DNA from: Candidatus Moraniibacteriota bacterium
Lineage (GTDB): Bacteria > Patescibacteriota > Minisyncoccia > Moranbacterales > DUUL01
DNA: 64,000 nucleotides
Reading direction: 5' to 3'
Assembly (NCBI GenBank): GCA_041583775.1
Contig: JBFHFF010000007.1
Location: 3,382 to 67,381 of the forward strand
In this document: positions 1 through 64,000 of the stretch, piece after piece
Position numbering within the stretch: position 1 is the first letter of the stretch
Layout: the number at the start of each line of letters is the position of its first letter
Position numbers and translations under genes: made by a program
Notes under the pieces: generated by a model
Database searches by the model: none
What the model was told of the DNA's origin: nothing
The model's input: only the letters and a program-made list of their open reading frames with translations

Positions 1-520
1 TGTAACTCTTTTGGAAGTTCCAAAGAATGTTGTTACTCTGATAAGAACAGAAGAGAAGGACGGATATAGTTCTGTGCAGGTTGGTTTGTTCGATCAAAAG
101 AAAACTGACAAATTGAAGAAAGATATATATACAACAAAGAGAGAATTCAGATTAAGTTCAGCAGCTGAATATCAATTAGCACAAGAACTTGGAATTGATC
201 AATTTGAAGTTGGGCAAGAAGTTGAGATTACAGGCGTTTCAAAAGGTAAAGGGCAGGAAGGTGTTGTGAAGAAATGGAACTTTGCTGGTTCACCAGCATC
301 TCATGGACACAGACACGACGAAAGATCTCCTGGATCAATCGGTAGTGCTTTTCCTGAGAGAGTTTTTAAGGGAAAGAAAATGGCAGGCCGTTCAGGTTCT
401 GAAAATGTTACAGTTAAAGGAATGAAAATTTCATTAATTGATCCAGAGAAAAATATTATCGCTATTAAGGGTTCTATTCCTGGGAATAACGGAGGTATCG
501 TTGAGGTAGTAATTAAGTAA
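1..520 (+). CDS. rplC: 50S ribosomal protein L3, 5' end truncated by window edge
   Basis: C-terminal L3 motifs (GSPASHGHRH..., FKGKKMAGRSG) and position ahead of L4. Confidence 0.9.
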   Translation, partial: VTLLEVPKNVVTLIRTEEKDGYSSVQVGLFDQKKTDKLKKDIYTTKREFRLSSAAEYQLAQELGIDQFEVGQEVEITGVSKGKGQEGVVKKWNFAGSPASHGHRHDERSPGSIGSAFPERVFKGKKMAGRSGSENVTVKGMKISLIDPEKNIIAIKGSIPGNNGGIVEVVIK

Positions 521-539
521 ATTAAGATTTTTTTCTAAG

Positions 540-1229
540 ATGAAAGTAGAGGTAAAAAATTTACAAGGTGAGAAAGTTGGAGATATCACATTGAATCAAG
601 ATGTTTTTGGTGTTGTGATAAACGAAGAACTTCTTCATGGTGTATATATTGCGCAAAACGCAAACAAGAGACAGTCAACAGCACATACTAAAACAATTTC
701 TGATAGAGCTGGTTCAACAAAGAAACCTTGGAAACAAAAAGGAACTGGACGAGCGAGAACTGGGTCTGTTCGAAATTCAATTTGGAGAAAAGGTGGAGTT
801 GTATTCGGTCCATCAAATGAAAAGAATTACAAGCAAAAAATAAACAAGAAAGTTGCTAAAAAAGCTTTTTGTATGGCACTCTCTGGAAAACTTGCAGATG
901 GAGAAATCATCATTGTTGATGAACTGAAAATGAAAGACAATAAAACAAAGTCATTTGCAGAGGTGATGAAGGCGCTCGGAATTAATAAGAAAGCAGTAAT
1001 GGCTTTCGTTGATGAAGAAAAGCAAACAGTTCTTGCAAGCAGGAATTTGGAGCAAATCACAAACACTCTAGTTTCAAACTTAAATGTTGTGAATATTCTA
1101 AACAATAAATTCCTACTCGTTAGTAAAAAAGGAATTGAAGTTTTAGAATCAAGATGTTTAGGGGCAATTGAAGAGGAGAAAGCTCCAGTGGAAGCTAAAG
1201 TAGAAAAGAGTAAATTAGAGAAAAAATAA
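540..1229 (+). CDS. rplD: 50S ribosomal protein L4 with Lys/Glu-rich C-terminal tail
   Basis: KKPWKQKGTGRARTGS...GGVVFGP L4 signature; operon position. Confidence 0.9.
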   Translation: MKVEVKNLQGEKVGDITLNQDVFGVVINEELLHGVYIAQNANKRQSTAHTKTISDRAGSTKKPWKQKGTGRARTGSVRNSIWRKGGVVFGPSNEKNYKQKINKKVAKKAFCMALSGKLADGEIIIVDELKMKDNKTKSFAEVMKALGINKKAVMAFVDEEKQTVLASRNLEQITNTLVSNLNVVNILNNKFLLVSKKGIEVLESRCLGAIEEEKAPVEAKVEKSKLEKK

Positions 1230-1266
1230 GTTTATATAGATTATTTAATCAAGAAAGGTAACAATT

Positions 1267-1701
1267 ATGTCAGCATTTTGGAATAAAAAGGAAGAAGAGC
1301 AAAAAGCAGCAAATCAAAGAGCAGCTGCCAAAAAAACTCTAGTTAAAGCCGAAAAGACTGAGAAGAAGGACAAGAAGTCAAAGCCTCAGAGAAAACTTAC
1401 AGCTGTTCAAGCAGAATTGGTAAACAGAGTTATGAAAAGACCAAGAATTTCTGAGGATACAATGAATAAGCAGGCTGAAGGGAAATATGTTTTTGAAGTA
1501 AGTTTGAGTGCTAATAAGAGTGAAGTTTCAAAAGCAATTACAGCGCTATATGGAACAGATGTCATCGCTGTTAACATTATTAATTACAAGAAGCAAAATA
1601 AGAAATTTAGAGGACACTCTGGGCAAACAAAAGCTTTTAAAAAAGCGATTGTAACAATAAAGAAAGGTCAGAGCATTGAATTGTTTAAAGAAGCTAAATA
1701 G
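1267..1701 (+). CDS. rplW: 50S ribosomal protein L23 with about 45-aa Lys/Ala-rich N-terminal extension
   Basis: YVFEVSLSANKSEV...KKAIVTIKKGQ matches L23; GAAAGG RBS upstream of the long start. Confidence 0.85.
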   Translation: MSAFWNKKEEEQKAANQRAAAKKTLVKAEKTEKKDKKSKPQRKLTAVQAELVNRVMKRPRISEDTMNKQAEGKYVFEVSLSANKSEVSKAITALYGTDVIAVNIINYKKQNKKFRGHSGQTKAFKKAIVTIKKGQSIELFKEAK

Positions 1702-1737
1702 GTTTATCAATAATTTGGATTGAATTAAAATAGGATT

Positions 1738-2565
1738 ATGGCAGTTAAAGTTTACAAAAGAAATACAGCCGGTCGACGAAATATGTCAGTATTAAAACCT
1801 GATAATTTGACCGACAAGAAACCAGAAAAGGCTCTAACAAAGTCAATTAAAAAACATTCTGGAAGATCACATGGAAAAATATCTGTTAGAAACAGAGGAG
1901 GTGGTGCAAGAAGAATCTATCGAGAGATTGATTTCAAAGTAACAAAAGCAGGAATTCCTGGAAAGATTACAGCAATTGAAAAAGATCCAAATCGAACAGC
2001 AGGGATTGCACTTATCTGTTATGCTGATGGTGAAAAAAGATATATCATCGCAACTCAGAATATGAAAGCTGGAGATGAGATACTTATGGATGCAAATGCT
2101 CCAATCAGAGAAGGAAACAGAGTTATGTTGAAAAACATTCCAACTGGAACAGGCGTTTGTAATGTAGAAATGGTGCCAGGAAAAGGAGCTCAAATGGCTA
2201 GAAGCGCTGGAGCTCAAGTAATTTTGCAAGCTATCGATGCAGGAATGGCAACATTAAAACTCCCATCAGGTGAAATCAGAATGGTGAGAGAAGATTGTTA
2301 TGCAACACTCGGAAGAATTAGTAATTTTGAACACGCAAGTGTGAAGATTGGAAAAGCTGGAAAATCTCGACATATTGGAAAGAGACCAAAGGTTCGAGGT
2401 TCTGCAATGAATCCAGTTGATCATCCACATGGAGGAGGAGAAGGAAGACAAGGTGTGGGTATGAAATATCCTAAGACTCCATGGGGAAGACACGCACTAG
2501 GAAAGAAAACAAGAAGAAAGAATATTGCTTCTGACAAATATATTGTCAAGAGAAGAAAGAAATAA
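1738..2565 (+). CDS. rplB: 50S ribosomal protein L2
   Basis: GRRNMSVL..., VDHPHGGGEGR motif typical of L2. Confidence 0.95.
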   Translation: MAVKVYKRNTAGRRNMSVLKPDNLTDKKPEKALTKSIKKHSGRSHGKISVRNRGGGARRIYREIDFKVTKAGIPGKITAIEKDPNRTAGIALICYADGEKRYIIATQNMKAGDEILMDANAPIREGNRVMLKNIPTGTGVCNVEMVPGKGAQMARSAGAQVILQAIDAGMATLKLPSGEIRMVREDCYATLGRISNFEHASVKIGKAGKSRHIGKRPKVRGSAMNPVDHPHGGGEGRQGVGMKYPKTPWGRHALGKKTRRKNIASDKYIVKRRKK

Positions 2566-2595
2566 GCACGATTTAAGAATTAGTTACAATAAATT

Positions 2596-2922
2596 ATGGC
2601 TCGCTCACTGAAAAAAGGACCATTTGTGGATGAAAAATTGCTAAGTAAAATCAAGGACTTGAAACCAGGAGGAAAAGAAGTTATTAAGACCTGGTCACGC
2701 AGTGCAACTATCGTCCCTGAGATGGTGGGATATACATTCGGAATTCACAACGGAAGAATGCACACCGCGGTTAGAATTGTAGAAGATATGGTTGGGCACA
2801 AACTTGGGGAATTTTCTCCAACAAGAACATTCAGCCGTCATGGTGGAAAGATTCAGAAAGATCTTGACCAAGCTAGAAAAATGAAAGAAATCGATGCTGC
2901 AAAAGCGGCAAAAGCTAAGTAA
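2596..2922 (+). CDS. rpsS: 30S ribosomal protein S19 with short Lys/Ala C-terminal tail
   Basis: [16 protein letters not shown]...[13 protein letters not shown]. Confidence 0.95.
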
Positions 2923-2941
2923 TACGATTAATTTAATATAA

Positions 2942-3427
2942 GTGATGAAAGTTCAGGCACGACTCAACAGATATAGACGATCAGCTCAAAAAGTACGGGA
3001 AATTTTTCCTGTTATCAAGGGGCTGGACGCCACAGAGGCGCTTTTGCAATTAGAATACTCAAAGAGAGGTGATGCATTGGATATCAAGAAACTTCTTGCG
3101 AGCGCTATTGCAAATGCTACAAATAATTTCAAATTGAATAAAGCTGATTTGTTTGTAGAAAACATTCTTGCCGAAGAAGGGAAGACAATGAAGCGTTGGA
3201 GACCAAGAGCATATGGACGAGCAGCAAAAATTCTAAAGCGAACATGTGATATCATTATTACATTAGAGGAAAAAGCAAAAGAAGAAAAAACTGTTGCAAA
3301 GAAAGTAGCTAAAAAGGTCGTTGACAAAAGTGAGGTAACGGAGGGGAAAAAAGTTGAAAAGAAAGAATCGCTTAAAGTAGAGGCGAAATCAAAAAAGGCC
3401 GAAGTAAGCGAGAAGACAGATAAATAA
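2942..3427 (+). CDS. rplV: 50S ribosomal protein L22 with about 50-aa Lys/Glu-rich C-terminal extension
   Basis: L22 core (ARLNRYRRSAQKVREI...KRWRPRAYGRAAKILKRTCDIIITLEE); operon position. Confidence 0.9.
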   Translation: MMKVQARLNRYRRSAQKVREIFPVIKGLDATEALLQLEYSKRGDALDIKKLLASAIANATNNFKLNKADLFVENILAEEGKTMKRWRPRAYGRAAKILKRTCDIIITLEEKAKEEKTVAKKVAKKVVDKSEVTEGKKVEKKESLKVEAKSKKAEVSEKTDK

Positions 3428-3458
3428 GATAAATTGTAATTTCTAATTTTTTTCAAAT

Positions 3459-4151
3459 ATGGGACAGAAAGTAGATCCACGAGGATTCCGAATCGGAATA
3501 AATAAAACTTGGAGCTCTCGTTGGTACAGCAACAAAGGTTATGGGGCGAATCTTGAGAAAGATACGCTTATTAGAGAATATGTTTTGACAAACTTCAAGC
3601 ACGCGGCAATTTCTAGCGTTGACATCGAAAGAAGTGTTGCAAAACTCAGAATGATTATCAGAACAAATCGACCAGGTGTTATTATTGGACGAGGAGGAAA
3701 GGGACTTGAAGAATTGCGACAACAACTTGAGAGAAAATTTCTTTTCAAGGAAAAATTGCAAGTCCAAATTGATATTATTGAGGTTAGATCAATTGAGGAA
3801 GATGCTCAACTATTAGCAAATGACGCAGCATTTCAAATTGAAAAACGAGTAGCATTCAGAAGAGTGATGAAGATGATGCTTGATAAGGTGATGCAAAACA
3901 GAAATGTTTTTGGAATTAAAATCCAACTTTCTGGAAGATTGGGCGGAGCTGAAATGTCAAGAGTAGAGTGGTTATCAAAAGGAAATATCCCACTTCACAC
4001 ATTGAGAGCAAATATTGACTATGCACCAGCAACTGCAAGAACTACATATGGAGCAATTGGTGTTAAGGTTTGGCTAAATAAGAAAGAACAGCTTGAGCAA
4101 GAACAAGGAAAAAGACGGGAAAGACAAGAGCGAAAGCCAAGCCATAGATAA
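3459..4151 (+). CDS. rpsC: 30S ribosomal protein S3
   Basis: MGQKVDPRGFRIGINKTW, KH domain, GRLGGAEMSR. Confidence 0.95.
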   Translation: MGQKVDPRGFRIGINKTWSSRWYSNKGYGANLEKDTLIREYVLTNFKHAAISSVDIERSVAKLRMIIRTNRPGVIIGRGGKGLEELRQQLERKFLFKEKLQVQIDIIEVRSIEEDAQLLANDAAFQIEKRVAFRRVMKMMLDKVMQNRNVFGIKIQLSGRLGGAEMSRVEWLSKGNIPLHTLRANIDYAPATARTTYGAIGVKVWLNKKEQLEQEQGKRRERQERKPSHR

Positions 4152-4200
4152 TTAGAACAGGTTTAGTTAGAATAATTTATAATGATTTCACAACGGACAT

Positions 4201-4611
4201 ATGTTAATGCCTAAGAAAGTAAAACATAGAAAGGTTCACAGAGGTGGAAAACTCAAAGGAGATGCCAAAAAAGGAGCAGAGGTTTCATTTGGAAAATATG
4301 GAATCCAGTCACTTGACTATGGAGCAATTAACTCACGAGAGATTGAAGCTGCACGACGAGCTATTACAAGATATGTACAAAGAGGGGGTAAGATTTGGAT
4401 TAGAATTTTCCCAGATCACTCAATGACAAAAAAAGGAGCTGAAGTTCCTATGGGTAAAGGTAAGGGTTCCCCAGATCATTTTGTAGCCAAGATAAAGCCA
4501 GGAAGAGTTTTGTTTGAGATGGATGGAGTTGATGAAGCAATCGCAAGAAGAGCTTTGAGATTGGGTTCAGATAAATTGAGTGTGAAAACTAAATTTATCA
4601 CAAGTAAATAG
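4201..4611 (+). CDS. rplP: 50S ribosomal protein L16
   Basis: [18 protein letters not shown]...[14 protein letters not shown]. Confidence 0.95.
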
Positions 4612-4637
4612 ATAATTGATAACTTTTCCATAATAAT

Positions 4638-4820
4638 ATGAAAGCAAAGGAAATCAGGGAGAAAAACAAAGAAGAACTTGAGACAGAATTGAAAGATTCT
4701 CGAGCAAAGCTTATGCAAGCTCGTTTCGATTTGAATTCAAGACAACTTCGAGATTCTAGCGGAATCAAAAAATTAACAAAGGATATCGCAAGAATTATGA
4801 CAATTCTTCATAATAAATAG
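4638..4820 (+). CDS. rpmC: 50S ribosomal protein L29
   Basis: 60-aa protein; ELETELKDSRAKLMQARF pattern; operon position. Confidence 0.85.
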   Translation: MKAKEIREKNKEELETELKDSRAKLMQARFDLNSRQLRDSSGIKKLTKDIARIMTILHNK

Positions 4821-4839
4821 TTTAGACCCAAGAAATTTT

Positions 4840-5106
4840 ATGAATAAGGATAATAAAGAGAAAGAGACAATCAAGAAGCAAAAAGGGACTGTCGTTAGCA
4901 TTGCTGGTGACAAGACCATTGTGGTAGAGGTTGTTACTCTGAAGACTCACAAGAAATATGTGAAGAAATATAAGTCTTCAAGTAAATTTAGTATTCATGA
5001 TGAAAAAAATGAATATAAAATTGGGGATGTTGTTTATTTTAAAGAATGTCATCCAATTAGCAAGAATAAGAAGTGGACAGTTATTGGGAAAGTGGAGAAC
5101 AAATAA
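4840..5106 (+). CDS. rpsQ: 30S ribosomal protein S17
   Basis: KGTVVSIAGDKTIVVEV...HDEKNEYKIGDVV. Confidence 0.9.
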   Translation: MNKDNKEKETIKKQKGTVVSIAGDKTIVVEVVTLKTHKKYVKKYKSSSKFSIHDEKNEYKIGDVVYFKECHPISKNKKWTVIGKVENK

Positions 5107-5150
5107 GCTTTTCTCAAACTTTAGAGTTTAATTAAGTTATTATATAGACA

Positions 5151-5516
5151 ATGATACAAGCAGAGTCAAAATTGAAAGTTGCAGATAATTCAGGAGCAAA
5201 AGTGATTGAATGTTTCAAGGTTCTTGGTGGATCTAAGAGACGGTATGCTTATGTTGGAGATATTATCGTAGCTTCTGTAAAGGAATCAGAGCCTCGTGGA
5301 TCAGTGAAGAAAAAAGAGGTTGTAAAGGCTGTTATCGTTAGACAAAAGAAAGCGATTCAGAGAAAAGATGGGTCGACTATTAAATTTGACGAAAATGCAG
5401 CGGTTATACTAGATGGAACAGAACCTAAGGGGACACGCGTTTTTGGACCAATTGCAAGAGAGGTTCGAGACCGAGGATTTATGAAGATTGTTTCTTTGGC
5501 AGAAGAAGTTTACTAA
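5151..5516 (+). CDS. rplN: 50S ribosomal protein L14
   Basis: [17 protein letters not shown]... Confidence 0.95.
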
Positions 5517-5543
5517 TTAAAAGTAAAAAATAGTTTTAAAGCA

Positions 5544-5846
5544 ATGAATATTAGAAAAGGTGATAAGATTAAAGTTTTGAGCGGTAAAGATCGCGGAAAA
5601 ACTGGAAAAGTTACAAAAGCGCTTCCTGCCGAAGGAAAAGTTGTTGTTGAAAAGATTAATGTTGTTAAAAAACACAACAAAGCAAAAGGAGCAACACCAG
5701 GCGAGAGAATTGCTGTTGAATTGCCAATTGGCATCTCAAATGTGCAATTAGTTTGTTCTAAATGTGGAAAACCGACAAGGGTAGGAAAGAAAAAAGTCGG
5801 CGACAAGATGGTTAGAATTTGTAAAAAATGTGAAGCTGAAATTTAG
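5544..5846 (+). CDS. rplX: 50S ribosomal protein L24 with C-terminal CxxC...CxxC zinc-ribbon-like tail
   Basis: KOW region GDKIKVLSGKDRGKTGKV; C-terminus CSKCG...CKKCE. Confidence 0.85.
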   Translation: MNIRKGDKIKVLSGKDRGKTGKVTKALPAEGKVVVEKINVVKKHNKAKGATPGERIAVELPIGISNVQLVCSKCGKPTRVGKKKVGDKMVRICKKCEAEI

Positions 5847-5889
5847 TAAGAAATTTAAATATACTTAACCCATCAGTTTTTGAAGATAT

Positions 5890-6438
5890 ATGAAAAAGAA
5901 TGTATTAGAAGAAAAATATATAAAAGAGGTTGCACCAAAGCTTATGGAAAAGTTTGGTTATGACAATGTAATGGCAATTCCCAAGATTACCAAAGTTTCA
6001 ATAAATGTTGGATTGTCAAAAGCGGCTAATAATCAAAATTTCAAAGAAGATGTAATTCGTGATTTGAGATTGATTACAGGTCAAAAGCCAATGTTAACAA
6101 AAGCTAGAAAGGCTATCGCTGGTTTTAAAATCAGAGAAAACCAAGAAGTTGGAGTTAATGTTACCTTGAGAGGAAAGAGAATGTGGGATTTTGTTAATAA
6201 GCTTATTAATGCTACAATTCCAAGAATGAAGGACTTTCAGGGGATAAAGAGAGAGAATTTTGATAATCAAGGAAATTTCAATTATGGAATTAAAGAACAA
6301 TTGATTTTTCCAGAGATTTCAACTGACGATATAACTACAACCTTTGGATTGCAAGTTAATATCACTTCTTCAACAAGTGGTCGAGATGAAGGAATTGAAT
6401 TGTTTAAATTACTAGGTTTTCCAATTCAGGAAAAATAG
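5890..6438 (+). CDS. rplE: 50S ribosomal protein L5
   Basis: PKITKVSINVGL...KARKAIAGFKIRE. Confidence 0.95.
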   Translation: MKKNVLEEKYIKEVAPKLMEKFGYDNVMAIPKITKVSINVGLSKAANNQNFKEDVIRDLRLITGQKPMLTKARKAIAGFKIRENQEVGVNVTLRGKRMWDFVNKLINATIPRMKDFQGIKRENFDNQGNFNYGIKEQLIFPEISTDDITTTFGLQVNITSSTSGRDEGIELFKLLGFPIQEK

Positions 6439-6471
6439 AGTAGATAAGATAAATATTAGTAAATATATCAT

Positions 6472-6864
6472 ATGAGTTTTGATCAAGTTTCAGATATGCT
6501 CACTAGAATCAGGAATGCACAAATGGCTGGAAATGCTGATGTGTCAATGCCCTGTTCAAAGTTTAAGCTTGCATTAGCAAGGGCATTATATAGCAATGAA
6601 TATATTGAAGAAGTTTCAATTTTTTCTGAAGGAAATAAAAAATATCTTCGATTAAAATTGAAATATTTCGGATTAGTACCTGCTATTAAAGGAATTAGTC
6701 GAGTTAGTAAACAAGGACAGAGAATCTATATTGGAAGCAAAGATCTTCCAAGAGTTAAGAATAATTTTGGTGTTGCATTTATTTCTACATCAAAAGGGAT
6801 TATGACAGATAAGAGTGCAAGAAAGGAGAATTTGGGAGGAGAATTTATCTGTAAGGTTTGGTAA
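6472..6864 (+). CDS. rpsH: 30S ribosomal protein S8
   Basis: DMLTRIRNA...GGEFICKVW; aligns along full length with bacterial S8. Confidence 0.95.
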   Translation: MSFDQVSDMLTRIRNAQMAGNADVSMPCSKFKLALARALYSNEYIEEVSIFSEGNKKYLRLKLKYFGLVPAIKGISRVSKQGQRIYIGSKDLPRVKNNFGVAFISTSKGIMTDKSARKENLGGEFICKVW

Positions 6865-6899
6865 TTTTTATAAATTGGTAGAATAAATATAACGAAAAT

Positions 6900-7085
6900 A
6901 TGGCAAAAAAATCAGTTATAGCAAGAGCGCAAAAAAAGCCAAAGTTTTCCAGCCGTATTGTAAATAGATGTTGGAAATGTGGACGAAAGCATGGATATAT
7001 GAGACAATTTGGTCTTTGTAGAATTTGTTTTCGAGAGCTCGCTGTTAAGGGATGTGTTCCTGGCGTTAGACGCTCAAGTTGGTAG
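6900..7085 (+). CDS. rpsN: 30S ribosomal protein S14, zinc-binding type Z (61 aa)
   Basis: [10 protein letters not shown]...CRICFRELA; C4 short form. Confidence 0.9.
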
Positions 7086-7118
7086 AATTTTGTATAAAAT
7101 GTTAAATAGTTAAAGAGG

Positions 7119-7661
7119 ATGTCAAGAATTGGAAAAAAACCTATTTCTATACCTAGTGGCGTAACAGTAACTCTTGAGGACAAAACCGTAAAGGTTAAAG
7201 GTCCAAAAGGGGAGTTGTCTTTTGAGACAAGCTATGAAGTCGAGGTTGGAGTAAAGGACAATGAAATCGCTGTTACAAAAATTGGAAGAACTAAAGCTGC
7301 CCCTGCACTTTGGGGAACAACTAGGTCAAGAATTCAAAATCTGGTACTAGGTGTTTCGGAAGGATTTAAAAAAGGATTAGAACTTCATGGAGTTGGTTAT
7401 AAAATGACTCTACAAGGGAAAAAATTGGTTTTAAACCTTGGGTTCTCTCATCCTATTGAACTTCAAATTCCAGAAGGTTTAACAGTTACGATTGAAAAAA
7501 ATATAATGACTGTTGAAGGAATTGACAAACAAGTTGTTGGACAATTTACAGCAGAAGTTAGATCTCTTAAAAAAGTCGAACCTTACAAAGGTAAAGGATT
7601 TAGGTATATTGGCGAGACTTTTGTTAAAAAAGAAGGAAAGCGTGCTACTGCTAGTAGCTAG
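7119..7661 (+). CDS. rplF: 50S ribosomal protein L6
   Basis: MSRIGKKPISIPSGV...two-domain L6 pattern. Confidence 0.95.
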   Translation: MSRIGKKPISIPSGVTVTLEDKTVKVKGPKGELSFETSYEVEVGVKDNEIAVTKIGRTKAAPALWGTTRSRIQNLVLGVSEGFKKGLELHGVGYKMTLQGKKLVLNLGFSHPIELQIPEGLTVTIEKNIMTVEGIDKQVVGQFTAEVRSLKKVEPYKGKGFRYIGETFVKKEGKRATASS

Positions 7662-7688
7662 TAAATAGAGGTATAATCTAAATATTTT

Positions 7689-8036
7689 ATGAAAAAAAGT
7701 AAGAATCAGATACGCGTTCACAGGAAGCGAAGAATTCGTTCTAAGATTTCTGGAACAGCAAGTATGCCAAGATTAAGTGTTTTTAGGAGTCTTACAATGT
7801 TAAGTGCTCAAATTATTGATGATGTTGAGGGAAAGACATTGGCGGCTGCAGACACAAGAGAATTGAAGAAAAAAGAATTTAGCGTTAAGGTTGCTACTGA
7901 GCTTGGAAAATTGGTTGCAACTAAGGCAAAAAAGGCAAAAATCGAATCAGTCGTTTTCGATAGAAGCGGATACCTATATCACGGGAAAATTAAGGCTTTT
8001 GCCGAAGGAGCTCGTGAAGGAGGATTGAAATTTTAA
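7689..8036 (+). CDS. rplR: 50S ribosomal protein L18
   Basis: RVHRKRRIR...PRLSVFRS... Confidence 0.9.
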   Translation: MKKSKNQIRVHRKRRIRSKISGTASMPRLSVFRSLTMLSAQIIDDVEGKTLAAADTRELKKKEFSVKVATELGKLVATKAKKAKIESVVFDRSGYLYHGKIKAFAEGAREGGLKF

Positions 8037-8065
8037 GTTATTAATTGTTATTGATTTTTTGTGAT

Positions 8066-8761
8066 ATGGCAACAACACAACAAGATAAAGGAAATAAGAA
8101 GTTTTCTCGAGGTAGAAAGAAGAAATTCCAAAAACGAGAGAAACCTGAATTCGAACAAAAACTACTCGACCTTGCTCGTGTAACTCGTGTAGTTAAAGGT
8201 GGACGAAGATTTTCGTTCAGAGCCTCTGTTGTTATCGGAGACAGAAAGGGGAAAGTTGGTTTTGGAGTAGCTAAAGGATCTGATGTTTCAGTTGCAATTG
8301 GGAAAGCATTTGCAGCTGCAAAGAAAAATATGATTTTAGTGAAAAGAGCCAATTCAACCATTGCTTTCGATATCAAAAAGAAATTTGGTGCAGCAAAAAT
8401 TATTATGCGTCCAGCTAAAAAAGGAAGAGGAATCGTTGCCGGAGGAGCAATGAGATCAGTCTTTGAACTTGCTGGAGTAAAAGATATTGTTGCAAAGTCA
8501 TTAGGTTCTTCAAATAAAATCAATGTTGCTCGGGCAACAATGGCTGCTCTTGAAGAATTGGGAATGCAAATGATAGGAAAGGGGATGGTGAAGAAATCTA
8601 TTGCTAAAAAGGTTGTTAATAAAGTTGAGAGCAAAGTGAATTCTGCTAAAACTGAGACCGAAAAGGCTGTTAAAGAAAGTGTTAAAGTTGAAAAGGATAC
8701 TAAAAAGAAAGCTGCAAAAACTGTAAAAAAAACAGTTGTGAAAAAAGCAGAAGTTAAGTAA
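8066..8761 (+). CDS. rpsE: 30S ribosomal protein S5 with about 70-aa Lys-rich C-terminal extension
   Basis: RVTRVVKGGRRFSFRA...GFGVAKG; start placed at in-frame ATG 8066 rather than the track start at 8045. Confidence 0.9.
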   Translation: MATTQQDKGNKKFSRGRKKKFQKREKPEFEQKLLDLARVTRVVKGGRRFSFRASVVIGDRKGKVGFGVAKGSDVSVAIGKAFAAAKKNMILVKRANSTIAFDIKKKFGAAKIIMRPAKKGRGIVAGGAMRSVFELAGVKDIVAKSLGSSNKINVARATMAALEELGMQMIGKGMVKKSIAKKVVNKVESKVNSAKTETEKAVKESVKVEKDTKKKAAKTVKKTVVKKAEVK

Positions 8762-8779
8762 GGTTAAATCTATTTTGAT

Positions 8780-9202
8780 ATGCAAATTAATGATCTAAAA
8801 GCTGCGGAAAGAAGTTCTAAAAAAAGAACACGCGGTGGAAAAAAGGGAACATATTGTGGTGCTGGAATGAAGGGGCAAAAATCCAGAAGTGGACATTCTC
8901 AAGCCGCAACATTTTCTGGAGGAAGCTCTTCAATTGTTAGACAAACAAAAAAACTTAAAGGATTTAAATCCTTAAAACCAGAAATGCAAATAGTTAATTT
9001 AAAAGAAATTGACAGAGATTTTGATAATGGTGCAGAAATAACTCCTGAATCTTTAAAAGAAAAAGGATTGATAAGTAAATTATCACTTCCTGTGAAAATT
9101 CTTTCAGTGGGTGAAATTTCCAAAAAAGTGTCTTTGAAAGATGTCGCTTTTTCAGCTACAGTGAAAGAAAAAATTGAAAAAGCTGGTGGAAGTGTAGCGT
9201 AA
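8780..9202 (+). CDS. rplO: 50S ribosomal protein L15
   Basis: KKRTRGGKKGTYCGAG..GQKSRSG; follows rpsE directly with no L30 gene between. Confidence 0.9.
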   Translation: MQINDLKAAERSSKKRTRGGKKGTYCGAGMKGQKSRSGHSQAATFSGGSSSIVRQTKKLKGFKSLKPEMQIVNLKEIDRDFDNGAEITPESLKEKGLISKLSLPVKILSVGEISKKVSLKDVAFSATVKEKIEKAGGSVA

Positions 9203-9262
9203 TATTTAGTTTTTTGATATACACAATCACTAAATATTTTATATAACACTAGAAAAAAACAA

Positions 9263-10534
9263 ATGTTGGAAAAAGTTAAGCAAATATTTAAAATAAAAGA
9301 GCTACGAAATAAAATATTTTTTATTTTAGCAATTCTTATTGTTTATAGACTTGCAGCTAATGTGCCTATTCCTGGTGTTGATACTAGTCAGCTGAAGGCC
9401 TTTTTTGAAGGCAATCAGCTTTTTGGTATGCTCGATATGTTTTCGGGAGGTGGTCTGAAAAATATTTCCATTGTGATGCTTGGAGTTGGTCCTTATATTA
9501 CAGCATCAATTGTGATGCAGGTAATGACGATGATTTTCCCTAAATTAGAGCAATTACAGAAAGAAGAGGGTGAGGCTGGAAGACAGAAATATAATTCTTG
9601 GACAAGATATTTAACAGTCCCTTTTGCTATTTTGCAGGTGTTTGCGATGATATCCCTTTTCCGTTCGCAAGGAATTATTGGAAATTTAACACCAATGAAT
9701 TATGTTACGATTATTATGACAGCAACTGCTGGAACAGTTTTCTTGATGTGGTTAGGAGAATTGATAACAGAAAAAGGGCTCGGTAATGGTGTCTCATTGT
9801 TGATTTTTGCGGGAATCGTCTCTGCGCTTCCAAGTTCTATTCAACAGTTAATTGCAACTTGGGATCCTTCTCTTATTTTAACTTATTTCTCATTTCTTGT
9901 GATTTCAATTGCGACCGTTGTGGGAATTGTTATTGTTAATGAGGGTCAAAGGGATATCCCGGTTTCTTTTGCAAGAAGAACTAGAGCAGGAACTGCAAGT
10001 GGTTCATCGAAGAGCAGTTTGCCTTTGAGAGTTAATCAGGCTGGCGTAATCCCAATTATCTTTGCAATGTCGATTATGATATTCCCAGGGATGATTGCTA
10101 ATTTGCTTTTGCAGATTAACAATGAAGCAGTTAAAAGTGTTGCTAGTTGGATAGCTGATTTATTTGCTAATCAAACTTTTTATGGAGTTGCATATTTCTT
10201 TTTGGTCGTAGCGTTTACTTTCTTTTACACATCTGTAACATTTGATCCAAAAAATATTTCTGAAAATCTTCAAAGACAAGGAGGTTTCGTACCAGGAATT
10301 CGACCAGGTGTTCCAACGATGGAGTACTTGAATTATATTGTGAATAGAGTTACAACATCGGGAGCAATTTTTCTTGGTTTGGTAGCAGTTCTTCCTTTTA
10401 TTGTTCAAGGAGCAACAGGGATGAAAACGCTAACAGTAGGAGGTACAGGAATATTGATCGTTGTCTCTGTGGTAATTGAAACAATCAAACAAATTGAAGC
10501 ACAGTTGGTGATGAGGGATTATGAAGGATTCTAG
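9263..10534 (+). CDS. secY: preprotein translocase subunit SecY
   Basis: 10-TM protein, LNIFALGIMPYITASI-like segment (MLGVGPYITASIVMQ); operon position. Confidence 0.95.
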   Translation: MLEKVKQIFKIKELRNKIFFILAILIVYRLAANVPIPGVDTSQLKAFFEGNQLFGMLDMFSGGGLKNISIVMLGVGPYITASIVMQVMTMIFPKLEQLQKEEGEAGRQKYNSWTRYLTVPFAILQVFAMISLFRSQGIIGNLTPMNYVTIIMTATAGTVFLMWLGELITEKGLGNGVSLLIFAGIVSALPSSIQQLIATWDPSLILTYFSFLVISIATVVGIVIVNEGQRDIPVSFARRTRAGTASGSSKSSLPLRVNQAGVIPIIFAMSIMIFPGMIANLLLQINNEAVKSVASWIADLFANQTFYGVAYFFLVVAFTFFYTSVTFDPKNISENLQRQGGFVPGIRPGVPTMEYLNYIVNRVTTSGAIFLGLVAVLPFIVQGATGMKTLTVGGTGILIVVSVVIETIKQIEAQLVMRDYEGF

Positions 10535-10560
10535 AAGTAATAAATATTCTACTTCAGATA

Positions 10561-10590
10561 AAAAACAGTCGAAAGGCTGTTTTTTATTTT
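10561..10590 (+). terminator. weak A/T-rich hairpin with T-tract after secY
   Basis: AAAAACAG-tcgaaagg-CTGTTTTT then TATTTT. Confidence 0.35.
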
Positions 10591-10639
10591 GAGTTATACT
10601 TGACAAAAAAGATTAAATATGCTTTATTTAAAATAGTAA

Positions 10640-10945
10640 TTTTTTTATTATAAACCTTTGAAAGGGAGGTGTGTATGCTGAGACCATAGAGTTCTTGGGA
10701 TCATTCAGTCTGGTCTTAAAATCAACCCAAAAGATCTTGGGAGACTGGGGGTGGCAAGTACATTTCATTTTCTTCTAATTTCTGGCTTGATAGGATATGT
10801 TCCATTATTGGTCGGTTAAAGGGGGTTGTGAAATTTCCCGAATAAGTGGCCTGGTAAACCACAAATTCTAAAGTGAGATTAGGGATCTTGCAAAAACTTG
10901 TAAAAAGGTCTTTCCATCGATATGGAAAGACCTTTTTTCTTTTGT
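10640..10945 (+). ncRNA. unassigned structured non-coding region ending in a strong terminator; candidate small RNA
   Basis: No ORF in any frame; locally GC-richer; internal hairpins (GTGG-cctggtaaa-CCAC, CCCAA-aagatc-TTGGG); TTGACA box at 10600-10605; terminator at 10905-10940. Confidence 0.3.
10905..10940 (+). terminator. rho-independent terminator, potentially bidirectional
   Basis: Perfect 13-bp stem AAGGTCTTTCCAT/ATGGAAAGACCTT, loop CGAT, then TTTTTT; A-run upstream. Confidence 0.7.
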
Positions 10946-11020
10946 CGTTGTATTTTACAAGGTTTGACTTTTTAGTCCCTTTGGAGTAATCTATATATTG
11001 TTAAGATGAAATTTGAAAAA

Positions 11021-11095
11021 GCGAGCGTCGTATAATGGTTATTACCCCAGCCTTCCAAGCTGGTGACGCCGGTTCGATTCCGGTCGCTCGCTCCA
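11021..11095 (+). tRNA. tRNA-Gly (anticodon UCC)
   Basis: Hand-folded cloverleaf: acceptor GCGAGCG/CGCTCGC, anticodon stem CCAGC/GCTGG, loop CTTCCAA, T-loop TTCGATT, encoded CCA. Confidence 0.85.
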
Positions 11096-11100
11096 ATTAA

Positions 11101-11126
11101 AAAACTCCCTAGAAGGGGAGTTTTTG
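11101..11126 (+). terminator. rho-independent terminator after tRNA-Gly
   Basis: AAAACTCCC-tagaag-GGGAGTTTT then T-run. Confidence 0.65.
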
Positions 11127-11165
11127 TTTAAGTGACCCAATTATGCTAAATTAAAATAGAAGCTA

Positions 11166-11184
11166 CTATAGAGGCTTCTATAGA
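11166..11184. promoter_or_regulatory. pair of palindromic CTATAGA boxes upstream of the AbrB-like ORF; candidate operator
   Basis: CTATAGA-ggctt-CTATAGA directly upstream of ORF at 11211. Confidence 0.3.
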
Positions 11185-11210
11185 TACCTCTAAAAAATAA
11201 AACAAAATAA

Positions 11211-11375
11211 ATGGAAAAAAATATCCACAAACTGAAAAAGGCCAGTAAATACAGCTACAGTATTACAATCCCAAAAGAAATTATTGAAAAATATAGTTGG
11301 AAGGCTAAGCAAAAATTAACTGTTGAGGATAAGGGGAGAGGAGTTTTAGAGATTAAGGATTGGAGGAGGAAGTAA
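11211..11375 (+). CDS. 54-aa AbrB/MazE/SpoVT-fold (swapped-hairpin) DNA-binding protein; not in ORF track (<60 aa)
   Basis: Translation MEKNIHKLKKASKYSYSITIPKEIIEKYSWKAKQKLTVEDKGRGVLEIKDWRRK; the ...SITIPKEI...G..L.V...G motif is typical of AbrB-type antitoxins/regulators. Confidence 0.55.
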   Translation: MEKNIHKLKKASKYSYSITIPKEIIEKYSWKAKQKLTVEDKGRGVLEIKDWRRK

Positions 11376-11664
11376 GTTGTTTGGTTGTATTTAGTGTTTG
11401 ACTTGAGGTACTTTCCCTTTTTGAAGAGGGACGCAGGGGTTTTTTGTTTTTAGTGTGACTGATTTAATTTATAATTTTCAATTAGTTAATAAATAAAAAA
11501 CTAATTTTCAAAATTAGAAATTCAAAATTTGAGAAAACTCAAACACCAAACCGCTGGCACAGTCTGGATTCCTGCTGATGTTTACCCCACGAATGTTGGA
11601 GTAGGAATGGCAAAGGAAAAAGATTGAGAAATAAAATTTCATAAATAAATATAAAGCCTAAGAT

Positions 11665-12294
11665 ATGCCAAATCATAAAAAAGAAATAGTAATAGCCACT
11701 GAAAACAATGGCAAGATTGAAGAGCTTAAAAGAATTTTTGCAAACACTAGTTTTGTGCCGAGGTTTCTTAGTGAATTCACGGAACAATTAGGGGATACAA
11801 AAATCCTAGAAAATGCCAAAACTTTTGAAGGAAATGCATTGATAAAAGCAATTGTTGTGGGAGAAAAACTAGGAATACTAACTCTTGCAGATGATTCTGG
11901 TCTTTGTGTGGACGCTCTTGATGGAGACCCTGGTGTGTATTCTGCGAGATATTCCAACGAAGGAACTGATATTGCCAATTATGAAAAGCTACTAAAAGAA
12001 ATGATAAATGTTCCAAAGGAAAAGCGAGAATGTTATTATAATTGTACAGTTGCTATCTATGACCCGGAAACAAATTTCGTTGAAACTGTTTCTGGAAAAT
12101 GGCAGGGAAGGATAGCAAAGGAGCCACGTGGTAGCAAATCTTTCGGATATGCACCAATATTTTTGTCAGAAGATTCCAATTTCAAAAAAACCAATGCCGA
12201 ATTTGACCCAGAGGAATTGACAAATATGAATCACCGAGGAAAAGCTTTTCTAGGAGCGATTAAGATTTTGGATGAATACTTTAACTTAAAATAA
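11665..12294 (+). CDS. rdgB: non-canonical purine NTP pyrophosphatase (Ham1/RdgB/ITPase family)
   Basis: IATENNGKIEE...LADDSGLCVDALDGDPGVYSARY...FGYAPIF. Confidence 0.85.
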   Translation: MPNHKKEIVIATENNGKIEELKRIFANTSFVPRFLSEFTEQLGDTKILENAKTFEGNALIKAIVVGEKLGILTLADDSGLCVDALDGDPGVYSARYSNEGTDIANYEKLLKEMINVPKEKRECYYNCTVAIYDPETNFVETVSGKWQGRIAKEPRGSKSFGYAPIFLSEDSNFKKTNAEFDPEELTNMNHRGKAFLGAIKILDEYFNLK

Positions 12295-12547
12295 GAATAT
12301 ATCAAAACAAATGTTTGGAACTCTAGATATTTTAGTCTCTCTTAAAAATAAAATTACCAAAGAAGAGGAGGAAAATGCAAATAAATTTAATAAATATTTT
12401 ATCAATAGGGGTGATGAATTGACAGTGCTTGGAATTGGCAGATTGAATCGCAAATATGATTTTTTTGGATAAATTCTTTTTTTTGCTTTTCATTATTTCG
12501 AAAAAAATGTATAATAATAAAGTAATATAAGTCGGTAGAAATTTGAA

Positions 12548-12817
12548 ATGAAAGAAAAATTGGTAATTAAGGTTGAAGGCAAAGCAATTACATTAGAATT
12601 AGAAAAAGAAAATAGTGTTTTAGACACAAAAGAATGGCAAGAAGATGGAAATCTTTCCAAGACATTGCTAAATGAGATTGATACTATTTTGACTAAAAAT
12701 AAACTTAAAATATCAGATATCGACCCTGATGTGAGGGTTGAGACTGATAATGATTCATATACTTCGGCTAGGATTGTAAATGTTGTGGCTAAAATAATGA
12801 AATATTCACTATCTTAA
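12548..12817 (+). CDS. short (89 aa) TsaB/YeaZ-like N-terminal domain protein
   Basis: KLVIKVEGKAITLEL...ISDIDPDVRVETDNDSYTSARIVNVVAKIM resembles the ...LALDTS...DID.I.V..GPGSFTGlRIG... N-terminal ASKHA half of TsaB; C-terminal half absent. Confidence 0.4.
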   Translation: MKEKLVIKVEGKAITLELEKENSVLDTKEWQEDGNLSKTLLNEIDTILTKNKLKISDIDPDVRVETDNDSYTSARIVNVVAKIMKYSLS

Positions 12818-12827
12818 CTTTTTTTAC

Positions 12828-12856
12828 TTGACAAATAGGAAAACAGAGTGTAAAAT
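12828..12856 (+). promoter_or_regulatory. sigma70-like promoter upstream of rpoB (TTGACA-17-TAAAAT)
   Basis: ttgaca at 12828-12833, taaaat at 12851-12856; about 300-nt leader before rpoB ATG. Confidence 0.5.
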
Positions 12857-13160
12857 GAACCTGTTAAATCAAAGATGGTTAGATGCAAAAACAATTGTAT
12901 GTTTTTGGATTTTATCGTCTTGCGTGAGTATGAAATAAAATCACTAAAAGAAAATTCTTGTATTGATTTTGTTTGTTTGAAAAATTTACGGTTTTTAAAA
13001 TGGGCCATAACTTGGCCTATATAATATGCTTGATCTCTTTTCCTCAGATGCCTAAGAGAAGCAACGATCACAAAAAATAGATAAATTTATATATTAATCA
13101 GTAGAACTGATTGTTTTTTGTCTACTCCAGGAAACAGTCAAATAACCAAATTGCGCTTAT

Positions 13161-16100
13161 ATGAAAAAAGTCAAAAAAAATCTCGTAGTAAGGTCAAAGT
13201 TTAGTTCTCATTCAAGTTTGTCAAAACGAAAGTTTTTTCAAAAACAACCAATGGTTTCTTTGCCAAATTTGATTGAGTCTCAAATTAAATCCTACCAATG
13301 GTTTTTGAAAGAGGGATTGGATGAGATTTTGAAAGAAATTTGTCCTATTGAGGATTTTACAGGAAATGAAATGGAGCTTTCGATAGGTGAGTGTTATTTA
13401 GACGAACCGAAATATGACGAATTAACAGCAAAAGAGAAGAATATTTCATACGATGCTCCACTTAGAGCTCAAGCTAGTCTTTTGATTAAGAAGACTGGAG
13501 AAATAAGAGAACAGGAAATTTTTCTTGCCGATTTTCCAATAATGACAGATAGAGGAACTTTTATCATCAATGGTGTTGAGAGAGTTGTTGTTTCTCAATT
13601 AATCCGAAGTCCTGGAGCTTTTTTCACAATGGAGTATACAAAGGGGCGAAAACTTTTTGGTGCTAAGGTTATTCCTAATAGAGGAGCTTGGTTGGAGTTG
13701 GAAACTGATATGGATGGAGCAATTTGGGCAAAAATTGATCGAAAAAGAAAAATTCCAGTAACTTCTCTTCTGAGAGTTTTTGGATTAGATACTGATAAAG
13801 ATATTTTAGCAGCCTTTAAAGGTGCTGATAATGGTGAGGTTGCTATGGTCAAGGAGACATTAGAAAAAGATCCAGCCAAAAACACTGGAGAGGCATACAA
13901 GGAAATCTACAAAAGATTGAGACCAGGTGATCTTGCTACAACAGAGAATGCAAAGCAAATGGTTGATTCTATTTTCTTTAGCAATGAAAGATATGACTTT
14001 GGTAGAGTGGGAAGATATCGTTTGAATTTGAGACTGGAAATGGATAAAGATGAAAGTAAAGAAGAAAATAGAATCTTAAGTAAGGATGAGATTATATTAA
14101 TCATAGGAGAAATTATTAGACTAAATAATGATCCTTCGGCTATTCCTGATGATATTGATCACCTTGGGAATAGACGCCTAAGAGGTGTTGGAGAGTTGGT
14201 TCAGAATAAAGTCAGAGTTGGTTTGGCACGAATGGTGCGAAACATTAAAGATAGAATGAGTACTTGTGATGTTACTACTGTTGTTCATGGACAATTGATA
14301 AATCCAAGACCAGTAGCAGCTTCAATAAAAGAATTTTTTTCTTCTTCTCAACTTTCTCAATTTATGGATCAGGTCAACCCTTTAGCTGAGCTTGAACATA
14401 AAAGAAGATTGAGTGCTATGGGACCAGGAGGTTTGACACGAGAGAGAGCTGGTTTCGAGGTTCGAGATGTTCACAATTCTCATTATGGAAGAATTTGCCC
14501 AGTACAAACACCAGAAGGTCCAAATATTGGTTTGGTTGGTCATTTGGCTTGTTATGCAAGAGTTAATGATTATGGTTTTTTAGAAACACCTTATAGAATT
14601 GTTAGGAACACAATTAAAAATAGTGGCGATAAATTAGCTGAAAATAGAATTTTAACTGAAGATGTTAAAGATTCTGCAGGAAAAGTTTTAATAGCTAGTG
14701 GAACAAAAATCGGAACTGCTGAATTGGAGAAATTGAAAAAATCAGCAAGTGAAAGTGTTAATGTTTTGCCATTTATGACAGGTGAGGTTAAATATCTAAA
14801 CGCACTTGCTGAAGAAAAGGTTAGTATTGCACATGCCCGAATTGATATTGATGAATATGATAATTTAGTAGAACCAATTGTTGAGGCTCGTGTTCACACA
14901 GAGGCAACAAAAATTGATACTAGGGAAGTTGACTATGTTGATGTTTCAGCAAAACAATGTATTTCTGTTGCAACAGCACTTATTCCATTTTTGGAACATG
15001 ATGATGCAAACCGTGCTCTTATGGGTTCAAATATGCAACGACAGGCAGTTTCTTGTATTATTCCAGATGCGCCACTTGTTGGAACTGGACTTGAGGACAA
15101 GGCAGCTGCTGATTCCGGACAAGTAGTCTTAGCTAGAACAGATGGAGAAATTGTTGAAGTGGATGGTGCACATATCGTGCTTAAAGAAACTGCAGAAAAA
15201 GGTAAAAGATCAAAGAGACAAACCTATCCTTTACAAACATTCGCAAAATCAAACGCATTTACAAGTATGAATCAGGTTCCGCGAGTTTCTAGGGGACAGA
15301 TGGTTAAAGCTGGAGATTTATTAGCTGACGGAGCTTCAACTGATCATGGTGAATTAGCACTTGGAAAGAATGTTTTGATGGCATTTATGCCTTGGGAAGG
15401 TTTTAATTATGAGGATGCTATTATCGTTTCTGAAAGATTGAGACACGAAGACGGATACTCTTCTGTGCATATTGAAGAATTTACGGTTGATGTTAGAGAT
15501 ACAAAACTTGGACCCGAAGTTGTTACAAGAGATATTCCAAACATCGGAGAAGATAGATTGAGAAATCTTGATGAGACTGGAATTATTAGAATTGGAGCTG
15601 AGGTAAGTTCGGGTGATATCTTGGTTGGAAAAGTAACATTAAAAGGTGAAGGAGATTTGACAGCAGAAGAGAGACTTCTCCGAGCGATTTTTGGTGAAAA
15701 ATCAAGAGATGTTAAGGATACATCACTATATGTTCCACACGGAAAGAGCGGAAAAGTTGTTGACATTAAAATTTTCTCACGAGAACAAGGAGATAAACTT
15801 CAAGCGGGAGTTATTCAACAAATTCAAATTTCCGTTGCACAGCTTCGAAAAATTTCTGTTGGAGATAAACTTGCTGGTAGACATGGAAATAAGGGTGTAA
15901 TCTCAAAGGTTGCGGCAATTGAAGATATGCCATATCTTCCAGATGGAACTCCTGTGGATGTTATTCTGACTCCGCTTGGTGTTCCTTCTCGTATGAACCT
16001 TGGACAGATTTTTGAAACTCATCTTGGATGGGCTGCTCAAAAACTTGGATACAAGGCAGCATCACCTGCACTGGATGGTGTAACTGCGGAAGAAATTAAG

Positions 16101-16613
16101 GGAGAATTGAGAAAGGCTGGATTACCAGAAGATGGAAAAATTCAATTAATAAGTGGAAAGAGTGGAAAGCCTTTCATCGAAAAAACGATGGTTGGTTATA
16201 TGTATATTATGAAATTGAATCATTTGATTGAAGATAAGATGCATATGCGTTCTATTGGACCATATTCACTAATTACACAACAACCTCTTGGAGGAAAGGC
16301 TCAGTTTGGAGGACAGAGATTTGGAGAGATGGAAGTTTGGGCACTTGAGGGATATGGTGCAGCTTATACTCTTCAAGAAATGCTTACAATTAAATCTGAT
16401 GATGTACTTGGTCGCTCTAGAGCATATGAATCAATTATCAAGGGTGAACCCATTAAGCCACCGAACATTCCTGCAGCATTTCATGTTTTGGTTAATGAGC
16501 TCAAGGCTCTTGCACTGGAAGTGAATTTATTAGAAGCGAAAATCGATACTAGTGAAAGCCCTAAGGTGGATGAGGAAACTGGTTTGGAAAAAGAAGTATC
16601 AACTGAGAAATAA
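13161..16613 (+). CDS. rpoB: DNA-directed RNA polymerase subunit beta
   Basis: 1150 aa; RKFFQKQP...NLIESQIKSYQWF aligns with the rpoB N-terminus; NSHYGRICP, GQRFGEMEVWALE motifs. Confidence 0.97.
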   Translation: MKKVKKNLVVRSKFSSHSSLSKRKFFQKQPMVSLPNLIESQIKSYQWFLKEGLDEILKEICPIEDFTGNEMELSIGECYLDEPKYDELTAKEKNISYDAPLRAQASLLIKKTGEIREQEIFLADFPIMTDRGTFIINGVERVVVSQLIRSPGAFFTMEYTKGRKLFGAKVIPNRGAWLELETDMDGAIWAKIDRKRKIPVTSLLRVFGLDTDKDILAAFKGADNGEVAMVKETLEKDPAKNTGEAYKEIYKRLRPGDLATTENAKQMVDSIFFSNERYDFGRVGRYRLNLRLEMDKDESKEENRILSKDEIILIIGEIIRLNNDPSAIPDDIDHLGNRRLRGVGELVQNKVRVGLARMVRNIKDRMSTCDVTTVVHGQLINPRPVAASIKEFFSSSQLSQFMDQVNPLAELEHKRRLSAMGPGGLTRERAGFEVRDVHNSHYGRICPVQTPEGPNIGLVGHLACYARVNDYGFLETPYRIVRNTIKNSGDKLAENRILTEDVKDSAGKVLIASGTKIGTAELEKLKKSASESVNVLPFMTGEVKYLNALAEEKVSIAHARIDIDEYDNLVEPIVEARVHTEATKIDTREVDYVDVSAKQCISVATALIPFLEHDDANRALMGSNMQRQAVSCIIPDAPLVGTGLEDKAAADSGQVVLARTDGEIVEVDGAHIVLKETAEKGKRSKRQTYPLQTFAKSNAFTSMNQVPRVSRGQMVKAGDLLADGASTDHGELALGKNVLMAFMPWEGFNYEDAIIVSERLRHEDGYSSVHIEEFTVDVRDTKLGPEVVTRDIPNIGEDRLRNLDETGIIRIGAEVSSGDILVGKVTLKGEGDLTAEERLLRAIFGEKSRDVKDTSLYVPHGKSGKVVDIKIFSREQGDKLQAGVIQQIQISVAQLRKISVGDKLAGRHGNKGVISKVAAIEDMPYLPDGTPVDVILTPLGVPSRMNLGQIFETHLGWAAQKLGYKAASPALDGVTAEEIKGELRKAGLPEDGKIQLISGKSGKPFIEKTMVGYMYIMKLNHLIEDKMHMRSIGPYSLITQQPLGGKAQFGGQRFGEMEVWALEGYGAAYTLQEMLTIKSDDVLGRSRAYESIIKGEPIKPPNIPAAFHVLVNELKALALEVNLLEAKIDTSESPKVDEETGLEKEVSTEK

Positions 16614-16646
16614 ATTTACTTATTATATCTTTAATAGCAAAATTCG

Positions 16647-19600
16647 ATGACAGAAAACATAACGAGAATTTCAGATTTCAGTGCAGTGCAATTGAAAGTA
16701 GCCTCACCTGAAAAAATTCTTGAATGGTCACACGGGGAAATTACTCGACCAGAAACAATTAATTATAGAACTCAAAGATTTGAAAAAGACGGACTTTTTT
16801 GCGAGAAAATTTTCGGACCTTCAAAAGATTGGGAATGTTATTGTGGAAAATATAAAAGAATTCGATATAAAGGAATTGTTTGTGATAAGTGTGGTGTTGA
16901 AATTACAAAATCAATAGTAAGGCGTGAAAGAATGGGGCACATTGAACTTGCCGTGCCAGTTTCACATATTTGGTTTCTAAGAAGTGTTCCTTCTAGAATT
17001 GGATTGGCATTGGATATGTCAGTTCAAGAATTAGAAAGAGTAGTTTATTTTGCTAGCTACATTGTTATTTCAATCGATGAGGATGCTAGAGCAGAGGCAT
17101 TGAAGGAGCTTGAAACTGAATTTAAATTGAACACGAAAAGCGCTACAACTGAATCAGAGAAGGAAGATATAAAAGCAGTTTACCAAGCCTCAAAAGAGGG
17201 CTTGAAGTCTCTTCAGAAAAGACAAACACTTTCTGAAATTGATTATCACAATATTTCAAGAAACTTTGGACATGTATTTGAAGCTTCAATTGGAGCGGAA
17301 GCCATTTTCCAACTTTTACGAGAACTTGATTTGAAAAAAGAGGTAGATGCTTTAAGTGAAAAGATTGTAAATGGAGATACTTCTGATAAGAAAAGATTGG
17401 CAAAAAGACTTAAGGTGTTGGCAGGATTTTTGAATGCAAAAATCAAGCCAGAATGGATGATGTTAAAAGTTATTCCTGTGATTCCACCAGATCTTAGACC
17501 AATGGTTCAATTGAACGGTGGGCGTTTTGCAACAAGCGATCTCAATGATCTTTATAGAAGAATTATTAACAGGAATAATCGACTTCGAAAGTTGATTGAA
17601 CTTGGTGCCCCAGAGGTTATTCAGAGAAATGAAAAGAGAATGTTGCAAGAAGCAGTGGATGCCTTAATTGACAACAGTTCAAGAAGGTCACAAGCACAAG
17701 TTGCTGCCTCAACTGGCCAAAGAAGGGCATTGAAATCAGTTTCTGATATGCTAAAAGGAAAGCAAGGACGATTTCGACAAAACTTGCTTGGAAAGCGTGT
17801 TGATTATTCAGGACGATCAGTTATTGTAATCGGACCAAAATTGAAATTACATCAATGTGGAATTCCAAAAAAGATGGCATTGGAATTGTTTAAACCTTTT
17901 ATTATCAATCAGTTGATTGAAAAGGAACATGCACACAATGTAAGAACAGCGGGGAGAATGGTTGATGCTGAAAGGGAAGAGGCATATGAAATGTTGGATA
18001 ACATTATTGGTAACCACTATGTATTGTTAAATCGTGCCCCAACTTTGCACAGACTTTCAATTCAAGCTTTTCAACCAGTTCTAATTGAAGGAAAAGCCTT
18101 GCGAGTCCATCCATTGGTTTGTACGGCATTTAATGCTGACTTTGACGGTGATCAGATGGCCGTTCATGTTCCACTTACAACTGAAGCAAGAAAGGAATGT
18201 GCAGAAATTATGCTTTCTAGCAAGAATCTATTAAAACCCTCAAGTGGAGATCCTATCACAGTTCCTTCGCAGGATATCGTTTTAGGAGCTTACTTTATGA
18301 CAACTTTTTGGGATGGCGCGAAAGGTGAAGGAAAAAGTTTTTCTTCAATGAATGAAGTTATCAGGGCATATCAAATGGAGATTATCGACTTAAGAGCTAA
18401 GATCAATTTGTATTATAATGGTGAGAAGTTAGAAACTTCAGCTGGACGAGTTTTGATTAACGACATTCTTCCTGAAAAACTTCGCTTTGTAAACAAGCAA
18501 TTAACAAAAGGTGACCTTAAAGACTTGGTTGCTGGTTTCTTAAAAAACGATGGAACTGATGAAGCAGCTGTTTTTGTTGATGATTTAAAAAATCTTGGGT
18601 TTGAATATGTTACTCAATCAGGTATTAGTTTGGGAATGGACGATTTTCAAGAGCCGGCAGATAGAGAGAAGACATTTGAAGCTGCTGATAAGAAAGTTGA
18701 GGAGGTTCAAGCTCAATACGATATGGGTCTTTTAACGAATTCTGAGAGAAAGACAAAAGTGATTAAGATTTGGAATGAAACTAAGGATGAGATCACGAAG
18801 AAAGTTGTTGCTGCGATTGATCCAAAAGGTTCAATTCATGCAATGATTCATTCAAAAGCTCGTGGTTCTGAAGCTGTTGTTGTTCAGATGACAGGAATGA
18901 AAGGTTTGGTTGCTGGACCAACAGGAGAAACAATTGAACTTCCAATTAAGGGTTCTTTGAAGGGTGGTTATGATGTATTGGAATATTTCATTTCTACTCA
19001 TGGTGCTCGAAAAGGTATGGCTGATACAGCACTTAGAACTGCGACTGCTGGTTATCTAACGCGTCGTTTGGTTGATGTAGGTCAAGATGTGGTTATTAGT
19101 GAAGAGGACTGTGGTGATACAGTGGGAGCATATTTATATAGAGAAGATTCTGATCAGATAGGGCAAGGATTTGCATCTCGTGTTGAAGGAAGAACAACTC
19201 TTGAAATTGTTAAAGATCCAAAGACGGGCGAAAAGATTGTCGGAAAGGGAGAATTGGTAACCCCAGTACAAGCTCAGAAAATCGAAGATGCTGGTGTAGT
19301 GAAAGTTAAGATTAGAAGTTTAGTTACTTGTAAGACTAGGAGAGGAGTTTGTCAGAAATGTTATGGTAAAGACTTGGGAAGAAATCGTCTTGTGGGTCTT
19401 GGTCAAGCAGTTGGAACGATTGCAGCGCAAGCCATTGGAGAGCCTGGAACACAGTTGACAATGCGTACTTTCCACATCGGAGGTGTTGCAGGAACCGATA
19501 TTACTCAAGGTTTGCCTCGTGTAGAAGAAATCTTTGAAGCAAGAACTCCAAAAGGTGAGGCAGTTATAGCTGAAGTCGATGGAACAATTGAAAATATTGT

Positions 19601-20294
19601 TGAAAACAAGAAACAAAAGATTATTACATTGAGAAAAGCACAAACAGGAAAGGTTAAAAAGATTGAGGATAAGGACTATTCAATTCCAGCCGTAATGAAT
19701 GCTAAAGTTGCAAAAGGAGATTTAGTTACCAAGGGACAAGTACTTTCTGAAGGGCATTTGGATTTGAAAAAGTTGTTTAAGATTGGTGGTGACGAGGCTT
19801 TGCATAGATATATTATCTGTGAGGTTCAAGAGATTTATCAAACTCAAGGTGAGGGAATTAATGATAAACACATTGAAATTGTTATCAGACAAATGTTGTC
19901 TAGAGTTAAGGTTTCTGATCCTGGAGATACAGAATTACTTGCCGGAGATATCGTTGAGAAAGCAAAATTTGTGGAAATGAACAATGAAATGAAGGCAAAT
20001 GGAAAGACAGAAGCGATAGGAGAGCAATTGGTTTTGGGAATTTCTAAGATTGCACTTTCGACAGATAGTTTCCTTTCAGCTGCATCATTCCAAGAAACAG
20101 CAAAAGTTTTAATTGATGCTTCAACTCAAGGGAAGATTGATTATTTGCGAGGATTGAAAGAAAATGTGATTCTTGGAAAACTTATTCCTGCGGGAACTGG
20201 TTTTGCGAAAAGAAGAGCTGAGATGATTGCACTTGAAAACATAGAATCAACAGGAGATGATTTATCAAGATTTTTGCCAGTAGACAATGAGTAG
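16647..20294 (+). CDS. rpoC: DNA-directed RNA polymerase subunit beta-prime (no large lineage insertion)
   Basis: Zn finger [34 protein letters not shown] catalytic motif. Confidence 0.97.
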   Translation: [1215 protein letters not shown]

Positions 20295-20323
20295 AAATTG
20301 TAAATAATCACAGTTGTACTAAA

Positions 20324-20357
20324 TAAAAAAACGACCTTTAAAGGTCGTTTTTTTATT
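20324..20357. terminator. bidirectional rho-independent terminator between rpoC (+) and the GNAT gene (-)
   Basis: AAAAAAACGACCT-ttaa-AGGTCGTTTTTTT. Confidence 0.7.
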
Positions 20358-20373
20358 TATTTGAGCTAGATTT

Positions 20374-20706
20374 TTATAACAAATTAAATCTAAACTCTTT
20401 TCCATAATCAATGAAGCCGATTTTTTTGTATAATCTGTGAACACTTAAGCGAGAATTTCTACTGGTGGCTATTAACTTGTAACATCCTAATTCTTTGGCT
20501 TTTTTTATTGCATGTTTTGTTATTTTTGTTCCAAGCCCCCTTCCTCTAGCAACTTCACTTACAAAAACATCTTCTAGAAAAGCAAATGGCTCGGTGTGCA
20601 AATTATTGTGCATTATATATAAAAAAGCTCTGGCGATTTCCTTGTCATTTTCTTTGATGGAAAATCTAAGTCCAGAAAGTTGTTTATTTTCTTCTGAAAT
20701 TTTCAT
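20374..20706 (-). CDS. GNAT family N-acetyltransferase
   Basis: VSEVARGRGLGTKITKHAIKKAKELG (acetyl-CoA binding motif A). Confidence 0.8.
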   Translation of the reverse strand: MKISEENKQLSGLRFSIKENDKEIARAFLYIMHNNLHTEPFAFLEDVFVSEVARGRGLGTKITKHAIKKAKELGCYKLIATSRNSRLSVHRLYKKIGFIDYGKEFRFNLL

Positions 20707-20711
20707 TGAAA

Positions 20712-21770
20712 TTATTTGTTAAATTCTTTTAAGTCATCTTTAAATTCAGTTTGATAGATGTGTAGAATGGCTATAAACATAGCAATAATGACTGGGCCAA
20801 CCAAGAATCCAATTAGTCCAAAAAGTGCCAATCCTCCAAATGTAGAAATGAAAATTAAAAGAGGGTGAAGTCCTGAGTCATTTCCAACTAGTTTTGGTCT
20901 CAATATATTATCTATTAGACTAATAACAACTGTTCCGACAATAGTGAGCACGATTGCTTGCCATAATTGACCAAGTAACAACAGAATTATTGCAACTGGC
21001 GCCCATACAAAAACAGGCCCAAGTATTGGAATAAGAGAAAAGAATGTTGCGACAACGCCAAGAAGTGCTGCTGATTGAACATCTAGTAGCCATAGCGTAA
21101 GACCGGTCAAGGTTCCTTGAATCAAAGCCACAACTAAAGTGCCTTTCAATGTGGCTCTTGATATTTCTACGAATTTTTCAATTAAGATTTTTTCTTGCTT
21201 GTTTCTCAATGGACTGATTTTCATTATTTCCTTGATAATTCTATCGCCATCTTTGAATAAGTAATATAGAGCAAAAAACATCACAAAAGTAAGAAAAGCT
21301 AGCTGACTGGTGCTTCGATAGGCGCTTTTGATAAATGTTGCAAAGAGATTACCAGCATCCTTAACGCTATTTATGAATTTATCTGTACCTATGATACTAT
21401 GTAAGTCAGAATTGCTAATATAGATGTTTAATCCTGGAATTGTTAGTTCACTTCCGTTTACTTTTTCAATGAAATGATTTTTTTGAATAATTTCATAAAG
21501 ACCATTTGCTTCAGAAACAAGCAGGCTTGATATAGAAATTAAAGGTATAATAATAATAAAAAGAATCATTCCACAGGCAAGGAAAGAACCCACACTTTTT
21601 CTTCCTCTGAAGAATTTAGTGAATCTTAGATAGTAGTTTTTGAATAACTGTGAAAGAACAAAAGCAACTAAAAGTGCCAATAAAAAGGGTTTAAAAACTA
21701 GATATGCGCCATATCCAGAAGCTGCTATTAATAAAAATAAGAATGTCGCATTTATGTGGCTTCTTGTCAT
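20712..21770 (-). CDS. AI-2E family transporter (PerM/UPF0118-like permease)
   Basis: 8-TM protein with the typical C-terminal GLFGLIGFLVGPVIIAMF segment. Confidence 0.75.
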   Translation of the reverse strand: MTRSHINATFLFLLIAASGYGAYLVFKPFLLALLVAFVLSQLFKNYYLRFTKFFRGRKSVGSFLACGMILFIIIIPLISISSLLVSEANGLYEIIQKNHFIEKVNGSELTIPGLNIYISNSDLHSIIGTDKFINSVKDAGNLFATFIKSAYRSTSQLAFLTFVMFFALYYLFKDGDRIIKEIMKISPLRNKQEKILIEKFVEISRATLKGTLVVALIQGTLTGLTLWLLDVQSAALLGVVATFFSLIPILGPVFVWAPVAIILLLLGQLWQAIVLTIVGTVVISLIDNILRPKLVGNDSGLHPLLIFISTFGGLALFGLIGFLVGPVIIAMFIAILHIYQTEFKDDLKEFNK

Positions 21771-21912
21771 TTGTTTTGTTATATTTTTTAGATTTATAGT
21801 TATTAATTTTTTCGGTATCTTTATTATAAAGGAAATATGTTTTTGAACAACCCATAATTATAAAAAATATTAAGCAAAGTTTATTTGAATTGTTTTAAGA
21901 AATGTTTGTTTT

Positions 21913-22770
21913 TTAATTTTGCCAAAAATCTTGCATTGCCTTAATTATGATTGGCTTTTTCGAAAAAAATTTATGATATGATAACCTTAGGATAAATACT
22001 GACCAGAAATAGGGGAGTGCTATTTTGGGATAGTGCTTTTTAAAGAAGTAAAGAGCATTTCTTGTCAAAAAGTAATCTTTTGTTTCAGATGATGTGGAAT
22101 GTGATTCTTGATGGAAGCAAATCGCTGAACTTTCCGTGTCAATTTCAAAGCCAGCGTCCAAGGCTCTTCTTGAAAAATCGGCATCCTCATAGTACAGGAA
22201 GAAATTTGGGTCAAATCCTCCTATCTTCTCTATAAGCGAATTTTTTATAAGTAGGGCACAACCAGTAACATATTGCTCTTGAAATGTTTTTGGGGGATCG
22301 TGGAGGCTCTTGAAGCAGAGGAAATCTATACTACCTTTTTCAAAGATAATCTTCTTTGTTGACGGGTCGATTATTTTGCAAGACAAAAGTCCTATTTTTT
22401 TTCTTTTTTTTGCAGTTTCTATTAAATTTTCTAGTACATCCTTTTCGATAATAGTATCTGGATTTAATAAAAAAAAGAAACCAGAAGCATATTTTTCTTC
22501 CTCTATTATGGTGTTAATTGTTTTTCCAAAACCCTCATTGAAGTCATTTAGAATTATATTAGAAACTCGTGAGTCTTTGATAAATCTTTTTAAAATTTTA
22601 GGAGTTTTGTCTTGAGAGTTATTGTCTATAACAATAATTTTTTTCTTAAAACCGCTAAGTTTGTTTTTGAAAACAGAAAAAAGACAATTTTCAATAGTCG
22701 TTTCGTTGTTGTAGGTTATTATAATGATAGTAATAACCCTGGCATTGTTTTTATTGAGAATTTTTTTCAT
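21913..22770 (-). CDS. family 2 glycosyltransferase
   Basis: ITIIIITYNNETTIENCL...IIVIDNNSQDKT (GT2 DxD region). Confidence 0.8.
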   Translation of the reverse strand: MKKILNKNNARVITIIIITYNNETTIENCLFSVFKNKLSGFKKKIIVIDNNSQDKTPKILKRFIKDSRVSNIILNDFNEGFGKTINTIIEEEKYASGFFFLLNPDTIIEKDVLENLIETAKKRKKIGLLSCKIIDPSTKKIIFEKGSIDFLCFKSLHDPPKTFQEQYVTGCALLIKNSLIEKIGGFDPNFFLYYEDADFSRRALDAGFEIDTESSAICFHQESHSTSSETKDYFLTRNALYFFKKHYPKIALPYFWSVFILRLSYHKFFSKKPIIIKAMQDFWQN

Positions 22771-24190
22771 TTCTATCCTTCTTTAACAATAACATAATTT
22801 CTTCTTTAGAGATTGCTTTTAGAAGCACAGTTGCTGTGAAATAAACAAGTGGGCTTAGAATAACAACAACAAGAAACGGAAGATATATTTTTGATATTAA
22901 TAGGAAAATGAAAAGAATAAATCCAGAAAGAAAAATCGAGAAAACTCTTTCAAATTTCGGAAAGAAATTGAGATTTTTATAAATCAAGAACCCTCCTATC
23001 ATAATAACCAAGAGTTCTGTGAAAACCGAAGTATATGCTGTTGCGAAGTAAGAATATTTTGGGATAAACAAGAGGTTGGAGGAAACATTAAAAATTGCAA
23101 CAAATAGCAATCCCCAAAGTAGCTCTTTTTGTAATTTTGCTGCTATTAAAATACTATTAAAAAGTTGACCAAAGAAAATAAAAACGAGCGATAGAATAAC
23201 GATCCGAAGAATATCAGCTGAGATGATAAACTCTGGTCCTGCAATTAGAGTGATAATCTCTTCTGCCAAAACTTGCGTTCCAATAAAAATTGGGATTGAA
23301 AGTATGAGAAAGATTTTGAAATTTTTATTTACAATAATTTCAAATTTTTTGCGATTAGAGAAAATATTATAAGAGATGATAGGCATTGTGAGGCCAACAA
23401 TCATCCCTGGAAAAAAGCTAAGATTTTCAATTACCTTGTAGGCAGCACCATATACACCAACATCAGCAGCTGGTTTTAACCAGGAGAGGATAATTGAATC
23501 AGCCTTGAAATATATAAAAGATACAAAAACAGAAAGTCCTATCGGAAAGGATTGGTAAAGGAATTTTTTCCAATAATTAATGTCAAAAGAAGGTTTGAAT
23601 TTTATGAATTTTTTTGCAAACCAAAAAGTGACAAGGAAGTTGAAAATCATTGTTATCAAAAGTGTCCCAACGATAAAGTTGAATCCCAAATCTAATTTAA
23701 CTCCAAGTAATGTAAGTGCTAATTGAAGTCCTTTACCAAACATATCCACAAGTGCGACTCGGTCCATCATTAGTCTTTTCTGGAAAAGCCCGATTAGCAT
23801 TTGAGTAAATGATGAAAAGAAAAATGAAAAAAGAACAATACACAAAGAAAACTTCAATTCATTTGAATATGAAGAAAGATAAATAAAAAGAGGAGCAATC
23901 GCAATTACTATTAAGGAGATTGCAATTCTAAGTCCAACAGCGTTGTTAACTATTTTTTCTTCATCCGCATTTGGACGGGAAATTTCTCGCATAGTTGTTT
24001 GGTAGATTCCAAAATCTCCAAATGCAGTAAAGAATAAAAAAAATGCCAAAGCAACAATGTAATTGCCAAACATTTCTTGACCTAGATATCTCGTGATAAC
24101 CCCAATATTAACGAGGGCAATAACTGTTGTAATTACCTTAGATATTGAAGATGCCGTAACATTATAGATTATTTTTCGAGAAACGGACAT
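22751..24190 (-). CDS. polysaccharide biosynthesis flippase (Wzx/MOP superfamily)
   Basis: 479 aa, about 12 TM; N-terminal SISKVITTVIALVNIGVITRYLG pattern of Wzx proteins; 20-nt overlap with the GT2 gene. Confidence 0.75.
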   Translation of the reverse strand: MSVSRKIIYNVTASSISKVITTVIALVNIGVITRYLGQEMFGNYIVALAFFLFFTAFGDFGIYQTTMREISRPNADEEKIVNNAVGLRIAISLIVIAIAPLFIYLSSYSNELKFSLCIVLFSFFFSSFTQMLIGLFQKRLMMDRVALVDMFGKGLQLALTLLGVKLDLGFNFIVGTLLITMIFNFLVTFWFAKKFIKFKPSFDINYWKKFLYQSFPIGLSVFVSFIYFKADSIILSWLKPAADVGVYGAAYKVIENLSFFPGMIVGLTMPIISYNIFSNRKKFEIIVNKNFKIFLILSIPIFIGTQVLAEEIITLIAGPEFIISADILRIVILSLVFIFFGQLFNSILIAAKLQKELLWGLLFVAIFNVSSNLLFIPKYSYFATAYTSVFTELLVIMIGGFLIYKNLNFFPKFERVFSIFLSGFILFIFLLISKIYLPFLVVVILSPLVYFTATVLLKAISKEEIMLLLKKDRNEKNSQ

Positions 24191-24222
24191 TTTTGTTGTG
24201 TTTTTAATTTTCTTTTTTAAAA

Positions 24223-24732
24223 CTAGAGATCATAATCATCTCCAACTGAAGTTGGCTTGATAATGATTTTTCTATCCTCACCCTCACCAACGCTTTCAGT
24301 TAGAATTCCTTCCATTTTAGCAAGTTCAACATGAACTATTCTTCTTTCATATGCATTCATGGCACGGAGCATTGCAGATTTTTTCTCTTTGCGAACCTTC
24401 TCCCCAGTTTCAATTGCAAGTGTTATAAGCGTTTGTTTTTGATCTTCGCGATAATTATTGACATCAACGTTGAAGTTAATTTTTTCAGTTGTTTTTTTTC
24501 TAATAAGAACTCTTAAGATGTGTTGAAGTGCAGCAAGATTTACACCATATTTTCCAATTAAATATTTTGAATCGGCAAGTTGAAGTTCAACTGAGATAGG
24601 GGTTTCTTCAGAAATTTCCTCCTCTGAAGTTGAAGCGCTTGTTGCGATATAGATTGTTGCTTGAAAGCCCATTTTCTCCAAAAGTTCTTTTGTTGTTTCT
24701 TCAATCAGTTTCTTTTTCTCTTCGAGTTGCAT
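24223..24732 (-). CDS. khpB: Jag/KhpB/EloR RNA-binding protein (Jag_N, KH and R3H domains)
   Basis: YLIGKYGVNLAALQHILR (KH), ERRIVHVELAK...R3H-like C-terminus; located next to yidC. Confidence 0.8.
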   Translation of the reverse strand: MQLEEKKKLIEETTKELLEKMGFQATIYIATSASTSEEEISEETPISVELQLADSKYLIGKYGVNLAALQHILRVLIRKKTTEKINFNVDVNNYREDQKQTLITLAIETGEKVRKEKKSAMLRAMNAYERRIVHVELAKMEGILTESVGEGEDRKIIIKPTSVGDDYDL

Positions 24733-24766
24733 ATCAGTCTATAATTAATTTTTATAAATATTAAAA

Positions 24767-25567
24767 TTATTTTTTACCAGACTCCTGATTATTTTTTTCT
24801 TTTCCGTTTTCTTTCTTTAAAATATAGTATTGTTGAATAATCATAAATAGCGTTGAGATTGTCCAATACAGAATCAGACCTCCAGCAAATTTCACCCCAA
24901 TAACAAGTGTCATGATTGGTCCTAGATATACCATTTGAGTTTGTATCATTGTTGAGAAATCTGGCTCATCAGCGTCTTTTTTGTCAGAACCACCATTTTT
25001 CTTTTCTCGCTCAACCTTTTCTTTTTCGGTCTTAGCCATCATCATTTTTGATTGAATGAATTGCAATGCTGCTGCAACTATGGCAAGTGGAATACTTGGA
25101 TTATTGAGATTGAAAAAGCCAAATGCAATAGGATTTAATGTGCCAGGGTTCTTTATGAAATCATACAAAAGTCCGGATAATTTAGCAACTTGATCCGGAG
25201 AAGTGTTGAGTGATAGACTTAATACTTGGAAAAGAGCTATGATGAAAATCATTTGAATTATGATTGGAAGGCACCCACCAGCTGGGTTAACACCATGTTT
25301 TTTGTAGAGCTCCATTGATTTTTGACCAAGTAGAGCTTTATCCTCCTTGTATTTTTTTTGAAGTTTTTTAAGCTCAGGTTGAAGGTCTTGCATGGCCTTT
25401 TGTGACTCAATTGACTTTTTTGTCAAAGGCAACATCGCAAGCTTTGTTATTATTGTGAATAAAATAATAGCTATTCCAAAATCAGGGATGATAATATAAA
25501 GAATAACCAGTAAATTAAGAAGTGGTTGAAATACTAATAATGAAAAAGCTGTTTTAATAAGTCCCAT
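24767..25567 (-). CDS. yidC: membrane protein insertase YidC (short form)
   Basis: QKAMQDLQPELKKLQKKYK...KKHGVNPAGGCLPIIIQMIFIIALFQVL. Confidence 0.9.
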   Translation of the reverse strand: MGLIKTAFSLLVFQPLLNLLVILYIIIPDFGIAIILFTIITKLAMLPLTKKSIESQKAMQDLQPELKKLQKKYKEDKALLGQKSMELYKKHGVNPAGGCLPIIIQMIFIIALFQVLSLSLNTSPDQVAKLSGLLYDFIKNPGTLNPIAFGFFNLNNPSIPLAIVAAALQFIQSKMMMAKTEKEKVEREKKNGGSDKKDADEPDFSTMIQTQMVYLGPIMTLVIGVKFAGGLILYWTISTLFMIIQQYYILKKENGKEKNNQESGKK

Positions 25568-25579
25568 TTTTATTTTTTA

Positions 25580-25924
25580 TTATTTTAAGAGTTTGGCAAA
25601 TAAAAACGCTTTTTCTATACAGCGTTTAGTTTTTTCCAAATTAACACTTTCTGGTGCGATGTTTTTAATATTAACAACGATATCGAAACCAGGCTTCAAT
25701 TTTTCAAGAAATTGCTCAGTTGCAGCTCGCAACAGTCGCTTAGTTCGATTTCTTTTTACTGCACTTTTTGAATGTTTCAACCCAACACTAAATGCTATGC
25801 GAGATTGCTGTAGATTATTGGGGCAAAACTTTAAAAATAAAAAACCGTTCTGTGCCGATTTTCCGTCTAAAAAAACTTTTTTTATATCAGTTGAATTTTT
25901 TAGGCGATTCTTTAGGGGTAGCAT
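25580..25924 (-). CDS. rnpA: ribonuclease P protein component
   Basis: FSVGLKHSKSAVKRNRTKRLLRAATEQ (RnpA RNR motif). Confidence 0.8.
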   Translation of the reverse strand: MLPLKNRLKNSTDIKKVFLDGKSAQNGFLFLKFCPNNLQQSRIAFSVGLKHSKSAVKRNRTKRLLRAATEQFLEKLKPGFDIVVNIKNIAPESVNLEKTKRCIEKAFLFAKLLK

Positions 25925-25992
25925 TTCCGTTTTCGTTGTTTGATTTTATAGCAATTGAAAAAGCTAGTTATTAAACTATTTTTTCTTAAAAA

Positions 25993-26130
25993 CTACACAG
26001 ATAGCTTTTTTCTTCCTTTCTGTCTTCTATTTTTCAAAACATTTCGTCCAGTTTTTGTTGCTGACCTTTTTAAGAAGCCATGTCTTCTAGATCGCCTTCT
26101 ACTTTTTGGTTGATAAGTTCGCTTTGGCAT
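25993..26130 (-). CDS. rpmH: 50S ribosomal protein L34 (45 aa; start placed at the internal Met of the track ORF)
   Basis: [45 protein letters not shown]. Confidence 0.85.
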
Positions 26131-26331
26131 ATTATCGTAATATTTAATCAAATTAACTAAGTAATATTGTAGCATCTAAAGGCACAAAGTCAATGGTGCT
26201 TGTAGTTGGCCCAAAAAAGTTTTAACTCAACTAATGTTGCAATTTTTCCAAGAGAGAATTATGTTGTATAATACAGAGGTGTATTGTGGGTAGGAAAATT
26301 AAATAAGCAGAAATAATTAATTTAGAAAAAT

Positions 26332-26448
26332 ATGCTTAAAAGTACAAAAAAGAAAATTAGAATTCTTTGGATTTTTATTTCAATAATAGCTGCTTTGGGT
26401 ATGGTGGCTTTTACGGTAGCGCCATTTTTAGAGACGCTGGGTAGATAA
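26332..26448 (+). CDS. 38-aa hydrophobic small ORF (single TM), hypothetical
   Basis: MLKSTKKKIRILWIFISIIAALGMVAFTVAPFLETLGR; preceded by a TGTATAAT-like extended -10 near 26264-26272. Confidence 0.25.
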   Translation: MLKSTKKKIRILWIFISIIAALGMVAFTVAPFLETLGR

Positions 26449-26477
26449 AGTTTAATCTTTTTGGAAGATCTTATTTA

Positions 26478-26915
26478 ATGAGAAAGTCGAAAATAATAAA
26501 AACGCAAGGAGAGCATAAATGTAAAGCAAATAATGGAAGAAGGGCGTTTCTTTTCTTTACTTTTTTTGTCTTGTTAGGCTTTATAAGTTTTATAGTTTTT
26601 AGAATGTCTCATCAGGCAGAAAAACAAAACGGTATTAATGATGAAATTGCAAAACTTCAAATTCAGGCGAATAAGTTGGAGGGTGAAAACCAGGATCTAA
26701 AAGAGATGATTGATTATTTAAAGACGGATGATTTTAGAGAAAAAGAAGCCAAAGACAAATTAAATTTGATTAAGGAAGGGGAGCAGATGATTTTAGTTAA
26801 AGAGGATAGTTTGAATAGCGAGATAATTTCAGAAAAAAAGACAAAAGAGACGGAACTAATTGTTCATAGGGGAAATTATTATTATTGGTGGCATTACTTT
26901 TTTAGCATTAAATAA
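26478..26915 (+). CDS. ftsB: septum formation initiator FtsB/DivIC-like protein
   Basis: N-terminal TM, coiled coil, DDFREKEAKDKLNLIKEGEQMILV matches the FtsB/DivIC C-terminal motif. Confidence 0.65.
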   Translation: MRKSKIIKTQGEHKCKANNGRRAFLFFTFFVLLGFISFIVFRMSHQAEKQNGINDEIAKLQIQANKLEGENQDLKEMIDYLKTDDFREKEAKDKLNLIKEGEQMILVKEDSLNSEIISEKKTKETELIVHRGNYYYWWHYFFSIK

Positions 26916-27073
26916 AAGTGAGAATGTTGTGATTAAATTTTGAAAAACTTAGATTTATAAAGAATCAGAAAGCTTCTTATGATATAGTATTGCTTGAAAA
27001 ATCAAATGCTTTTTTGGAACAAAGATATGACGAGGAGGATTGTGTCTAATTTAATTATTTTTAGAAAATCAAA

Positions 27074-28321
27074 ATGCTTAATTATAAAAATTTAGAGAGT
27101 CAAGATTTAGAGGTTATGAAAATAATAAGAGCAGAAGAGACTAGGCAAAAGGAGGAATTGGAATTTATTGCTTCGGAAAATTATGTGTCAAAGGCTGTTT
27201 TGGAGGCAATGGGAACTGTTTTGACAAATAAATATTCAGAGGGATATCCTGGGCATCGCTATTACGGTGGAAATGGGATTATCGATGATATCGAAAATAT
27301 AGCAATAAAAAGAGTTAAGGAAATATTTCAAGCAGAACATGTCAATGTGCAGCCACTTTCTGGTTCACCAGCAAATGCTGCTGTATATTTTGCATTTTTA
27401 AAGCCCGGAGATAAAGTTATGGGGCTAAAACTTGATCACGGAGGTCATCTTTCACATGGTCACCCAGTTAATTTTTCTGGAATGCTCTATGATTTTGTTC
27501 AGTATGAGGTGGATGAAAAAACTGGAAAGATTGATATGGAAAAAGTAAGAAAGATTGCTTTAAAGGAGCGACCAAAAATGATTGTAGCTGGTTACAGTGC
27601 TTATTCTAGAGAAATAGAATGGGAAAAGTTCAAAGAAATAGCTGATGAGATTGGCGCTTATACATTCGCTGATATAGCTCATACGGCAGGATTAATCGCT
27701 GCTGGACAATTGAATAATCCTGTTCCATTTTTTGATGTTGTTTCGACAACGACCCATAAAACTTTAAGGGGGCCACGAGGTGCAATTATAATGTGTAAAG
27801 AAAAATTCGCAAAACAGATCGACAGAGCTGTTTTTCCGGGTATGCAAGGAGGCCCTCATGATCATATAACAGCAGCAAAAGCAGTTGCTTTTGGTGAAGC
27901 TTTGAGACCAGAATTTAAGGAATATGCAAAAAAAGTAATTGAGAATGCAAAACTAATGGCAACTGTTTTTATGGATAAAGGTTATCGAGTTATTTCCAAT
28001 GGAACAGACAATCATCTTTTTGTTGTTGATATGACAAGTAAGGGGGTCAGTGGGAAAGATGTAGAAAAAGTTTTAGAAAAAGTGGGAATTTCTGTTAGTC
28101 GGTCAACAATTCCAAATGATCCAAATCCACCAATGAATCCTTCTGGTGTGAGATTTGGAACGCCAGCTGCAACCTCAAGGGGAATGGGCGTTGTTCAAAT
28201 TGAAAGAATTGTTGAAATTGTTGATTTGGCTATTTTGAATAGGGAAAATGATGAAAAATTGGGAGAAATTAGAGAGGAGATAAGAGGAATGTGTGCAGAG
28301 TTTCCGATTCCTAGTTTGTAA
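27074..28321 (+). CDS. glyA: serine hydroxymethyltransferase
   Basis: ASENYVSKAVLEAMGTVLTNKYSEGYPGHRYYGG...TTHKTLRGPRGA. Confidence 0.95.
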   Translation: MLNYKNLESQDLEVMKIIRAEETRQKEELEFIASENYVSKAVLEAMGTVLTNKYSEGYPGHRYYGGNGIIDDIENIAIKRVKEIFQAEHVNVQPLSGSPANAAVYFAFLKPGDKVMGLKLDHGGHLSHGHPVNFSGMLYDFVQYEVDEKTGKIDMEKVRKIALKERPKMIVAGYSAYSREIEWEKFKEIADEIGAYTFADIAHTAGLIAAGQLNNPVPFFDVVSTTTHKTLRGPRGAIIMCKEKFAKQIDRAVFPGMQGGPHDHITAAKAVAFGEALRPEFKEYAKKVIENAKLMATVFMDKGYRVISNGTDNHLFVVDMTSKGVSGKDVEKVLEKVGISVSRSTIPNDPNPPMNPSGVRFGTPAATSRGMGVVQIERIVEIVDLAILNRENDEKLGEIREEIRGMCAEFPIPSL

Positions 28322-28379
28322 AGTGTGAAGTACGGTTGGTGTAGAGAAATTTAATAAGATCTAAATTAAAAGGAATCTG

Positions 28380-29219
28380 ATGGAAATTTTAGATGGAAAG
28401 GTTGTTGCTAATGTAATCAATGAAAATATTAAAAAGAAAGTTTCTTTGTTGGAGAGAAGGCCTGTTTTGGCAATTATTTTAGTGGGAGATAACCCTGCTA
28501 GTAATATTTATGTTAAAAAAAAGAGAGAAGCTTGCAATGAGGTTGGAATTAAATCAATTCAAATTAGTCTAAATAGTGATATTTCAGAAGAGGAGTTGTT
28601 GGTAGAAGTTGATAAATTGAATCAAGATTTAAACATTGATGCTATTATGGTGCAAATGCCCTTACCGAAGCATATTTCAGAAAAAGTTGTTTTAGATGCA
28701 GTTGCTGCGAAAAAAGATGTAGAATGTCTGAATAGTTCTAATTTTGGAAAGTTTAGTGAATATGGAGAGGATAGTGTGGCAGTGTCTCCCGTTACTGCAA
28801 TGGCTGTGATGAAAATATTGGAAGTATATGATATTGAAATCGAAGGTAAGAATGCGGTTGTGGTAGGAAATTCAAATATTGTGGGAAAGCCAATTGCAAT
28901 GCTTTTAACCGACAATGGGGCGACTGTAACTGTTTGTCATAATAAAACCAAAGATATTGCAATTCATACTCGATGGGCTGATATATTAGTTGTTGCTGTT
29001 GGAAAAAAACATCTTATTGGTAAAGGAATGTTTAAAAAAAATGCAACAGTTATTGATGTGGGGATTAATCGAGAAGGTAAGAAGATATTTGGTGATGTTG
29101 ATTTTGAAGCAGCCAAGGAAGTGGTTGGTGCGATTACTCCAGTTCCAGGAGGAGTTGGACCAGTTACTGTGGCAATGTTAATGAAAAATACATTTGAATT
29201 ATTTTCTAAAAACCTCTAA
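28380..29219 (+). CDS. folD: bifunctional methylene-THF dehydrogenase/methenyl-THF cyclohydrolase
   Basis: ILDGKVVA...PVLAIILVGDNPASNIYVKKK...GGVGPVTVAMLM. Confidence 0.9.
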   Translation: MEILDGKVVANVINENIKKKVSLLERRPVLAIILVGDNPASNIYVKKKREACNEVGIKSIQISLNSDISEEELLVEVDKLNQDLNIDAIMVQMPLPKHISEKVVLDAVAAKKDVECLNSSNFGKFSEYGEDSVAVSPVTAMAVMKILEVYDIEIEGKNAVVVGNSNIVGKPIAMLLTDNGATVTVCHNKTKDIAIHTRWADILVVAVGKKHLIGKGMFKKNATVIDVGINREGKKIFGDVDFEAAKEVVGAITPVPGGVGPVTVAMLMKNTFELFSKNL

Positions 29220-29257
29220 GATAGGAAGGCAAATTCAAAATAGCTAAAAATATATAA

Positions 29258-30592
29258 ATGACAAGAAAAAAAACTATTATAATAGTTCTTATACTAATCG
29301 TTATCGTTGCCATAGGATATAAACTTTTTTTTGCAGACAAGAAAGATTTGATTACATACGAAACAGAGGAAGCGAAAGTGGGGTCAGTGCAACAAACTGT
29401 TTCTGTGACAGCTGATCTGAAATCCAAACAAGAGGTTATCTTGAATTTTGAGGCTGCCGGAAGGATAAATTCCATAGATGTATATGTTGGAGAAAAAATT
29501 GCATTGGGTGATACAATAGCAACAATTGATGATGTTGTTTTAAGACAAGATCTGATGCGTGCTGAGGCTGGGCTTACTCAAGCCATAGCAAATAGTGGTG
29601 CAAACAAAGATCTTATTAGGGAGGCTGAACAGAGAAAGGACAACGCTAAAGATGTTCTAGATGAGACGGAGAGCTTAGAAAAGCAAAGAGTTAATTCGGC
29701 CGAGAGAGCATATGAAGATGCAAAAAATAATTATGAAGATGCAAAAGAATATTACGAGCAGGTTTTAAATGACAATGGTATTGATAGTTCTATTACGAAA
29801 AGTGCAAAACTTACTCTTAATTCTGCAAATTCAGCAAAACACAGTGCTGAAGAGGCTGTTGAGTCTGCAAAAAAGGCAAGGGATTTGTCCTTAGTGTCAG
29901 CCGAGAATGCAGTCAAGAGTGCAAGAGAGGGACTGGAAACTGCTGAGTCTAGTTATGTGAAAATGAGCAAAGATGCTGCAATTGAGAGTGCAAAAGCTTC
30001 GCGTGAAATGGCTTTAGTAAATTTACAAAAAGCAACATTGAAATCGCCAATAAACGGGTTGATAACTCAAGTTAATTATAAGAAAGGAGAAGTTTTGGGA
30101 ACGATTATGAATAGTTCTTTTGGAAAAATTTTATCTTCCGATTTCACATTAGAGGCTGATATTCCAGAGTCTGATATTGTGAAAATAAGACTTGATCAGG
30201 AAGCGACTGTAACTTTCGATGCCTTTGAGGAGAGTGAAAAATTTTCAGCAAAGGTCATAGAGATTGAACCAGCTGCAACTGTTATTCAAGATGTTGTTTA
30301 TTATAAGGTTAAATTAAGATTAGTAGAATCTGATATTCGCTTAAAAGAAGGTATGAGTTCTGATATTGATATTCACACGGCAGAGAAGGTAGATGTTGTT
30401 GTGATTCCAAGGAGGGCTGTGAGGATAGAAAATGATAAAAAATATGTAGATATTTTAACTGGTGAAAATGATTTAAAAACGGTTGAGGTGGAAACTGGTC
30501 TTCGTGGTGATGATGGAGAAATAGAAATAATTTCTGGAATTAGTAGCGGAGACAAAGTTGTCGTTTTTGTTAATGACCCAAATAAGGAATAG
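29258..30592 (+). CDS. efflux periplasmic adaptor (HlyD/MacA-like membrane fusion protein)
   Basis: N-terminal TM, long coiled-coil, beta-barrel and MP domains; directly upstream of MacB-type ABC genes. Confidence 0.8.
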   Translation: MTRKKTIIIVLILIVIVAIGYKLFFADKKDLITYETEEAKVGSVQQTVSVTADLKSKQEVILNFEAAGRINSIDVYVGEKIALGDTIATIDDVVLRQDLMRAEAGLTQAIANSGANKDLIREAEQRKDNAKDVLDETESLEKQRVNSAERAYEDAKNNYEDAKEYYEQVLNDNGIDSSITKSAKLTLNSANSAKHSAEEAVESAKKARDLSLVSAENAVKSAREGLETAESSYVKMSKDAAIESAKASREMALVNLQKATLKSPINGLITQVNYKKGEVLGTIMNSSFGKILSSDFTLEADIPESDIVKIRLDQEATVTFDAFEESEKFSAKVIEIEPAATVIQDVVYYKVKLRLVESDIRLKEGMSSDIDIHTAEKVDVVVIPRRAVRIENDKKYVDILTGENDLKTVEVETGLRGDDGEIEIISGISSGDKVVVFVNDPNKE

Positions 30593-30620
30593 AAGAGGTG
30601 CAAAAATTTAAAAATGCAGG

Positions 30621-31349
30621 ATGTCAAAATTGATACAAGTTGTAGATTTACATAAAACATATAAAACGGACGAAGTTGAAACACTGGCTATTTGTGGTGT
30701 TTCTTTTGAAATTCAAAGAGGTGAATTTGTTGCAATAATGGGACCGTCAGGTAGTGGGAAGTCTACATTGATGCAGATGTTGGGATTATTGGATCAACCC
30801 ACTAAAGGGGAATATTTATTGAATGACAGAAGTATTGGTAATCTCTCTGATGATGAAATGGCAAATATTCGCAATGTAAATATGGGCTTTATTTTCCAAT
30901 CATTTAACTTGCTCCCAAAAACCACAGTATATGAAAATGTGGAGCTTCCACTTCTTTATGATCATCGGAAAACTAATATAAAAGAAAATCGAGAAAAGAT
31001 TTTAAAAGCATTAAAAGCTGTTAATCTTGAGCACAGAATTGATCATTTCTCTAACCAACTTTCTGGAGGTGAAAAACAAAGAGTTGCAATTGCAAGAGCG
31101 CTTGTTAATGATCCGGATATTATTTTTGCAGATGAGCCAACTGGAAATCTTGATTCAAAATCTGGCACACAAATTATGAAAATCTTGCAAGAATTAAACG
31201 ACGAAGGAAAGACAATTATTTTAGTTACCCATGAAACTAGGACTGCTAATCATGGAAAAAGAATTATCTATGTGGTTGACGGAAGGATTGATAGTGATAG
31301 ACCAGTTACAAAGCGTTTGATTGCAAAGCAAGGGGAATTGTTAAAATAA
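30621..31349 (+). CDS. ABC transporter ATP-binding protein (MacB/LolD type)
   Basis: Walker [10 protein letters not shown], signature [15 protein letters not shown], Walker [13 protein letters not shown]. Confidence 0.9.
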
Positions 31350-31366
31350 AATATTTATCTAAAGAT

Positions 31367-32626
31367 ATGTGGTTTTTAAGCACAACAGTTGGTGCAATAA
31401 AAATTTCTTTAAAAAATTTGATCGCATCAAAAGTGCGGTCATTTTTGACAGTTCTTGGTGTTGTTATTGGTGTTGCATCTGTGATTATTATTTTTTCAAT
31501 AGGTCTTTCTGCTCAGGAATTAATATTGGATCAAATTAGAAATGTTGGTTCAAATTTAGTGATGATTATCCCGGGAGGTTCTGATGAAGATGGGCCACCA
31601 GCAGCACTTTTTGGTATATCTATAACATCTCTTACATATGAAGATCTGGAACAACTCTTAAAGAAAAACAAAGTTGCTGGAGTTGAGAATGGTGCAGGTT
31701 ATGTTATGGGGACGGCAAAAATTTCAAGTGATACAAGGGATTTAAGTAGGAGTTTTTCGGGAACCACCGCAAGTTATATCGATGTTGAAAACGCGACTAT
31801 TGAAAGTGGAAGATTTTTCACGAAAGATGAAGAGCGAAATATGACAAGGGTTGTAGTTTTGGGCAGTACTGTTGCGAGTGAACTTTTTGATGGGCGTGAT
31901 CCACTTGGGAAGGTAATTGAAATAAAAGATCAAAATTTTACAATCATAGGGGTTTTAAAAGAAAGAGGTTCTGCTGCAATGGGAATGTCTAATCAGGATG
32001 AATCAGTTATTATACCTTTAAAAACAGCCCAGAAATTACTTCTGGGAATCGATCACCTAGCACTTATTCGTTTAAAAGCTACTAATGAAAAATCAGTTGA
32101 TTTACTCAAAGCAAGTGCAACTGCAACTTTGCGTGAACAGCATAATATTGAAAACGCCTCCAATGATGATTTTACCATTAATGATCAAGCAACTGCGCTT
32201 GAATTAGTTGGTAACATAACTGATGTATTGAGATATTTTTTGCTTGCAATAGGAACAATTTCGCTTATTGTTGGAGGGGTTGGGATTATGAATATTATGC
32301 TTATTGCCGTTAATCAGAGAGTTAGAGAGGTTGGTGTGAGGCGTGCTGTGGGTGCGAAGAAAGTTGATATTCTAATTCAATTTATTGTGGAGTCTGCAAC
32401 CGTTTCTTTGGCGGGGGGAGTTATAGGAATTTTATTAGGAATTTTTATTGCCTTTATTACAGCCATCATCATTAATGCTATGGGATATAATTGGCAATTC
32501 CTATTATCGTTAAACTCTATTATTGTGGCAGTTATTATTTCTCTTGGAATAGGTTTAGTTTTTGGAGTTTATCCTGCAAGAAAGGCTTCGAAGATAAGTC
32601 CAATGGAATCTCTAAGATACGATTAG
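31367..32626 (+). CDS. ABC transporter permease (FtsX/MacB-like with periplasmic domain)
   Basis: N-terminal TM, large extracytoplasmic domain, C-terminal FtsX 3-TM bundle (NIMLIAVNQRVREVGVRRAVGA). Confidence 0.85.
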   Translation: MWFLSTTVGAIKISLKNLIASKVRSFLTVLGVVIGVASVIIIFSIGLSAQELILDQIRNVGSNLVMIIPGGSDEDGPPAALFGISITSLTYEDLEQLLKKNKVAGVENGAGYVMGTAKISSDTRDLSRSFSGTTASYIDVENATIESGRFFTKDEERNMTRVVVLGSTVASELFDGRDPLGKVIEIKDQNFTIIGVLKERGSAAMGMSNQDESVIIPLKTAQKLLLGIDHLALIRLKATNEKSVDLLKASATATLREQHNIENASNDDFTINDQATALELVGNITDVLRYFLLAIGTISLIVGGVGIMNIMLIAVNQRVREVGVRRAVGAKKVDILIQFIVESATVSLAGGVIGILLGIFIAFITAIIINAMGYNWQFLLSLNSIIVAVIISLGIGLVFGVYPARKASKISPMESLRYD

Positions 32627-32635
32627 AATTTAAAA

Positions 32636-33895
32636 ATGCGTGCATTTATAATGGCCACAAAGTTGGCTTCTAAAAATCTAACAACAAATTTAGCAAGAAC
32701 AGCATTGTCATTGTTGGGTATTGTTATAGGTGTTATGGCCATTGTTTTTGTGATGTCACTGGGTGAGGGAGTGAGGCGTTTTGTTATGTCCCAAGTTGAA
32801 GTGTTTGGTACTGATGTCATTAATATTGAAGTTAAGACTCCAAATACTGAACATGAATCATCTCAAAATGCATCTTCACAATTTGGAGGTTCACAAATCA
32901 CGACATTTAAAATTGAAGATGCCGAAGAAGTGTCAAAATTAGCAAATGTGAAAAGTTGGTATGCAGGTGGATTCGGTCAAGATGTTGTTAGTCGTGAGGG
33001 TCGAAATAAAACAGTAATGATTTATGGTATAACTTCTGGGATTGCAGATGTTGATAAGAATTTTGAAATCGAAGAAGGAGAGATGTTTGAGGAGGAAGAT
33101 GATGAAAGTTTGAAACAAGTCATTATTATTGGTAAAAAGGTAAAAGAGGACCTTTTTGAAAATGAGAGTGCATTAGGGAAGAAAGTTAAGATTAATGATC
33201 AGTCCTATAAAGTTATTGGCGTTTTAAAAGAGCGTGGTGGTGGAGGAATTCTCGATTTTAATACTATGGTCTATATGCCAATGAGAACTCTTCAGAAGAA
33301 GGTGTTGGGAACTGATTTTATTTCTTTTGCAATTTTTTCAGTCAAGGATCCGTCAAAAATTGACCTTACTGTTCTGGAAATGGATGATGTGATGCGTGAT
33401 CAACACAACATTGATGATTCTGATGATGATGATTTTGATGTTATGAGTATTGCTGAAGCCATCGATATGGTTGGAACCATTATAAACACAATGAATATTT
33501 TATTAATTGCAATGACATCAATTTCTTTGATTGTTGGAGGTGTTGGAATTACTAATGTTATGTATGTTGCAGTTGCTGAACGAACATTCGAAATTGGTTT
33601 ACGAAAATCAATTGGAGCAAAAAGTTCTGATATATTTAAGCAGTTTCTTTCAGAAGCAATATTCCTCACTTTTGCTGGTGGTTTTTTGGGAGTTGTTTTT
33701 GGTCTTAGTTTTGCTAAGTTGGCACAATTTATAGCAGAAAAAAAAATGCCTGGAATTATTTTGGAATTTCCAATAACAACGGAAGCTATTGTTTTAAGTC
33801 TTCTTTTTTCAGTAATAACAGGATTAGTTTTTGGGATGAAACCAGCGGTTACAGCTTCTAAGCTTTCACCAATGGAGGCGATAAGAAAAGAGTGA
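32636..33895 (+). CDS. second ABC transporter permease (FtsX/MacB-like) with acidic insert DDSDDDDFD
   Basis: Same architecture as the preceding gene (NVMYVAVAERTFEIGLRKSIGA). Confidence 0.85.
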   Translation: MRAFIMATKLASKNLTTNLARTALSLLGIVIGVMAIVFVMSLGEGVRRFVMSQVEVFGTDVINIEVKTPNTEHESSQNASSQFGGSQITTFKIEDAEEVSKLANVKSWYAGGFGQDVVSREGRNKTVMIYGITSGIADVDKNFEIEEGEMFEEEDDESLKQVIIIGKKVKEDLFENESALGKKVKINDQSYKVIGVLKERGGGGILDFNTMVYMPMRTLQKKVLGTDFISFAIFSVKDPSKIDLTVLEMDDVMRDQHNIDDSDDDDFDVMSIAEAIDMVGTIINTMNILLIAMTSISLIVGGVGITNVMYVAVAERTFEIGLRKSIGAKSSDIFKQFLSEAIFLTFAGGFLGVVFGLSFAKLAQFIAEKKMPGIILEFPITTEAIVLSLLFSVITGLVFGMKPAVTASKLSPMEAIRKE

Positions 33896-34117
33896 GAAGC
33901 TTAGATTCAGTGATTGTGATTATCGAGGTTTTTATTTCTAAATGGATTTGAAATGAATTGTGAAAAAGTTATTCCTAAAAAGAATGTGAGGATGAAGGAG
34001 AAAAGGGTCTAAAGATGATATAAATAACATGCATCTTTTTAAATTGAAAAAGCTTAAAATTTGTGATATTCTCAAAATAAGATTGAAAGAAAGATAATAA
34101 AGAGAAAAAATAAAAAT

Positions 34118-35398
34118 ATGGGAAAGAAAAAGAAGAAGAAGGAATTGGTTTCGGAGAAAGTTTCTGAAGAACAATCTAGCGAAAAAGAGATATTAGAAAA
34201 AAAGAAAACAGCATTTGTGAAAAAAATAACAGATAAACTTAAACCGAAAATAGAAAAAAAGGGAAAGAGTAAAAATGATAGTGCAAGAGTTTTGAAGTTG
34301 AAAAGTTTTTGTAATAAATTTTATCTCAAAAAAATAGCTATTTTATTTGTGGTTTTATTGTTTTTGCTTTTAGTAATTGTTCCAGTTGGAGTTTATTTTT
34401 ATGGACCACTTGGTGAAATCACAAGACCAATTTTTAAAAAAATTCCATATCCAGTTGCTTTTGTAGGTGAAGATAGGTCAATGATTTCAACAAAGCAATT
34501 GATTCAAAATGTCGATGCGGTGAGAAAGTTTTATGAAGACCAAGATCTTACAGGAAAAGGCTTACGAGTAGATTTTACTACCCCGGATGGGGAGATGCGC
34601 TTGAAAATAAAAGAGAAAGAAATTCTTGATAAACAGGTTGAAGATCAAATCATTAAACAACTTGGCAATGAAAATGGGATTGTGATTACCGTTGAAGATG
34701 CACAAAAGGAGCTAGATAGTACTGTGAAAAAAGCTGGAAGTAAAAAAGCAGTAGAATTAAAGCTCGCTGCTTTATATGGTTGGGGATTTAATGATTTGAG
34801 AGATAAAGTTATTATCTATCAAATGTATACAAATAAATTACTTGAGAAATATTCTGAAATTTCTAAAAAACAAGAAGCGTATCAAGAGATGGAAAAAGCG
34901 AGGAAAGAGTTGGAAGAAGATGGTTCAAATTTTGCCGAAATTAGCAAGAAGTATTCAGAGGGTGAAAGTGTTAAAAACGAAGGTGAATTAGGCTGGTTTC
35001 CATTAAATAAAATTGACAGTGAAGTTGCGGTTGAAATTATGAATTATAAAAAGGGTCAAATTTCAGGAGTAATTTCTAGTCGTTTAGGTTTTCACATTGT
35101 TCAACTTCAGGACTATCGAGAAACAGAGATTGTTTTGGAAGATGATGATGATGTTAATAATTTAAAGAAGGGCGATATAATCAAAAACAAGGAGGTTAAA
35201 ATTCGGCAAATATTTAAGCCAGGGATCAGTTTTGTTAAATGGGTTGAGCAAAAAAAACAGAAAACAAAAGTTTCTGTTTGGATGAAGGACTATGAATGGG
35301 ATCAAAGCAGTGGACATATTCGTTTTGCAGATGAGCAGATGCGATTGTTGGAGAAAAGGATAAAAAATCGTTCTCAAGCAGATCCTAGCATTAAATAA
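34118..35398 (+). CDS. membrane-anchored parvulin-type peptidyl-prolyl isomerase (PrsA/SurA-like)
   Basis: Lys-rich cytoplasmic N-terminus, TM, C-terminal parvulin motif GELGWFPLNKIDSEVAVEIMNYKKGQISGVISSRLGFHIVQL. Confidence 0.7.
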   Translation: MGKKKKKKELVSEKVSEEQSSEKEILEKKKTAFVKKITDKLKPKIEKKGKSKNDSARVLKLKSFCNKFYLKKIAILFVVLLFLLLVIVPVGVYFYGPLGEITRPIFKKIPYPVAFVGEDRSMISTKQLIQNVDAVRKFYEDQDLTGKGLRVDFTTPDGEMRLKIKEKEILDKQVEDQIIKQLGNENGIVITVEDAQKELDSTVKKAGSKKAVELKLAALYGWGFNDLRDKVIIYQMYTNKLLEKYSEISKKQEAYQEMEKARKELEEDGSNFAEISKKYSEGESVKNEGELGWFPLNKIDSEVAVEIMNYKKGQISGVISSRLGFHIVQLQDYRETEIVLEDDDDVNNLKKGDIIKNKEVKIRQIFKPGISFVKWVEQKKQKTKVSVWMKDYEWDQSSGHIRFADEQMRLLEKRIKNRSQADPSIK

Positions 35399-35426
35399 TT
35401 TGCTATAATTAAAATTAAAGATATTT

Positions 35427-35606
35427 ATGAAAATTTCAATTGATGAGAGTAAGTGTATAGGTTGTGGAACTTGCGAGGTTATGTGTCCTAATTGTTTCAA
35501 GATGGATGGAAATCTTGCAAAAGTTATTGATGAAATTTGCGAAGAGGAAAATATTAAAGATGTTGTAGCTAGTTGTCCAGTGGAGGCAATTGTTGTTGAA
35601 AAATAG
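35427..35606 (+). CDS. 59-aa single-cluster [4Fe-4S] ferredoxin; not in ORF track
   Basis: MKISIDESKCIGCGTCEVMCPNCF...ASCPVEAIVVEK (CxxCxxC...CP plus a distal CP). Confidence 0.7.
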   Translation: MKISIDESKCIGCGTCEVMCPNCFKMDGNLAKVIDEICEEENIKDVVASCPVEAIVVEK

Positions 35607-35750
35607 AAGCAATTTAGATTCAAGGGAGATTTAAAAAAACATTCGAATAGTTTTTTTGTTTATGCTATAATATTTTAAAGTGATAGCATCTTAAAATGTC
35701 ACTAACTTATTTACTGTATAATTTTTTGTAAATTTGTAAAAAATAAATGT

Positions 35751-37085
35751 ATGAACGATAATTTAATAGAACAGGAAACTGATTTTGTCATAAAAGATGA
35801 CGGGAAAAATATAAAAACAGAAAAGAAAAAGATTCCTCGGGAAATATTACAAACAATAGCAATCAGCATTTTAATTAGTGCTTTCATCGGTGGAATTGCT
35901 GGTTTTTTAGCTAGTGAAATCAGCACAGAAGGTATTAAGGGTGTTATTGATACTTTGGAAATGAAAAGAGGTACTCAAGACAAATCACAGAATTCGGCTG
36001 AAAATGAAATAAAAAGTGATAGTTCTAAATTGAGTGTTGTGGAAGAAGAATCTGCAACAATTGAAGCAGTAGAACAAGCTTCTCCAGCTGTTGTAAGCGT
36101 TATTGTCACAAAGGATGTTCCAAAACTGGATAGCTATTTCGTTGATCCTTTTGCAAATGATCAGTTTTTTAATCCTTTTGGGCTTAAAAGTACTCCAGCA
36201 GTAGAGCCAGAAACTGAGAAAAAGGAAATCGGTGGGGGAACTGGATTTATCTTAAGTGAGGATGGTTATATTATTACCAACAAACATGTTGTTAGTGACG
36301 ATAGTGCTGAATATTCAGTTGTTACAAACAGTGGTGATAAATATGACGCTGTTGTTTTGGCAAAGGATACTATTTTGGATATTGCTGTAATTAAAATTGA
36401 AGCAGAAAAATTGCCGACAATAAACTTGGGTAATTCCGATGAATTAAAAGCAGGTCAAACAGTGATTGCTATTGGGAATTCTCTTGGTGAGTTTAGGAAT
36501 ACAGTTTCAAAGGGAATTATTTCTGGACTTAAAAGAAGTGTTAGTGCCAGCGATGGTTATGGTAAATCAGAGCTTTTGGATGAAGTGATTCAGACTGATG
36601 CAGCTATTAATCCCGGTAATTCAGGTGGTCCAATTATTGATTTGAAGGGGAATGTTGTTGGTGTTAATGTTGCTATGGCTCAGGGCGCTGAAAACATTGG
36701 GTTTGCAATTCCGATTAACAATGTGAAAAAGATTTATCAAAGCGTTAAATCGACTGGAAGAATAATAAGGCCTTATATGGGGATTAGATATATGGTTATC
36801 AATGAAGAGCTTAAAGAAGTAAATAATTTGGAATTTGACTACGGTGCAATTATTGTCAGGGGGAATAGTGCAAATGAACTAGCAATTGTACCAGGGAGTC
36901 CAGCGGATAAGGCAGGTTTGTTGGAGAATGATATTATTTTAGAGATTGATGGTGAAAAAGTAGAAAAGGAAGCTGACTTTTCTAATATCATTAAAAATAA
37001 AAATGTTGGAGACGAAGTAACTCTTAAGGTGTGGAGTAAGGGTGTAGAAAAAACAATTACTGTAAAGTTAGAAGAGTCTAAATAG
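35751..37085 (+). CDS. htrA: HtrA/DegP-family serine protease with PDZ domain (catalytically intact)
   Basis: TNKHVV (His), DIAVIKIE (Asp), GNSGGPIID (Ser), C-terminal PDZ; N-terminal TM. Confidence 0.9.
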   Translation: MNDNLIEQETDFVIKDDGKNIKTEKKKIPREILQTIAISILISAFIGGIAGFLASEISTEGIKGVIDTLEMKRGTQDKSQNSAENEIKSDSSKLSVVEEESATIEAVEQASPAVVSVIVTKDVPKLDSYFVDPFANDQFFNPFGLKSTPAVEPETEKKEIGGGTGFILSEDGYIITNKHVVSDDSAEYSVVTNSGDKYDAVVLAKDTILDIAVIKIEAEKLPTINLGNSDELKAGQTVIAIGNSLGEFRNTVSKGIISGLKRSVSASDGYGKSELLDEVIQTDAAINPGNSGGPIIDLKGNVVGVNVAMAQGAENIGFAIPINNVKKIYQSVKSTGRIIRPYMGIRYMVINEELKEVNNLEFDYGAIIVRGNSANELAIVPGSPADKAGLLENDIILEIDGEKVEKEADFSNIIKNKNVGDEVTLKVWSKGVEKTITVKLEESK

Positions 37086-37225
37086 GCGTCATTGAGATGG
37101 TTATAAATTAAAGAATCATCTCTTATGATATTCTAAACGCTATAATTAAGGTATGATGGAGAGGTTGAGTTTGTGGGGACGAGGGTCGGATGTGGTTTTT
37201 TGTTAGTATTGATATTTAGAAAAGA

Positions 37226-38068
37226 ATGTTACTCAAGTTAAATGCTTTTTTGTTTAGTTTAATTTTTATGGGCGCCCTAGAACTTTCAATTCTGAGAGAA
37301 GCTTTGTTTTTTGGTGTACTTGCTTTTTTGGTGGCATTTTCAATTTTAGTTGTTTGGCCAATGGCTGGAAAAATGCGTTTTTTGGCAATTCCATTTTTTT
37401 TAAGTCTAGGCTCGTTGAGTCTTTTATATCTAATTGATGGGAGAATAGAAAGACAAGTTTTTGTTATTTTAAGTGGAGCTGTTTATTACCTAGCACTTCT
37501 TGGGGCATATAGACTGAAACTTTATGATTGTGATCAAACGGCTCAAGGGATGCTTAATTTAGCTACCCTAGCAACTGGATTCTTTTGGTTTGTTTCTAAT
37601 TATGGGTGGTATTTGAATTTTACTATTAGTGCTTGGTCACTAGTAATAACTTTTATTGGTTCCACTTTTCTTATAGGTTTGCCATCCTTAAGAATAGTCT
37701 CTGAGGCTTCTAGTAAAATTAAAGAACGAGCTAAGCAGCAAGAGGTCGGGGTTAAAAAAAGAAAAAATTCGGAAGCTGTTGAAAAAACTAACGATTTTTT
37801 TTCAGAGCAGGATTATTTAAAAATTATGATGTTAAATTTAGTTATCTCTCTAATTATGGGTCAAACAATTTGGGCATTCTCACTTTTGCCATTTGGATAT
37901 TTAACAACGGGCGTTATTACACTAATTGTTTATTTTTTAATGTGGGATGTTGTGAGGAGATACATTCAAGGGTTTTTGTTAAAGAAGACAATTGTGTTAA
38001 ATATTGTTTTGTCTATAATAGCAGTTGGCGGGATTTTATTTTCCGCACAATGGACGCTTGTTGTTTAG
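37226..38068 (+). CDS. polytopic membrane protein, hypothetical
   Basis: About 8 predicted TM helices; sits between the two HtrA paralogues. Confidence 0.5.
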
Positions 38069-39308
38069 TGTTATTTTATTTTTAAAACCATCAATAGTGA
38101 AAAAAATTGTAAAAATTACTACCTTGTGTTTATTAGTAGTATTTTTGGGGGGTCTTTCTGGAATACTAGCTGATCGATTTCTAATGCCCTGGTTGTCATC
38201 AAAAGAATCTTTAAATAAATGGTCTTTTTTTAAGAAACCTAAGGAAAATGTAACTGTTATAAATAAAACAGAGCAAGTAGTTGTTGGCGATGATTTTTCT
38301 GCTGCCAAAATTGCACAGAAAATTTTACCATCAGTTGTGAAAATTGTTTCATATGAAGAGATTGAAGTTACTGATAAAAAGAGTGATAACCTTAAAGACA
38401 CCCTTAAGGAGATTAAATCCAGTGAAGATATTCAAAAAAGAGTTAAGACTGGATTAGTTATTACCAATGATGGGCTTATAATGAGTGTTAGTAGAGAAGA
38501 GACTGAGCAAAAGAATAAATCAAAAGTAGAGTTAAGGCATAAAATTTTATTTTCTGATGGTAAAGAGTTTGATGCCGAGCTGATTCTTTCTGATGAGTAT
38601 TCAGGATTGGAGTTTTTTAAGGCAAATCAAGAAAATTTGCCTACTCCAACTTTTGGAAATTCAATGTATTTGGAATCTGGAGAAAAAATCGTTATTGTTG
38701 GAGACATTGCAGAAGAATATCAAAACAACCTTGCTTCTGGAATTATTAGTGAAGTTGATGAGAAATATACGCTATTAAACTCACAATTATCTTCATCTGA
38801 AAAAATTGAAGGTGCACTTTTGAGTGATATTAAAATTGATGAAGAAAACATTGGTGGACCAGTGTTTGATGTTAATGGAACTGTTATTGGAATTGCTAAT
38901 GTTGTTGTAAAAGATGGTGAGAAGGAAGGGTTTATAATTCCTATAAATAGCCTAAAGAGCACCATTGACAGAGTGGTTAGAGGAGAAGAAGTGAAACGCG
39001 CCAAGTTGGGAGTATACTATCTATCAATTGATAAGGAGCTTGCGCTAATAAGCGATTTGTCAGTCTCAGCGGGTGCGTTGGTTTATTCTTTCTCTGGACA
39101 ACAGGGCTTGGCTGTCAAAAGGGGTTCGGCTGCTGATTTAGCCGGTATAAAAATTGGAGATATACTCTTGACCGTGAATGGTACAGCGATTACATTGGAG
39201 AAGTCTCTTTCTAGTTTAATTTCGGAGATTGCTCCTGGTGACAAAGTTAAATTTAAAATTCTTCGAGATAAAGGAGAAGCGGTTGAAGTGGAAATTGTTT
39301 TGGAATAA
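38025..39308 (+). CDS. HtrA-like pseudoprotease with PDZ domain; catalytic His/Asp/Ser all substituted (possible GTG start at 38097)
   Basis: Aligns with the upstream HtrA, but [11 protein letters not shown] replaces [14 protein letters not shown] replaces DIAVIKIE, and ENIGGPVFD replaces GNSGGPIID. Confidence 0.75.
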
Positions 39309-39318
39309 TAAATATAAA

Positions 39319-39969
39319 ATGAGAATTGTTTTTGATCTTGACCACACCCTTTTTAAAACAAATTTGTTTAAGAAAGACTTTTTTAAGTTATTTGTGCTGG
39401 CTGGAACTGATGATTTTACAATAAGAAAAACTTACCAAAAACACCTTAAAGAAGAGGGTGGTGCCTATGATTTTAAAAAGCATTGCTCTGAGATTAAGAA
39501 AAGCAATGTGAAATTTAAAGAAAGTTTTGCAATTGCTCTATTTGAAAAATTTTTAGCGAATACAGATTTTTCAAGATATATAGAAAGGGGGTGTCTCAAA
39601 TTTTTAAAAGAGCAGAAAACTGCTGGAAGCTATCTTGTTCTATTGACAAAGGGAGGGGATGAGCTTCAGCGGATTAAAATCGAAAAAACTGGTTTTTTAA
39701 ATGTTTTCGATGAAATATCGATTTGTAAAGACACAAAATTGGATAAAATAAAAGAGTTGAAGCTCGGTAAATATGATTTTTTTATTAATGATTTATGTAA
39801 AGAAACGCTGGAAATAAGAGAAAGGTTTCCTTTATTGAGATTTGTTATGCTGGATATAGAAAATCATAAAAAAAGAGCTAAAAAATGCTCATCTTTAAAA
39901 TTGGACGATATACCAATTATCAATTCGATTAGAAACCTGGAAAGTGTTATAGAAAAAACAAGAAAATAA
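39319..39969 (+). CDS. HAD-superfamily hydrolase (start at internal Met of the track ORF)
   Basis: MRIVFDLDHTLF (DxDxT motif I); downstream K and DD motifs. Confidence 0.65.
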   Translation: MRIVFDLDHTLFKTNLFKKDFFKLFVLAGTDDFTIRKTYQKHLKEEGGAYDFKKHCSEIKKSNVKFKESFAIALFEKFLANTDFSRYIERGCLKFLKEQKTAGSYLVLLTKGGDELQRIKIEKTGFLNVFDEISICKDTKLDKIKELKLGKYDFFINDLCKETLEIRERFPLLRFVMLDIENHKKRAKKCSSLKLDDIPIINSIRNLESVIEKTRK

Positions 39970-39997
39970 ATCATAGCAGTCGCTATGATTTATTGTT
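39968..39997 (+). terminator. rho-independent terminator
   Basis: AAATCATAGC-agtc-GCTATGATTT then T-run. Confidence 0.6.
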
Positions 39998-40014
39998 TAA
40001 AGTATGCTAAACAT

Positions 40015-40043
40015 TTGACTTTTTTGCCACTTTGTAGTATAAA
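40015..40043 (+). promoter_or_regulatory. sigma70-like promoter (TTGACT-17-TATAAA) for the Wzz genes
   Basis: ttgact at 40015-40020, tataaa at 40038-40043. Confidence 0.4.
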
Positions 40044-40109
40044 AGAAAGTTATAATAATTTTAGGTATATTGGAAAAATTTTTGAGATTTAAACACAGTT
40101 TTAAATACG

Positions 40110-42752
40110 ATGAGTAAATTTGTTTTGGATGTAATAAAAAAATGGCAATTGGTTTTGTATATTTCGCTTATGTTAAGTGCGGTGACTTTTTTTGTATCCA
40201 CTGCAATTGCTCCAAAATATAGATCAGATATAACAGTTTTGATAACTCAGAAAGATGCGGATGTGCTAACGGCATCTCAAAATGCTGAATATTTGAGTGA
40301 TGTTTTTGAGAAAGTTCTTTATACGGAATCTTTTATGAGGGGTGTATTGAAGAGTGATGCTGAAATTAAAAGAGAATTTTCAGGGGATGCTAAGAAAAGA
40401 ATAAAAGAGTGGGCAGCTGAAATTCAAACAGAGAAAGTTGGGAGTTCTGGAATCTTAAAAATAGTTGTTTTTGATCCAAGAAGCGAAGATTCCTATAAGA
40501 TAGCAACAGGCATTGTTAATAATTTTAAAGAAAATAGAACTGAATATTTTGGAGAAAAAGATGAGGTTGAAATAAAAATTCTTGATGGGCCAATAAGTTC
40601 GTCAAAAGTTGCCTATCCAGATATAAAACTAAACACAGCTCTTGGTTTTTTTGTGGGGGTTATTGGATCTCTAATGATTATTTTGTTTTTTGAAGATTTT
40701 GATTTGAGACTCGTTAGGAAGTCTAAAAGAGGGATAGCTTTTTCGATAAAGTCTGCAGAGAAAGCAATTGAGCAAAAAATCGGCGATCAGTTGGTTCGAC
40801 AACTTGAAAAGAGAAAGGATAATGTAGCTTTGGAGTATCTAGAGAAACAGTTTGAGCGAGGTGATGATTTTGCGACATCAGAAAATCCTTCATTTATAGA
40901 TACATCCATAGATACATTGAATACATTGAAGCAAGATGTTGATAGTTCGAAAGAAATAGCGAAACAAAAAAATTCGATTATAAGTGAAGAGCTTGAATAT
41001 ATTGATATTCCAGAAGAGGATGATTTTGACAAGGAGGATGAGAAGTTTTTTTATTCTGCGCATAGCCAAGAAAGTGAAGTGGGTGAGTCTATTAATAAAT
41101 CAGAAATTGTGCTGAAGGGTTCTTTTAGTAATAGGGGGGCAATAAAAGATTTGGAAAATACCAAAGAAAAAGAAGTTGAAATTGTAGACACAAAAAAGAG
41201 TAGTGAAGATTTTTGGGAAAATATGCACTCAATAGATGGTGTGGAAGATGATTTAAAAGATGATCACAAGGACAATCCTTTATTAGCAGATTCTATGGTT
41301 GATATAGATAGGTATCATGAGATTATTCAAGCTGGAGAAACTTTTAAAGGCTTTAAAAGGCTTCGAGAGCAATATCAATCAAAAGATTCGAGTGAAACTG
41401 ATATTGAAAATAAAAAAATAGCTTTAAAAGAAGACTCTGAAAAAAAAGTTGATTTTGATGGTGAAAATGATGCTATCAAACAAGGAAGAGGAGAAGTTGT
41501 TGAATTGGAAAAAGAGTTGGATTTGCCAGAGCTTAAGAGAGGTGAGGAAGAAAAAGAGAGTGATGCAAAAAGAGAGATTGTTGCAAAGAAGGACGATAAA
41601 GAAACGCAAAAGGAGTTAGGACTAACAAAAAAAACGAAAGAGCAAGTAAAAGAAGAAGCCTTGGAATTAACTGCTGTTGGTTTGAAGAAGATTTTAGCAA
41701 CTCAAAATGTTGCACAACAAGAAGATGAGAGTGATGTTGTAGTGAAAGCGAAAGAAGATGAAGAACAAAATATTTTTAAAGAAAAAGATGTTGATGAGGA
41801 AATTCTACAAGTAGAATCTATGAGTCCGATTGGTGACATTGATGAAATCGAAGAAATAGGGGAAATAGTTGAAGAAAAAGAGTCTTTGGAGCCTTCCACT
41901 GAAAAAGAAGAAATTGAAGATGAAGAAGATTTTGAGGAAATCGTAGAGAAGAAGAAAAAGAAAGAAAAAGAGGAAATAGAAAGGTTATTGGAAGAGGAGA
42001 TAAAGAAAAATGTTCAGATAGAGCAAGAACTTGTTAGTAATAAAATCAAGAAAAAAGAGGAAGATATAATTAATCAAACAAACGAGCCTGAGGAAATAGA
42101 AAGCATTGATTATATTGGAAGTGCTGACGCTAACGAGGATGATGAATTGGAATTAAACACAAAAGAGATCCAGCGTTCAACTCAGGAGGGTTCTGAACAC
42201 GGGAATGCTTTTGCTAGGCTATATGAGAAATCTTTATTTAATGATGATAAATATAAAGAACAACAAGCTAAGAGAGTAACTCATCATATGGAAATGGACC
42301 CAGAAGAGTTGGAAATGATGCGGAAGATGTTGGAGGCCGAGGGAAAGAGCGAGGAGGAGTTTGTTTTGGAAAACGGGCTTGTTGAAATTGACGAGGAATC
42401 TGCAGAAAGTTTAAAAAAAGAGAATGTGAAGGATGTTGAGTTGAATGAAAAAATCTCAATAAAAAAATCAACTTTTGAACCAGTAGAGGAGTCTGTGAGG
42501 AAAATAGAGACGACAGAAGAATTGCAAATGGGGGATAAGAAAGGCGCTGCTCCCCACGGTTTGGCGATTTTTATGGAGGAAGAAGATGAGCAAGACACAT
42601 TTGCCAGAAATTTGCTCAAGGAAAAAGTTCAAAATAAAGGGAATGAGCAATTAAAGGGACAGGCTATTGATAAGATTATTGATCCCAATAAGGAAGTTTC
42701 GGAGGAAGAAATTAAAGATAGATTAAATAGGCTATTACAAGGGGAATTGTAA
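40110..42752 (+). CDS. Wzz/polysaccharide co-polymerase (chain-length determinant) domain protein with about 680-aa Glu/Lys/Asp-rich cytoplasmic tail
   Basis: TM1, periplasmic Wzz-like region (APKYRSDITVL...), TM2 GFFVGVIGSLMIILFF, then low-complexity acidic repeats to residue 880. Confidence 0.75.
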   Translation: MSKFVLDVIKKWQLVLYISLMLSAVTFFVSTAIAPKYRSDITVLITQKDADVLTASQNAEYLSDVFEKVLYTESFMRGVLKSDAEIKREFSGDAKKRIKEWAAEIQTEKVGSSGILKIVVFDPRSEDSYKIATGIVNNFKENRTEYFGEKDEVEIKILDGPISSSKVAYPDIKLNTALGFFVGVIGSLMIILFFEDFDLRLVRKSKRGIAFSIKSAEKAIEQKIGDQLVRQLEKRKDNVALEYLEKQFERGDDFATSENPSFIDTSIDTLNTLKQDVDSSKEIAKQKNSIISEELEYIDIPEEDDFDKEDEKFFYSAHSQESEVGESINKSEIVLKGSFSNRGAIKDLENTKEKEVEIVDTKKSSEDFWENMHSIDGVEDDLKDDHKDNPLLADSMVDIDRYHEIIQAGETFKGFKRLREQYQSKDSSETDIENKKIALKEDSEKKVDFDGENDAIKQGRGEVVELEKELDLPELKRGEEEKESDAKREIVAKKDDKETQKELGLTKKTKEQVKEEALELTAVGLKKILATQNVAQQEDESDVVVKAKEDEEQNIFKEKDVDEEILQVESMSPIGDIDEIEEIGEIVEEKESLEPSTEKEEIEDEEDFEEIVEKKKKKEKEEIERLLEEEIKKNVQIEQELVSNKIKKKEEDIINQTNEPEEIESIDYIGSADANEDDELELNTKEIQRSTQEGSEHGNAFARLYEKSLFNDDKYKEQQAKRVTHHMEMDPEELEMMRKMLEAEGKSEEEFVLENGLVEIDEESAESLKKENVKDVELNEKISIKKSTFEPVEESVRKIETTEELQMGDKKGAAPHGLAIFMEEEDEQDTFARNLLKEKVQNKGNEQLKGQAIDKIIDPNKEVSEEEIKDRLNRLLQGEL

Positions 42753-42844
42753 AAAATCAGGAAGTGATACAAAAATACTTGACATATAGCAATTTATGTA
42801 CTATTGTAGCATATTAAATTATATTCAAAGTAGTCATTAAAAAA

Positions 42845-43516
42845 ATGGATTTAAAGTTTATTATCAGAAAAAGACAAACAATAATAGTAATTTCATTGAT
42901 TGCGTTACTTTTGGTGACTATTTTTACGCTTTTACAGCCTGTTAAATATAGCGCTAAGGCCAAAGTTTTGGTTGTGCAAAAATTCAATAAGGATGTTGAC
43001 TCATATGATATTGCAAGGTCAAAAGCTTATTTAGGTGAAATATTAGCAGAAGTTGTTACTACATATCCGATTTATGATCAAGTTGCAAAAAGTGAGTTTG
43101 GTGTTGATCGAGGGTATTTTGAAAAAAAACCAGAAATTGATAATGTTGTAAAAAAATGGAAAAAAACTGTTGATGCTTCAAGCTATGGCGATTCTGGAAT
43201 TATTGAAATTGTAGTAAAGCATTCAAATGCTAAACAAGCAGAGAATATTTCAAACGGAATTTTGGAAGTGCTTGCCAATAAGCATTCAAAATATCACAAT
43301 GGTGAGAATGTCAAATTAACAACAATTGATCCCCCAGTTATTGGATTGGCATCACCTAATATTAAACTGAATCTTATGATTGCTTTTTTTATGGGACTTT
43401 CTTTTGCTTTTATTTATATTGTGGTTTTCCCGGAGCCAGAACACGACTTGAATATTTTCAAAAAAAAGAAGAGTAATTTGCTTGAAATTAAAACGCTAAA
43501 AACACTTGACAAATAA
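42845..43516 (+). CDS. second Wzz/chain-length-determinant family protein (223 aa, CapA/YveK-like)
   Basis: TM1, QPVKYSAKAKVLV..., C-terminal TM LMIAFFMGLSFAFIYIVVF; TTGACA-17-TATTGT upstream at 42779-42807. Confidence 0.75.
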   Translation: MDLKFIIRKRQTIIVISLIALLLVTIFTLLQPVKYSAKAKVLVVQKFNKDVDSYDIARSKAYLGEILAEVVTTYPIYDQVAKSEFGVDRGYFEKKPEIDNVVKKWKKTVDASSYGDSGIIEIVVKHSNAKQAENISNGILEVLANKHSKYHNGENVKLTTIDPPVIGLASPNIKLNLMIAFFMGLSFAFIYIVVFPEPEHDLNIFKKKKSNLLEIKTLKTLDK

Positions 43517-43813
43517 TTTTTATTGTGCTAGATTTGCTTAGTTAGGAGATTTGACATTTTTTCATAGTCGTGTTGTACCCTTTGTTATATATGAAAAAAA
43601 GTTTAGAAAACAGAGACGAAGTGATATTAATTTTGTGTCCGAAAGATAATAAAAAAATTCGGATACAGAAACGATACTCGTTTCAAGTACCAAGTACTTT
43701 GATTTTTTTATAATCTTAACCGTTCGACAAGGAGGGCTAACGGACGCAGAAACAAAGAAAATGAAATAGACAACAGGGATTTCCTCTGTTGTCAAAAAAA
43801 CAAGGAGAAAAAA

Positions 43814-44467
43814 ATGACGACAAAAAAAGTTTTTTTAACAAGTTTCTTTATTTTTTTCATCGCATTGCCCGCATTTGCCTGCGAGGGACCTGAGTGTTCG
43901 GAGCCAGTGGTTCCGGACTTGTCGGAAGGTTGTATCGGCAGCTGTGATGGTGCAATTGCCATCGGGGCTGCAAATGGAGACGTCTTCGCAAATGTGAAGG
44001 TTGAGAGAGGGGATCTTTTCGCAGAAGCCTGCGGAGACTTGGAAATGGTCAATATGGCCGGAGCTCCAAGTGATGGTGTTGTATCGGTTGAAAATAAATT
44101 CGGCCGAACAGCGCTGGTGGAGAAGATATCACCGGATGGAAACACCGGTTTTCAGTTTGCGGAAGCAATTTCTGCGCAACTTAATTCGCAGGCTGAAAAC
44201 GGCGGATACACTGCCGGCGCAATTAAGGCCGAAAATACAGTTTCGGCAAATGGCAGCGCTGTCGCCTGGGAGAGAGGTGATTCTGTTGGGCTCAAAATGG
44301 ACCTTAACCAGGCCGTAAACTCAGCAGCGATGTTTTGCGCAGCTGACGGAACGACTGGAAGCCTTAACTCGGAAGTTATTGCAAATAGCTTCCAAAATAT
44401 TGAAACGGAAGCCATCACTGGCTTCCAGCAAAGTATGATATCAACAAAAATTGGTATCAACAAGTAG
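43814..44467 (+). CDS. secreted Cys-rich/Ala-Gly-rich hypothetical protein (island gene 1)
   Basis: Signal peptide MTTKKVFLTSFFIFFIALPAFA; CEGPECSEP...GCIGSCDG; SD AAGGAG. Confidence 0.7.
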   Translation: MTTKKVFLTSFFIFFIALPAFACEGPECSEPVVPDLSEGCIGSCDGAIAIGAANGDVFANVKVERGDLFAEACGDLEMVNMAGAPSDGVVSVENKFGRTALVEKISPDGNTGFQFAEAISAQLNSQAENGGYTAGAIKAENTVSANGSAVAWERGDSVGLKMDLNQAVNSAAMFCAADGTTGSLNSEVIANSFQNIETEAITGFQQSMISTKIGINK

Positions 44468-44493
44468 GAGGTGTAGGCCACAATAGGCCGATC

Positions 44494-44525
44494 AAAGCCC
44501 AGGAAATATTTTTTTCCTGGGCTTT
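44494..44525 (+). terminator. rho-independent terminator
   Basis: Perfect 13-bp stem AAAGCCCAGGAAA/TTTCCTGGGCTTT. Confidence 0.7.
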
Positions 44526-44651
44526 ATAACGAAAAATTAGTGAAATTTGAAAAAATAAGGCGAATAGAATGAAAACTTTTTCATCAGTAATTTGTAAAAA
44601 TAGGTGGCGAAATTATTTTCTTAATTGGGTATAGGAGTAATTAAAAAAGAC

Positions 44652-44680
44652 TTGACAAAAATAAAAAAAAAGTGTATAGT
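44652..44680 (+). promoter_or_regulatory. sigma70-like promoter TTGACA-17-TATAGT for island gene 2
   Basis: ttgaca 44652-44657, tatagt 44675-44680; about 170-nt leader with TGTGCAA-type inverted repeats. Confidence 0.55.
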
Positions 44681-44852
44681 TCTTAGAATGCTCTTTAAGA
44701 TAGTTTCTTATTAAAATAACCAAGTTCATCATTCATCGCATTGTGCAATGAGTGATGAATAGTTTATTTTGAGTATTTTGACAATTTAAAATTGCACATT
44801 TATTTGTGCAATAAAAAACAGTTCAGACGGAAGTCTGAACAAGGAGGAGAAT

Positions 44853-46178
44853 ATGGAAAAAATATGGATGTTAAGGTTAAGTTTGTTGTTGATGGTTCTG
44901 CTGTTTGGGTCTCAGGCTCAAGCGCAGACGAATTTTTCGGGAAATTCAAAGGTGTCGGTTGAAAATGACACCAGTAATTTTCTTAACACCCAGGTAGTTG
45001 CTGGGGGGGCCAATGTCTCAATTGACTTTGGAAGTGGAGAGGCTGGTGCTGACAAGTATCCAGGGGGATTATTGGGCGCTTATTATATGGGCGTTCCTGA
45101 AACTCCAAACATCCCCTTGCCACAGGCAAGCAAAGGTGGTTCTTGGAGGTTGCAGGCTGCAGATTTAGTATTTGCAGGTCTTCCGGCCGTGCTAACTCCT
45201 GATTCCATCAGGAGTTATGAGATGAATAAAACCATCCTTGTTGATGACAAGGATGATAAAAAGGAGCTTCGTGAGAAATTCGATAAGGCGAAGCGAAAGC
45301 TTCTTCTGAGTGCAAATGTTGTTTTGCCGGTAGTATTACCGGAAACCAACAGTATTCGTTTGAGTAAGAAGCTTCCGGCGCCCAATGGGATGCTTTTTGG
45401 AGAAAGTTATTCTCCAGCAGGCAACCTAACCTTTCATACAGTGGAAGAACTTGATGGATGGTTTCAGAAAGCGGATATGAAAAGTCTCTCTTCCGGTGAT
45501 CTTGCCGTTATGTTGGCAAGTGCCGGAATGAAGTGCGGAGCATCATTGATGGTCCCGACCGGCCAAGGTGCTGAAAATATATTCAACACAACGGCCGGAA
45601 GTAAGAGCTTGAGCGGACTGCTCTCAAGCGTTACAAATCTCGCAGGACAAAACGCTTTGCCGTCAGCAGTGTCTGCTGGCGGAGGAATTTCCGGGACTGA
45701 CGGTAACAACAATGTCGTCCATCAACCATATTTAACAGTCGCCTTGTTTAAAAAAGAGGCAGGACCTGTTAAAGGAAAACTTCAAAGAGATATTTTCTAT
45801 GAACTGGTAATGTGCGCATTGCCAGTTCCGGAGCCAAATGGAAGACTTCGATTAGAGGTGGCGAATCAGATGCTTCAGAAATATTTCGATTCCGGTCGGA
45901 ATAATGTGGAGCCACTGATTCATGCCCAGGCTAATTTAGCCCAATCCATCAAGGATGGAAAAAAGTCTCGAATCATAAAAGAGGCTTTGGCTGCCACCTG
46001 GGCTGAAAGAGTGATACTTGTGGGGCGCGGTTATAAGCAAGGACTTATGACTGAAAGAGAGTATAAAAACTCTCACCTACACAACCTTAAGAAGGCAGAA
46101 GGAGCAATGTCTTCTTATGGATTTAAGTCCATAAGAACGCTTGATCTCTGCGCAAAGGATTTGTCAAATCTAAAATAA
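44853..46178 (+). CDS. secreted 441-aa hypothetical protein (island gene 2)
   Basis: Signal peptide MEKIWMLRLSLLLMVLLFGSQAQA; SD AAGGAGG; no recognisable domain. Confidence 0.7.
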   Translation: MEKIWMLRLSLLLMVLLFGSQAQAQTNFSGNSKVSVENDTSNFLNTQVVAGGANVSIDFGSGEAGADKYPGGLLGAYYMGVPETPNIPLPQASKGGSWRLQAADLVFAGLPAVLTPDSIRSYEMNKTILVDDKDDKKELREKFDKAKRKLLLSANVVLPVVLPETNSIRLSKKLPAPNGMLFGESYSPAGNLTFHTVEELDGWFQKADMKSLSSGDLAVMLASAGMKCGASLMVPTGQGAENIFNTTAGSKSLSGLLSSVTNLAGQNALPSAVSAGGGISGTDGNNNVVHQPYLTVALFKKEAGPVKGKLQRDIFYELVMCALPVPEPNGRLRLEVANQMLQKYFDSGRNNVEPLIHAQANLAQSIKDGKKSRIIKEALAATWAERVILVGRGYKQGLMTEREYKNSHLHNLKKAEGAMSSYGFKSIRTLDLCAKDLSNLK

Positions 46179-46252
46179 CCGAAACAATTCCCGCCCAAAC
46201 TTCGGTTTTGGCGGGAACTAAAAAAACTCTTGAAAAAGAGGGAGGAGTCAAC

Positions 46253-47086
46253 ATGGCTATTAAAAGGATTGCTTTTTCATGTTTCGTCGTAGTAATTTTA
46301 TTTTCTCAGCAAATCGTTTCCGCGGAAACGATTTCGCTTGAGCAAATAAGGCAGAAGATCCAGGCAGCGCAAACTGCCGGAGTTTCAATGGTCAAAAGCT
46401 CTGATATAAAAAAAGAGCTTAAGAATAAAAAACCCAAATCACAATTTGGGATTGCCCTTAGTAATTTTGGGCAAATTCCTCTTAGTGTTTTAAGGTTGAA
46501 AAAGGGAGAGACAGTTTCTGAGCTTTCGGCAGTGGTTTCAAAGAAATCATTCCGAAGAGTAATGTCTGGGAACGGCCTCTCTCCCAGTAAGTGTGAAAAA
46601 TTGCCTGTGGGATTTGAACTTTATATCCCAACGGCATGGCTTTTGCCAAAGCTGAGACTGTCACCAGTCGAGATTGGTGTTCTCCAGGAAAGTCTTGCGT
46701 CTGCCAAAGAGGCAGCAGCAGACCTTACGGCGGAGGTTGGTCATTTAAAAGAGGAGATCGTCATTAAAGACGGTCAAATCTCTGAGTTGACAGGAAATCT
46801 TTTGGCTGAGCAGACCGCTCATGCCAAGACGAAGGAAGAGCTTTTGGCTGAGCAGACCGCTCATGCCAAAACGAAAGCCAATCTTTCGGCCCCGGCTTCG
46901 GTGGTCAAAGCCAAGCTTTCGGCTCCAGGAGGATTGGAATTTATGAATAATCCAATCTCTTGGATCGCAATAGCCTTCTTGGCTATTGCAGCAACAGCCT
47001 CTTTGGTCTTTTTGAAAAGAGGCAAAGGAAAAAAAAAGCCTGAGCAGCGCAGGACTGCTGATATAGCAGAGCCTGCAGTCAGCTAA
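46253..47086 (+). CDS. secreted LysM-like protein with tandem repeat and C-terminal TM anchor plus basic tail (island gene 3)
   Basis: Signal peptide MAIKRIAFSCFVVVILFSQQIVSA; LysM-like KKGETVSELSA...L.IP; 2x LLAEQTAHAKTK; C-terminal ISWIAIAFLAIAATASLVFL-KRGKGKKK; SD GGAGG. Confidence 0.7.
   Translation: MAIKRIAFSCFVVVILFSQQIVSAETISLEQIRQKIQAAQTAGVSMVKSSDIKKELKNKKPKSQFGIALSNFGQIPLSVLRLKKGETVSELSAVVSKKSFRRVMSGNGLSPSKCEKLPVGFELYIPTAWLLPKLRLSPVEIGVLQESLASAKEAAADLTAEVGHLKEEIVIKDGQISELTGNLLAEQTAHAKTKEELLAEQTAHAKTKANLSAPASVVKAKLSAPGGLEFMNNPISWIAIAFLAIAATASLVFLKRGKGKKKPEQRRTADIAEPAVS
46799..46882 (+). repeat. 2 x 42-bp in-frame tandem repeat inside island gene 3
   Basis: cttttggctgagcagaccgctcatgccaaRacgaaRg... 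repeated head-to-tail. Confidence 0.8.
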
Positions 47087-47107
47087 TAATGGTCCGGAAT
47101 CTCGGAC

Positions 47108-47145
47108 AAAAAGCGGTGGTACGCAATTTATGTACCACCGCTTTT
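47108..47145. terminator. bidirectional rho-independent terminator between convergent genes
   Basis: 14-bp stem AAAAGCGGTGGTAC/GTACCACCGCTTTT. Confidence 0.75.
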
Positions 47146-47232
47146 AATTTGCAAAAAATAAAAAATACTAACTAATTTAAAAAAAGATAGTAAATAATAT
47201 TAAAAATAATATGTTTTTGTTTAAAAGTTAAA

Positions 47233-48594
47233 TTAAATTCTATAGTTTTTTCTATTTGTTCTAATTGCTAAAAGTCCACCAGCTTCTGCCCAGAAAGCCC
47301 ATTGAAGTGCAGTTGCGTTAATGATGTTATCTCCAAAACTTGCTGCGTATAATCCTATTGTGAAACAAAGAAAAATCAAGAATAAAAAGGCTATTTCATC
47401 GTTGTTTTTTGATCTTGAGAGAAATTCTAATAACAATTCTTTTAATAGAGATAGAAAAATTATAATAAAAGCGACAAGACCAATTATTCCATTTCCTAGA
47501 AGAATTCTTAAAAAATCATTATGAGGGGCTGGAGAGCCAAGTCGAAGACCGCGTCTTTCTAGAATCAATTCCTCGGCAGTTCCAGTTCCATACCCCAATA
47601 TTGGAGCTTCTCTCGAATATACCAAAGCATCTTGCCATAAATTGAATCTCCAAGATATTGAACTGTATGGCGAAAGTGTTGTAATAGAATTTATTCGTTC
47701 ACGAATCGGAGAGATTATCAAATATACTGAAAAAAAAGCGATTATTGAAAAAAACAAAAGTTTTCGCAACTTCAACATTCCAGCACCAAGAATCATAAAA
47801 GCAAATAAAATCCACGCACCCCTAGTATAGGTCAATATCAGCAGGAAAAAGAATATTAAAAAAGAAGTTACATAGATCCATTTTTGGTAGTATTTATTTG
47901 TAAGAAGAAACATTTCAATTGAAAGTGCGATTGAAAGTGTTAATGAGAAAGCAAAGAGATTGGGATGTGCAAAGGTGCCAAAAAGTCTGTTGGGAATATC
48001 TTGATATGAAAGTGATAAGCCAGTGTTAGTTGTTAGCTGATAAAAAGCAACAAGTGAAGGGATTATCATTGAAGCAATTATGGTCACGGTTAACTCTAAT
48101 AAATCCTTTTTTGTTTTTATTGCAATAAAACCAAGGATAAAAAATGAAAAAATTGTTGAAACTCTTACAAGCTCTGAAATGCTGGAAGTTTTGTTGAAGG
48201 AAAATGAAATTCCAAAAATTAAGATAATAAGAAAAATCAACCATTGTTTTAGAAGTGGATTTTTCTTGAGTTTAGCGAGTTGGTTGGGTAATTTTAAAAC
48301 AGTTATTAGGATTAGCACTATGCCTAGAATTGAGGCAAGATTTATTGGATTGTTAAAAACCTTTAAAATAGTTATCTCTGAGGAAAAATCTAGGATTGGT
48401 CGTAACAATAATAATAAAAAAAACCCCCATTTTAAATCTATGAAAAAGACTAAAAATGTGAAAAAAATTCCAATGAGAAGAAGTGTGATAAGCAGTGGTG
48501 TCTTGAAAAAAGACAAAAACCCAACAAAAACAGTAATTGAAAGTATTGTGATGACGGCTAAAAGGTAGTTGTAGAAGTTTTTTTTACTTGACAT
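47233..48594 (-). CDS. O-antigen ligase/polymerase-like (Wzy/WaaL family) membrane protein
   Basis: About 12 TM; YTRGAWILFAFMILGAG segment typical of the Wzy_C domain. Confidence 0.65.
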   Translation of the reverse strand: MSSKKNFYNYLLAVITILSITVFVGFLSFFKTPLLITLLLIGIFFTFLVFFIDLKWGFFLLLLLRPILDFSSEITILKVFNNPINLASILGIVLILITVLKLPNQLAKLKKNPLLKQWLIFLIILIFGISFSFNKTSSISELVRVSTIFSFFILGFIAIKTKKDLLELTVTIIASMIIPSLVAFYQLTTNTGLSLSYQDIPNRLFGTFAHPNLFAFSLTLSIALSIEMFLLTNKYYQKWIYVTSFLIFFFLLILTYTRGAWILFAFMILGAGMLKLRKLLFFSIIAFFSVYLIISPIRERINSITTLSPYSSISWRFNLWQDALVYSREAPILGYGTGTAEELILERRGLRLGSPAPHNDFLRILLGNGIIGLVAFIIIFLSLLKELLLEFLSRSKNNDEIAFLFLIFLCFTIGLYAASFGDNIINATALQWAFWAEAGGLLAIRTNRKNYRI

Positions 48595-48765
48595 ACTAGC
48601 TTGATTGTGATAATTTTAATAGCTTTATATATGCACTTTGCTTAATTTTTTTTAGCATAAACATTTTTTATAATTATGTTTATGAAAAGTTATCTTAGCA
48701 TAGGCATTAATTCAAATCAATAGAGCGCGTTTTTTAAAAGGAATTTAACTTTTATCAAAGAATCT

Positions 48766-50028
48766 ATGAGAATTTTGGTTGTTAATAATAATTTTTTCCT
48801 TCGCGGAGGTGCTGAACGGGCGTTTTTTGATATGATAAATATTCTTGAAAAAAAAGGGCATAAGGTTGCACATTTTTCTTCAAAAACAAAAGAAGACCGA
48901 CAATCCCCTTGGGAGAAATATTTTGTTAAATATAACGAACTTAGTGATTCGTCAAAATTTGGAACTTTTGAGAAGATGAAAATTGTTTCTAGAATTTGGT
49001 ATAACTTCGAAACTCGGCGAAAACTAAGAGAATTAATAAAAGAATTTCAACCAGAAGTGGCGCATCTGCACAATATATTTCATCATCTAAGTCCATCGGT
49101 TATTGATGAGCTGAAGAAGCAGGGAGTTCCAATAGTATGGACACTACATGATTATAAAATGGTTAGTCCTAGTTATGACCTAAGTGTTCGTGGAAATATT
49201 TGGGAGGAAAACAAAAAAGGAAGAATGCATAAATGTATCACACATAAATGTGTCTATGATTCATATCTTAAAAGCACTGTTTGTGTGATTGAAAATTTTT
49301 TACATCGATTTTTAAAAACCTTTAACAAAGTTGACCAATTTATTTCACCAAGCAATTTTTTAATAGATAAATATGGAGAATTTGGTTTTAAAGCTCAAAT
49401 AGAAAAAATTGTTAATCCTGTTTTGCCAAGAAAAGTTAATTTTGATTTGGAGCCTTGGAAATTGGGAATTGGTGAGCACAGAGAAGGTTTTATGCTCTAT
49501 GTTGGGAGACTTTCTTTTGGGAAAGGAGTGCAAGATTTAATAGAAGCCTATGCTGGTCTTGATACAAGAACTTCCTTGCTTATTGCTGGTGATGGGCCAG
49601 AAAGAGAAGGGTTGGGATTGCTTGCGAAAAAATTAAATGTTTGTGGAAAGGTTAAATTTTTAGGAAAACTGGAAGATGATAAGCTTTTTCCAATAATGGC
49701 TCGTGCGGATTTTGTTGTTATGCCATCAAGGCTTTATGAGAATGCTCCCTATGGAATTTTAGAGGCAATGTTGTTGGGAAAGCCAGTGATATCTTCTAAT
49801 TTAGGTGGTTCGAGAGAAATTATTAAAAATAGTGGTGCAGGCGATTTATTTGAAGCGGGAGATGTGGATGATTTGAAAGTTAAATTGCAATATGCGGTTG
49901 AAAATAAAGAGTTTTTCAAGGAAAAGGGATCGCAAGGAAGGAAATTCATTGAAGAACATTATAGTGAAGATTTGTTTTATGATAAGTTGATGACGATATA
50001 TAGAGCTTTAATTTCAAAAAAGGCCTAG
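48766..50028 (+). CDS. GT4 (GT-B fold) glycosyltransferase
   Basis: GRLSFGKGVQDLIEA...YENAPYGILEAMLLGKPVISSNLGGSREII. Confidence 0.85.
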   Translation: MRILVVNNNFFLRGGAERAFFDMINILEKKGHKVAHFSSKTKEDRQSPWEKYFVKYNELSDSSKFGTFEKMKIVSRIWYNFETRRKLRELIKEFQPEVAHLHNIFHHLSPSVIDELKKQGVPIVWTLHDYKMVSPSYDLSVRGNIWEENKKGRMHKCITHKCVYDSYLKSTVCVIENFLHRFLKTFNKVDQFISPSNFLIDKYGEFGFKAQIEKIVNPVLPRKVNFDLEPWKLGIGEHREGFMLYVGRLSFGKGVQDLIEAYAGLDTRTSLLIAGDGPEREGLGLLAKKLNVCGKVKFLGKLEDDKLFPIMARADFVVMPSRLYENAPYGILEAMLLGKPVISSNLGGSREIIKNSGAGDLFEAGDVDDLKVKLQYAVENKEFFKEKGSQGRKFIEEHYSEDLFYDKLMTIYRALISKKA

Positions 50029-50093
50029 AGGTTATTTTAGATATAAGGATGGGGGCGAATTGGAACAGGTTAACAAAAAGATAATTAAAAATT

Positions 50094-51275
50094 ATGAAAA
50101 TAGCATTTATTGGACAAAAGGGAATACCAACACATCAAGGAGGAATTGAAAGGCATGTTGAGGAATTAGCTATTCGCTTAGTTTCTCAAGGTTGTGAAGT
50201 GATTGCCTATACAAGACCATATTATGTTGATAAAAATTTAAAAGAATATAAAGGAATTCAGTTGATTAGTTTGCCGACAATTCGCACAAAACATCTTGAT
50301 GCCATTGTCCACACTTTTTTTGCTTGTCTTAATGTTGGAAAACATAAAGTCGACATAATTCATTTCCATTCAATAGGACCATCATTTTGGATTTGGTTGG
50401 CAAAACTTTTAAACCCAAGAACGCCAATTGTTGCGACTTTCCATCTTCAGTGTTATAGGCATAAAAAATGGGGAAAGTTTGCAAAGTTGTCTTTGAAAAT
50501 AGGGGAAATTATTTGTTGTTTGTTGTCAGATAAATTGATTGTTGTTTCTAGAAATCTAAAGAGGATGGTTCATAGGAATTACAAAAGAACCGCAGACTAT
50601 ATTCCTAACGGTGTTCCAAGTTACAAAAGAGTAAAGGCTGACGAGATAAATAAAATAGGACTCAAAAAAGAAGGGTATATCTTGTATGTAGGAAGATTAG
50701 TAGAGAGTAAAGGGGCACACTATTTGATTGAGGCGTATAATCACTTAGAAACTGAGAAGAAACTTGTTATAGTTGGGGATGAGGCACATTCGGATGGATA
50801 TGAAACAAAACTTAAGGAGATGAGCAAAGGAAATTCTAATATTGTTTTCACTGGCAGACTCGAAGGAAATAGTCGGTTGTTGGCAGAGCTTTTTTCTAAT
50901 GCATATCTTTTTGTGCATCCCTCAGAAATCGAAGGCTTGTCAATTTCGCTTTTGGAAACAATGTCATATGCAAGAGCGGCTTTGGTTTCTGATATCCCCG
51001 AGAACATTGAAGCGGTTCAGTCAGCGGGATTTTCATTTAAAAATGGAGACTCAAAAGACCTAGTATTTCAATTGAAGAAATTAATGGAAATGCCGAGCCA
51101 GGTCCACAAAAAAGGATTGGAGGCAAAAAATAGAGCAGAAAATCATTATAGCTGGGAGGCTGTTTCATCAAAAACTTTGGTTGTTTACAGGGAATTGAAG
51201 AATAATAGAGATTGTAGAAAAGAATTTTTTCCTAGACTTAGATATATCAAAAATTTTTTAGGAGGGATGTTTTAG
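50094..51275 (+). CDS. GT4 glycosyltransferase
   Basis: MKIAFIGQKGIP...GGIERHVEEL; EGLSISLLETMSYARAALVSDIPEN. Confidence 0.85.
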   Translation: MKIAFIGQKGIPTHQGGIERHVEELAIRLVSQGCEVIAYTRPYYVDKNLKEYKGIQLISLPTIRTKHLDAIVHTFFACLNVGKHKVDIIHFHSIGPSFWIWLAKLLNPRTPIVATFHLQCYRHKKWGKFAKLSLKIGEIICCLLSDKLIVVSRNLKRMVHRNYKRTADYIPNGVPSYKRVKADEINKIGLKKEGYILYVGRLVESKGAHYLIEAYNHLETEKKLVIVGDEAHSDGYETKLKEMSKGNSNIVFTGRLEGNSRLLAELFSNAYLFVHPSEIEGLSISLLETMSYARAALVSDIPENIEAVQSAGFSFKNGDSKDLVFQLKKLMEMPSQVHKKGLEAKNRAENHYSWEAVSSKTLVVYRELKNNRDCRKEFFPRLRYIKNFLGGMF

Positions 51276-51292
51276 TTTATTGAAGTTAAAAA

Positions 51293-52264
51293 ATGGGATA
51301 TTTTATTAGAAAAATCAAGGAGAGATTTTGGAAGGAGCAATGGAGTATTGCTGTTTTTCGTGGAAAAGCTTCAGATTTGCTTGAAGGTCAAATTAATCAA
51401 AACGACTTACAGTGGTTATTTTCTGATTATAAAAAAGGCTTTTGTGCTGATCCTTTTGTGATAGAGGATGGAAAGTCTGTTTTTTTGTTCTATGAACAAT
51501 TTGAATATGATAAACAGAAAGGAAGAATAATGGTTTCAGAACTTATCGAAGATGAGGATGGGAAAATAACAACCACTGAAAGTGAAGTGGCTATTGAACG
51601 AGATAAGCACATTTCATATCCATTTGTTTTTTCATTTAATGGAGAAATGTTTATGATTCCAGAAACTTCAGCAGAAAACGAAATTGCTCTTTATAAAGCA
51701 ATTGATTTTCCTTTGAAATGGGAAAGGGAAAGAGTGCTTATCCCAAATTTTGCTGGAATAGATGCAACGCTTCATTTTGCAGATGGAAAGTGGTGGATTT
51801 TTTGTTCAAATGCCAAAAGTGGCGCAAATGAGAATTTATATATTTTCTATGCAGAAGATCTTTTTGGTATTTGGCAGGAACATAAAAAAAATCCTGTTAA
51901 AATAGATATTGAAGATTCTCGTATGGCAGGTTCCTTTCTCTTGTGGAAGGGAAAGACTATTAGGGTTGCGCAAAATTGCAAAAGAACATATGGAGAGGAA
52001 GTTGTTTTGAATGAATTGGAAATTCTTTCAATTGAAGATTTCAAGGAAAAAGAGCTTTATGCGCTTAGTTTAAGTAATAAATCAGAGTATTCTGAGGGAA
52101 TGCACACGATTTCTGCAAGTGAGCATTTTGTTGCAATTGATGCAAAAAGATTTTTGGGAATTAGGAAATATTTAGATAAATGGAATTCTAAAAGGAAAGT
52201 CTGTCTTGTTAAAGTAGGGAAGGTGTTCCAAAAAAAGAGTCTACTTGGTATAATAAAAAAATGA
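51293..52264 (+). CDS. predicted beta-propeller protein (GH43/GH130-like fold), polysaccharide-modifying, function uncertain
   Basis: Repeated blade-like segments (CADPFVIEDGKSVFLFYE, HISYPFVFSFNGEMFMIPE, ATLHFADGKWWIFCS, GSFLLWKGKTIRVAQN). Confidence 0.35.
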   Translation: MGYFIRKIKERFWKEQWSIAVFRGKASDLLEGQINQNDLQWLFSDYKKGFCADPFVIEDGKSVFLFYEQFEYDKQKGRIMVSELIEDEDGKITTTESEVAIERDKHISYPFVFSFNGEMFMIPETSAENEIALYKAIDFPLKWERERVLIPNFAGIDATLHFADGKWWIFCSNAKSGANENLYIFYAEDLFGIWQEHKKNPVKIDIEDSRMAGSFLLWKGKTIRVAQNCKRTYGEEVVLNELEILSIEDFKEKELYALSLSNKSEYSEGMHTISASEHFVAIDAKRFLGIRKYLDKWNSKRKVCLVKVGKVFQKKSLLGIIKK

Positions 52265-52294
52265 AGAAAAAGGAAATAAAGAAAACATTTAACA

Positions 52295-52942
52295 ATGACT
52301 AGAAAGAAAAAACAAAATAAAAAAGTGGCAGTCGGGATTGCAGAAAAATTTCTATCTTTAATGGAAAAACAAAAACGCAAATTTCTTTATCTTTTTGCTG
52401 TAGTAATAATCGCCAATGTTGTTTTTTTAGTTGTTTTTAAAGGGGTAGATTCAATTTGTGGCTTGATATCAGCAAGTGAAATTTATATCGAAAGTAAGAT
52501 TAGAAATGAAAATGTGGATCATTTTGTAGAGGTTCGTAAAGTGATTTCTAATGTCGAGAAGAATCTTGATTACATTGAAATTGAACTTGGTTGGCCGACA
52601 GACGATGTTTGGTTGGATGGTGAAAAGAGGTTGGATTTATTGGCTTCATTAAGAAGATTAGATGAACTCTCTTATGAACTCGAATGGGTTGCAAATGGAT
52701 ATTTCACTGACTATTCCATTCAATATTATCCAATTGAGACAGGAAATTTGTCGAGCTATATTTACGAAACGAGATATTTGAAAAAATCAATTGATAGATT
52801 TGTGCGTGTGGCTGAAATTGCTATCGCACTAGATTCTTTTGATAAAAGACAAATTGAAGTTGTTCAAGTTGAATTGGATGAAATTGGAGAATATTTGAAG
52901 AATATTGATCAATTTGAACAAAGATTGCGTTTATTTAATTAG
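52295..52942 (+). CDS. hypothetical protein with N-terminal TM anchor
   Basis: FLYLFAVVIIANVVFLVVF; no recognisable motif. Confidence 0.5.
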   Translation: MTRKKKQNKKVAVGIAEKFLSLMEKQKRKFLYLFAVVIIANVVFLVVFKGVDSICGLISASEIYIESKIRNENVDHFVEVRKVISNVEKNLDYIEIELGWPTDDVWLDGEKRLDLLASLRRLDELSYELEWVANGYFTDYSIQYYPIETGNLSSYIYETRYLKKSIDRFVRVAEIAIALDSFDKRQIEVVQVELDEIGEYLKNIDQFEQRLRLFN

Positions 52943-52986
52943 GGCGCTGAAATTCTGACATTAAAAAATTTAAAAAAATAAAAAAA

Positions 52987-54171
52987 GTGATAAAGATAGG
53001 AATTAATGCGTCATTCATTCGCAAACAGGATTCGGGAATTGGACAAGTAAGTATGAATTTTATAAAGACACTTGTAAATGAGATTCAGAAAAATCCCGAT
53101 GTTTTTGGTGACATTGTCTTTGTTTTGTATCTAGAGAAGGATGTGGAAATGGAGCTACCTGATAATTTTGAGAAGTCAGTGATAAAGTCTTTTTACAAAA
53201 GGGATGATTTAGTGAGGAAAATTATTTGGGAGAAAATTTTACTTCCACGACAAATTGAGAAAGACAGTTGTGATGTGTTTTTGTCTCTTTATCAGTCCCC
53301 AACTGTATTAAAAAATACAAAACATATAATGCTTGTGCACGATGCAGTCTGGAAGAAATTTCCTCAGTACCTGAATAATTTTCGCAAGAAAATTTATTAT
53401 TATCTAATCGGAAGGGGAATTGCAAAGGCTGATAAGGTTATTACGGTTTCGGAAAATTCCAAAAAAGATATCAAGAGATTTTTTGATAAAATAGACGAAG
53501 AAATTAGAGTTATTTCAATTGATTGCGATCAGATTTTTAAAGAAAAGCTTTCTGATGACAAGAAAGCGGAAGTGTTAGCGAAATTTAGATTGGAAGAGGA
53601 GGGATATATTTTTTATGTTGGGGGTTTTGATGTTAGAAAAAATGTTGATGCACTTTTGCGTGCTTATGGTGTTTTATATACTAGGCAGAGTAAAAAAATA
53701 GAAATGCCGCGTTTGATTTTGGCAGGATCATTTCATTCAAATCTAGTTCCATTAGTTACTGACATTCCAAATATTGCAGAGAGTGTTATGCAAAAAAATG
53801 GGATACCAAGAGGTTATATTGAATCAATTGGTTTTGTTTCACAAGAGGATTTGCCGTTTGTTTTTGCAGGTGCAAAAATGTTTTGCTACCCATCTTTATA
53901 TGAAGGATTTGGCTTGCCAGTTTTAGAGGCAATGAATGTTGGTTGTCCAGTTGTGACATCAAACATTTCTTCTATTCCTGAAATCTTAAACGAAACAGAG
54001 GCTGTTCTGGTTGATCCTAAAAATGATGAAAAGATTGCAGAAGGAATGTTGAATTATCTTATTGATGATGATTTGCGGGAGGAAAAAATTCGTAACGCAA
54101 AAAAGAAATCAATCGAGTTTAGTTGGGAAAAAACTACAAATGAAATAATGAATTTATTAACAAAAATCTAA
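52987..54171 (+). CDS. GT4 glycosyltransferase
   Basis: FYVGGFDVRKNVDALLRAY...EGFGLPVLEAMNVGCPVVTSNISSIPE. Confidence 0.85.
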   Translation: MIKIGINASFIRKQDSGIGQVSMNFIKTLVNEIQKNPDVFGDIVFVLYLEKDVEMELPDNFEKSVIKSFYKRDDLVRKIIWEKILLPRQIEKDSCDVFLSLYQSPTVLKNTKHIMLVHDAVWKKFPQYLNNFRKKIYYYLIGRGIAKADKVITVSENSKKDIKRFFDKIDEEIRVISIDCDQIFKEKLSDDKKAEVLAKFRLEEEGYIFYVGGFDVRKNVDALLRAYGVLYTRQSKKIEMPRLILAGSFHSNLVPLVTDIPNIAESVMQKNGIPRGYIESIGFVSQEDLPFVFAGAKMFCYPSLYEGFGLPVLEAMNVGCPVVTSNISSIPEILNETEAVLVDPKNDEKIAEGMLNYLIDDDLREEKIRNAKKKSIEFSWEKTTNEIMNLLTKI

Positions 54172-54172
54172 A

Positions 54173-55816
54173 ATGAATTTCAAACAATATTTAGGAACTC
54201 TTCTTGTTGGTTTTGCAATTAGCATTTTTTTGATCATATGGAGCACTTTTTTGGAAGGGGAGATGCATTTTTTATTTTTTTTGGTTTTAATTATAGCAAC
54301 TTTCCGTTGGTGCTTTAGGTTTCCAAAGAGAGCTTTTTTGGTTTTTGTGATGTTACTTCCACTTGAAAACATCATAATCACCCCGTCAGAGTTAGGTTTA
54401 AATCTAAGGCCTTTTCAATTTCTTGGTGCAATTCTTGCGATTACCATTCTGGTGCTTGGCTATAAAAAAAAACCAATACTGAAACTTCTCAGTTTTAGCA
54501 ACATCTGTTTCTTTTGTAAGATTTTCAAAGCGAAAAATTGTAAATTAATTTCTAAAAAAGAAGCATTCAGCCCTCTTGATCGAATGGTTTTTGTTCTTCC
54601 AGTATTTGCTTTTTTGGCAATTTTAAATTCACCACTCAAAGAAGTTTCTACCAAGTTAGCAGTAATTTTTGTTTCATTTATAGTTTTGTATTGGCTTATC
54701 AGAAACTTTACTCAAACCAAACATTCGATAATTGAAGCACTCACTTTTTTTGTTTTTGGTTCAATTCCTGTGATTTTTTGGAGTTTTTATCAAGCATTGG
54801 CGAGACTTGTTGGTTGGCAAGATTTTCAAGTTTTTACAGCAAGAGTGAATGGGACTTTCACGGAACCTGATTGGTTGGGCGTTTATTTAACGCTTATGAT
54901 GGCAGTGTTGCTCTGGTTTCGTCATCTAGCAAAACCAGATACTAGCAATCTAATGATTGGTTCTTTTGGTGTGTCAAGAATTTTTGGATTTTTTATTAAT
55001 CTTTATTTTATCATTGCTTTTTCGGTATTAATTCTTACAGTTTCCAGGAGTGCTTGGTTGGGTGTTTTGGGTGTTTGTTTGGTTTATTTTGGTATTTTAT
55101 TTATGGATAAAGTTTTTCACAAAACAATTTCATTGGTACAGATTTTGAAAAATGCTTTAGTAATTGGATTTTTGGCTACATTCGCAGTTGCTATAATTAT
55201 TTTTACCAACCTTTCCACTTTTCATTTTGGAAATCGTGCAGTAAGTTCGGTTAGCGGAAAGCAATTAATTACAATTAGTTGCGAGAAGAATAATGAATTG
55301 CCAGACGAGATTAACGATATGGAGGAGTTGGAGATTTTTGGGTGTCGTCATATCGGATTGGAAGAAGTCGAGAGAGAAAAAATGAACAAAATGTTCGTGA
55401 CAACAATTATGCGACCAGATCCAAATGTCGATATTAGAAAAGATATTTACACAAAAACATCTCAGCAAATTAAAAATCATCCTTTTTTGGGGCAAGGACT
55501 GGGTAGTGCTGTTTCATTTTTGGGTCAAGATGATCACGGGAGTGGCTTGAATACTTCAAATATTGTTTTGGAAATTTTTCTTTCTATGGGGTTTATTGCA
55601 GCTGTTATTTCCGTTTATGTTATCGGATTTTTGATGGTTTGGTCGTTTGATAGGATATTTAAAAATAAGGAACATATGTTTTCTTCTTTTATTTTGCTTT
55701 CTAGTGTTGCCATCATTATTCCGAATATGTTTAATTCAGGACTTCTTTTGGGGATGTTTTGGTTTTGGTTGGCTATTGTTATTTCGATTTATAATGTAGC
55801 TACGGCTAAGGAATAA
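54173..55816 (+). CDS. second O-antigen ligase/polymerase-like (Wzy family) membrane protein
   Basis: Multi-TM; VSRSAWLGVLGVCLVYFG Wzy_C-like segment. Confidence 0.65.
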   Translation: MNFKQYLGTLLVGFAISIFLIIWSTFLEGEMHFLFFLVLIIATFRWCFRFPKRAFLVFVMLLPLENIIITPSELGLNLRPFQFLGAILAITILVLGYKKKPILKLLSFSNICFFCKIFKAKNCKLISKKEAFSPLDRMVFVLPVFAFLAILNSPLKEVSTKLAVIFVSFIVLYWLIRNFTQTKHSIIEALTFFVFGSIPVIFWSFYQALARLVGWQDFQVFTARVNGTFTEPDWLGVYLTLMMAVLLWFRHLAKPDTSNLMIGSFGVSRIFGFFINLYFIIAFSVLILTVSRSAWLGVLGVCLVYFGILFMDKVFHKTISLVQILKNALVIGFLATFAVAIIIFTNLSTFHFGNRAVSSVSGKQLITISCEKNNELPDEINDMEELEIFGCRHIGLEEVEREKMNKMFVTTIMRPDPNVDIRKDIYTKTSQQIKNHPFLGQGLGSAVSFLGQDDHGSGLNTSNIVLEIFLSMGFIAAVISVYVIGFLMVWSFDRIFKNKEHMFSSFILLSSVAIIIPNMFNSGLLLGMFWFWLAIVISIYNVATAKE

Positions 55817-55930
55817 TAATTAGGCATTAATAATTCTTGACTAAGATAAAAGTCTTGCTTTTCTTAAGTAATCGTGTATACTTTATTTTGTTATGATATA
55901 AAGTTGTTTTAGGAATTAAATAGACATTAT

Positions 55931-56004
55931 GGGGGCGTAGCTCAGCTGGTTAGAGCGATTGCCTGTCACGCAATAGGTCGCCGGTTCGAGTCCGGTCGTC
56001 CCCG
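55931..56004 (+). tRNA. tRNA-Asp (anticodon GUC)
   Basis: Hand-folded: acceptor GGGGGCG/CGTCCCC (one G-U), anticodon stem ATTGC/GCAAT, loop CTGTCAC, T-loop TTCGAGT. Confidence 0.85.
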
Positions 56005-57528
56005 CATACAGAAAACAGCACTCTTTGGAGATGCTTTTTTTGTTTTAGTTATGCCAAAAAAAGAAGGTTCGAAGGTTCGATTTATGGTGCTAAATCCTTG
56101 CATGTCTTCGTGAAGCCAATTGAAGGGTTCGGAGAGTACAAAACTAGTGATTTTTTGATTCTCTATGGTGACATTCGAGGATAGAATAGAGATGATCTCT
56201 TTTTTAATCTTTGGGGTTCCATTTTCGAAAATATCACGAGCAGATTTAACAAATTCTGCTATGAGCTCAATCTTTCCAACAATGTCCTTTTTGTGTGTTT
56301 TTACGTTTTGTAATTTCTCTTCGATTTCCGCTTCTTCACTTCGAAGCTCTGAAAGCCTGCGATTGTAGATTTCAGTTGGGATATAATTATCAATAAACTT
56401 TTCAACCAAGGAGTCTTGCTTTTGATTATTCTGTTTTAAGATTTCCGCAAGCTTTGTTTCTGATTCTTTTCTGTATTTCTGTTGTATAAGCCACTTTTCC
56501 TTTGTTGCAGAAACAATCAAATCCAAAACTTCTGCATCAAAATTGATATTTTGCAAAACGTCTCCAAAGGATAAAATCAATTCTTTCTCCCTTAGATATT
56601 TTTGGGAACAATTCTTTGCTCCTCGTGATTTTGTGCAATGATAATAAACATGACCTTTTTGTTTTTCCGCTGTAATTTTTAATCCACATTCTCCGCAAGT
56701 CATCAGCCCTCTGAAGACAAAGTTTTTTGATTCTTTTACGCTATGAAGATATTTGAAAGGGAAGAGTAGTTTTTGAACTTTCTCGAATTTACTTTTTGTA
56801 ATAATAGGCAAATGACTGCCTTTGTGAATTTGTTCTTTCCAACGGAATAGACCGCAATAAATCGGATTGTTTAGCATACCTTGAATCACTGTTTTTCCAA
56901 TCCTTTTATTTTTATTTGAGCGGAGTCCGTCGTTGTATAATTCATCAGCCAATTCTCTTATTGAAAATTTCTTTGAGCTATACAACTCAAAGGCTTTTTT
57001 GATATAAAAGCTCTTACTTTTATCAAGCTCTAATTTCTTGGTTTTTAGATTTCTGATGTATCCGATGGGAGCACAGCCAGGGTATTCGCCCCGGCGAATC
57101 TTTTCAGCCAAACCTCGTTTTACATTCTTGCTTAAATCTCGAATGTATTGATTCGCCATTCCAAACTCTATGCTTGCAATAACAACATTATCCTCGGGAT
57201 TATAATCCCGTTCAAAAGTTTTAATTCTGCCAATGATTTCTTTTTGAAGTAGCCACTTGATCAATCCTTCATCAACTGGGTTACGAGCCAGCCGATCAAT
57301 TTTCCAACACAAGACACCAACCTTTTTATTTTGCTTGATAAATTCAATCATCTCATTAAACACTGGCCTCCCAGGTTCTTTAGCTGATTTTGACTCTTGG
57401 AAAAGCTTGACCACATTTAACTTTTCCCGCTTAGCAATTTCTTTCATCTCAATGATTTGAGACTGGATTGAAAGAGCTTGGCGGTCTTCACTTTCTGTTG
57501 ATTTTCTCACATAGATTACATAGTCCAT
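55966..57528 (-). CDS. large serine recombinase/integrase; C-terminal about 12 aa are antisense read-through of the tRNA-Asp 3' end, so the true stop is uncertain
   Basis: N-terminal resolvase domain YVIYVRKSTESEDRQ (catalytic Ser), recombinase domain, Zn-ribbon CGECG...YYHC, coiled-coil. Confidence 0.85.
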   Translation of the reverse strand: MDYVIYVRKSTESEDRQALSIQSQIIEMKEIAKREKLNVVKLFQESKSAKEPGRPVFNEMIEFIKQNKKVGVLCWKIDRLARNPVDEGLIKWLLQKEIIGRIKTFERDYNPEDNVVIASIEFGMANQYIRDLSKNVKRGLAEKIRRGEYPGCAPIGYIRNLKTKKLELDKSKSFYIKKAFELYSSKKFSIRELADELYNDGLRSNKNKRIGKTVIQGMLNNPIYCGLFRWKEQIHKGSHLPIITKSKFEKVQKLLFPFKYLHSVKESKNFVFRGLMTCGECGLKITAEKQKGHVYYHCTKSRGAKNCSQKYLREKELILSFGDVLQNINFDAEVLDLIVSATKEKWLIQQKYRKESETKLAEILKQNNQKQDSLVEKFIDNYIPTEIYNRRLSELRSEEAEIEEKLQNVKTHKKDIVGKIELIAEFVKSARDIFENGTPKIKKEIISILSSNVTIENQKITSFVLSEPFNWLHEDMQGFSTINRTFEPSFFGITKTKKASPKSAVFCMRGRPDSNRRPIA

Positions 57529-57534
57529 TTTGTT

Positions 57535-57660
57535 TTATTTCTTATGTTTGAGATATTCAAAAAACTCATGAAAAAAAATTAAGATGACCAAACCAAAGAG
57601 CATTATAAGAAGATGAGGTTCGGCTGGGGTAGCATCGCTATAATATTCAAAATAGTCCAT
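57535..57660 (-). CDS. 41-aa hydrophobic small ORF directly upstream of the recombinase, speculative
   Basis: MDYFEYYSDATPAEPHLLIMLFGLVILIFFHEFFEYLKHKK. Confidence 0.2.
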   Translation of the reverse strand: MDYFEYYSDATPAEPHLLIMLFGLVILIFFHEFFEYLKHKK

Positions 57661-57849
57661 TTAGGCATCTTATTTTTTTAATAGCAAGGTTTTTGGATAA
57701 CAAAAGGACGACCCTGCTTGGACACAATCTCCAGTAAGAAAATTGTAGCAAAGATCGTCCTTACGATCTCCTACTGGTTTATAGATTGTGTCCATCTCAA
57801 CTTTAACATATTTTTTGTAATTTTTAAAGGAATTTAACCCACTCCACTT

Positions 57850-58730
57850 CGCTACAACAAATTGCTCGTCTTTGAATTTTTAAATTCATAAAAATTCACT
57901 TCCAACGCAACTTTGTTTCCGCTTCGTTCCGTTCGTACATTGCTTGTTTCAGGCTGTTCAAAATGGTAAGCGTCCGGAGGGCACGCTATCCTCGAGCACT
58001 CCTCGAGACTTTGTTTTTCGTTCCTGTGCCACTCCGAAAAACAAGACTTCTCCGAGATGCTCTGCGTCGCTTTGGCATTGTTAGAAATTAACAATGCGCA
58101 TTGATTGTCACTGCATAAGCGCCAGCCTTCGGCATCCCCACCCGCCAGTATTTTATTGTTTGCCTGCTTGTTAAGGTTTCAGGTAGATTAGGGCAAAAGA
58201 CGTAAAGGGATTCTCTCCATTCCACTCAACTCACAAAATCAAAATTCAGAAAAATCCAAAATGGATGAAAAATGAAAAAGTTTTTTCGCTGTGCTTCAAA
58301 ACACTTTCATTTTTCCACAAAGGTCTTTTTTTTGTTTGGATTTTTTTCTGAATTTCGCTTTTGTTCGTTCAGTTCCATTCCGTTCACCCTCGCACAACAG
58401 AAATTTTGCGACATTCCAATTTTTCCTTCCTTCGCTTTCTGGCTTTTTTCTCGTGGGGACCCCCGCCCCTCTCCAAAAAATCTGAAATCGAAGAGGAAAA
58501 ATGGAACATCGCAAGAATTTGTGTTGTGCGACATCTTTTGCGTGCGTTGATTATGCGTTGTCCCCCCAAACCTGCTAGCCAAGGGCAACAAGCTCCGCGT
58601 CTGTAAACAATTTCCCGTTTGATGTGGCATTGCTTCCTTGGAACTGCCAGCTACCACAAACGGACGGCGGAAAACCTTATCCCTTGGAAAGCGCGCTGAA
58701 TAATTGTAATCGAAATTATTCAGCGTATGC
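57850..58730. other. GC-rich non-coding block; candidate large structured RNA or decayed foreign DNA
   Basis: Roughly 50% GC by eye versus about one-third in flanks; only short mutually overlapping ORFs in all six frames; perfect palindromes CAATGCGCATTG (58092-58103) and CGCTGAATAATT-N8-AATTATTCAGCG (58694-58725). Confidence 0.35.
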
Positions 58731-58884
58731 TTCGCTTAATCAACTTATATTTCTGAAAAGAACTGAAGAATAATATTACCCGATCGAATTCTGAAGCTAG
58801 GGTAGCATGGAAGCTGTTTCGAAGTTTGTTGGTTTCGACTGTTCCGCAATTTTAGAATTCTAAAAAGTGTTCTTTGAAAAAACA

Positions 58885-58940
58885 CTACCTTGTTTATACT
58901 TACTTATATATATACTTATACTTAAGTATAAGTAAGGTAG
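58885..58940 (-). terminator. long hairpin (20-bp perfect palindrome ACTTATACTTAAGTATAAGT flanked by CTACCTT/AAGGTAG) downstream of the minus-strand gene ending at 58960
   Basis: Palindrome 58914-58933; followed on the minus strand by TGTTTTTTC. Confidence 0.45.
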
Positions 58941-58959
58941 TTTAGAATCGATTTCTTAC

Positions 58960-59379
58960 TTACACTTTCTTTTTGCTTCTTTTTCTTTGTGATTTCATTA
59001 CCATCTCATGATTGAAATAGTTGTTCATTGCAGGGCAGTTAAGAAAATCAATAGTTCTGCAAAAAGTTTCTTCACCTTTTTTGCAATTAGATTTTAAACA
59101 GTCCCATTTAGAATCATCCCTTGTTAGCATTGGACATGTTTTCTTGTCCAATATGTGATCAAGAATTTTTTTGATGTCTACATCAATGCATTTTTCAATT
59201 AACTCTTCGCTGATTTCTTCTAGAGGTATCCCTTTGAGAATCCGGGCAGCTATTTTTTCTGCTGCAAGATCCTTAACATCTTCTTTTTCGCAAGCTTCTT
59301 TTTTTCGATTTTCTACAAATAGTTGCTTGTCTCTCTCTGATTTTTCCATTATTTCTTTTGCTGTCATTTTTTTTCTCAT
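58960..59379 (-). CDS. hypothetical protein with Cys-rich C-terminus (element cargo)
   Basis: KKTCPMLTRDDSKWDCLKSNCKKGEETFCRTIDFLNCP; N-terminus overlaps the upstream ORF. Confidence 0.45.
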   Translation of the reverse strand: MRKKMTAKEIMEKSERDKQLFVENRKKEACEKEDVKDLAAEKIAARILKGIPLEEISEELIEKCIDVDIKKILDHILDKKTCPMLTRDDSKWDCLKSNCKKGEETFCRTIDFLNCPAMNNYFNHEMVMKSQRKRSKKKV

Positions 59380-59647
59380 TTTTTTTATTTCTAATTATTA
59401 AATTATCTATATTTTTTTCAGCTGTCCTGATGACTTCGATAAGCCTTTCAAAACGCGCTGTGGCTTTTATAGCTCGATGTGGAGCAGTGCGCAGGTATTC
59501 TTTGGATAAAGATATTAAATCCTTAAAATATCCTTCATTTTGCCACGCTATGAGCCCCGTGCGCTTCTTAACCTTCCTTTCCAAGATAAAGTTGTTGTGG
59601 ATTATCTTAATCCTGACTTCTTTGTCGATTGGAATAATTTTTTCCAT
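59273..59647 (-). CDS. hypothetical protein (element cargo); 3' part may be a frame-overlap artefact
   Basis: MEKIIPIDKEVRIKIIHNNFILERKVKKRTGLIAWQNEGYF...; Lys/Arg-rich tail in the overlap zone. Confidence 0.35.
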   Translation of the reverse strand: MEKIIPIDKEVRIKIIHNNFILERKVKKRTGLIAWQNEGYFKDLISLSKEYLRTAPHRAIKATARFERLIEVIRTAEKNIDNLIIRNKKNEKKNDSKRNNGKIRERQATICRKSKKRSLRKRRC

Positions 59648-59888
59648 TGGCTTTATTTTTAATTTTTAAGAGATTCCTAGATGAATTAAGAATCTTGACG
59701 GTTAGCATTCCCACATTTGCTAATTGATCCAATGCTAATTCAGCTTGTTCAGCGGAAATTCTCCCCCCAGTTCTTTTGTCAATTATTTTCTGACATTTAA
59801 TGATTAAATTTTGGGAGTAGCGATTTTTCAAGCCATTGGATAAATAATTAACTATCCCTATATAAAAAAATCCTCTCCGATGAGTCAA
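59607..59888 (-). CDS. hypothetical protein (element cargo)
   Basis: 93-aa ORF; overlaps the next ORF by 41 nt. Confidence 0.35.
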   Translation of the reverse strand: MTHRRGFFYIGIVNYLSNGLKNRYSQNLIIKCQKIIDKRTGGRISAEQAELALDQLANVGMLTVKILNSSRNLLKIKNKANGKNYSNRQRSQD

Positions 59889-59984
59889 TGGAGAGGATTT
59901 GAGAGATTTTGATTTTGATTTTTTCCCTTAGATTACATAAAATAGAGGTCTGATTTCTCTATTTCTTGAAAAGTTGTTAGAAAT

Positions 59985-60929
59985 TCAGCTTAATCGAATA
60001 GTATTTGTTTCTTTATCGATTATGATTTCGAATGGTTTAATCTTATTTCCTTTTTGTAATGTTTTTTTAGCGTTTTCAAGTGCTTTTAATTTCTCATCTT
60101 GGTATGATTTAGAATCATAGTGCTTCCCATGTCGTATCGCTTCATAAGCATCATCAATCGAAATATTTTCATCAACTCCTTTTGTAGTTAGAAATTTTAA
60201 AAGTAGGTAATGCCTGGAATTAGCATTGCCAATTTTTTTTCTTTGGGAACTATTCTTTATTTGAAAAAAGCCAATATTGCCACTCAAAAAACATTTGGGA
60301 GATCTTTTTCTCTTAGTTTTTTCTTTTAATCCAGTTTCTTCTAAAAACTTATTTTTCACTTCTAGCGCTATTCTGTAAAAATTATCATTCTTGGGGTTGT
60401 TTAAATTATAAATAACTTTAATTTCAAGATATTTTTGTTTCTCTAAAATCAAAAGACTCTCAAATAATCTATAACCATTTTCAATTTCGTTATCATTTAA
60501 AGAAAGAGTTGTGCTTATTTTTCCTGCTAGCTTCTGTTCTATTTTGGCAATAAAATATCTTTTTTGTTCATTGAACTGATAATAATCCTCATCAATTGGT
60601 ATTAATTTTCCATCAGTAAAGCTTTTTAAATGTTTTTCTATCTCTTCCCAAATAACTTCAATTGATTTTTTTGTTATTTCAATTTCTGGATAATTATTTT
60701 TTATTAATTTTACTTTCAAACCAGTATCTCGCTCGAGGTTTAGAAGAAGATTGAGGAGCTTTTCAATTCCTAGTTTCTTGAATACAAGCCTTTTTAATTG
60801 ATCAGGTTCAATTATGCCTGGAGTTTTTTCTGGATAATCAATTAATTTCAAAAGCAAGAAGATGAAATCATTTGAAAATAAGCGATTTTGGAAAAGTGGC
60901 GTATTAGATTTTTTTGTTTTTTTATTCAC
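59985..60929 (-). CDS. hypothetical 314-aa protein, divergent from the downstream two-gene operon
   Basis: Clean ORF with AT-rich codon usage like the host; no recognisable motif. Confidence 0.55.
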   Translation of the reverse strand: MNKKTKKSNTPLFQNRLFSNDFIFLLLKLIDYPEKTPGIIEPDQLKRLVFKKLGIEKLLNLLLNLERDTGLKVKLIKNNYPEIEITKKSIEVIWEEIEKHLKSFTDGKLIPIDEDYYQFNEQKRYFIAKIEQKLAGKISTTLSLNDNEIENGYRLFESLLILEKQKYLEIKVIYNLNNPKNDNFYRIALEVKNKFLEETGLKEKTKRKRSPKCFLSGNIGFFQIKNSSQRKKIGNANSRHYLLLKFLTTKGVDENISIDDAYEAIRHGKHYDSKSYQDEKLKALENAKKTLQKGNKIKPFEIIIDKETNTIRLS

Positions 60930-60992
60930 CGCGATTTTTCTTGAGTAATTATGTACTTAATGATAACATAAGTAAAATTATAATTCTGCTCT

Positions 60993-61943
60993 ATGGGACA
61001 AAAAATTTCATCTGTAATGAAATCAAGACGAGGAATTTCATATCAAGACAAGTACGTGTTACTTGTTTTTCTTGAAGGTTTAATAGAGGATTTAAATTGT
61101 GAGTCAGATATTTGTTTGTTGGAAGCTAATACGGAATTTTCTTATGGAAGAAACCTTTCCCTTGACATTAGAATGTTATTTTCTGAAAAAGAAGTTATAT
61201 ATGAAGTCAAGACAGGAAAAGCATACAAGGACGATAAAAAGGAAATAGGGAAGTCTCTCGATAGTTTATATGAATATGCGCAAGGAAGATTAGATTTAGG
61301 TGAACCAATCGAGATTAGACTTGTTATTACTCCAGAATTTCGTGAAAAGATCATGTCAGTTTGGTCTCAATTATTGCATATTAATGAGGCTCATAGCGTG
61401 ACCAAAAAGAATTTTTATGGCAAAACAGTTGCTAGTTCCATAAAAGACTTAATAGAAAAACTTGATTTAAAGAAGCTCACCAAGAAAAATTTTGAAAGTT
61501 TTGTTAAAAAAATGAAAATTGAAGTTGGTCCAAAAGATGAATTGCGTGATGGTGGCTCTGAAATTGATGATAGGATACGAGGCAGGATAAGAATGTTATT
61601 GAAAAAATGTCGTTGTGAAAATAATGAAGTTGAAAGTCCTGTTGATTCTATTCAGCTTGAATTAATTGATGTGGTTCGCTTGAGTTCAGAGGGAAGAGTT
61701 ACGGATTTTAAGAAATCTATGATTGATAAACTAATTCAGTGTTTTGCAAGAAAAAAAATACTCGAGAACGCAAGCTATAAACAAGAATTTATCTTTTCTA
61801 ATGAAATAAGCGGATATGAAAAAGACATAAAGTCGCTTTTAACAAAAGAATCTGAGCCTGGTGAAGTCTCGGCGACTAATAGTATGGAAGGTAAACCTCT
61901 TGGAGAAAATAACCAGAATCTTAATGATATAATTCAAATCTAG
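60993..61943 (+). CDS. hypothetical protein with N-terminal PD-(D/E)xK-like (restriction-endonuclease-fold) signature
   Basis: YVLLVFLEGLIEDLNCESDICLLEANTEF...EVIYEVKTGKAY gives D...E-x-K spacing typical of Mrr-like nucleases; the rest has no recognisable domain. Confidence 0.45.
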   Translation: MGQKISSVMKSRRGISYQDKYVLLVFLEGLIEDLNCESDICLLEANTEFSYGRNLSLDIRMLFSEKEVIYEVKTGKAYKDDKKEIGKSLDSLYEYAQGRLDLGEPIEIRLVITPEFREKIMSVWSQLLHINEAHSVTKKNFYGKTVASSIKDLIEKLDLKKLTKKNFESFVKKMKIEVGPKDELRDGGSEIDDRIRGRIRMLLKKCRCENNEVESPVDSIQLELIDVVRLSSEGRVTDFKKSMIDKLIQCFARKKILENASYKQEFIFSNEISGYEKDIKSLLTKESEPGEVSATNSMEGKPLGENNQNLNDIIQI

Positions 61944-61944
61944 T

Positions 61945-64000
61945 ATGAAAACAGATCTATTAAAGAGAATAAATAACGTCATTAGTAAGTCTTCTTATAA
62001 AAAAAATAAGAAGGAAATTTTAAAATGGTTGAAAGATCAGAAATTGGCAGCATATTTAATAAACAAGCTTCAAAAAGAAAAATTAAATGATCTGAAATCG
62101 CTCGATTTTATTCTTGAAGAGGAAATTAAGAAAGAGAATATCTTTCCAATATTTCATATTCTGCAGGAAAATATCAGTGAGAAAAATTGTCAGTTTATCC
62201 TTGATTTTCTTTTTGATAAATTTCCAAGCGCAAAGGAAGAAAAATCACTACGAATAGATGATTTTATTGGTGGAACAGTTAATATTTTGGATATTATTAT
62301 CAAGCAATATCCGGAAAAAATAGAAAGTGTGTATCTGTTGATCAAGTTGATTTTAAGGGTTCATCAAAAGCATTTTAGAGAACTAAGGACACCTCGAAGT
62401 CACGATAAACAAATCATTGCTGATTTGTTACAGAAAATATACTTTGAATATAGAAAGCAAAAAAACATTAAAAGGATTGATGAAATAATCAATCTAATTG
62501 ACTTGGGGTTTGATTTGGTAAGTGATTATAGTGATATGTCTATGTATACTCCCAGTCATATTTTTGAAGTCCTTGAGGATTATATAAGTCTTGATTTTAA
62601 GGCGAACTTTGAAAAGATTTTTGAAATTATCTTAGTTCAATTTAAAAGCAAAGGCAGTTGGTTTGATGGTTGGGAAGGTTTTGGAGGAGGTATCTCGCAA
62701 TTTGGAATAAAATATCATATTAGCGATAGACATTTTGTTGGAAAGGTATTATCTCCTGCCTTGGAAAAGTTTTATTCTGAATCAAAAAATAAACAGGAAA
62801 CCTGGAAGTATATAAGAGAGTGTTATGTGTCAAGAAAGTCAGAAGAAGTCTCAAATAGAAAACCTGACTTTTTGACTCGTTCTACGATAGGTATTGTTTT
62901 GGATCGATATAAAAACTGTAGAGGCAAAAACAAAGAAGAGGCGTTTGAAATTTTGAGAGATTTTATGAAAATGGGGAAAGGAATTCCAAGTAAAACGGAT
63001 CTTATTTTTCAGAAGTTAAAAGAGACTGACTTTAATCTTGATAAAAAATGGAAATTTATAGAAATTTCTTTGAGCTTAGAATGGAATAAAGACAAGCTTC
63101 CTGCGAACATTTTTGTTGAACAGCTCGTTGCTGATTTTGGAAAAGAGAACTATAGACCAGCTATTGAACTTCAAAATAAATGGCTCGAAACAAGAGAGAA
63201 GAGAAAAAAGAAAGTGGGATTTATGGATGATTATACTGTGGAAGCGATTAAGTCTCTTTTGCAGGGAGAAAAAACAAGAAAAGAGGGTCTGAAATTTTTC
63301 GAGTCATATGTTTCAAAGGATATTTTCAGGAATAATTTAGAGCGTTTTGACGTTTTTGATGTTGCTCAAATTTTGGGTGGAATTTTGGAATCTAACTTTG
63401 ATTTTGGTCTTAAAATTTTAAACGAGATTTCTTCCAGAAAAAAAATGACAGAAAATGAACAGGTCTTGGTTTGTAATAGCATAAACAAGATTGACAACAA
63501 AGAGATTCTGCTAAAAATTTACAATAACTTTTTACTTCCTTTTCTTGAAAAGTTAGATAACAATATAGTTAGAATAGAAAGAAGAATTGATAATTCTCAT
63601 GTTAGGGGAGCCCTTGTTGACTTTGGTGATTTACTTGCAAAAGCAGGATATTTTAAAGAAGCTCTGTTTATTGCAGAAATCTTTATTGATGACAAAGATC
63701 CGATTATTGAAAACGAAGAAGATGATCCAAGGGGAGAGCACAATCTACATAAAAGAGCACAAAAAGGTGATGATTTGAATTCAATAACAAGCGTTCGTGG
63801 CAAAGTTTGTTGGCTTTTGCATGAATTTCCAGTTTTGGGTGGTAGAAAATATATTCCTAAAGCTGTGTCTTTAGTTAAAAAGTTATCGAAAGACAATAAT
63901 TATTATGTGAGAAAGCAGGCAACACTCCCTTTAGCAGAATTGGTTCGAGTGAGGAATGCAGTTTTACCAGAAGATAAAACAAAATGGTTTTTGAATAGAG
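61945..64000 (+). CDS. large (>680 aa, runs off the window) alpha-helical repeat-like hypothetical protein, co-oriented with 60993..61943
   Basis: Hand translation from ATG 61945 stays open to the window end; start overlaps the upstream TAG (TAGTATG); no Walker A/P-loop seen. Confidence 0.5.
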   Translation, partial: MKTDLLKRINNVISKSSYKKNKKEILKWLKDQKLAAYLINKLQKEKLNDLKSLDFILEEEIKKENIFPIFHILQENISEKNCQFILDFLFDKFPSAKEEKSLRIDDFIGGTVNILDIIIKQYPEKIESVYLLIKLILRVHQKHFRELRTPRSHDKQIIADLLQKIYFEYRKQKNIKRIDEIINLIDLGFDLVSDYSDMSMYTPSHIFEVLEDYISLDFKANFEKIFEIILVQFKSKGSWFDGWEGFGGGISQFGIKYHISDRHFVGKVLSPALEKFYSESKNKQETWKYIRECYVSRKSEEVSNRKPDFLTRSTIGIVLDRYKNCRGKNKEEAFEILRDFMKMGKGIPSKTDLIFQKLKETDFNLDKKWKFIEISLSLEWNKDKLPANIFVEQLVADFGKENYRPAIELQNKWLETREKRKKKVGFMDDYTVEAIKSLLQGEKTRKEGLKFFESYVSKDIFRNNLERFDVFDVAQILGGILESNFDFGLKILNEISSRKKMTENEQVLVCNSINKIDNKEILLKIYNNFLLPFLEKLDNNIVRIERRIDNSHVRGALVDFGDLLAKAGYFKEALFIAEIFIDDKDPIIENEEDDPRGEHNLHKRAQKGDDLNSITSVRGKVCWLLHEFPVLGGRKYIPKAVSLVKKLSKDNNYYVRKQATLPLAELVRVRNAVLPEDKTKWFLNR

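Follow-up and report, generated by a model that had tools for sequence, protein, structure and literature searches.

A tRNA-Asp gene overlapped antisense by a large serine recombinase gene in a Moranbacteria-like (CPR) genome: the probable attL of an 11.5-kb integrative element

The overlap between a tRNA-Asp gene and an antisense recombinase gene in a Moranbacteria-like (CPR) genome is very probably the attL of an 11.5-kb integrative element that was inserted by its own large serine recombinase (LSR, integrase, Int). It was found in a stretch of 64 kb of DNA, which we refer to as the window. A presence/absence polymorphism among related genomes together with a precise boundary argues for a site-specifically integrated island, such that the border between the conserved glycan locus and the island is now fixed. 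A mobile island at the tRNA also explains the orphan genes to its right: glycosyltransferase and Wzy genes are found left of the tRNA and genes lacking a significant Pfam match right of it, in agreement with the switch in gene content noted in the first-pass annotation. The features are collected in Table 1.

The tRNA-Asp gene was found intact by ARAGORN and scored 70 bits with the Rfam tRNA model (55931-56004). As initially described, a large serine recombinase ORF runs antisense over its 3' end. The stop codon of this ORF (55966-55968) lies within the tRNA gene, which results in an overlap of 40 nt. The final recombinase residues (..RGRPDSNRRPIA) represent the T arm and the acceptor strand of the tRNA read antisense, and only the last 8 residues come from the host arm. 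The tRNA trailer and terminator on the element side, read antisense, provide a 'KTKKA' stretch of the ORF. In all subfamily loci a hairpin followed by CTGTTTTTGTTTT was seen with compensatory stem changes, i.e. a covarying terminator. In most of these loci a further motif (m1) is located about 62-80 nt past the tRNA. Translation in frame 0 yields FEP/IEL, while L019, L020, L022 and many database homologues read the motif in a different frame as LRT/IRT.

The catalytic serine and the zinc ribbon recognised in the first-pass annotation were both confirmed. Pfam searches matched Int with Resolvase (PF00239, E 4e-19, residues 4-148), Recombinase (PF07508, 9e-17) and Zn_ribbon_recom (PF13408, 4e-10). 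Among 38 homologues the residues Y6, R8, K9 and S10 as well as C278, C281, C298 and C307 are invariant. Residues 216-337 match by sequence the A118 integrase structure 4KIS, and charged, heptad-like sequence is abundant over the approximately 100 residues past the zinc ribbon (about 330-430). The serine recombinase is the sole recombinase of the element, and no other element ORF gave a significant Pfam match. A tyrosine-integrase tRNA island was considered and rejected, since the recombinase is of the serine type according to Pfam.

Table 1. Coordinates of the tRNA gene, the attachment site and the element genes within the window
Feature	Coordinates	Strand	Remarks
tRNA-Asp(GTC), intact; host half (B arm) of attL	55931..56005	+	ARAGORN; Rfam
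T-loop GGTTCGAG of tRNA-Asp	55983-55990		
Large serine recombinase (Int), 520 aa	55966..57528	-	
Common core TCCGGTCGTCCCCGC	55991..56005	.	in attL, attR and empty attB; crossover bounded here
Element-borne tRNA trailer and intrinsic terminator	56006..56046	+	hairpin 56017-56035, T-run to 56046
GGTTCGAAGGTTCGA motif (m1), T-loop/P-arm look-alike in recombinase 3' end	56066..56080		conserved as DNA
Two 41-aa ORFs directly upstream of recombinase gene	57535-57660, 57670-57795	-	gene calls in L005
1.16-kb non-coding stretch, G+C above surroundings	57796..58959	.	no gene called
Conserved backbone, small ORFs among larger ones	58960..60929	-	
Cys-rich 139-aa backbone ORF	58960-59379	-	
314-aa backbone ORF	59985-60929	-	
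Variable cargo	60993..64000	+	continues past window
316-aa cargo ORF	60993-61943	+	
971-aa cargo ORF, first part	from 61945	+	cut by window end

An integration junction, as had been proposed, should be recognisable by comparison with relatives in which the tRNA-Asp is unoccupied, and such relatives were found. In the genome L089, which has the same Wzy/glycosyltransferase synteny as the window, an identical tRNA-Asp leads into a terminator of its own and then a host gene; recombinase and orphan genes are both missing. Furthermore, the site is empty in L093, L096, L103 and L104 and occupied in L094, while the Wzy protein is identical among all five. The sequences of L093 and L094 diverge at position 11640, exactly after ...GTCCGGTCGTCCCCGC (...CCCCGC), which sets the right limit of the core; ...GTCCCCGC is the last common sequence at this precise boundary between empty and occupied genomes of identical Wzy. 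From its 5' end through ...GTCGTCCCCGC the tRNA-Asp gene is identical in the empty-site genomes L089, L093, L096 and L097. The terminators that directly follow the tRNA in the empty sites of L093 and L089 are their own. Relatives that carry the downstream genes and lack the recombinase, a pattern named in the first-pass annotation as evidence against mobility, were not seen. The 30-mer break between the assemblies L006 and L004 was considered as a same-strain empty site but was discarded, since the co-occurring L089/L090 with identical tRNA-Asp explain the break.

The left limit of the core is set by attR, which can be read where L004/L005 terminate and also within L001. In agreement with the initial reading, the tRNA 3' end was not found to recur within the window, whether searched with up to 3 mismatches or by general repeat searches, because attR lies outside of it. 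The expectation that the other end of the element would be located beyond 64 kb was borne out by a downstream search in contigs that extend the window: L004 and L005, two independent assemblies 100% identical to the window, end with ...AAAAAGTTCGAAGATTG|TCCGGTCGTCCC, a second tRNA 3' end. This second core copy is located 11,492 bp to the right (window-equivalent 67483), with its first 12 nt visible at the contig ends. Searches starting from the 316-aa and 314-aa ORFs likewise yielded only contigs terminating at this repeat. In full, the attR of the window would read ...GTTCGAAGATTG followed by TCCGGTCGTCCCCGC. In L001, whose Int is 93% identical, both junctions are complete, in direct orientation and 11,247 bp apart. 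A near-identical copy of m1 (of the GTTCGAAG type) lies immediately left of the attR core.

The core block within the tRNA corresponds to the attachment core that had been suspected there. The direct repeat of the tRNA end at the junctions amounts to 15-17 nt and owes its presence to the mimicry of the tRNA end by the element-side arm. Tyrosine integrases are expected to produce a long direct repeat, while serine recombinases do not need one. Among 80 related loci, attR was seen only in L001, L045 and L077 using BLAST, 12-mers and fuzzy matches. It was not found in 13 kb of flank in L099, and a scan of IMG/VR with the attR pattern gave no match. The other subfamily elements probably exceed the 10-kb flank.

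One may ask whether the element is a fixed, immobile remnant, with the recombinase/tRNA overlap as a historical scar. Neither a circle nor a same-strain empty site was observed, and each of the four contigs with the Wzy protein of the window either is occupied or breaks off at the tRNA. In addition, scars build up at the tRNA site (the L001 repeat comprises 92 nt at 86% identity), and terminator-like relics are present in the 'empty' sites. However, the int ORF is of full length with every invariant residue present, and both att arms are intact. Close elements (Int 93% identical) are found in different flanks and with different cargo, and a sister element has conspecific empty and occupied genomes. 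We therefore consider an immobile remnant unlikely compared to an integrative element inserted by its own LSR.

The geometry of the attachment sites provides a hint on how the tRNA end may be recognized. In the window, L001, L045 and L077 the distance between the T-loop-like motif of the P arm and the core exceeds that between the real T-loop and the core by exactly 5 nt, and the attP-like site of L079 has the same +5 nt placement; the rule thus has the support of four or five right-hand junctions that represent about three lineages. In silico the span between the outer motif edge and the core end measures 20-22 bp in attB and 27 bp in attP, with half-site sizes estimated at about 20 bp in attB and about 25-27 bp in attP. 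For LSRs the ZD motif lies at positions 16-24 of attP and 11-19 of attB, as shown for the LI integrase, and attP is about 10 bp longer than attB (PMC3783163). Since the +5 placement fits this rule, it suggests that the T-loop acts as the motif for the zinc-ribbon domain, with the crossover in the last tRNA bases. A crossover within the T-loop itself was ruled out, because the spacing between GTTCGA and TCCGG is 5 nt longer in attR. In the right half-sites P' and B' no clear inverted motif copy was found, with weak and inconsistent dyad matches, such that the sites look asymmetric. Asymmetric att sites are unusual for LSRs.

[quoted passage not shown] In the proposed mechanism Int dimers would bind attB, which comprises the T arm, the acceptor strand and the trailer of the tRNA, and attP on the excised circle. 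The left arm of attP would copy approximately the last 15 nt of the tRNA and carry the T-loop look-alike (AAAAAGTTCGAAG) 5 bp farther out. The 2-bp exchange site would fall within the final bases of the tRNA gene, so that the tRNA is left intact and just its trailer is replaced by the element, which supplies its own terminator for the tRNA. The predicted attP junction of the circle is ...GTTCGAAGATTGTCCGGTCGTCCCCGCATACAGAAAAC..., with AAAAAGTTCGAAGATTGTCCGGTCGTCCCCGCATACAGAAAACAGC as the junction sequence to be expected.

The int ORF has no stop of its own because attP sits on its 3' end. It would read through motif, terminator and core into whichever arm is joined, and would change from 520 aa in the integrated state to a predicted 548 aa in the circle. 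Such a read-through tail could be functional, either by swapping the Int C-terminus with the state (...DSNRRPIA when integrated versus a different 36-aa tail in the circle) or by leaving an int mRNA that ends stopless at the terminator; in both cases Int activity would be state-dependent. Since the ORF spans the attP core, the tail necessarily changes. The overlapping arrangement is found clade-wide with C-terminal tails of the antisense-tRNA type also in database homologues, and on the int strand the terminator hairpin is placed between an A-run and a short U-run. Against a function, conservation at the protein level among the 38 homologues stops near residue 475, and the last ~45 codons are DNA elements in translation, namely the GTTCGAAG motif, the covarying terminator and the tRNA end, with the conserved stretches kept as DNA in differing frames. 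Tail length and stop position vary widely, with some homologues stopping just before the tRNA and others far through it. A functional tail thus appears improbable; most likely the tail is a by-product and not a functional domain.

Upstream of the recombinase gene the element contains a small backbone. The first of the two 41-aa ORFs (57535-57660) encodes a hydrophobic protein and is kept in L001. Position 57660, at which the region described in the first-pass annotation ended, is the start of this ORF immediately upstream of the recombinase gene. The adjacent non-coding stretch (92% identity to L001) comprises a near-perfect hairpin of ~140 nt (58385-58535, -65 kcal/mol, z = -6.3), a region that is also conserved in L018 and L043. 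In at least 10 subfamily loci, homologues of the backbone lie upstream of the recombinase gene at a distance of 1.5-3.5 kb. The 139-aa ORF gave the one PHROGs match of the element, which was weak (E 0.004) and of unknown function. The family of the 314-aa protein comprises just 35 representative clusters in 1.84 billion proteins and gave no match in a metagenome scan; a structure model of this protein yielded weak, non-significant winged-helix-like matches. No RDF candidate was recognised in the element, whose conserved small ORFs comprise 41, 139 and 91-93 aa.

Past the window the cargo continues with ORFs of 176, 70, 166 and 369 aa up to attR at 67483 (L004/L005). The cargo ORFs had no significant Pfam or PHROGs match. 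PADLOC gave weak matches for the 176-aa ORF (PycTM, 1.6e-4) and the 166-aa ORF (PD-Lambda-3_A, 5e-7). The cargo consists of orphan genes, possibly defence genes. Between the window and L001 the backbone genes are common while the cargo is exchanged, and L001 carries a defence-type helicase-nuclease.

On the basis of sequence comparison, the recombinase is a member of a large, undescribed CPR clade with tRNA 3' ends as its insertion sites. In 59 of the 80 related loci, all of which come from CPR genome bins, a convergent tRNA of one of 12 types is located at or over the int 3' end. The int stop codon lies inside the tRNA in 37 of the 80, and 8 further contigs end right after int. A literature search found no account of CPR serine recombinases at tRNA genes, and to our knowledge few CPR mobile elements have been characterised. 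A known mechanism is here employed in an unusual, clade-wide manner, and the island family seems widespread, compact (5-11.5 kb) and non-viral, with a small private backbone and swappable cargo.

The element is very unlikely to be a prophage or a phage satellite, as opposed to a plain integrative island. LSRs are typical of temperate phages, and the structured non-coding region could serve as a replication origin or packaging signal. However, no capsid, terminase, portal or tail protein was matched in PHROGs or Pfam, and the size of 5-11.5 kb, like the helicase-nuclease cargo of L001, disfavours a phage. Moreover, the clade is nearly absent from the 2.9 million contigs of IMG/VR, with a single match at 32% identity. 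A crossover at the GTTCGAAG motif ~65 nt downstream (56066-56080), by which the tRNA 3' end and terminator would be carried within the site, could be suspected from the conservation of this motif as DNA whatever the reading frame, its near-identical copy beside the attR core and the L001 repeat that reaches through a degenerate copy, but it was rejected as very unlikely, since conspecific empty and occupied sequences part immediately after ...CCCCGC and not 65 nt later, the empty L093 and L089 have their own terminators directly past the tRNA, and the junction identity of L045 and L077 stops at the discriminator base.

For an integrative island with its crossover at the tRNA end, we tentatively propose that the CPR-specific LSR clade may employ the T-loop common to all tRNAs (GTTCGA) as the attB motif for the zinc-ribbon domain and mimic it 5 bp farther out in attP, such that retargeting between tRNAs would need little beyond a changed 12-15-nt inner P arm that matches the 3' end of the new tRNA. 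Serine integrases are valued tools for genome engineering, with each of them being bound to one site. If the proposal is true, the clade would represent a naturally semi-programmable serine integrase family that exchanges strands at the last bases of tRNA genes, offering orthogonal integrases with predictable sites in every cell. The constant outer motif combined with a varied inner arm would then constitute a natural test bed for the evolution of LSR specificity. These claims rest on the comparison of sequences.

Int resembles the phage-type serine integrases (A118/LI, Bxb1, phiC31, SPbeta) in its domain order, with the catalytic Ser10 domain, the recombinase domain and a zinc ribbon with a putative long helical insert. 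The inferred site sizes are alike as well, and the outer motif is shifted by +5 bp in attP as for the LI integrase. The classic phage-type enzymes use protein-coding or intergenic targets with very short common cores. Here, in contrast, a tRNA 3' end is targeted with a common core of 15-17 nt, the int ORF crosses attP, and the right half-sites are without clear symmetry; the elements are non-phage and reside in CPR bacteria, with no RDF recognised.

Islands that integrate into tRNA genes have been grouped into sublocation classes (Williams 2002, as cited in PMC12884075). The element shares with the Islander/TIGER tyrosine-integrase islands the site at the tRNA 3' end, an integrase gene adjoining the tRNA, variable cargo, an element-borne copy of the tRNA 3' end that keeps the tRNA intact and a direct repeat of this tRNA portion at the far end. 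It differs from them by its serine recombinase, by a crossover inferred to fall in the terminal bases of the tRNA gene, and by the replacement of trailer and terminator instead of a large part of the tRNA. Among the tycheposons and cryptic tRNA-integrated elements of Prochlorococcus, 27 of 937 have an LSR in the place of the tyrosine recombinase (Hackl et al., bioRxiv 10.1101/2020.12.28.424599). Tycheposons resemble the present element in organisation, being likewise small islands integrated at tRNA genes, whose backbone is modular and whose cargo can be swapped; in the element described here, no genes for replication were recognised. They belong to another phylum, and while LSRs are the exception there, tRNA ends are the target of an entire LSR clade here.

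The first-pass annotation had described a tRNA-Asp gene with a serine recombinase gene running antisense across its 3' end, and ARAGORN, Rfam, the ORF call and Pfam all confirm this arrangement (see table). The stop codon of the recombinase gene int lies 40 nt within the tRNA gene, and the final residues of the protein (Int), ..RGRPDSNRRPIA, are the acceptor strand and T arm of tRNA-Asp read antisense. Residues Y6, R8, K9 and S10 of Int as well as four zinc-ribbon cysteines were invariant in a comparison of 38 homologues, and Int gave a sequence match to the A118 serine integrase structure. The described switch in gene content, from polysaccharide genes to orphans, was likewise found: glycosyltransferase and Wzy genes lie to the left of tRNA-Asp, while the ORFs to its right had no significant Pfam match and, in PHROGs, a single weak one (139-aa ORF, E 0.004).

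Features at the tRNA-Asp junction and in neighbouring regions (window positions)
Feature	Position	Strand	Remarks
Candidate variable cassette	44800-47100		441- and 292-aa ORFs without Pfam match; 44-47% G+C vs ~33% around
tRNA-Asp(GTC)	55931-56005	+	ARAGORN; Rfam concurs (70 bits)
int, 520 aa	55966-57528	-	Pfam Resolvase, Recombinase and Zn_ribbon_recom domains
int stop codon	55966-55968	-	
Core (predicted crossover interval)	55991-56005		TCCGGTCGTCCCCGC
GTTCGAAG(R)TT(S) motif	56066-56080		within int 3' end
Gene-free stretch, 1.16 kb	57796-58959		G+C-richer; 92% identical to sister element L001
Near-perfect hairpin, ~140 nt	58385-58535		-65 kcal/mol, z = -6.3

Within the 64-kb window, repeat searches did not find the tRNA 3' end a second time, and the other end of the element had been expected beyond the window. 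Via exact-protein look-ups, two sequencing runs (SRR29257458, SRR29257459) yielded contigs that match the window at 100% identity. One of them (L006) terminates at window position 56007, the tRNA end. Contig L004 and the record behind L005 extend beyond the window and both terminate at the equivalent of position 67494, in ...GAAAGCGAAAAAGTTCGAAGATTG|TCCGGTCGTCCC. This junction is the second tRNA 3'-end copy, which lies 11,492 bp rightward of its counterpart; being a repeat, it breaks the assemblies. A complete, closely related element was found in contig L001 (Int 93% identical). One end of it comprises tRNA-Asp and int; the other, at a distance of 11,247 bp, is marked by a direct repeat of 92 nt (86% identity) beginning at the same TCCGG as in the window. 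Both elements have the two ends and the backbone in common and differ in their central cargo.

Unoccupied tRNA-Asp sites in relatives, a comparison that had been proposed, were obtained via homologues of the flanking Wzy protein. In L089 (GCA_041596615.1; Wzy 78% identical), gene order is the same as in the window and tRNA-Asp is identical; a terminator of its own and then a host gene come after the tRNA, and a recombinase is absent. The same host gene flanks the right end of the L001 element. Among contigs with an identical Wzy (P0125), the site is empty in L093, L096 and the JGI contigs L103 and L104, and occupied in L094, where a recombinase gene directly follows the tRNA. Downstream of the tRNA, L093 carries a 259-aa gene, MazE, Sua5/YrdC and a permease. 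The sequences of L093 (empty) and L094 (occupied) agree completely through ...GTCCGGTCGTCCCCGC and are unrelated from there on. L097 and L098 (Wzy 65%) provide further empty sites, and L091 (Wzy 74%) is occupied by an element with a 539-aa recombinase and other cargo. On this comparison the element is a gain at a conserved site, and its boundary falls on the final one or two bases of the tRNA gene. Judged from the L093/L094 boundary together with the left limit from attR, the right-end junction, the crossover must fall inside the core. The L094/L091 element provides an encoded CCA (..CCCCGCCA) where the native trailer reads ..CCCCGCAT (L094 11640 vs L093 11640), such that integration alters whether the CCA end of the tRNA is genome-encoded.

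Thousands of Int relatives were found, nearly all in Moranbacteria and other candidate phyla radiation (CPR) bins, and the C-terminal ends of very many of them (RGRPDSNRRP, RERRDSDPRPPQ, GRRDSNPESLGPKPSALAVTLRP etc.) are antisense tRNA. Among 80 recombinase loci from species-representative genomes, 59 had a convergent tRNA gene at the int 3' end, with the int stop codon inside the tRNA in 37. The tRNA types were Gln (24), Ser (13), Trp (7), Asp (4), Val (3) and Asn (2), with Pro, Met, Tyr, Arg, Glu and Gly seen once each. Eight loci were uninformative, the contig ending directly after int; of the 13 loci without a called tRNA, at least five have a junction with a tRNA-like 3' end that escaped gene calling. 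IMG/VR has hardly any members of the clade (one match, 32% identity). Many contigs with a CPR-type recombinase and CPR-like context (L007, L008, L011-L015 and others) are labelled 'uncultured Bdellovibrionales', 'Gammaproteobacteria' or 'Rickettsiales'; these public taxon labels look unreliable.

At every available right junction, four or five from about three lineages, the distance from the core to a T-loop look-alike in the element-side (P) arm exceeds that to the true tRNA T-loop by exactly 5 nt. In the window the host arm reads GTTCGA-G-TCCGG and the element arm GTTCGA-AGATTG-TCCGG; in L045, a related recombinase locus, they read GTTCGAATCT-CACAC and GTTCCAACTTCATCC-CACAC, and L001 and L077 have the 5-nt offset likewise. 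The outer portion of the element arm, AAAAAG(G)TTC(G/C)AA, is kept between subfamilies only ~35-40% identical in protein and also occurs at an attP-like site beside int in L079. For serine integrases, Rutherford et al. (2013; PMC3783163) place the motif bound by the zinc-ribbon domain at positions 16-24 of the half-site in attP and the same motif at 11-19 in attB; the 5-nt offset corresponds to this published signature separating attP from attB. Counting 19-20 bp from the T-loop places the attB centre in the last few bases of the tRNA, in agreement with the boundary from empty and occupied sites. We propose that the universal T-loop serves as outer recognition motif, and that the variable T-stem and acceptor strand would form the inner part of the site, copied by the P arm of each element. 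Exchange would occur at the tRNA end, so that the tRNA would survive with a new trailer and terminator supplied by the element. The right half-sites showed no convincing inverted motif, and no recombination directionality factor was recognised in the element.

In L079 (~11480-11705) and L076 (~1860-2100) a P-type arm (AAAAAAGTTCGAACATTGATCGAAAACGTCAGC) ahead of int is joined directly to the usual P' sequence. The arrangement resembles an intact attP, lies ~190 nt from tRNA-Gln with a G+C-rich insert between, and has only CAGC in common with the tRNA end; it may be a tandem or rearranged site.

Protein-level conservation of Int ends near residue 475 (..EPFxWLxED), and the apparent motifs beyond are DNA elements in translation. 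The 'KTKTA' stretch is the T-run of the intrinsic terminator 3' of the tRNA, whose hairpin stems vary among loci with compensatory changes. 'FEP' is the DNA motif GTTCGAAG(G), which one reading frame renders as FEP/IEL and another as LRT/IRT (L019, L020, L022 and many database homologues). The last residues correspond to tRNA core and arm. In a circle formed by excision, the ORF would cross the core into the other arm, giving a predicted Int of 548 aa with a different ending. The tail, in our view, is a by-product of the position of attP on the int 3' end; a regulatory role is conceivable. In most subfamily loci a motif GTTCGAAG(R)TT(S) follows an A-run ~62-80 nt past the tRNA, in different reading frames of the int 3' end. 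The P-arm motif at attR (L004 ~11489-11501, left of the core) has almost the same sequence, and the copy at this second position within int may serve as an accessory site for Int, have a regulatory function or be a relic.

Downstream of tRNA-Asp, the 'empty' sites contain short stretches resembling the trailer end of the element. At the same offset, the L093 terminator (11640-11680) can be aligned ~5.6 sd above the level of shuffled controls, L097 (~11872-11896) has a copy of the T-run/A-run segment, and the 92-nt copy in the L001 right flank (200-291 vs 11447-11538) includes a degenerate GTTCGAAG motif. These weak similarities suggest repeated cycles of integration and decay that left scars. 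Within the glycan gene cluster, the place of the 441- and 292-aa ORFs is taken by other genes in the syntenic relatives L089, L091 and L093; the two ORFs therefore look like a variable cassette, possibly transferred.

The elements range from 5 to 11.5 kb. Their backbone comprises int, one or two 41-aa ORFs, the non-coding stretch, a Cys-rich 139-aa ORF and a 314-aa protein. Among 1.84 billion proteins, no more than 35 representative clusters belong to the family of the 314-aa protein, whose structure model gave weak winged-helix-like matches only. The hairpin region is conserved in L001, L018 (75%) and L043, and may function as a replication origin or encode a structured RNA; the Rfam miRNA-precursor matches there were sub-threshold artefacts of the hairpin. 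The cargo varies. In the window element it consists of orphan ORFs of 316, 971, 176, 70, 166 and 369 aa, two with weak PADLOC matches. In L001 (1652-6589) it is a 1645-aa SF1 helicase with a C-terminal MTES_1575/DUF559 nuclease, matching the PADLOC defence candidates PDC-S37 (6e-67) and Hhe (8e-37), so islands of this type can carry defence genes. PHROGs recognised no phage genes in the element, which is best described as an integrative island of small size that may carry defence genes.

Int is a bona fide large serine recombinase (LSR), and the event an ordinary site-specific integration. The 3' ends of tRNA genes are classically the domain of tyrosine integrases, whereas here a serine recombinase uses this target. 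LSRs at tRNA genes are not unheard of: among tRNA-integrated elements of Prochlorococcus, 27 of 937 carry an LSR (Hackl et al., bioRxiv 10.1101/2020.12.28.424599). In the literature we found no description of the present recombinase clade or of T-loop-based recognition. Besides this tRNA target, two aspects are unusual: in scale, an entire CPR clade shares the habit, across at least 12 tRNA types; in architecture, attP lies on the 3' end of int, the P arm mimics the tRNA and a tRNA terminator is borne by the element.

Follow-up and report, generated by a model that had tools for sequence, protein, structure and literature searches.

A hairpin-rich non-coding block with a covarying three-way junction in serine-recombinase islands of Patescibacteria: a probable new structured RNA family

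What is a GC-rich block without an evident gene doing in a small mobile island of a genome-reduced bacterium? The question is raised by a 64,000-nucleotide stretch of Candidatus Moraniibacteriota DNA (contig JBFHFF010000007.1; hereafter the window), in which positions 57850–58730 had been proposed, from the letters alone, to hold a large structured RNA. Here, the block is described together with its island, its relatives and its conserved core, before the nature of the folded molecule and its possible roles are discussed.

The block and its island

In 300-nt windows, the G+C content of 57850–58750 amounts to 0.42–0.47, compared to 0.29–0.34 on both sides. The difference in composition from either flank that was originally described is borne out (42–47% G+C vs. 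~30%), as is the absence of a coherent reading frame: the longest ORF in six frames spans ≤116 aa, the ORFs are short and overlap on both strands, and a Pfam search with 12 of them returned no matches. On the plus strand, the whole block folds with an MFE of −280.5 kcal/mol (z −9.8 vs. shuffles), on the minus strand with −304.6 kcal/mol (z −9.1), and no shuffled sequence reached the folding energy of the block on either strand. Helices in the block are long and regular, reaching ~26 uninterrupted pairs, and few unpaired nucleotides are conserved. It should be noted that helices of this kind would invite cleavage by RNase III. The block revealed neither pseudoknots nor tetraloop motifs, GNRA and UNCG together accounting for one of 31 predicted tetraloops. 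A promoter/terminator scan of the block gave nothing above shuffles, 57500–59100 contains no family of tandem or direct repeats above chance level, and blastn revealed no similarity to phage or plasmid records.

The three palindromes named in the original prediction are all present, i.e. the CGCTGAATAATT / AATTATTCAGCG arms (58694–58705 / 58714–58725, 100% complementary), the CAATGCGCATTG palindrome (58093–58104), and two copies of CCTCGAG (57990–57996 and 58002–58008). Longer hairpins, which had gone unmentioned, occupy 58224–58373 and 58390–58531. The CAATGCGCATTG and CCTCGAG motifs lie outside the conserved part because CAATGCGCATTG, the second CCTCGAG and the end of the first fall within ~57992–58117, a segment absent from the close relative L137, and because CAATGCGCATTG is degraded in L086. 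The repeated motifs were confirmed in part. Internal direct repeats exist but are of marginal quality (78% identity over 18 nt), and cttcgctttc occurs in one exact copy (58430–58439) whereas the supposed second is its inverted partner with one mismatch (58484–58493); the two segments form the arms of hairpin H1 (see below).

The block sits in an island of ~11.5 kb inserted in tRNA-Asp and takes up ~10% of its length; the proposed context, a mobile element beside a tRNA, is correct. On one side it is flanked by the gene for a small Cys-rich protein, on the other by a large serine recombinase gene with its promoter and leader. The recombinase (55966–57528, minus strand; Pfam Resolvase, Recombinase and Zn_ribbon_recom) overlaps with its 3′ end the tRNA-Asp (55931–56005), which is the attachment site. 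Its NCBIfam matches, XisF and CcrA/B/C, are all sub-threshold and far under the curated cut-offs, and an exact-protein lookup gave no match. In the related locus L089, a 13-nt direct repeat, GGGACGACCGGAC, delimits an 11.5-kb island.

About 13 related islands were found, all from MAGs or metagenomes of Patescibacteria (CPR), and the homologous blocks that were sought lie in the same position. Each island carries a hairpin-rich, mostly GC-enriched non-coding block of 0.9–1.6 kb in this place (L001, L002, L003, L010, L084, L086, L087, L090, L092, L095, L096, L136 and L137), located between small-protein genes and the recombinase wherever the contig holds both flanks. Islands with the shared backbone carry variable cargo in the form of restriction-modification and other defence-type genes. 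L086, L136 and L137 make up the lineage of the window. Lineages differ by large indels in the hairpin tips, and conservation tracks helices rather than reading frames.

Between block and recombinase, a separate conserved element, the promoter and leader of the peptide/recombinase transcript (57695–57811, minus strand), shows the strongest sequence conservation of the region. It comprises a predicted extended −10-like promoter (57811–57800) and a predicted pseudoknotted 5′ leader (57795–57695). The leader helix GGAC[A/U/G]CAA / UUG[U/A/C]GUCC occurs with three pair types among relatives, and the helix AAAGGGCGACC / GGUCGUCCUUU shows G-C to A-U changes. The leader has no match in Rfam; its pattern gave no matches in viral contigs, and in metagenomes it picked up L084, a true relative, besides four high-GC contigs that matched by chance. 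This pseudoknotted serine recombinase leader represents a second candidate regulatory RNA. An ORF for a hydrophobic peptide of 41 aa (57535–57660, minus strand) follows between leader and recombinase, conserved in L010, L001, L002 and L084 and present as a gene call in L089 and L137.

Directly upstream of the block lies the gene for the small Cys-rich basic protein (58960–59379, minus strand), a marker of the island family. Alignments of the protein (A2, A8) display invariant C/C/C/NCP..N.Y positions, only 26 homologues were found among 5.8 billion proteins, and no Pfam, PDB, PHROG or NCBIfam assignment was obtained; the AF2 model has a pLDDT below 50 in the conserved domain. The ORF 59273–59647 (124 aa) weakly matches the PHROG “replication initiation protein” (phrog_154, E = 7e-5), as does its homologue in L010 (E = 1e-3). 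A homologue search with this ORF in the large protein database returned one protein. Other lineages have an unrelated gene of 69 aa in its place. Apart from the weak phrog_154 match, searches of neighbouring proteins against Pfam, PHROG, NCBIfam, PADLOC and PDB were uninformative. At the 5′ edge of the non-coding region (58876–58990, minus strand), a purine-rich box, AAGAAGCAAAAAGAAA (58990–58965), is followed by a near-perfect AT-rich palindrome (58941–58884). Both occur at the same place in L001, L003, L010, L002, L084, L087, L095, L096 and L136, and may represent an operon terminator, a promoter or a DNA site.

The three-way junction and the flanking domains

The essential part of the block is a three-way junction of ~200–350 nt (58541–58193). 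This conserved core (58193–58541, minus strand) is composed of a closing stem P0, in which 58541–58531 (GCAAAAGAUGU) pairs with 58203–58193 (ACGUCUUUUGC), the long hairpin H1 (58530–58391), and the hairpin H2 (58389–58207). The junction conserves ...GUGCG-A-GGG... and ...CCC-UUU-ACG... (CCCUUGC in most relatives), and conserved boxes are found at the base of H1. It is recovered in the single-sequence MFE fold of 58190–58545 on the minus strand, with z −8.1 for RNA and z −9.4 for DNA parameters. The sequence of the core helices varies between lineages, but pairing is always kept. In the family alignment, prepared with plain MAFFT, the RNAalifold consensus recovers P0, H1 and H2 with 39 of 63 pairs compensatory. 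Paired cells amount to 89.3% vs. 43–57% in slid-partner controls, and none of 500 shuffles matched the family covariation. For an alignment of 12 sequences, the corresponding values are 94.2% and 45 of 63 pairs. The covariation check thus turned out strong in the central domain. As regards the large structured RNA originally envisaged, a structured non-coding element is supported; however, the part that covaries family-wide is just ~350 nt long (58193–58541).

A covariance model (R1) built from eight relatives, with the window left out, matched the window at 58247–58542, exclusively on the minus strand (49.5 bits, E = 1.1e-11). It further matched L086 (E = 4e-11), L096 (E = 1.5e-32), L136 (E = 9e-17) and L137 (E = 3e-12). 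In the 64-kb window R1 detects a single copy, and in each related locus it detects one strong copy on the sense strand, any extra matches being antisense echoes of the same hairpin plus two weak ones (E 3e-4 and 6e-3). No matches were obtained in ~75 other serine-recombinase loci and 39 viral contigs. The latter had matched the H1-base pattern and were dismissed as chance, none of them having the junction by R1.

Comparison with the closest relative, L086, gives 2.0% divergence for the core and 0/151 for P0 and H1, as opposed to ~14% in the domains D1, D3 and D4, 29% in the spacer, and 26–31% at fourfold-degenerate sites. The tract of identity ends where P0 ends, and the core is more tightly conserved than the recombinase codons. 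These substitution patterns indicate very strong purifying selection on the core. The proposed limits of the block, 57850–58730, are in good agreement with the constrained region 58730–57919, which evolves at no more than half the neutral rate.

On the 5′ side, domain D1 (58542–58730, minus strand) comprises the perfect hairpin 58725–58694 and a larger CCAAGGG...CCCUUGG hairpin, with a G6 run (58567–58562, minus strand) immediately 5′ of the core; G-rich runs are found 5′ of the core in all lineages. D1 diverges from L086 by 13.8% vs. 26–31% at fourfold sites, and in L086 and L137 the stem of hairpin 58694–58725 changes only to G·U while its loop changes freely. On the 3′ side, domain D3 (58096–58192, minus strand) contains CAAGCAGG and GGGUGGGGAUGCCGAAGGCUGG. 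It is conserved within the window lineage (L086, L136, L137), 14.7% divergent from L086, and no alignment with other lineages was possible. Domain D4 (57919–58095, minus strand) is mostly a lineage-specific insertion with a hairpin at 57981–58070, which bears a weak likeness to the “M-hairpin”, a module found in one to two copies in another subfamily (model R2: window 57981–58070, minus strand, E = 0.02; L086, E = 9e-5). In L086, the stems of D4 are conserved and the apical loop is variable; 58117–57992 is missing in L137 and the M-hairpin-like module in L136. Domain D5 (57846–57927, minus strand), taken from the fold, is a terminal hairpin with a AAUUUUUAUGAAUUUAAAAAUU stem, its sequence being kept in L136 and L137 and partly deleted in L086. 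Outside the core, window-vs.-L086 substitutions keep 15 predicted pairs and break 29, so that pairing is not clearly preserved there and the predicted fold of the flanking domains is poorly supported. These domains differ from lineage to lineage, are under moderate constraint, and have in part come and gone as modules.

In summary, the block is non-coding, its position is conserved across related islands, and its junction covaries. It is fixed in the backbone of ~11.5 kb serine-recombinase islands in tRNA genes of Patescibacteria.

Strand, molecule and comparison with known families

The minus-sense MFE is the lower one in 12 of 12 members. In the family alignment, G·U cells outnumber A·C cells (44 vs. 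10), and the same holds for G·U-type vs. A·C-type substitutions in the window lineage (19 vs. 7); the U·G pair that closes P0 is retained in nine of 12 sequences. Window-vs.-L086 substitutions over the whole block give no clear strand choice. The strand asymmetry favours the minus strand. The lower minus-strand energy could stem from G>C skew alone, and the skew of the block has the same sign as that of the flanking minus-strand genes. Compared to composition-matched shuffles, folding z is equally strong on both strands, likewise with DNA parameters; the folding signal selects neither strand nor molecule. The predicted pseudoknotted leader behind the conserved −10-like box suggests that the minus strand is transcribed, and the flanking backbone genes and the recombinase are encoded on it as well. 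The product of the block is most likely RNA from the minus strand, RNA being favoured over folded single-stranded DNA.

At gathering thresholds, Rfam 15 (cmscan) returned only two tRNAs for the whole window and only tRNAs for 11 related loci. At E ≤ 10, no match in 57300–59300 exceeded the gathering score, most being microRNA-precursor look-alikes on long hairpins. Membership in GOLLD, ROOL, HEARO or OLE, the classes named in the original prediction, was rejected for the window and the 11 relatives, and none of these classes appeared among the E ≤ 10 matches. The same applies to a group I/II intron remnant: no intron model reached the gathering score and none matched the block at E ≤ 10. The block lies between complete genes, with no RT or homing endonuclease domain in the backbone, and the intron was rejected.

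ROOL and GOLLD are large ornate bacterial RNAs, often encoded in prophages near tRNAs. The block resembles them as a large, non-coding, structured region with multi-helix junctions, GC-enriched in an AT-rich host, on a mobile element by a tRNA. It differs in that the host is a CPR serine-recombinase island, not a phage of Firmicutes or lake bacteria, in having no Rfam match, long regular helices, few conserved loops and no GNRA enrichment, and in that just ~350 nt are conserved family-wide. As far as the predicted folds go, its style of long regular hairpins with one GNRA/UNCG loop in 31 is unlike that of the named ornate RNAs. A likeness to retron msr–msd concerns the inverted-repeat closing stem around a long and a shorter hairpin, and the defence-associated mobile context. 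Conversely, the block is much larger, the backbone holds no RT, and the order of the hairpins is reversed, the core having its closing stem followed by the long hairpin before the short one. A retron ncRNA was rejected, as the backbone proteins lack an RVT domain and RVT_1 is found only in the cargo of L087, ~9 kb away. A recombinase guide or bridge RNA (IS110-like) was rejected as well, matches between block and tRNA/att being 8–10 nt long and no better than shuffles in seven islands.

Possible roles and competing explanations

We consider it probable that the block functions as a structured RNA and represents a new family. Its place in the conserved backbone beside the recombinase suggests that it serves the life cycle of the island and not the cargo. 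How it would do so is a matter of tentative proposals. Acting in cis, the transcript might prime replication of the excised circle or control its copy number, which we regard as possible at best, and it could cooperate with small basic or zinc proteins whose genes lie directly upstream. Somewhat less likely still, the junction would be the RNA part of a minimal, protein-poor maintenance system that either primes or licenses replication of the circle or forms an RNP with the recombinase.

RNA priming has a precedent in ColE1 RNA II. In ColE1, G-rich runs adjoin the structured part, as they adjoin the structured core of the block. In contrast to ColE1, neither an antisense regulator nor an RNase H site nor an origin could be identified in the block. 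The RNA-based origins of non-RepA mycobacteriophage prophages provide another precedent (PMC7157519). With ColE1 RNA II and the mycobacteriophage origin, the block has in common that it is a non-coding structured region of several hundred nt without a recognisable initiator protein and that it forms part of the backbone by which a mobile replicon is maintained, the analogy being functional only and transcription of the block predicted. The phrog_154 match, the palindrome and purine box at the 5′ edge, the G-runs, and the mycobacteriophage precedent (PMC7157519) are weak hints at replication or maintenance. In Pfam, PHROG and NCBIfam searches, the backbone proteins showed neither a helicase nor a primase nor a recognisable Rep, which speaks against the replication reading. 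The replacement of the phrog_154-like gene in other lineages and its single homologue in the large database likewise count against it. An iteron-type origin was rejected, given no tandem repeats in 57500–59100 and only the weak PHROG “replication initiation” match.

Alternatively, the folded molecule could be single-stranded DNA, i.e. a strand-specific single-strand origin or ssDNA promoter used in an ssDNA state of the island. Analogues are the sso of rolling-circle plasmids and ICEs, the M13 minus-strand origin, and Frpo of F. Single-strand origins of rolling-circle plasmids measure ~200–350 nt, which equals the size of the core. Like sso elements (ssoA/ssoU/ssoT, ICEBs1), the M13 minus origin and Frpo, the block offers strand-specific, long imperfect hairpins of ~200–350 nt on a mobile element. 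The long regular hairpins of the core with conserved boxes at the H1 base, its z of −9.4 with DNA parameters, the scarcity of RNA-typical tetraloops (GNRA/UNCG 1/31), and a structure that is orientation-specific and conserved despite little sequence conservation are all in line with this reading. Still, strand-specific folded hairpins of conserved structure, present here as in sso, do not discriminate ssDNA from RNA. No recognisable relaxase, HUH, Rep, conjugation or ssDNA-phage gene is found in any island, nor is an ssDNA stage evident. Association with a rolling-circle sso was rejected because HUH, Rep_trans and relaxase domains are lacking among backbone proteins (Pfam, PHROG, NCBIfam), the search covering the backbones of the window, L001, L002 and L010 together with precomputed Pfam annotation of the called genes in the Logan/ENA/JGI loci. 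Moreover, ~9% of the helix cells are G·U(T) and the wobble closing pair is conserved, which is more natural in RNA, and ~1 kb of flanking hairpins far exceeds what any described single-strand origin is known to require. A single-stranded DNA element therefore appears unlikely, albeit with appreciable weight.

A self-contained, trans-acting large RNA of the GOLLD/ROOL kind, self-assembling or protein-scaffolding and with a purpose apart from replication or recombination, is a sub-case of functional RNA that differs from the preferred cis-acting transcript in mechanism. The size of 0.9–1.3 kb, the multi-domain build on a mobile element beside a tRNA, and the very strong purifying selection on the core fit such an RNA, and the conserved small basic Cys-rich protein encoded directly upstream could be its partner. 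We nevertheless judge it rather improbable given that homology to the GOLLD/ROOL families is lacking, few single-stranded nucleotides are conserved, no pseudoknots or tetraloop motifs were detected, and most of the block length is lineage-specific and modular.

It is more doubtful that the block is a cis-regulatory or insulating region which, as a long structured transcript or DNA segment, blocks or tunes read-through from the upstream backbone operon into the unit of leader, peptide and recombinase. Expression of the recombinase needs tight control, and the block immediately precedes the conserved promoter and leader of the recombinase and shares their strand. However, a terminator takes tens of nucleotides rather than 1 kb with an ultra-conserved junction of 350 nt, and complementarity of the block to the leader/peptide mRNA or the tRNA/att region is at chance level. 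Antisense control of the leader/peptide mRNA by the block was rejected on the same grounds.

A non-functional pile-up of palindromic mobile repeats (MITE/REP-like), or junk in a tolerant intergenic site, would explain why lineages have acquired, lost or duplicated such modules (the M-hairpin in one or two copies, 58117–57992 absent in L137) and why divergence in the flanking domains is only about half the neutral level. This is very improbable in view of the core, in which P0 encloses two hairpins, covaries across lineages and diverges by 2% vs. 26–31% at neutral sites. The R1 junction is single-copy in the 64-kb window, with no further copies elsewhere in the related loci, and MITE/REP repeats were rejected accordingly. 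Finally, we give hardly any credence to a decayed foreign gene or intron remnant: the overlapping ORFs of 40–116 aa and a 353-aa gene call across the region in L096 stand against the lack of Pfam matches among the 12 ORFs, the indels in hairpin tips, the helix-following conservation, and the lack of a match to intron models.

Large structured non-coding RNAs are seldom encountered, and newly found classes have usually brought surprises about the biology behind them. Much of bacterial diversity belongs to the CPR/Patescibacteria, whose tiny genomes make 1 kb of non-coding DNA costly; our literature search yielded no description of a large structured RNA in these bacteria. If the block is RNA, it would offer a new, compact three-way-junction family (200–350 nt) for structural and functional study. 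Should the junction act in a protein-poor maintenance system, an 11-kb island could maintain itself in genome-reduced CPR bacteria although it encodes no helicase, primase or Rep, and the junction would stand for a new class of island-encoded functional RNA. Understanding the block could show how minimal CPR islands are maintained or moved.

An island in tRNA-Asp and its non-coding block

The large serine recombinase gene (55966–57528, minus strand; Resolvase, Recombinase and Zn_ribbon_recom domains) has its end inside tRNA-Asp (55931–56005, plus strand), and a separately assembled 11.5-kb contig, L089, is an identical copy of the window region. At both of its ends (positions 1–13 and 11492–11504) L089 carries GGGACGACCGGAC, a direct repeat of 13 nt from the 3′ end of the tRNA. 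These features place the block (57850–58730) within a tRNA-inserted island of ~11.5 kb that continues ~3.5 kb beyond the window end, in line with the mobile-element context assumed in the original prediction. On the minus strand, a variable first gene is followed by two or three small genes, the gene of a Cys-rich basic protein (58960–59379), ~1.2 kb of non-coding sequence, a promoter-like box with a leader, a 41-aa hydrophobic peptide and the recombinase. L089 and the contigs of two related loci, L086 and L087, stop in or beside the tRNA at the recombinase end, suggesting that the assembly branches there because integrated islands are mixed with empty or excised ones.

Relatives were collected by a recombinase scan over one genome per species, a single metagenome pattern scan, and a Cys-rich protein profile search followed by contig look-ups. 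This provided ~13 related islands, all from MAGs or metagenomes of Patescibacteria (Moraniibacteriota, Parcubacteria and similar). Every relative carries a hairpin-rich non-coding block of 0.9–1.6 kb in the same place, GC-enriched in most. The backbone is conserved, and the cargo is variable and defence-like: type III restriction-modification in L010, AlwI endonuclease and methyltransferases in L086, an MmeI-like enzyme in L088, and RT, AAA and HSP70 in L087. For the window island, PADLOC returned weak PD-Lambda-3_A (5e-7) and PycTM (2e-4) matches; its cargo, made up of unannotated genes of 316, 971, 176, 166 and 369 aa (window 60993–64000, plus strand; L089 135–6502), could represent a defence system not described so far. 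Comparison of the window with L086 (window 59832–60929 versus L086 5882–6980) reveals mosaic islands: identity is 87–90% from 59832 to the tRNA, the first backbone genes are unrelated (314 aa in the window, a 335-aa zinc-ribbon type in L086), the cargo differs, and the Cys-rich gene region is replaced in L137.

G+C content is ~31% over the window, 42–47% within 57850–58750 and 29–34% on either side, which bears out the GC-rich block originally described. Its reported lack of a coherent ORF is likewise confirmed: six-frame ORFs reach at most 116 aa and overlap on both strands, and none of the 12 tested matched Pfam. Every palindrome named at that stage was found in the sequence, the internal direct repeats were seen but are weak, and the supposed repeat cttcgctttc is in fact both arms of a single hairpin. 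Two long hairpins (58224–58373 and 58390–58531) are much longer than those palindromes. On either strand the block is much more stably folded than dinucleotide shuffles of it. The observation is real and the lead was good. Conversely, the suggested membership of a named large-RNA class did not hold, as Rfam 15 at gathering thresholds returned only tRNAs in the window and 11 relatives; at E ≤ 10 over 57300–59300 nothing attained a family gathering score, and most matches were microRNA-precursor look-alikes on hairpins. Searching phage and plasmid collections with blastn gave no match, and literature searches turned up no large RNA described from mobile elements of CPR (Patescibacteria). The block represents a new family: a non-coding element, conserved and highly structured, that belongs to no named large-RNA class.

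Covariation and constraint in the core

Between lineages the block sequences are mostly unalignable, and an architecture is common to all: P0 is the closing stem, the long hairpin H1 has GUYGCACAA.../...UUGUGCGA at its base, and the second hairpin H2 (GGG...CCC) is followed by CCCUUGC. In the window this core occupies 58541–58193 on the minus strand (P0, 58541–58531 paired with 58203–58193; H1, 58530–58391; H2, 58389–58207) and is reproduced by single-sequence MFE folding. The P0 sequence differs by lineage while its pairing is always kept (GCAAAAGAUGU / ACGUCUUUUGC in the window, GGAAAAGAGUUGAUG / CGUCAAUUCUUUUCC in L087, GAAAAAUAUUUUGAG / CUCAAAAUCUUUUUC in L092).

Covariation among homologues, the check proposed with the original prediction, is found in the core junction. 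The statistics and a covariance model of the core, R1, were derived from eight relatives with the window excluded, using a plain MAFFT alignment for RNAalifold. The junction was recovered with compensatory double changes in 39 of 63 pairs; 89.3% of cells were paired, versus 43–57% with partners slid by 1–3 columns, and 0 of 500 shuffles reached any of five measures. R1 matched the window at 58247–58542 on the minus strand only (49.5 bits, E = 1.1e-11), as well as L086 (51.9 bits, E = 4.4e-11), L096 (130.2 bits, E = 1.5e-32), L136 (62 bits, E = 9.1e-17) and L137 (49.1 bits, E = 3.2e-12), with no match in ~75 other serine-recombinase loci or 39 viral contigs. With 12 sequences, 94.2% of cells are paired and 45 of 63 pairs are compensatory, in an alignment that was fitted to R1 and is structure-biased.

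Divergence by segment was compared between the window and its close relative L086. It amounts to 26–31% at fourfold-degenerate sites of the flanking genes, 29% in the spacer after the 5′ palindrome (58875–58731), and 13.8%, 14.7% and 14.2% in the block domains D1 (58730–58542), D3 (58190–58096) and D4 (58095–57919). The junction core (58541–58193) differs by 2.0%, and P0 and H1 alone (58541–58391) show 0 differences in 151 positions. The near-identical tract of the core has its limits at the P0 strands, which speaks for selection and against recombination that left such a tract by chance. L137, a third relative, shows 91.8% identity across 58850–58117 and lacks 58117–57992; this module is also missing from L136, in which H1 and H2 are much shorter. 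Thus, the long H1 and H2 tips of the window and most of D4 are lineage-specific, and the CAATGCGCATTG palindrome and second CCTCGAG copy singled out originally fall within this part. A hairpin module, the M-hairpin (covariance model R2), occurs in one or two copies in another subfamily (L002 8866–8981; L084 5184–5287 and 5369–5482; L095 2119–2232 and 2315–2429; L090 1519–1623), with weak R2 matches in L086 (E = 9e-5) and the window (E = 0.02). It is ~110 nt long, its internal loop is conserved in sequence (GAGRAGAC / AAGCGACGAGCAG), a CAACGAAGCA motif is repeated ahead of it, and it appears to have been gained, lost and duplicated. In summary, the block is a strongly constrained core amid modular, moderately constrained hairpins.

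Strand, nature of the molecule and flanking elements

The recombinase-sense fold is the more stable in all 12 members, G·U cells outnumber A·C cells by ~44 to 10 in the family alignment, and the P0-closing U·G pair is kept in 9 of 12 sequences. Helix substitutions in the window lineage are of G·U type in 19 cases versus 7 of A·C type, and the block has a G>C skew on the minus strand, like the neighbouring minus-strand genes. Directly downstream lies a conserved extended −10-like box, then a leader with a predicted pseudoknot and compensatory changes; judged from sequence, this suggests that the minus strand is transcribed. Stability, wobble excess, the P0 U·G pair, skew and downstream leader favour the minus strand and RNA. 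Still, the MFE values against dinucleotide shuffles (plus strand, −280.5 kcal/mol, z −9.8; minus strand, −304.6 kcal/mol, z −9.1) correspond to similar z-scores for both strands, as also with DNA parameters, and the energy advantage of the minus strand could stem from nothing more than G>C skew. Tetraloops of the GNRA/UNCG type are all but missing (1 of 31), helices run long and regular, and no promoter or terminator of the block stands out in a scan, all of which weakens certainty about RNA. On balance the block probably acts as RNA. A strand-specific folded ssDNA, compatible with the DNA-parameter folds and less so with the wobble excess, is rather unlikely, and other explanations make up the remainder.

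The downstream element (57695–57811, minus strand) has the highest sequence conservation anywhere in the island backbone. Its box, TGnTAnnAT, precedes a leader of ~100–150 nt which could form an H-type pseudoknot; one helix (GGAC[A/U/G]CAA / UUG[U/A/C]GUCC) shows three pair types and another (AAAGGGCGACC / GGUCGUCCUUU) G–C to A–U changes. It matches no Rfam family and may regulate expression of the recombinase. The 41-aa ORF between leader and recombinase (57535–57660, minus strand; MDYFEYYSDATPAEPHLLIMLFGLVILIFFHEFFEYLKHKK) is conserved among relatives and could encode a leader peptide, a small membrane protein or a type-I-toxin-like peptide; the reading frame of an overlapping 41-aa ORF (57670–57795) is not conserved. 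At the opposite, 5′ edge, a purine-rich box, AAGAAGCAAAAAGAAA (within 58876–58990), overlaps the end of the Cys-rich ORF and is followed by an AT-rich palindrome (58884–58941). Both recur at this edge in nearly all relatives, several short contigs break exactly there, and the pair is a candidate terminator, promoter or DNA site.

Possible role of the element

If the block is ssDNA, an origin or promoter in that form is an alternative role. A trans-acting RNA of the ROOL/GOLLD kind is another; the Cys-rich protein encoded upstream might bind it and may be a partner of the structured element. This protein is small and basic with an invariant Cys/Cys/Cys/N-C-P-A-x-N-x-Y motif; it has no assignment in Pfam, PDB or PHROG, and its AlphaFold model is poor within the conserved domain. 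Insulation or regulation of recombinase expression is a further alternative. Complementarity to the att/tRNA site (guide or bridge RNA) or to the leader or peptide mRNA (antisense action), iterons (iteron origin), an RT partner (retron-like RNA) and dispersed copies (MITE-like element) were each tested for, and none of these roles was supported.

We tentatively prefer a role in replication or maintenance, given that the block lies in the conserved backbone adjoining the recombinase and outside the cargo, that the islands contain no recognisable replication protein, and that G-runs just 5′ of the core accompany the AT-rich palindrome and purine box at the 5′ edge. Neighbouring proteins were uninformative in searches, the sole exception being ORF 59273–59647, with a weak PHROG match to “replication initiation protein” (E = 7e-5; L010 homologue, E = 1e-3). 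Explicitly as speculation, once the circle is excised the RNA would prime or control its replication or maintenance; the analogues are ColE1 RNA II and the RNA-based origins in mycobacteriophage prophages (PMC7157519). Just 26 members of the Cys-rich protein family occur among 5.8 billion proteins, which marks these islands as rare, and the new family of structured element is specific to this rare family of CPR serine-recombinase islands.

Follow-up and report, generated by a model that had tools for sequence, protein, structure and literature searches.

DSR2 combines an N-terminal effector with a HEAT-like solenoid, and the latter captures the tail tube protein of a phage (PMC11850899). The gene pair described here, A and B, lies in a 64,000-nucleotide stretch of Candidatus Moraniibacteriota DNA (the window) and belongs to what we call the nuclease-HEAT family. 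Both DSR2, whose effector is switched on when its solenoid senses a phage protein (PMC11850899, PMC11263360), and this family have an N-terminal effector joined to a HEAT-like alpha-solenoid of ~1000 residues, and neither has an NTPase. They differ in the effector, which is SIR2 in DSR2 and here a PD-(D/E)xK nuclease or the product of some other exchangeable gene, and in that the nuclease-HEAT family can encode it as a separate gene. No SIR2 domain was found in the pair, and DSR2 appeared neither in a profile search of PDB sequences nor among the top 50 Foldseek matches of B. By this comparison, the resemblance is one of architecture only.

The motif series G-x-x-Y-Q ... E/D ... D ... E-x-K in A is that of the Cap4/DUF4297 effectors (CBASS Cap4, LmuA, HerA-DUF4297, and AbpA), but SAVED, CD-NTase, the SMC-like LmuB/LmuC, HerA, and the helicase are all missing here, and the partner is an ATPase-free HEAT solenoid. 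More specifically, (i) CBASS would have a SAVED domain on the nuclease and a CD-NTase gene in the operon, but the C-terminal half of A is helical with no SAVED match, and the element lacks a CD-NTase gene; (ii) B is a HEAT solenoid without Walker A, and neither A nor B has a PADLOC match to the Lmu proteins of Lamassu; and (iii) HerA-DUF4297 (Gao_Her), Hachiman, and AbpAB have an ATPase or helicase partner (HerA, HamB, or AbpB), but no such gene is found in the operon or the element. The Avs and bacterial NLR-like STAND proteins also place a swappable effector at the N-terminus (a Cap4-like or Mrr nuclease, a protease, or another type) ahead of a long helical-repeat sensor, but they carry a STAND NTPase between the two, and no Walker A motif (G-x4-GK[ST]) occurs in the 16 proteins comprising those of the window and their homologues (P0001-P0016). 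Olokun was also considered and ruled out, because an OloA match (15 bits) was obtained for one of 14 members and none for the window protein. Identity with the Dallas/DdgA system of Patescibacteria is unlikely, because inserts in the libraries averaged 2 kb (PMC12366544), whereas the gene pair spans at least 3.9 kb and would not fit.

When A, B, and the divergent gene next to them were compared directly with the profiles of Pfam, PADLOC, NCBIfam, and PHROGs, nothing meaningful was found. Searches of PDB sequences with profiles from alignments A2, A5, and A3 and with the divergent gene found no relatives, and our literature searches found no description of a nuclease-HEAT-solenoid architecture. 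The first-pass annotation had stated that the pair matches none of the two-gene defence systems recognisable by eye and had recommended a PADLOC search; the absence of any PADLOC, Pfam, or NCBIfam match agrees with that statement. We propose that A and B are probably the two-subunit, nuclease-HEAT-solenoid form of an immune module against phages or other mobile DNA, carried as cargo by an integrative element of ~11.5 kb at a tRNA-Asp gene (Table 1).

Table 1. Features of the element and of the A/B gene pair (positions in the window)
Feature	Position	Strand	Description
Left end of element	55931..57528		tRNA-Asp 55931-56005 (+) with att repeat; large serine recombinase gene 55966-57528 (-)
Divergent gene, 314 aa, GTG start	59985..60929	-	Backbone gene of the element lineage, outside the A/B module
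Inverted repeat TACTTA-N9-TAAGTA	60954..60974		In the 63-nt intergenic region between A and the divergent gene; possible operator
Gene A, 316 aa	60993..61943	+	From the ORF list; predicted Cap4/DUF4297-like PD-(D/E)xK domain, then helical C-terminal half; proposed effector subunit
G14-I-S-Y-Q18 codons, N-terminal G-x-x-Y-Q motif	61032..61046	+	From alignments A2 and A5
Predicted active-site codons of A	61134..61211	+	E48 61134-61136, D58 61164-61166, E71 61203-61205, K73 61209-61211
A/B junction TAG-T-ATG	61941..61947	+	Read from the sequence itself; stop TAG 61941-61943, start ATG 61945-61947, one-base spacer
Gene B, first 685 of 971 codons	61945..64000	+	Predicted HEAT-type alpha-solenoid; proposed sensor/scaffold; gene end ~860 nt past the window

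A predicted nuclease and its solenoid partner

The product of gene A is predicted, from alignments and a structural model, to be a PD-(D/E)xK nuclease of the Cap4/DUF4297 type. Residues G14, Q18, D58, E71, and K73 do not vary in alignment A2, and the same residues together with E/D48 are conserved across A2 and A5. Among 101 N-terminal domains of fused family members, the equivalents of G14 and Q18 are retained in 99 and 100, respectively, and those of E48, D58, E71, and K73 are at least 97% conserved. The G-x-x-Y-Q motif is common to A-like proteins, the fused N-terminal domains, and the Cap4-type genes found upstream of B elsewhere. In the AF2 model, the core of A has the topology alpha-beta-beta-beta-alpha-beta (pLDDT 70-86), with the presumed catalytic residues on the predicted strands E42-51, E55-63, and E67-73. 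The motif order of the Cap4/DUF4297 clade is also present, namely a G-x-x-(Y/F)-Q helix (H17-34) and then an acidic residue, D, and (E/Q)-x-K on three consecutive strands.

The best Foldseek matches of the A model are LmuA (9nxx, probability 0.98) and HerA-DUF4297 (9c1m, 0.85), and they are weak, with a best E of 4.5e-3, a TM of about 0.3, and a whole-model pLDDT of 63. A had no match to PF14130 (Cap4_nuclease) in the Pfam search, and its homologue P0002 scored 14.2 bits, below the gathering threshold of 26.2 bits. One family of upstream genes, U2, passes this threshold (28.7 bits in L021), and the A-family profile matches this PF14130-positive family in hhalign (probability 83%, E 9e-6). The restriction-endonuclease-fold signature that had been read by eye at the beginning of A is supported by the alignments, the AF2 topology, hhalign, and, weakly, Foldseek. 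Its E-V-K element (YEVKTG) is the conserved E71-x-K73, whereas the aspartate then taken as catalytic, D39 in ESDICLLE, is not conserved and gives way to D58 in SLDIRM. The glutamate equivalent to E71 is missing in two A-like proteins (L007 and L031), and some partner genes may therefore be inactive.

B is confidently predicted to be an all-alpha HEAT solenoid without an NTPase motif. The reading frame had been described as open for more than 2 kb to the window edge, which holds, and the sequence past 64 kb, recovered from P0003 and the contig L001, completes a protein of 971 aa. AlphaFold models of both proteins, which the first-pass annotation had called for, gave the nuclease-fold core of A and an all-alpha solenoid for B (pLDDT 86, pTM 0.70). 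The helical repeats and the lack of a P-loop noticed at that time are in line with this model and with the Walker A scan, and no NTPase match was returned by the Pfam searches of the window proteins or their homologues. The Foldseek matches of B are karyopherins, CAND1, and SF3B1, that is, generic solenoids, and among viral structures only weak matches to generic repeat proteins were obtained. The lone R-x4-H (RTPRSH, residues 148-153) that had been singled out in B is not conserved (R148 is shared by 15 of 133 family members and H153 by 12 of 134), and it was therefore ruled out as a HEPN motif.

The residues that are conserved in B are the Pro, Asp, and Arg of the HEAT signature, not a catalytic set, and this bears on the idea that the pair is a type IV-like restriction system, in which the solenoid itself would bind modified or unusually structured DNA and guide the nuclease with no protein trigger. 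AlkD-type HEAT-like repeats and the HEAT subunits of condensin bind DNA directly, one homologue (P0004) has a weak match to DNA_alkylation (AlkD-like, E 0.052), several arginines of the solenoid are near-invariant, and the nuclease triad is fully conserved. However, the conserved Arg, Asp, and Pro are those of a canonical HEAT signature and do not require DNA contact, and no DNA-binding domain was detected. We regard guided restriction of this kind as unlikely, also in view of the partner genes described below.

Split and fused forms and the gene upstream of B

Comparison across the family indicates that A and B are the split form of a fused nuclease-HEAT protein of ~1200 aa. Most members carry an N-terminal nuclease domain fused to the B body, and A is a homologue of that domain: an HMM derived from alignment A2 matches the N-termini of 101 of the 157 family representatives, and 79 of the ~125 full-length representatives are single fused polypeptides. 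In P0091 an A-like protein is joined directly to the B body, and in P0079 and P0088 another PD-ExK nuclease is joined to it. The stop of A had been thought to overlap the start of B; there is in fact a one-base spacer, and the tight coupling drawn from the overlap stands, with gaps between the upstream gene and B ranging from -32 to +17 nt across the family.

A tightly coupled gene lies directly upstream of B in all 29 informative loci, and this gene is a swappable cassette. The upstream genes fall into six families and two singleton membrane proteins. The families are A-like, Cap4_nuclease, SLFN_AlbA_2 (Schlafen/AlbA_2), one with a weak Mrr_cat match, a D..ExK type (defined by its motif only, with no Pfam match), and CHAT protease. 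Unrelated partners stand beside B proteins that are 87% and 91% identical. B proteins that lack the N-terminal domain can also be paired with a CHAT or a membrane protein gene (L033 and L009), so that B would serve non-nuclease effectors as well. Because comparative data were needed to see them, both the split form and the cassette were missed on first reading. A coupled ORF downstream of B was considered as a third component and ruled out, because such ORFs are unrelated between loci.

Genes of type I, IIG, or III restriction-modification (R-M) systems lie directly upstream in about 10 loci, approximately one-third of the total, and in three (L020, L028, and L032) the family genes occupy an accessory position next to hsd genes. 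PrrC and RloC are restriction-linked ORFs of type I R-M loci in a similar position as accessory defence genes beside hsd; they are ABC-ATPase anticodon nucleases, and the proteins are unrelated. The frequent location on the same strand directly downstream of R-M genes would also suit DNA-guided restriction, but the B proteins whose only partner is a CHAT protease or a membrane protein, with no nuclease, favour signalling to an effector over guided DNA cutting.

The pair had earlier been described as an anti-phage or addiction module. The defence part gains from the R-M neighbours and the swappable effectors, and the addiction part is now rated lower. As an addiction or stabilisation module, a toxic nuclease A would be restrained by B, and loss of the element would free A and kill the cell. 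The pair does sit on a serine-recombinase element of ~11.5 kb, 14 of 35 loci have a serine recombinase no more than 7 kb away, and A and B are tightly coupled. On the contrary, toxin-antitoxin logic requires two products of differing stability, which the fused polypeptides that make up most of the family do not fit; B is far bigger than any known antitoxin; many family loci are R-M islands on the chromosome that lack a recombinase; and a set of swappable effectors, with proteases and membrane proteins among them, is what immune systems typically have. Addiction therefore seems quite improbable to us.

Immunity would leave room for a broader reading, on which our judgement is evenly divided, that the B family is an unrecognised class of NTPase-independent immune sensors, in which a HEAT solenoid of ~970 residues drives interchangeable effectors, either fused or encoded in the cassette. 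On this reading, the effectors would comprise nucleases, Schlafen-like RNases, CHAT proteases, and membrane proteins, the class would be found chiefly in Patescibacteria and often joined to R-M operons, and the window would hold its minimal split form.

The tRNA-Asp element and the distribution of the family

The integrative setting noted in the first-pass annotation is well founded. The large serine recombinase gene runs at its 3' end into the tRNA-Asp gene, a further copy of the 13-nt repeat GTCCGGTCGTCCC closes the 11.5-kb contig L001, and both copies are break points of Logan contigs. The divergent 314-aa gene, which had been counted in the module, is a backbone gene of the element lineage and not part of it. 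Only three clusters of homologues were found; the homologue in L039 is accompanied by the same small genes and serine recombinase but faces unrelated cargo, and the gene is missing from all 35 other B loci. Its candidacy as a component of the system was dropped on these two grounds.

The inverted repeat between the divergent gene and A had also been pointed out. It is present, and locally it is ordinary, being one of eight comparable 6-nt inverted repeats in 161 nt. The TACTTA/TAAGTA pair, however, recurs only inside the element, in a cluster at 58913-58934, so that this candidate operator repeat is shared with the palindrome at 58884-58941. Because the window has three matches against 0.05 expected, all on the element, the repeat may be a genuine site bound by a protein of the element. 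In L042, a related element, this place is taken by another inverted repeat (TGTATTT-N14-AAATACA). A promoter scan gave nothing above shuffled sequence.

The nuclease-HEAT family comprises about 500 clusters at 50% identity, mostly from Patescibacteria, and no carriage by phages or plasmids was found in IMG/VR, INPHARED, or PLSDB. It is commonest in Patescibacteria, and both HEAT proteins and PD-(D/E)xK nucleases are known in repair pathways, which would suit a housekeeping or DNA-repair factor of these bacteria that lies on the island by chance. The distribution is patchy, however: the family occurs in only 35 of 185,579 species genomes, spread over at least eight unrelated phyla. Its loci belong to mobile elements and R-M islands, B proteins that are nearly identical have had their partner gene exchanged, and in closely related elements this site holds a variant with 25% identity. 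A housekeeping role thus appears very improbable.

Proposed mechanism and significance

The R-M neighbours and the exchange of the effector gene point to a new NTPase-free sensor-plus-effector defence system, like DSR2 in logic, as the best reading. In such a system, the helical C-terminal half of A would dock on the N-terminal helices of B, the site of the covalent link in the fused forms, and the solenoid would both keep the nuclease inactive and serve as the sensor. It may wrap a phage protein, as in DSR2, or bind aberrant DNA. Ligand binding would then release or activate the PD-(D/E)xK site of A (E48, D58, E71, and K73), and the resulting DNA cut would destroy the invader or abort the infection.

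Descriptions of defence systems in Patescibacteria and other ultrasmall episymbionts are very scarce, and the known effector-plus-repeat sensors mostly need an NTPase switch (Avs, Lamassu, and Hachiman). If the proposal is true, an ATPase-free solenoid sensor with swappable effectors would extend DSR2-type logic past NAD depletion, in a compact one- or two-gene system that can be tested, and it would offer a handle on the phage features that these poorly known bacteria sense.

Gene pair and its fused relatives

The first-pass annotation described a divergent 314-aa orphan gene, a PD-(D/E)xK-like gene (gene A) and a large helical-protein gene (gene B), and all three are present. A and B are tightly packed, and a single base between the TAG stop and the ATG start excludes the overlap that had been read there. 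Public contig L001, which is the same DNA, continues past 64 kb and supplies the end of B (971 aa in full) and four more small genes.

Features of the element and of loci compared with it (window positions unless a contig is named)
Feature	Position	Strand	Remarks
Element, apparent extent	55931-64000, on to ~67494 (L001 1-11517)		
tRNA-Asp	55931-56005		
End of flank contig, SRR29257458	56007		
Long hairpin	58396-58531		16-nt arms, 110-nt loop
Palindrome	58884-58941		25-nt arms
124-aa ORF	59273-59647	-	weak PHROG match phrog_154 (phage replication initiation protein), E 6.7e-5
Orphan gene	59985-60929	-	314 aa, GTG start
Gene A	60993-61943	+	316 aa; TAG 61941-61943
Gene B	61945 to window edge	+	ATG 61945-61947; 685 codons inside window
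176-aa protein	within L001 8868-11383		three predicted membrane segments; start overlaps B stop by 16 nt
166-aa protein	within L001 8868-11383		D...E-T-K pattern
369-aa protein	within L001 8868-11383		R-x4-H (RSKYLH)
A-like gene of L007	L007 7921-8832		
A-like gene of L031	L031 8253-9158		
Orphan-type element	L039 1190-7882		'bacterium BMS3Abin15'

The model of B is confident (pLDDT 86, pTM 0.70) and consists of alpha-helical repeats throughout, as had been suspected from the sequence; the structures nearest to it are those of karyopherins, CAND1, SF3B1 and other HEAT solenoids of this kind. HEAT repeats conserve Pro, Asp, Arg and Gly, and the near-invariant residues of B are mostly of these kinds. 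None of the B homologues checked has a Walker A motif, in line with the reported lack of a P-loop, and the R-x4-H (RTPRSH) that had been pointed out is not conserved in the family. No solved structure is related to B in sequence and no curated profile matches the family, in agreement with the earlier view that the pair resembles no recognized defence system. Judging from the model, B is a predicted HEAT solenoid with no enzyme signature.

An exhaustive profile search of 1.84 billion representatives (E<=1e-3) placed the B family in 496 clusters at 50% identity; most homologues are about 1200 aa long, with an extra N-terminal domain (N-domain) of about 215 aa. Among the best 157 of the 496 clusters, 79 are full-length with a fused N-terminal nuclease, 21 lack the N-domain, like B of the window, three have a B body headed by a different N-terminal domain, two have an additional helix-turn-helix domain ahead of the N-domain, and 52 are C-terminally truncated or other fragments. 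An addiction module, one of the two functions first proposed, is the less likely, since the majority of members are single polypeptides. P0091 is an A-like protein joined directly to the B body, and P0079 and P0088 carry another D..ExK nuclease at the same place. Such fusions provide strong evidence for physical cooperation between A and B, and by sequence the two genes are best regarded as the split form of one protein. In two fused members, P0094 and P0108, the nuclease domain is preceded by an extra XRE-type helix-turn-helix domain, which hints at autoregulation or DNA tethering.

Gene A has no significant match in Pfam, PADLOC, NCBIfam or PHROGs, and its only close homologue is P0002 (30% identity). 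It aligns with the fused N-domain. In this alignment G14, Q18, D58, E71 and K73 are invariant and residue 48 is acidic, and the counterparts of G, Q, E, D, E and K are conserved at 97-100% in 101 fused N-domains, which indicates selection for the active site. The AlphaFold model of A (mean pLDDT 63, core 70-86) has the order helix, three strands, helix, strand of the restriction-endonuclease fold. The fold first proposed stands, as does the E-V-K of YEVKTG. The Asp does not: that in ESDICLLE is not conserved, and the invariant D58 in SLDIRM is the predicted catalytic residue. The best PDB matches of the model were Lamassu LmuA (9nxx) and HerA-DUF4297 (9c1m), then other PD-(D/E)xK enzymes, all statistically weak. 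A profile of 11 A-like proteins aligned (probability 83%, E 9e-6) with a sister family whose match to Pfam Cap4_nuclease is above threshold. There is good evidence from sequence and topology that A is a Cap4/DUF4297-type nuclease, and it is a candidate member of the formal family.

Exchange of the upstream gene

We surveyed 35 species genomes with a B homologue. Upstream sequence was sufficient in 29 loci, and in every one of them a gene of 190-370 aa ends at -32 to +17 nt from the B start. These genes belong to unrelated families: A-like (10 loci, including L001 and L002; no direct Pfam support), SLFN_AlbA_2 (seven; PF04326, E 1e-16), Cap4_nuclease (five; PF14130, above threshold in L021), Mrr-like (three; PF04471, weak at E about 0.01), another D..ExK type (two; motif only, no Pfam match), CHAT protease (two; PF12770, above threshold in L033) and singletons with N-terminal hydrophobic segments (two). 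Many loci combine an upstream effector gene with a fused N-domain. The N-less B proteins are partnered by A-like genes (L001, L002 and L017), a CHAT protease (L033) or a membrane protein (L009), and the last two partners argue that B is not merely the accessory of a nuclease. In L007 and L031, the A-like protein has Gly or Ser at the equivalent of E71, the catalytic Glu, and the neighbouring big protein retains its own intact N-terminal nuclease; these A-like partners may be inactive or regulatory.

The upstream genes are unrelated even where the B proteins are 87% (L024/L020) or 91% (L025/L028) identical. A sister element has a backbone gene 91% identical to the orphan of the window, yet its A-like gene is 25% identical to A. 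Modular immune systems such as Avs, Lamassu and CBASS show this pattern, with cassettes that are rapidly exchanged beside a large conserved protein.

Element, neighbourhood and hosts

The integrative setting first proposed is borne out: a large serine recombinase gene (520 aa) overlaps tRNA-Asp with its 3' end, and L001 terminates in a 13-nt direct-repeat copy of the tRNA-Asp 3' end, GTCCGGTCGTCCC. Because of these repeats, at both of which independent assemblies break, the element appears to span about 11.5 kb. In sample SRR29257458, the flank and the element form separate contigs, which suggests that the population is mixed (occupied/empty) or circular.

The orphan has only three homologue clusters. 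In L039, as in the window, the homologue has three small genes and a serine recombinase for neighbours; the cargo that it faces there is unrelated and takes the same position (a helical protein of 1186 aa with LexA-type wHTH, an HNH_5 nuclease and a DUF5677 protein). We therefore rejected the orphan as part of the A/B module; rather than cargo, as first supposed, it is a backbone gene of the element, and the interval from it to the end of the element resembles a cargo hotspot. Past the window, the 176-, 166- and 369-aa proteins, which have no Pfam or PADLOC match, may be additional defence genes. In the backbone, the 124-aa ORF overlaps an adjacent 139-aa ORF, and perhaps only one of the two is a real call.

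The imperfect palindrome noted in the shared promoter region, TACTTA-N9-TAAGTA, is present but locally unremarkable; within the 64-kb window the motif pair is confined to the element (three matches vs 0.05 expected, post hoc test). The other site is a cluster inside the long palindrome, with seven TACTTA/TAAGTA hexamers within 60 nt. An element protein may use the repeat as its operator. On both strands, the long hairpin has a below-threshold match to a plant miRNA model. Hairpin and palindrome lie in a 1.4-kb stretch with no convincing gene, from the recombinase to the small genes, and may represent an origin, an iteron array or a regulator-binding region.

Elsewhere, restriction-modification genes stand directly upstream on the same strand: type IIG Eco57I/MmeI-like enzymes (L005, L006, L017, L022 and L035), type I hsdM/S/R (L020, L028 and L032) and type III mod-res (L013 and L026). 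A serine recombinase lies <=7 kb away in 14 loci. The genes 3' of B are mutually unrelated from locus to locus and were rejected as a core component. The hosts are mostly Patescibacteria, the remaining members being scattered over Gammaproteobacteria MAGs, Armatimonadota, Margulisiibacteriota, Elusimicrobia, Deltaproteobacteria and DPANN archaea, and this patchy distribution implies horizontal transfer. Searches of IMG/VR viral contigs, INPHARED phages and PLSDB plasmids yielded no member of the family.

Proposed function

For the family, the established features are a two-part architecture and a nuclease active site, both conserved, an NTPase-free solenoid, effector swapping, and a restriction-modification and mobile-element context. 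In the proposed mechanism, the solenoid would be sensor and regulator, and the nuclease would be the output. Among worked examples DSR2 comes closest: its HEAT-like solenoid captures a phage tail tube protein, and the N-terminal SIR2 domain is activated (PMC11850899). Of the functions first proposed, we lean towards the anti-phage one, and consider a sensor-effector defence role reasonably probable. Perhaps half of that probability belongs to protein sensing, the alternative being a type IV-like direct recognition of DNA.

No description of a nuclease-HEAT family was found among the curated profiles, solved structures and literature searched. Identity with the "Dallas" system of Patescibacteria is unlikely, as judged from library insert size: its libraries had a 2-kb average insert. 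The logic of an effector joined to a repeat sensor is already familiar, and the family described here would be a candidate new defence family.
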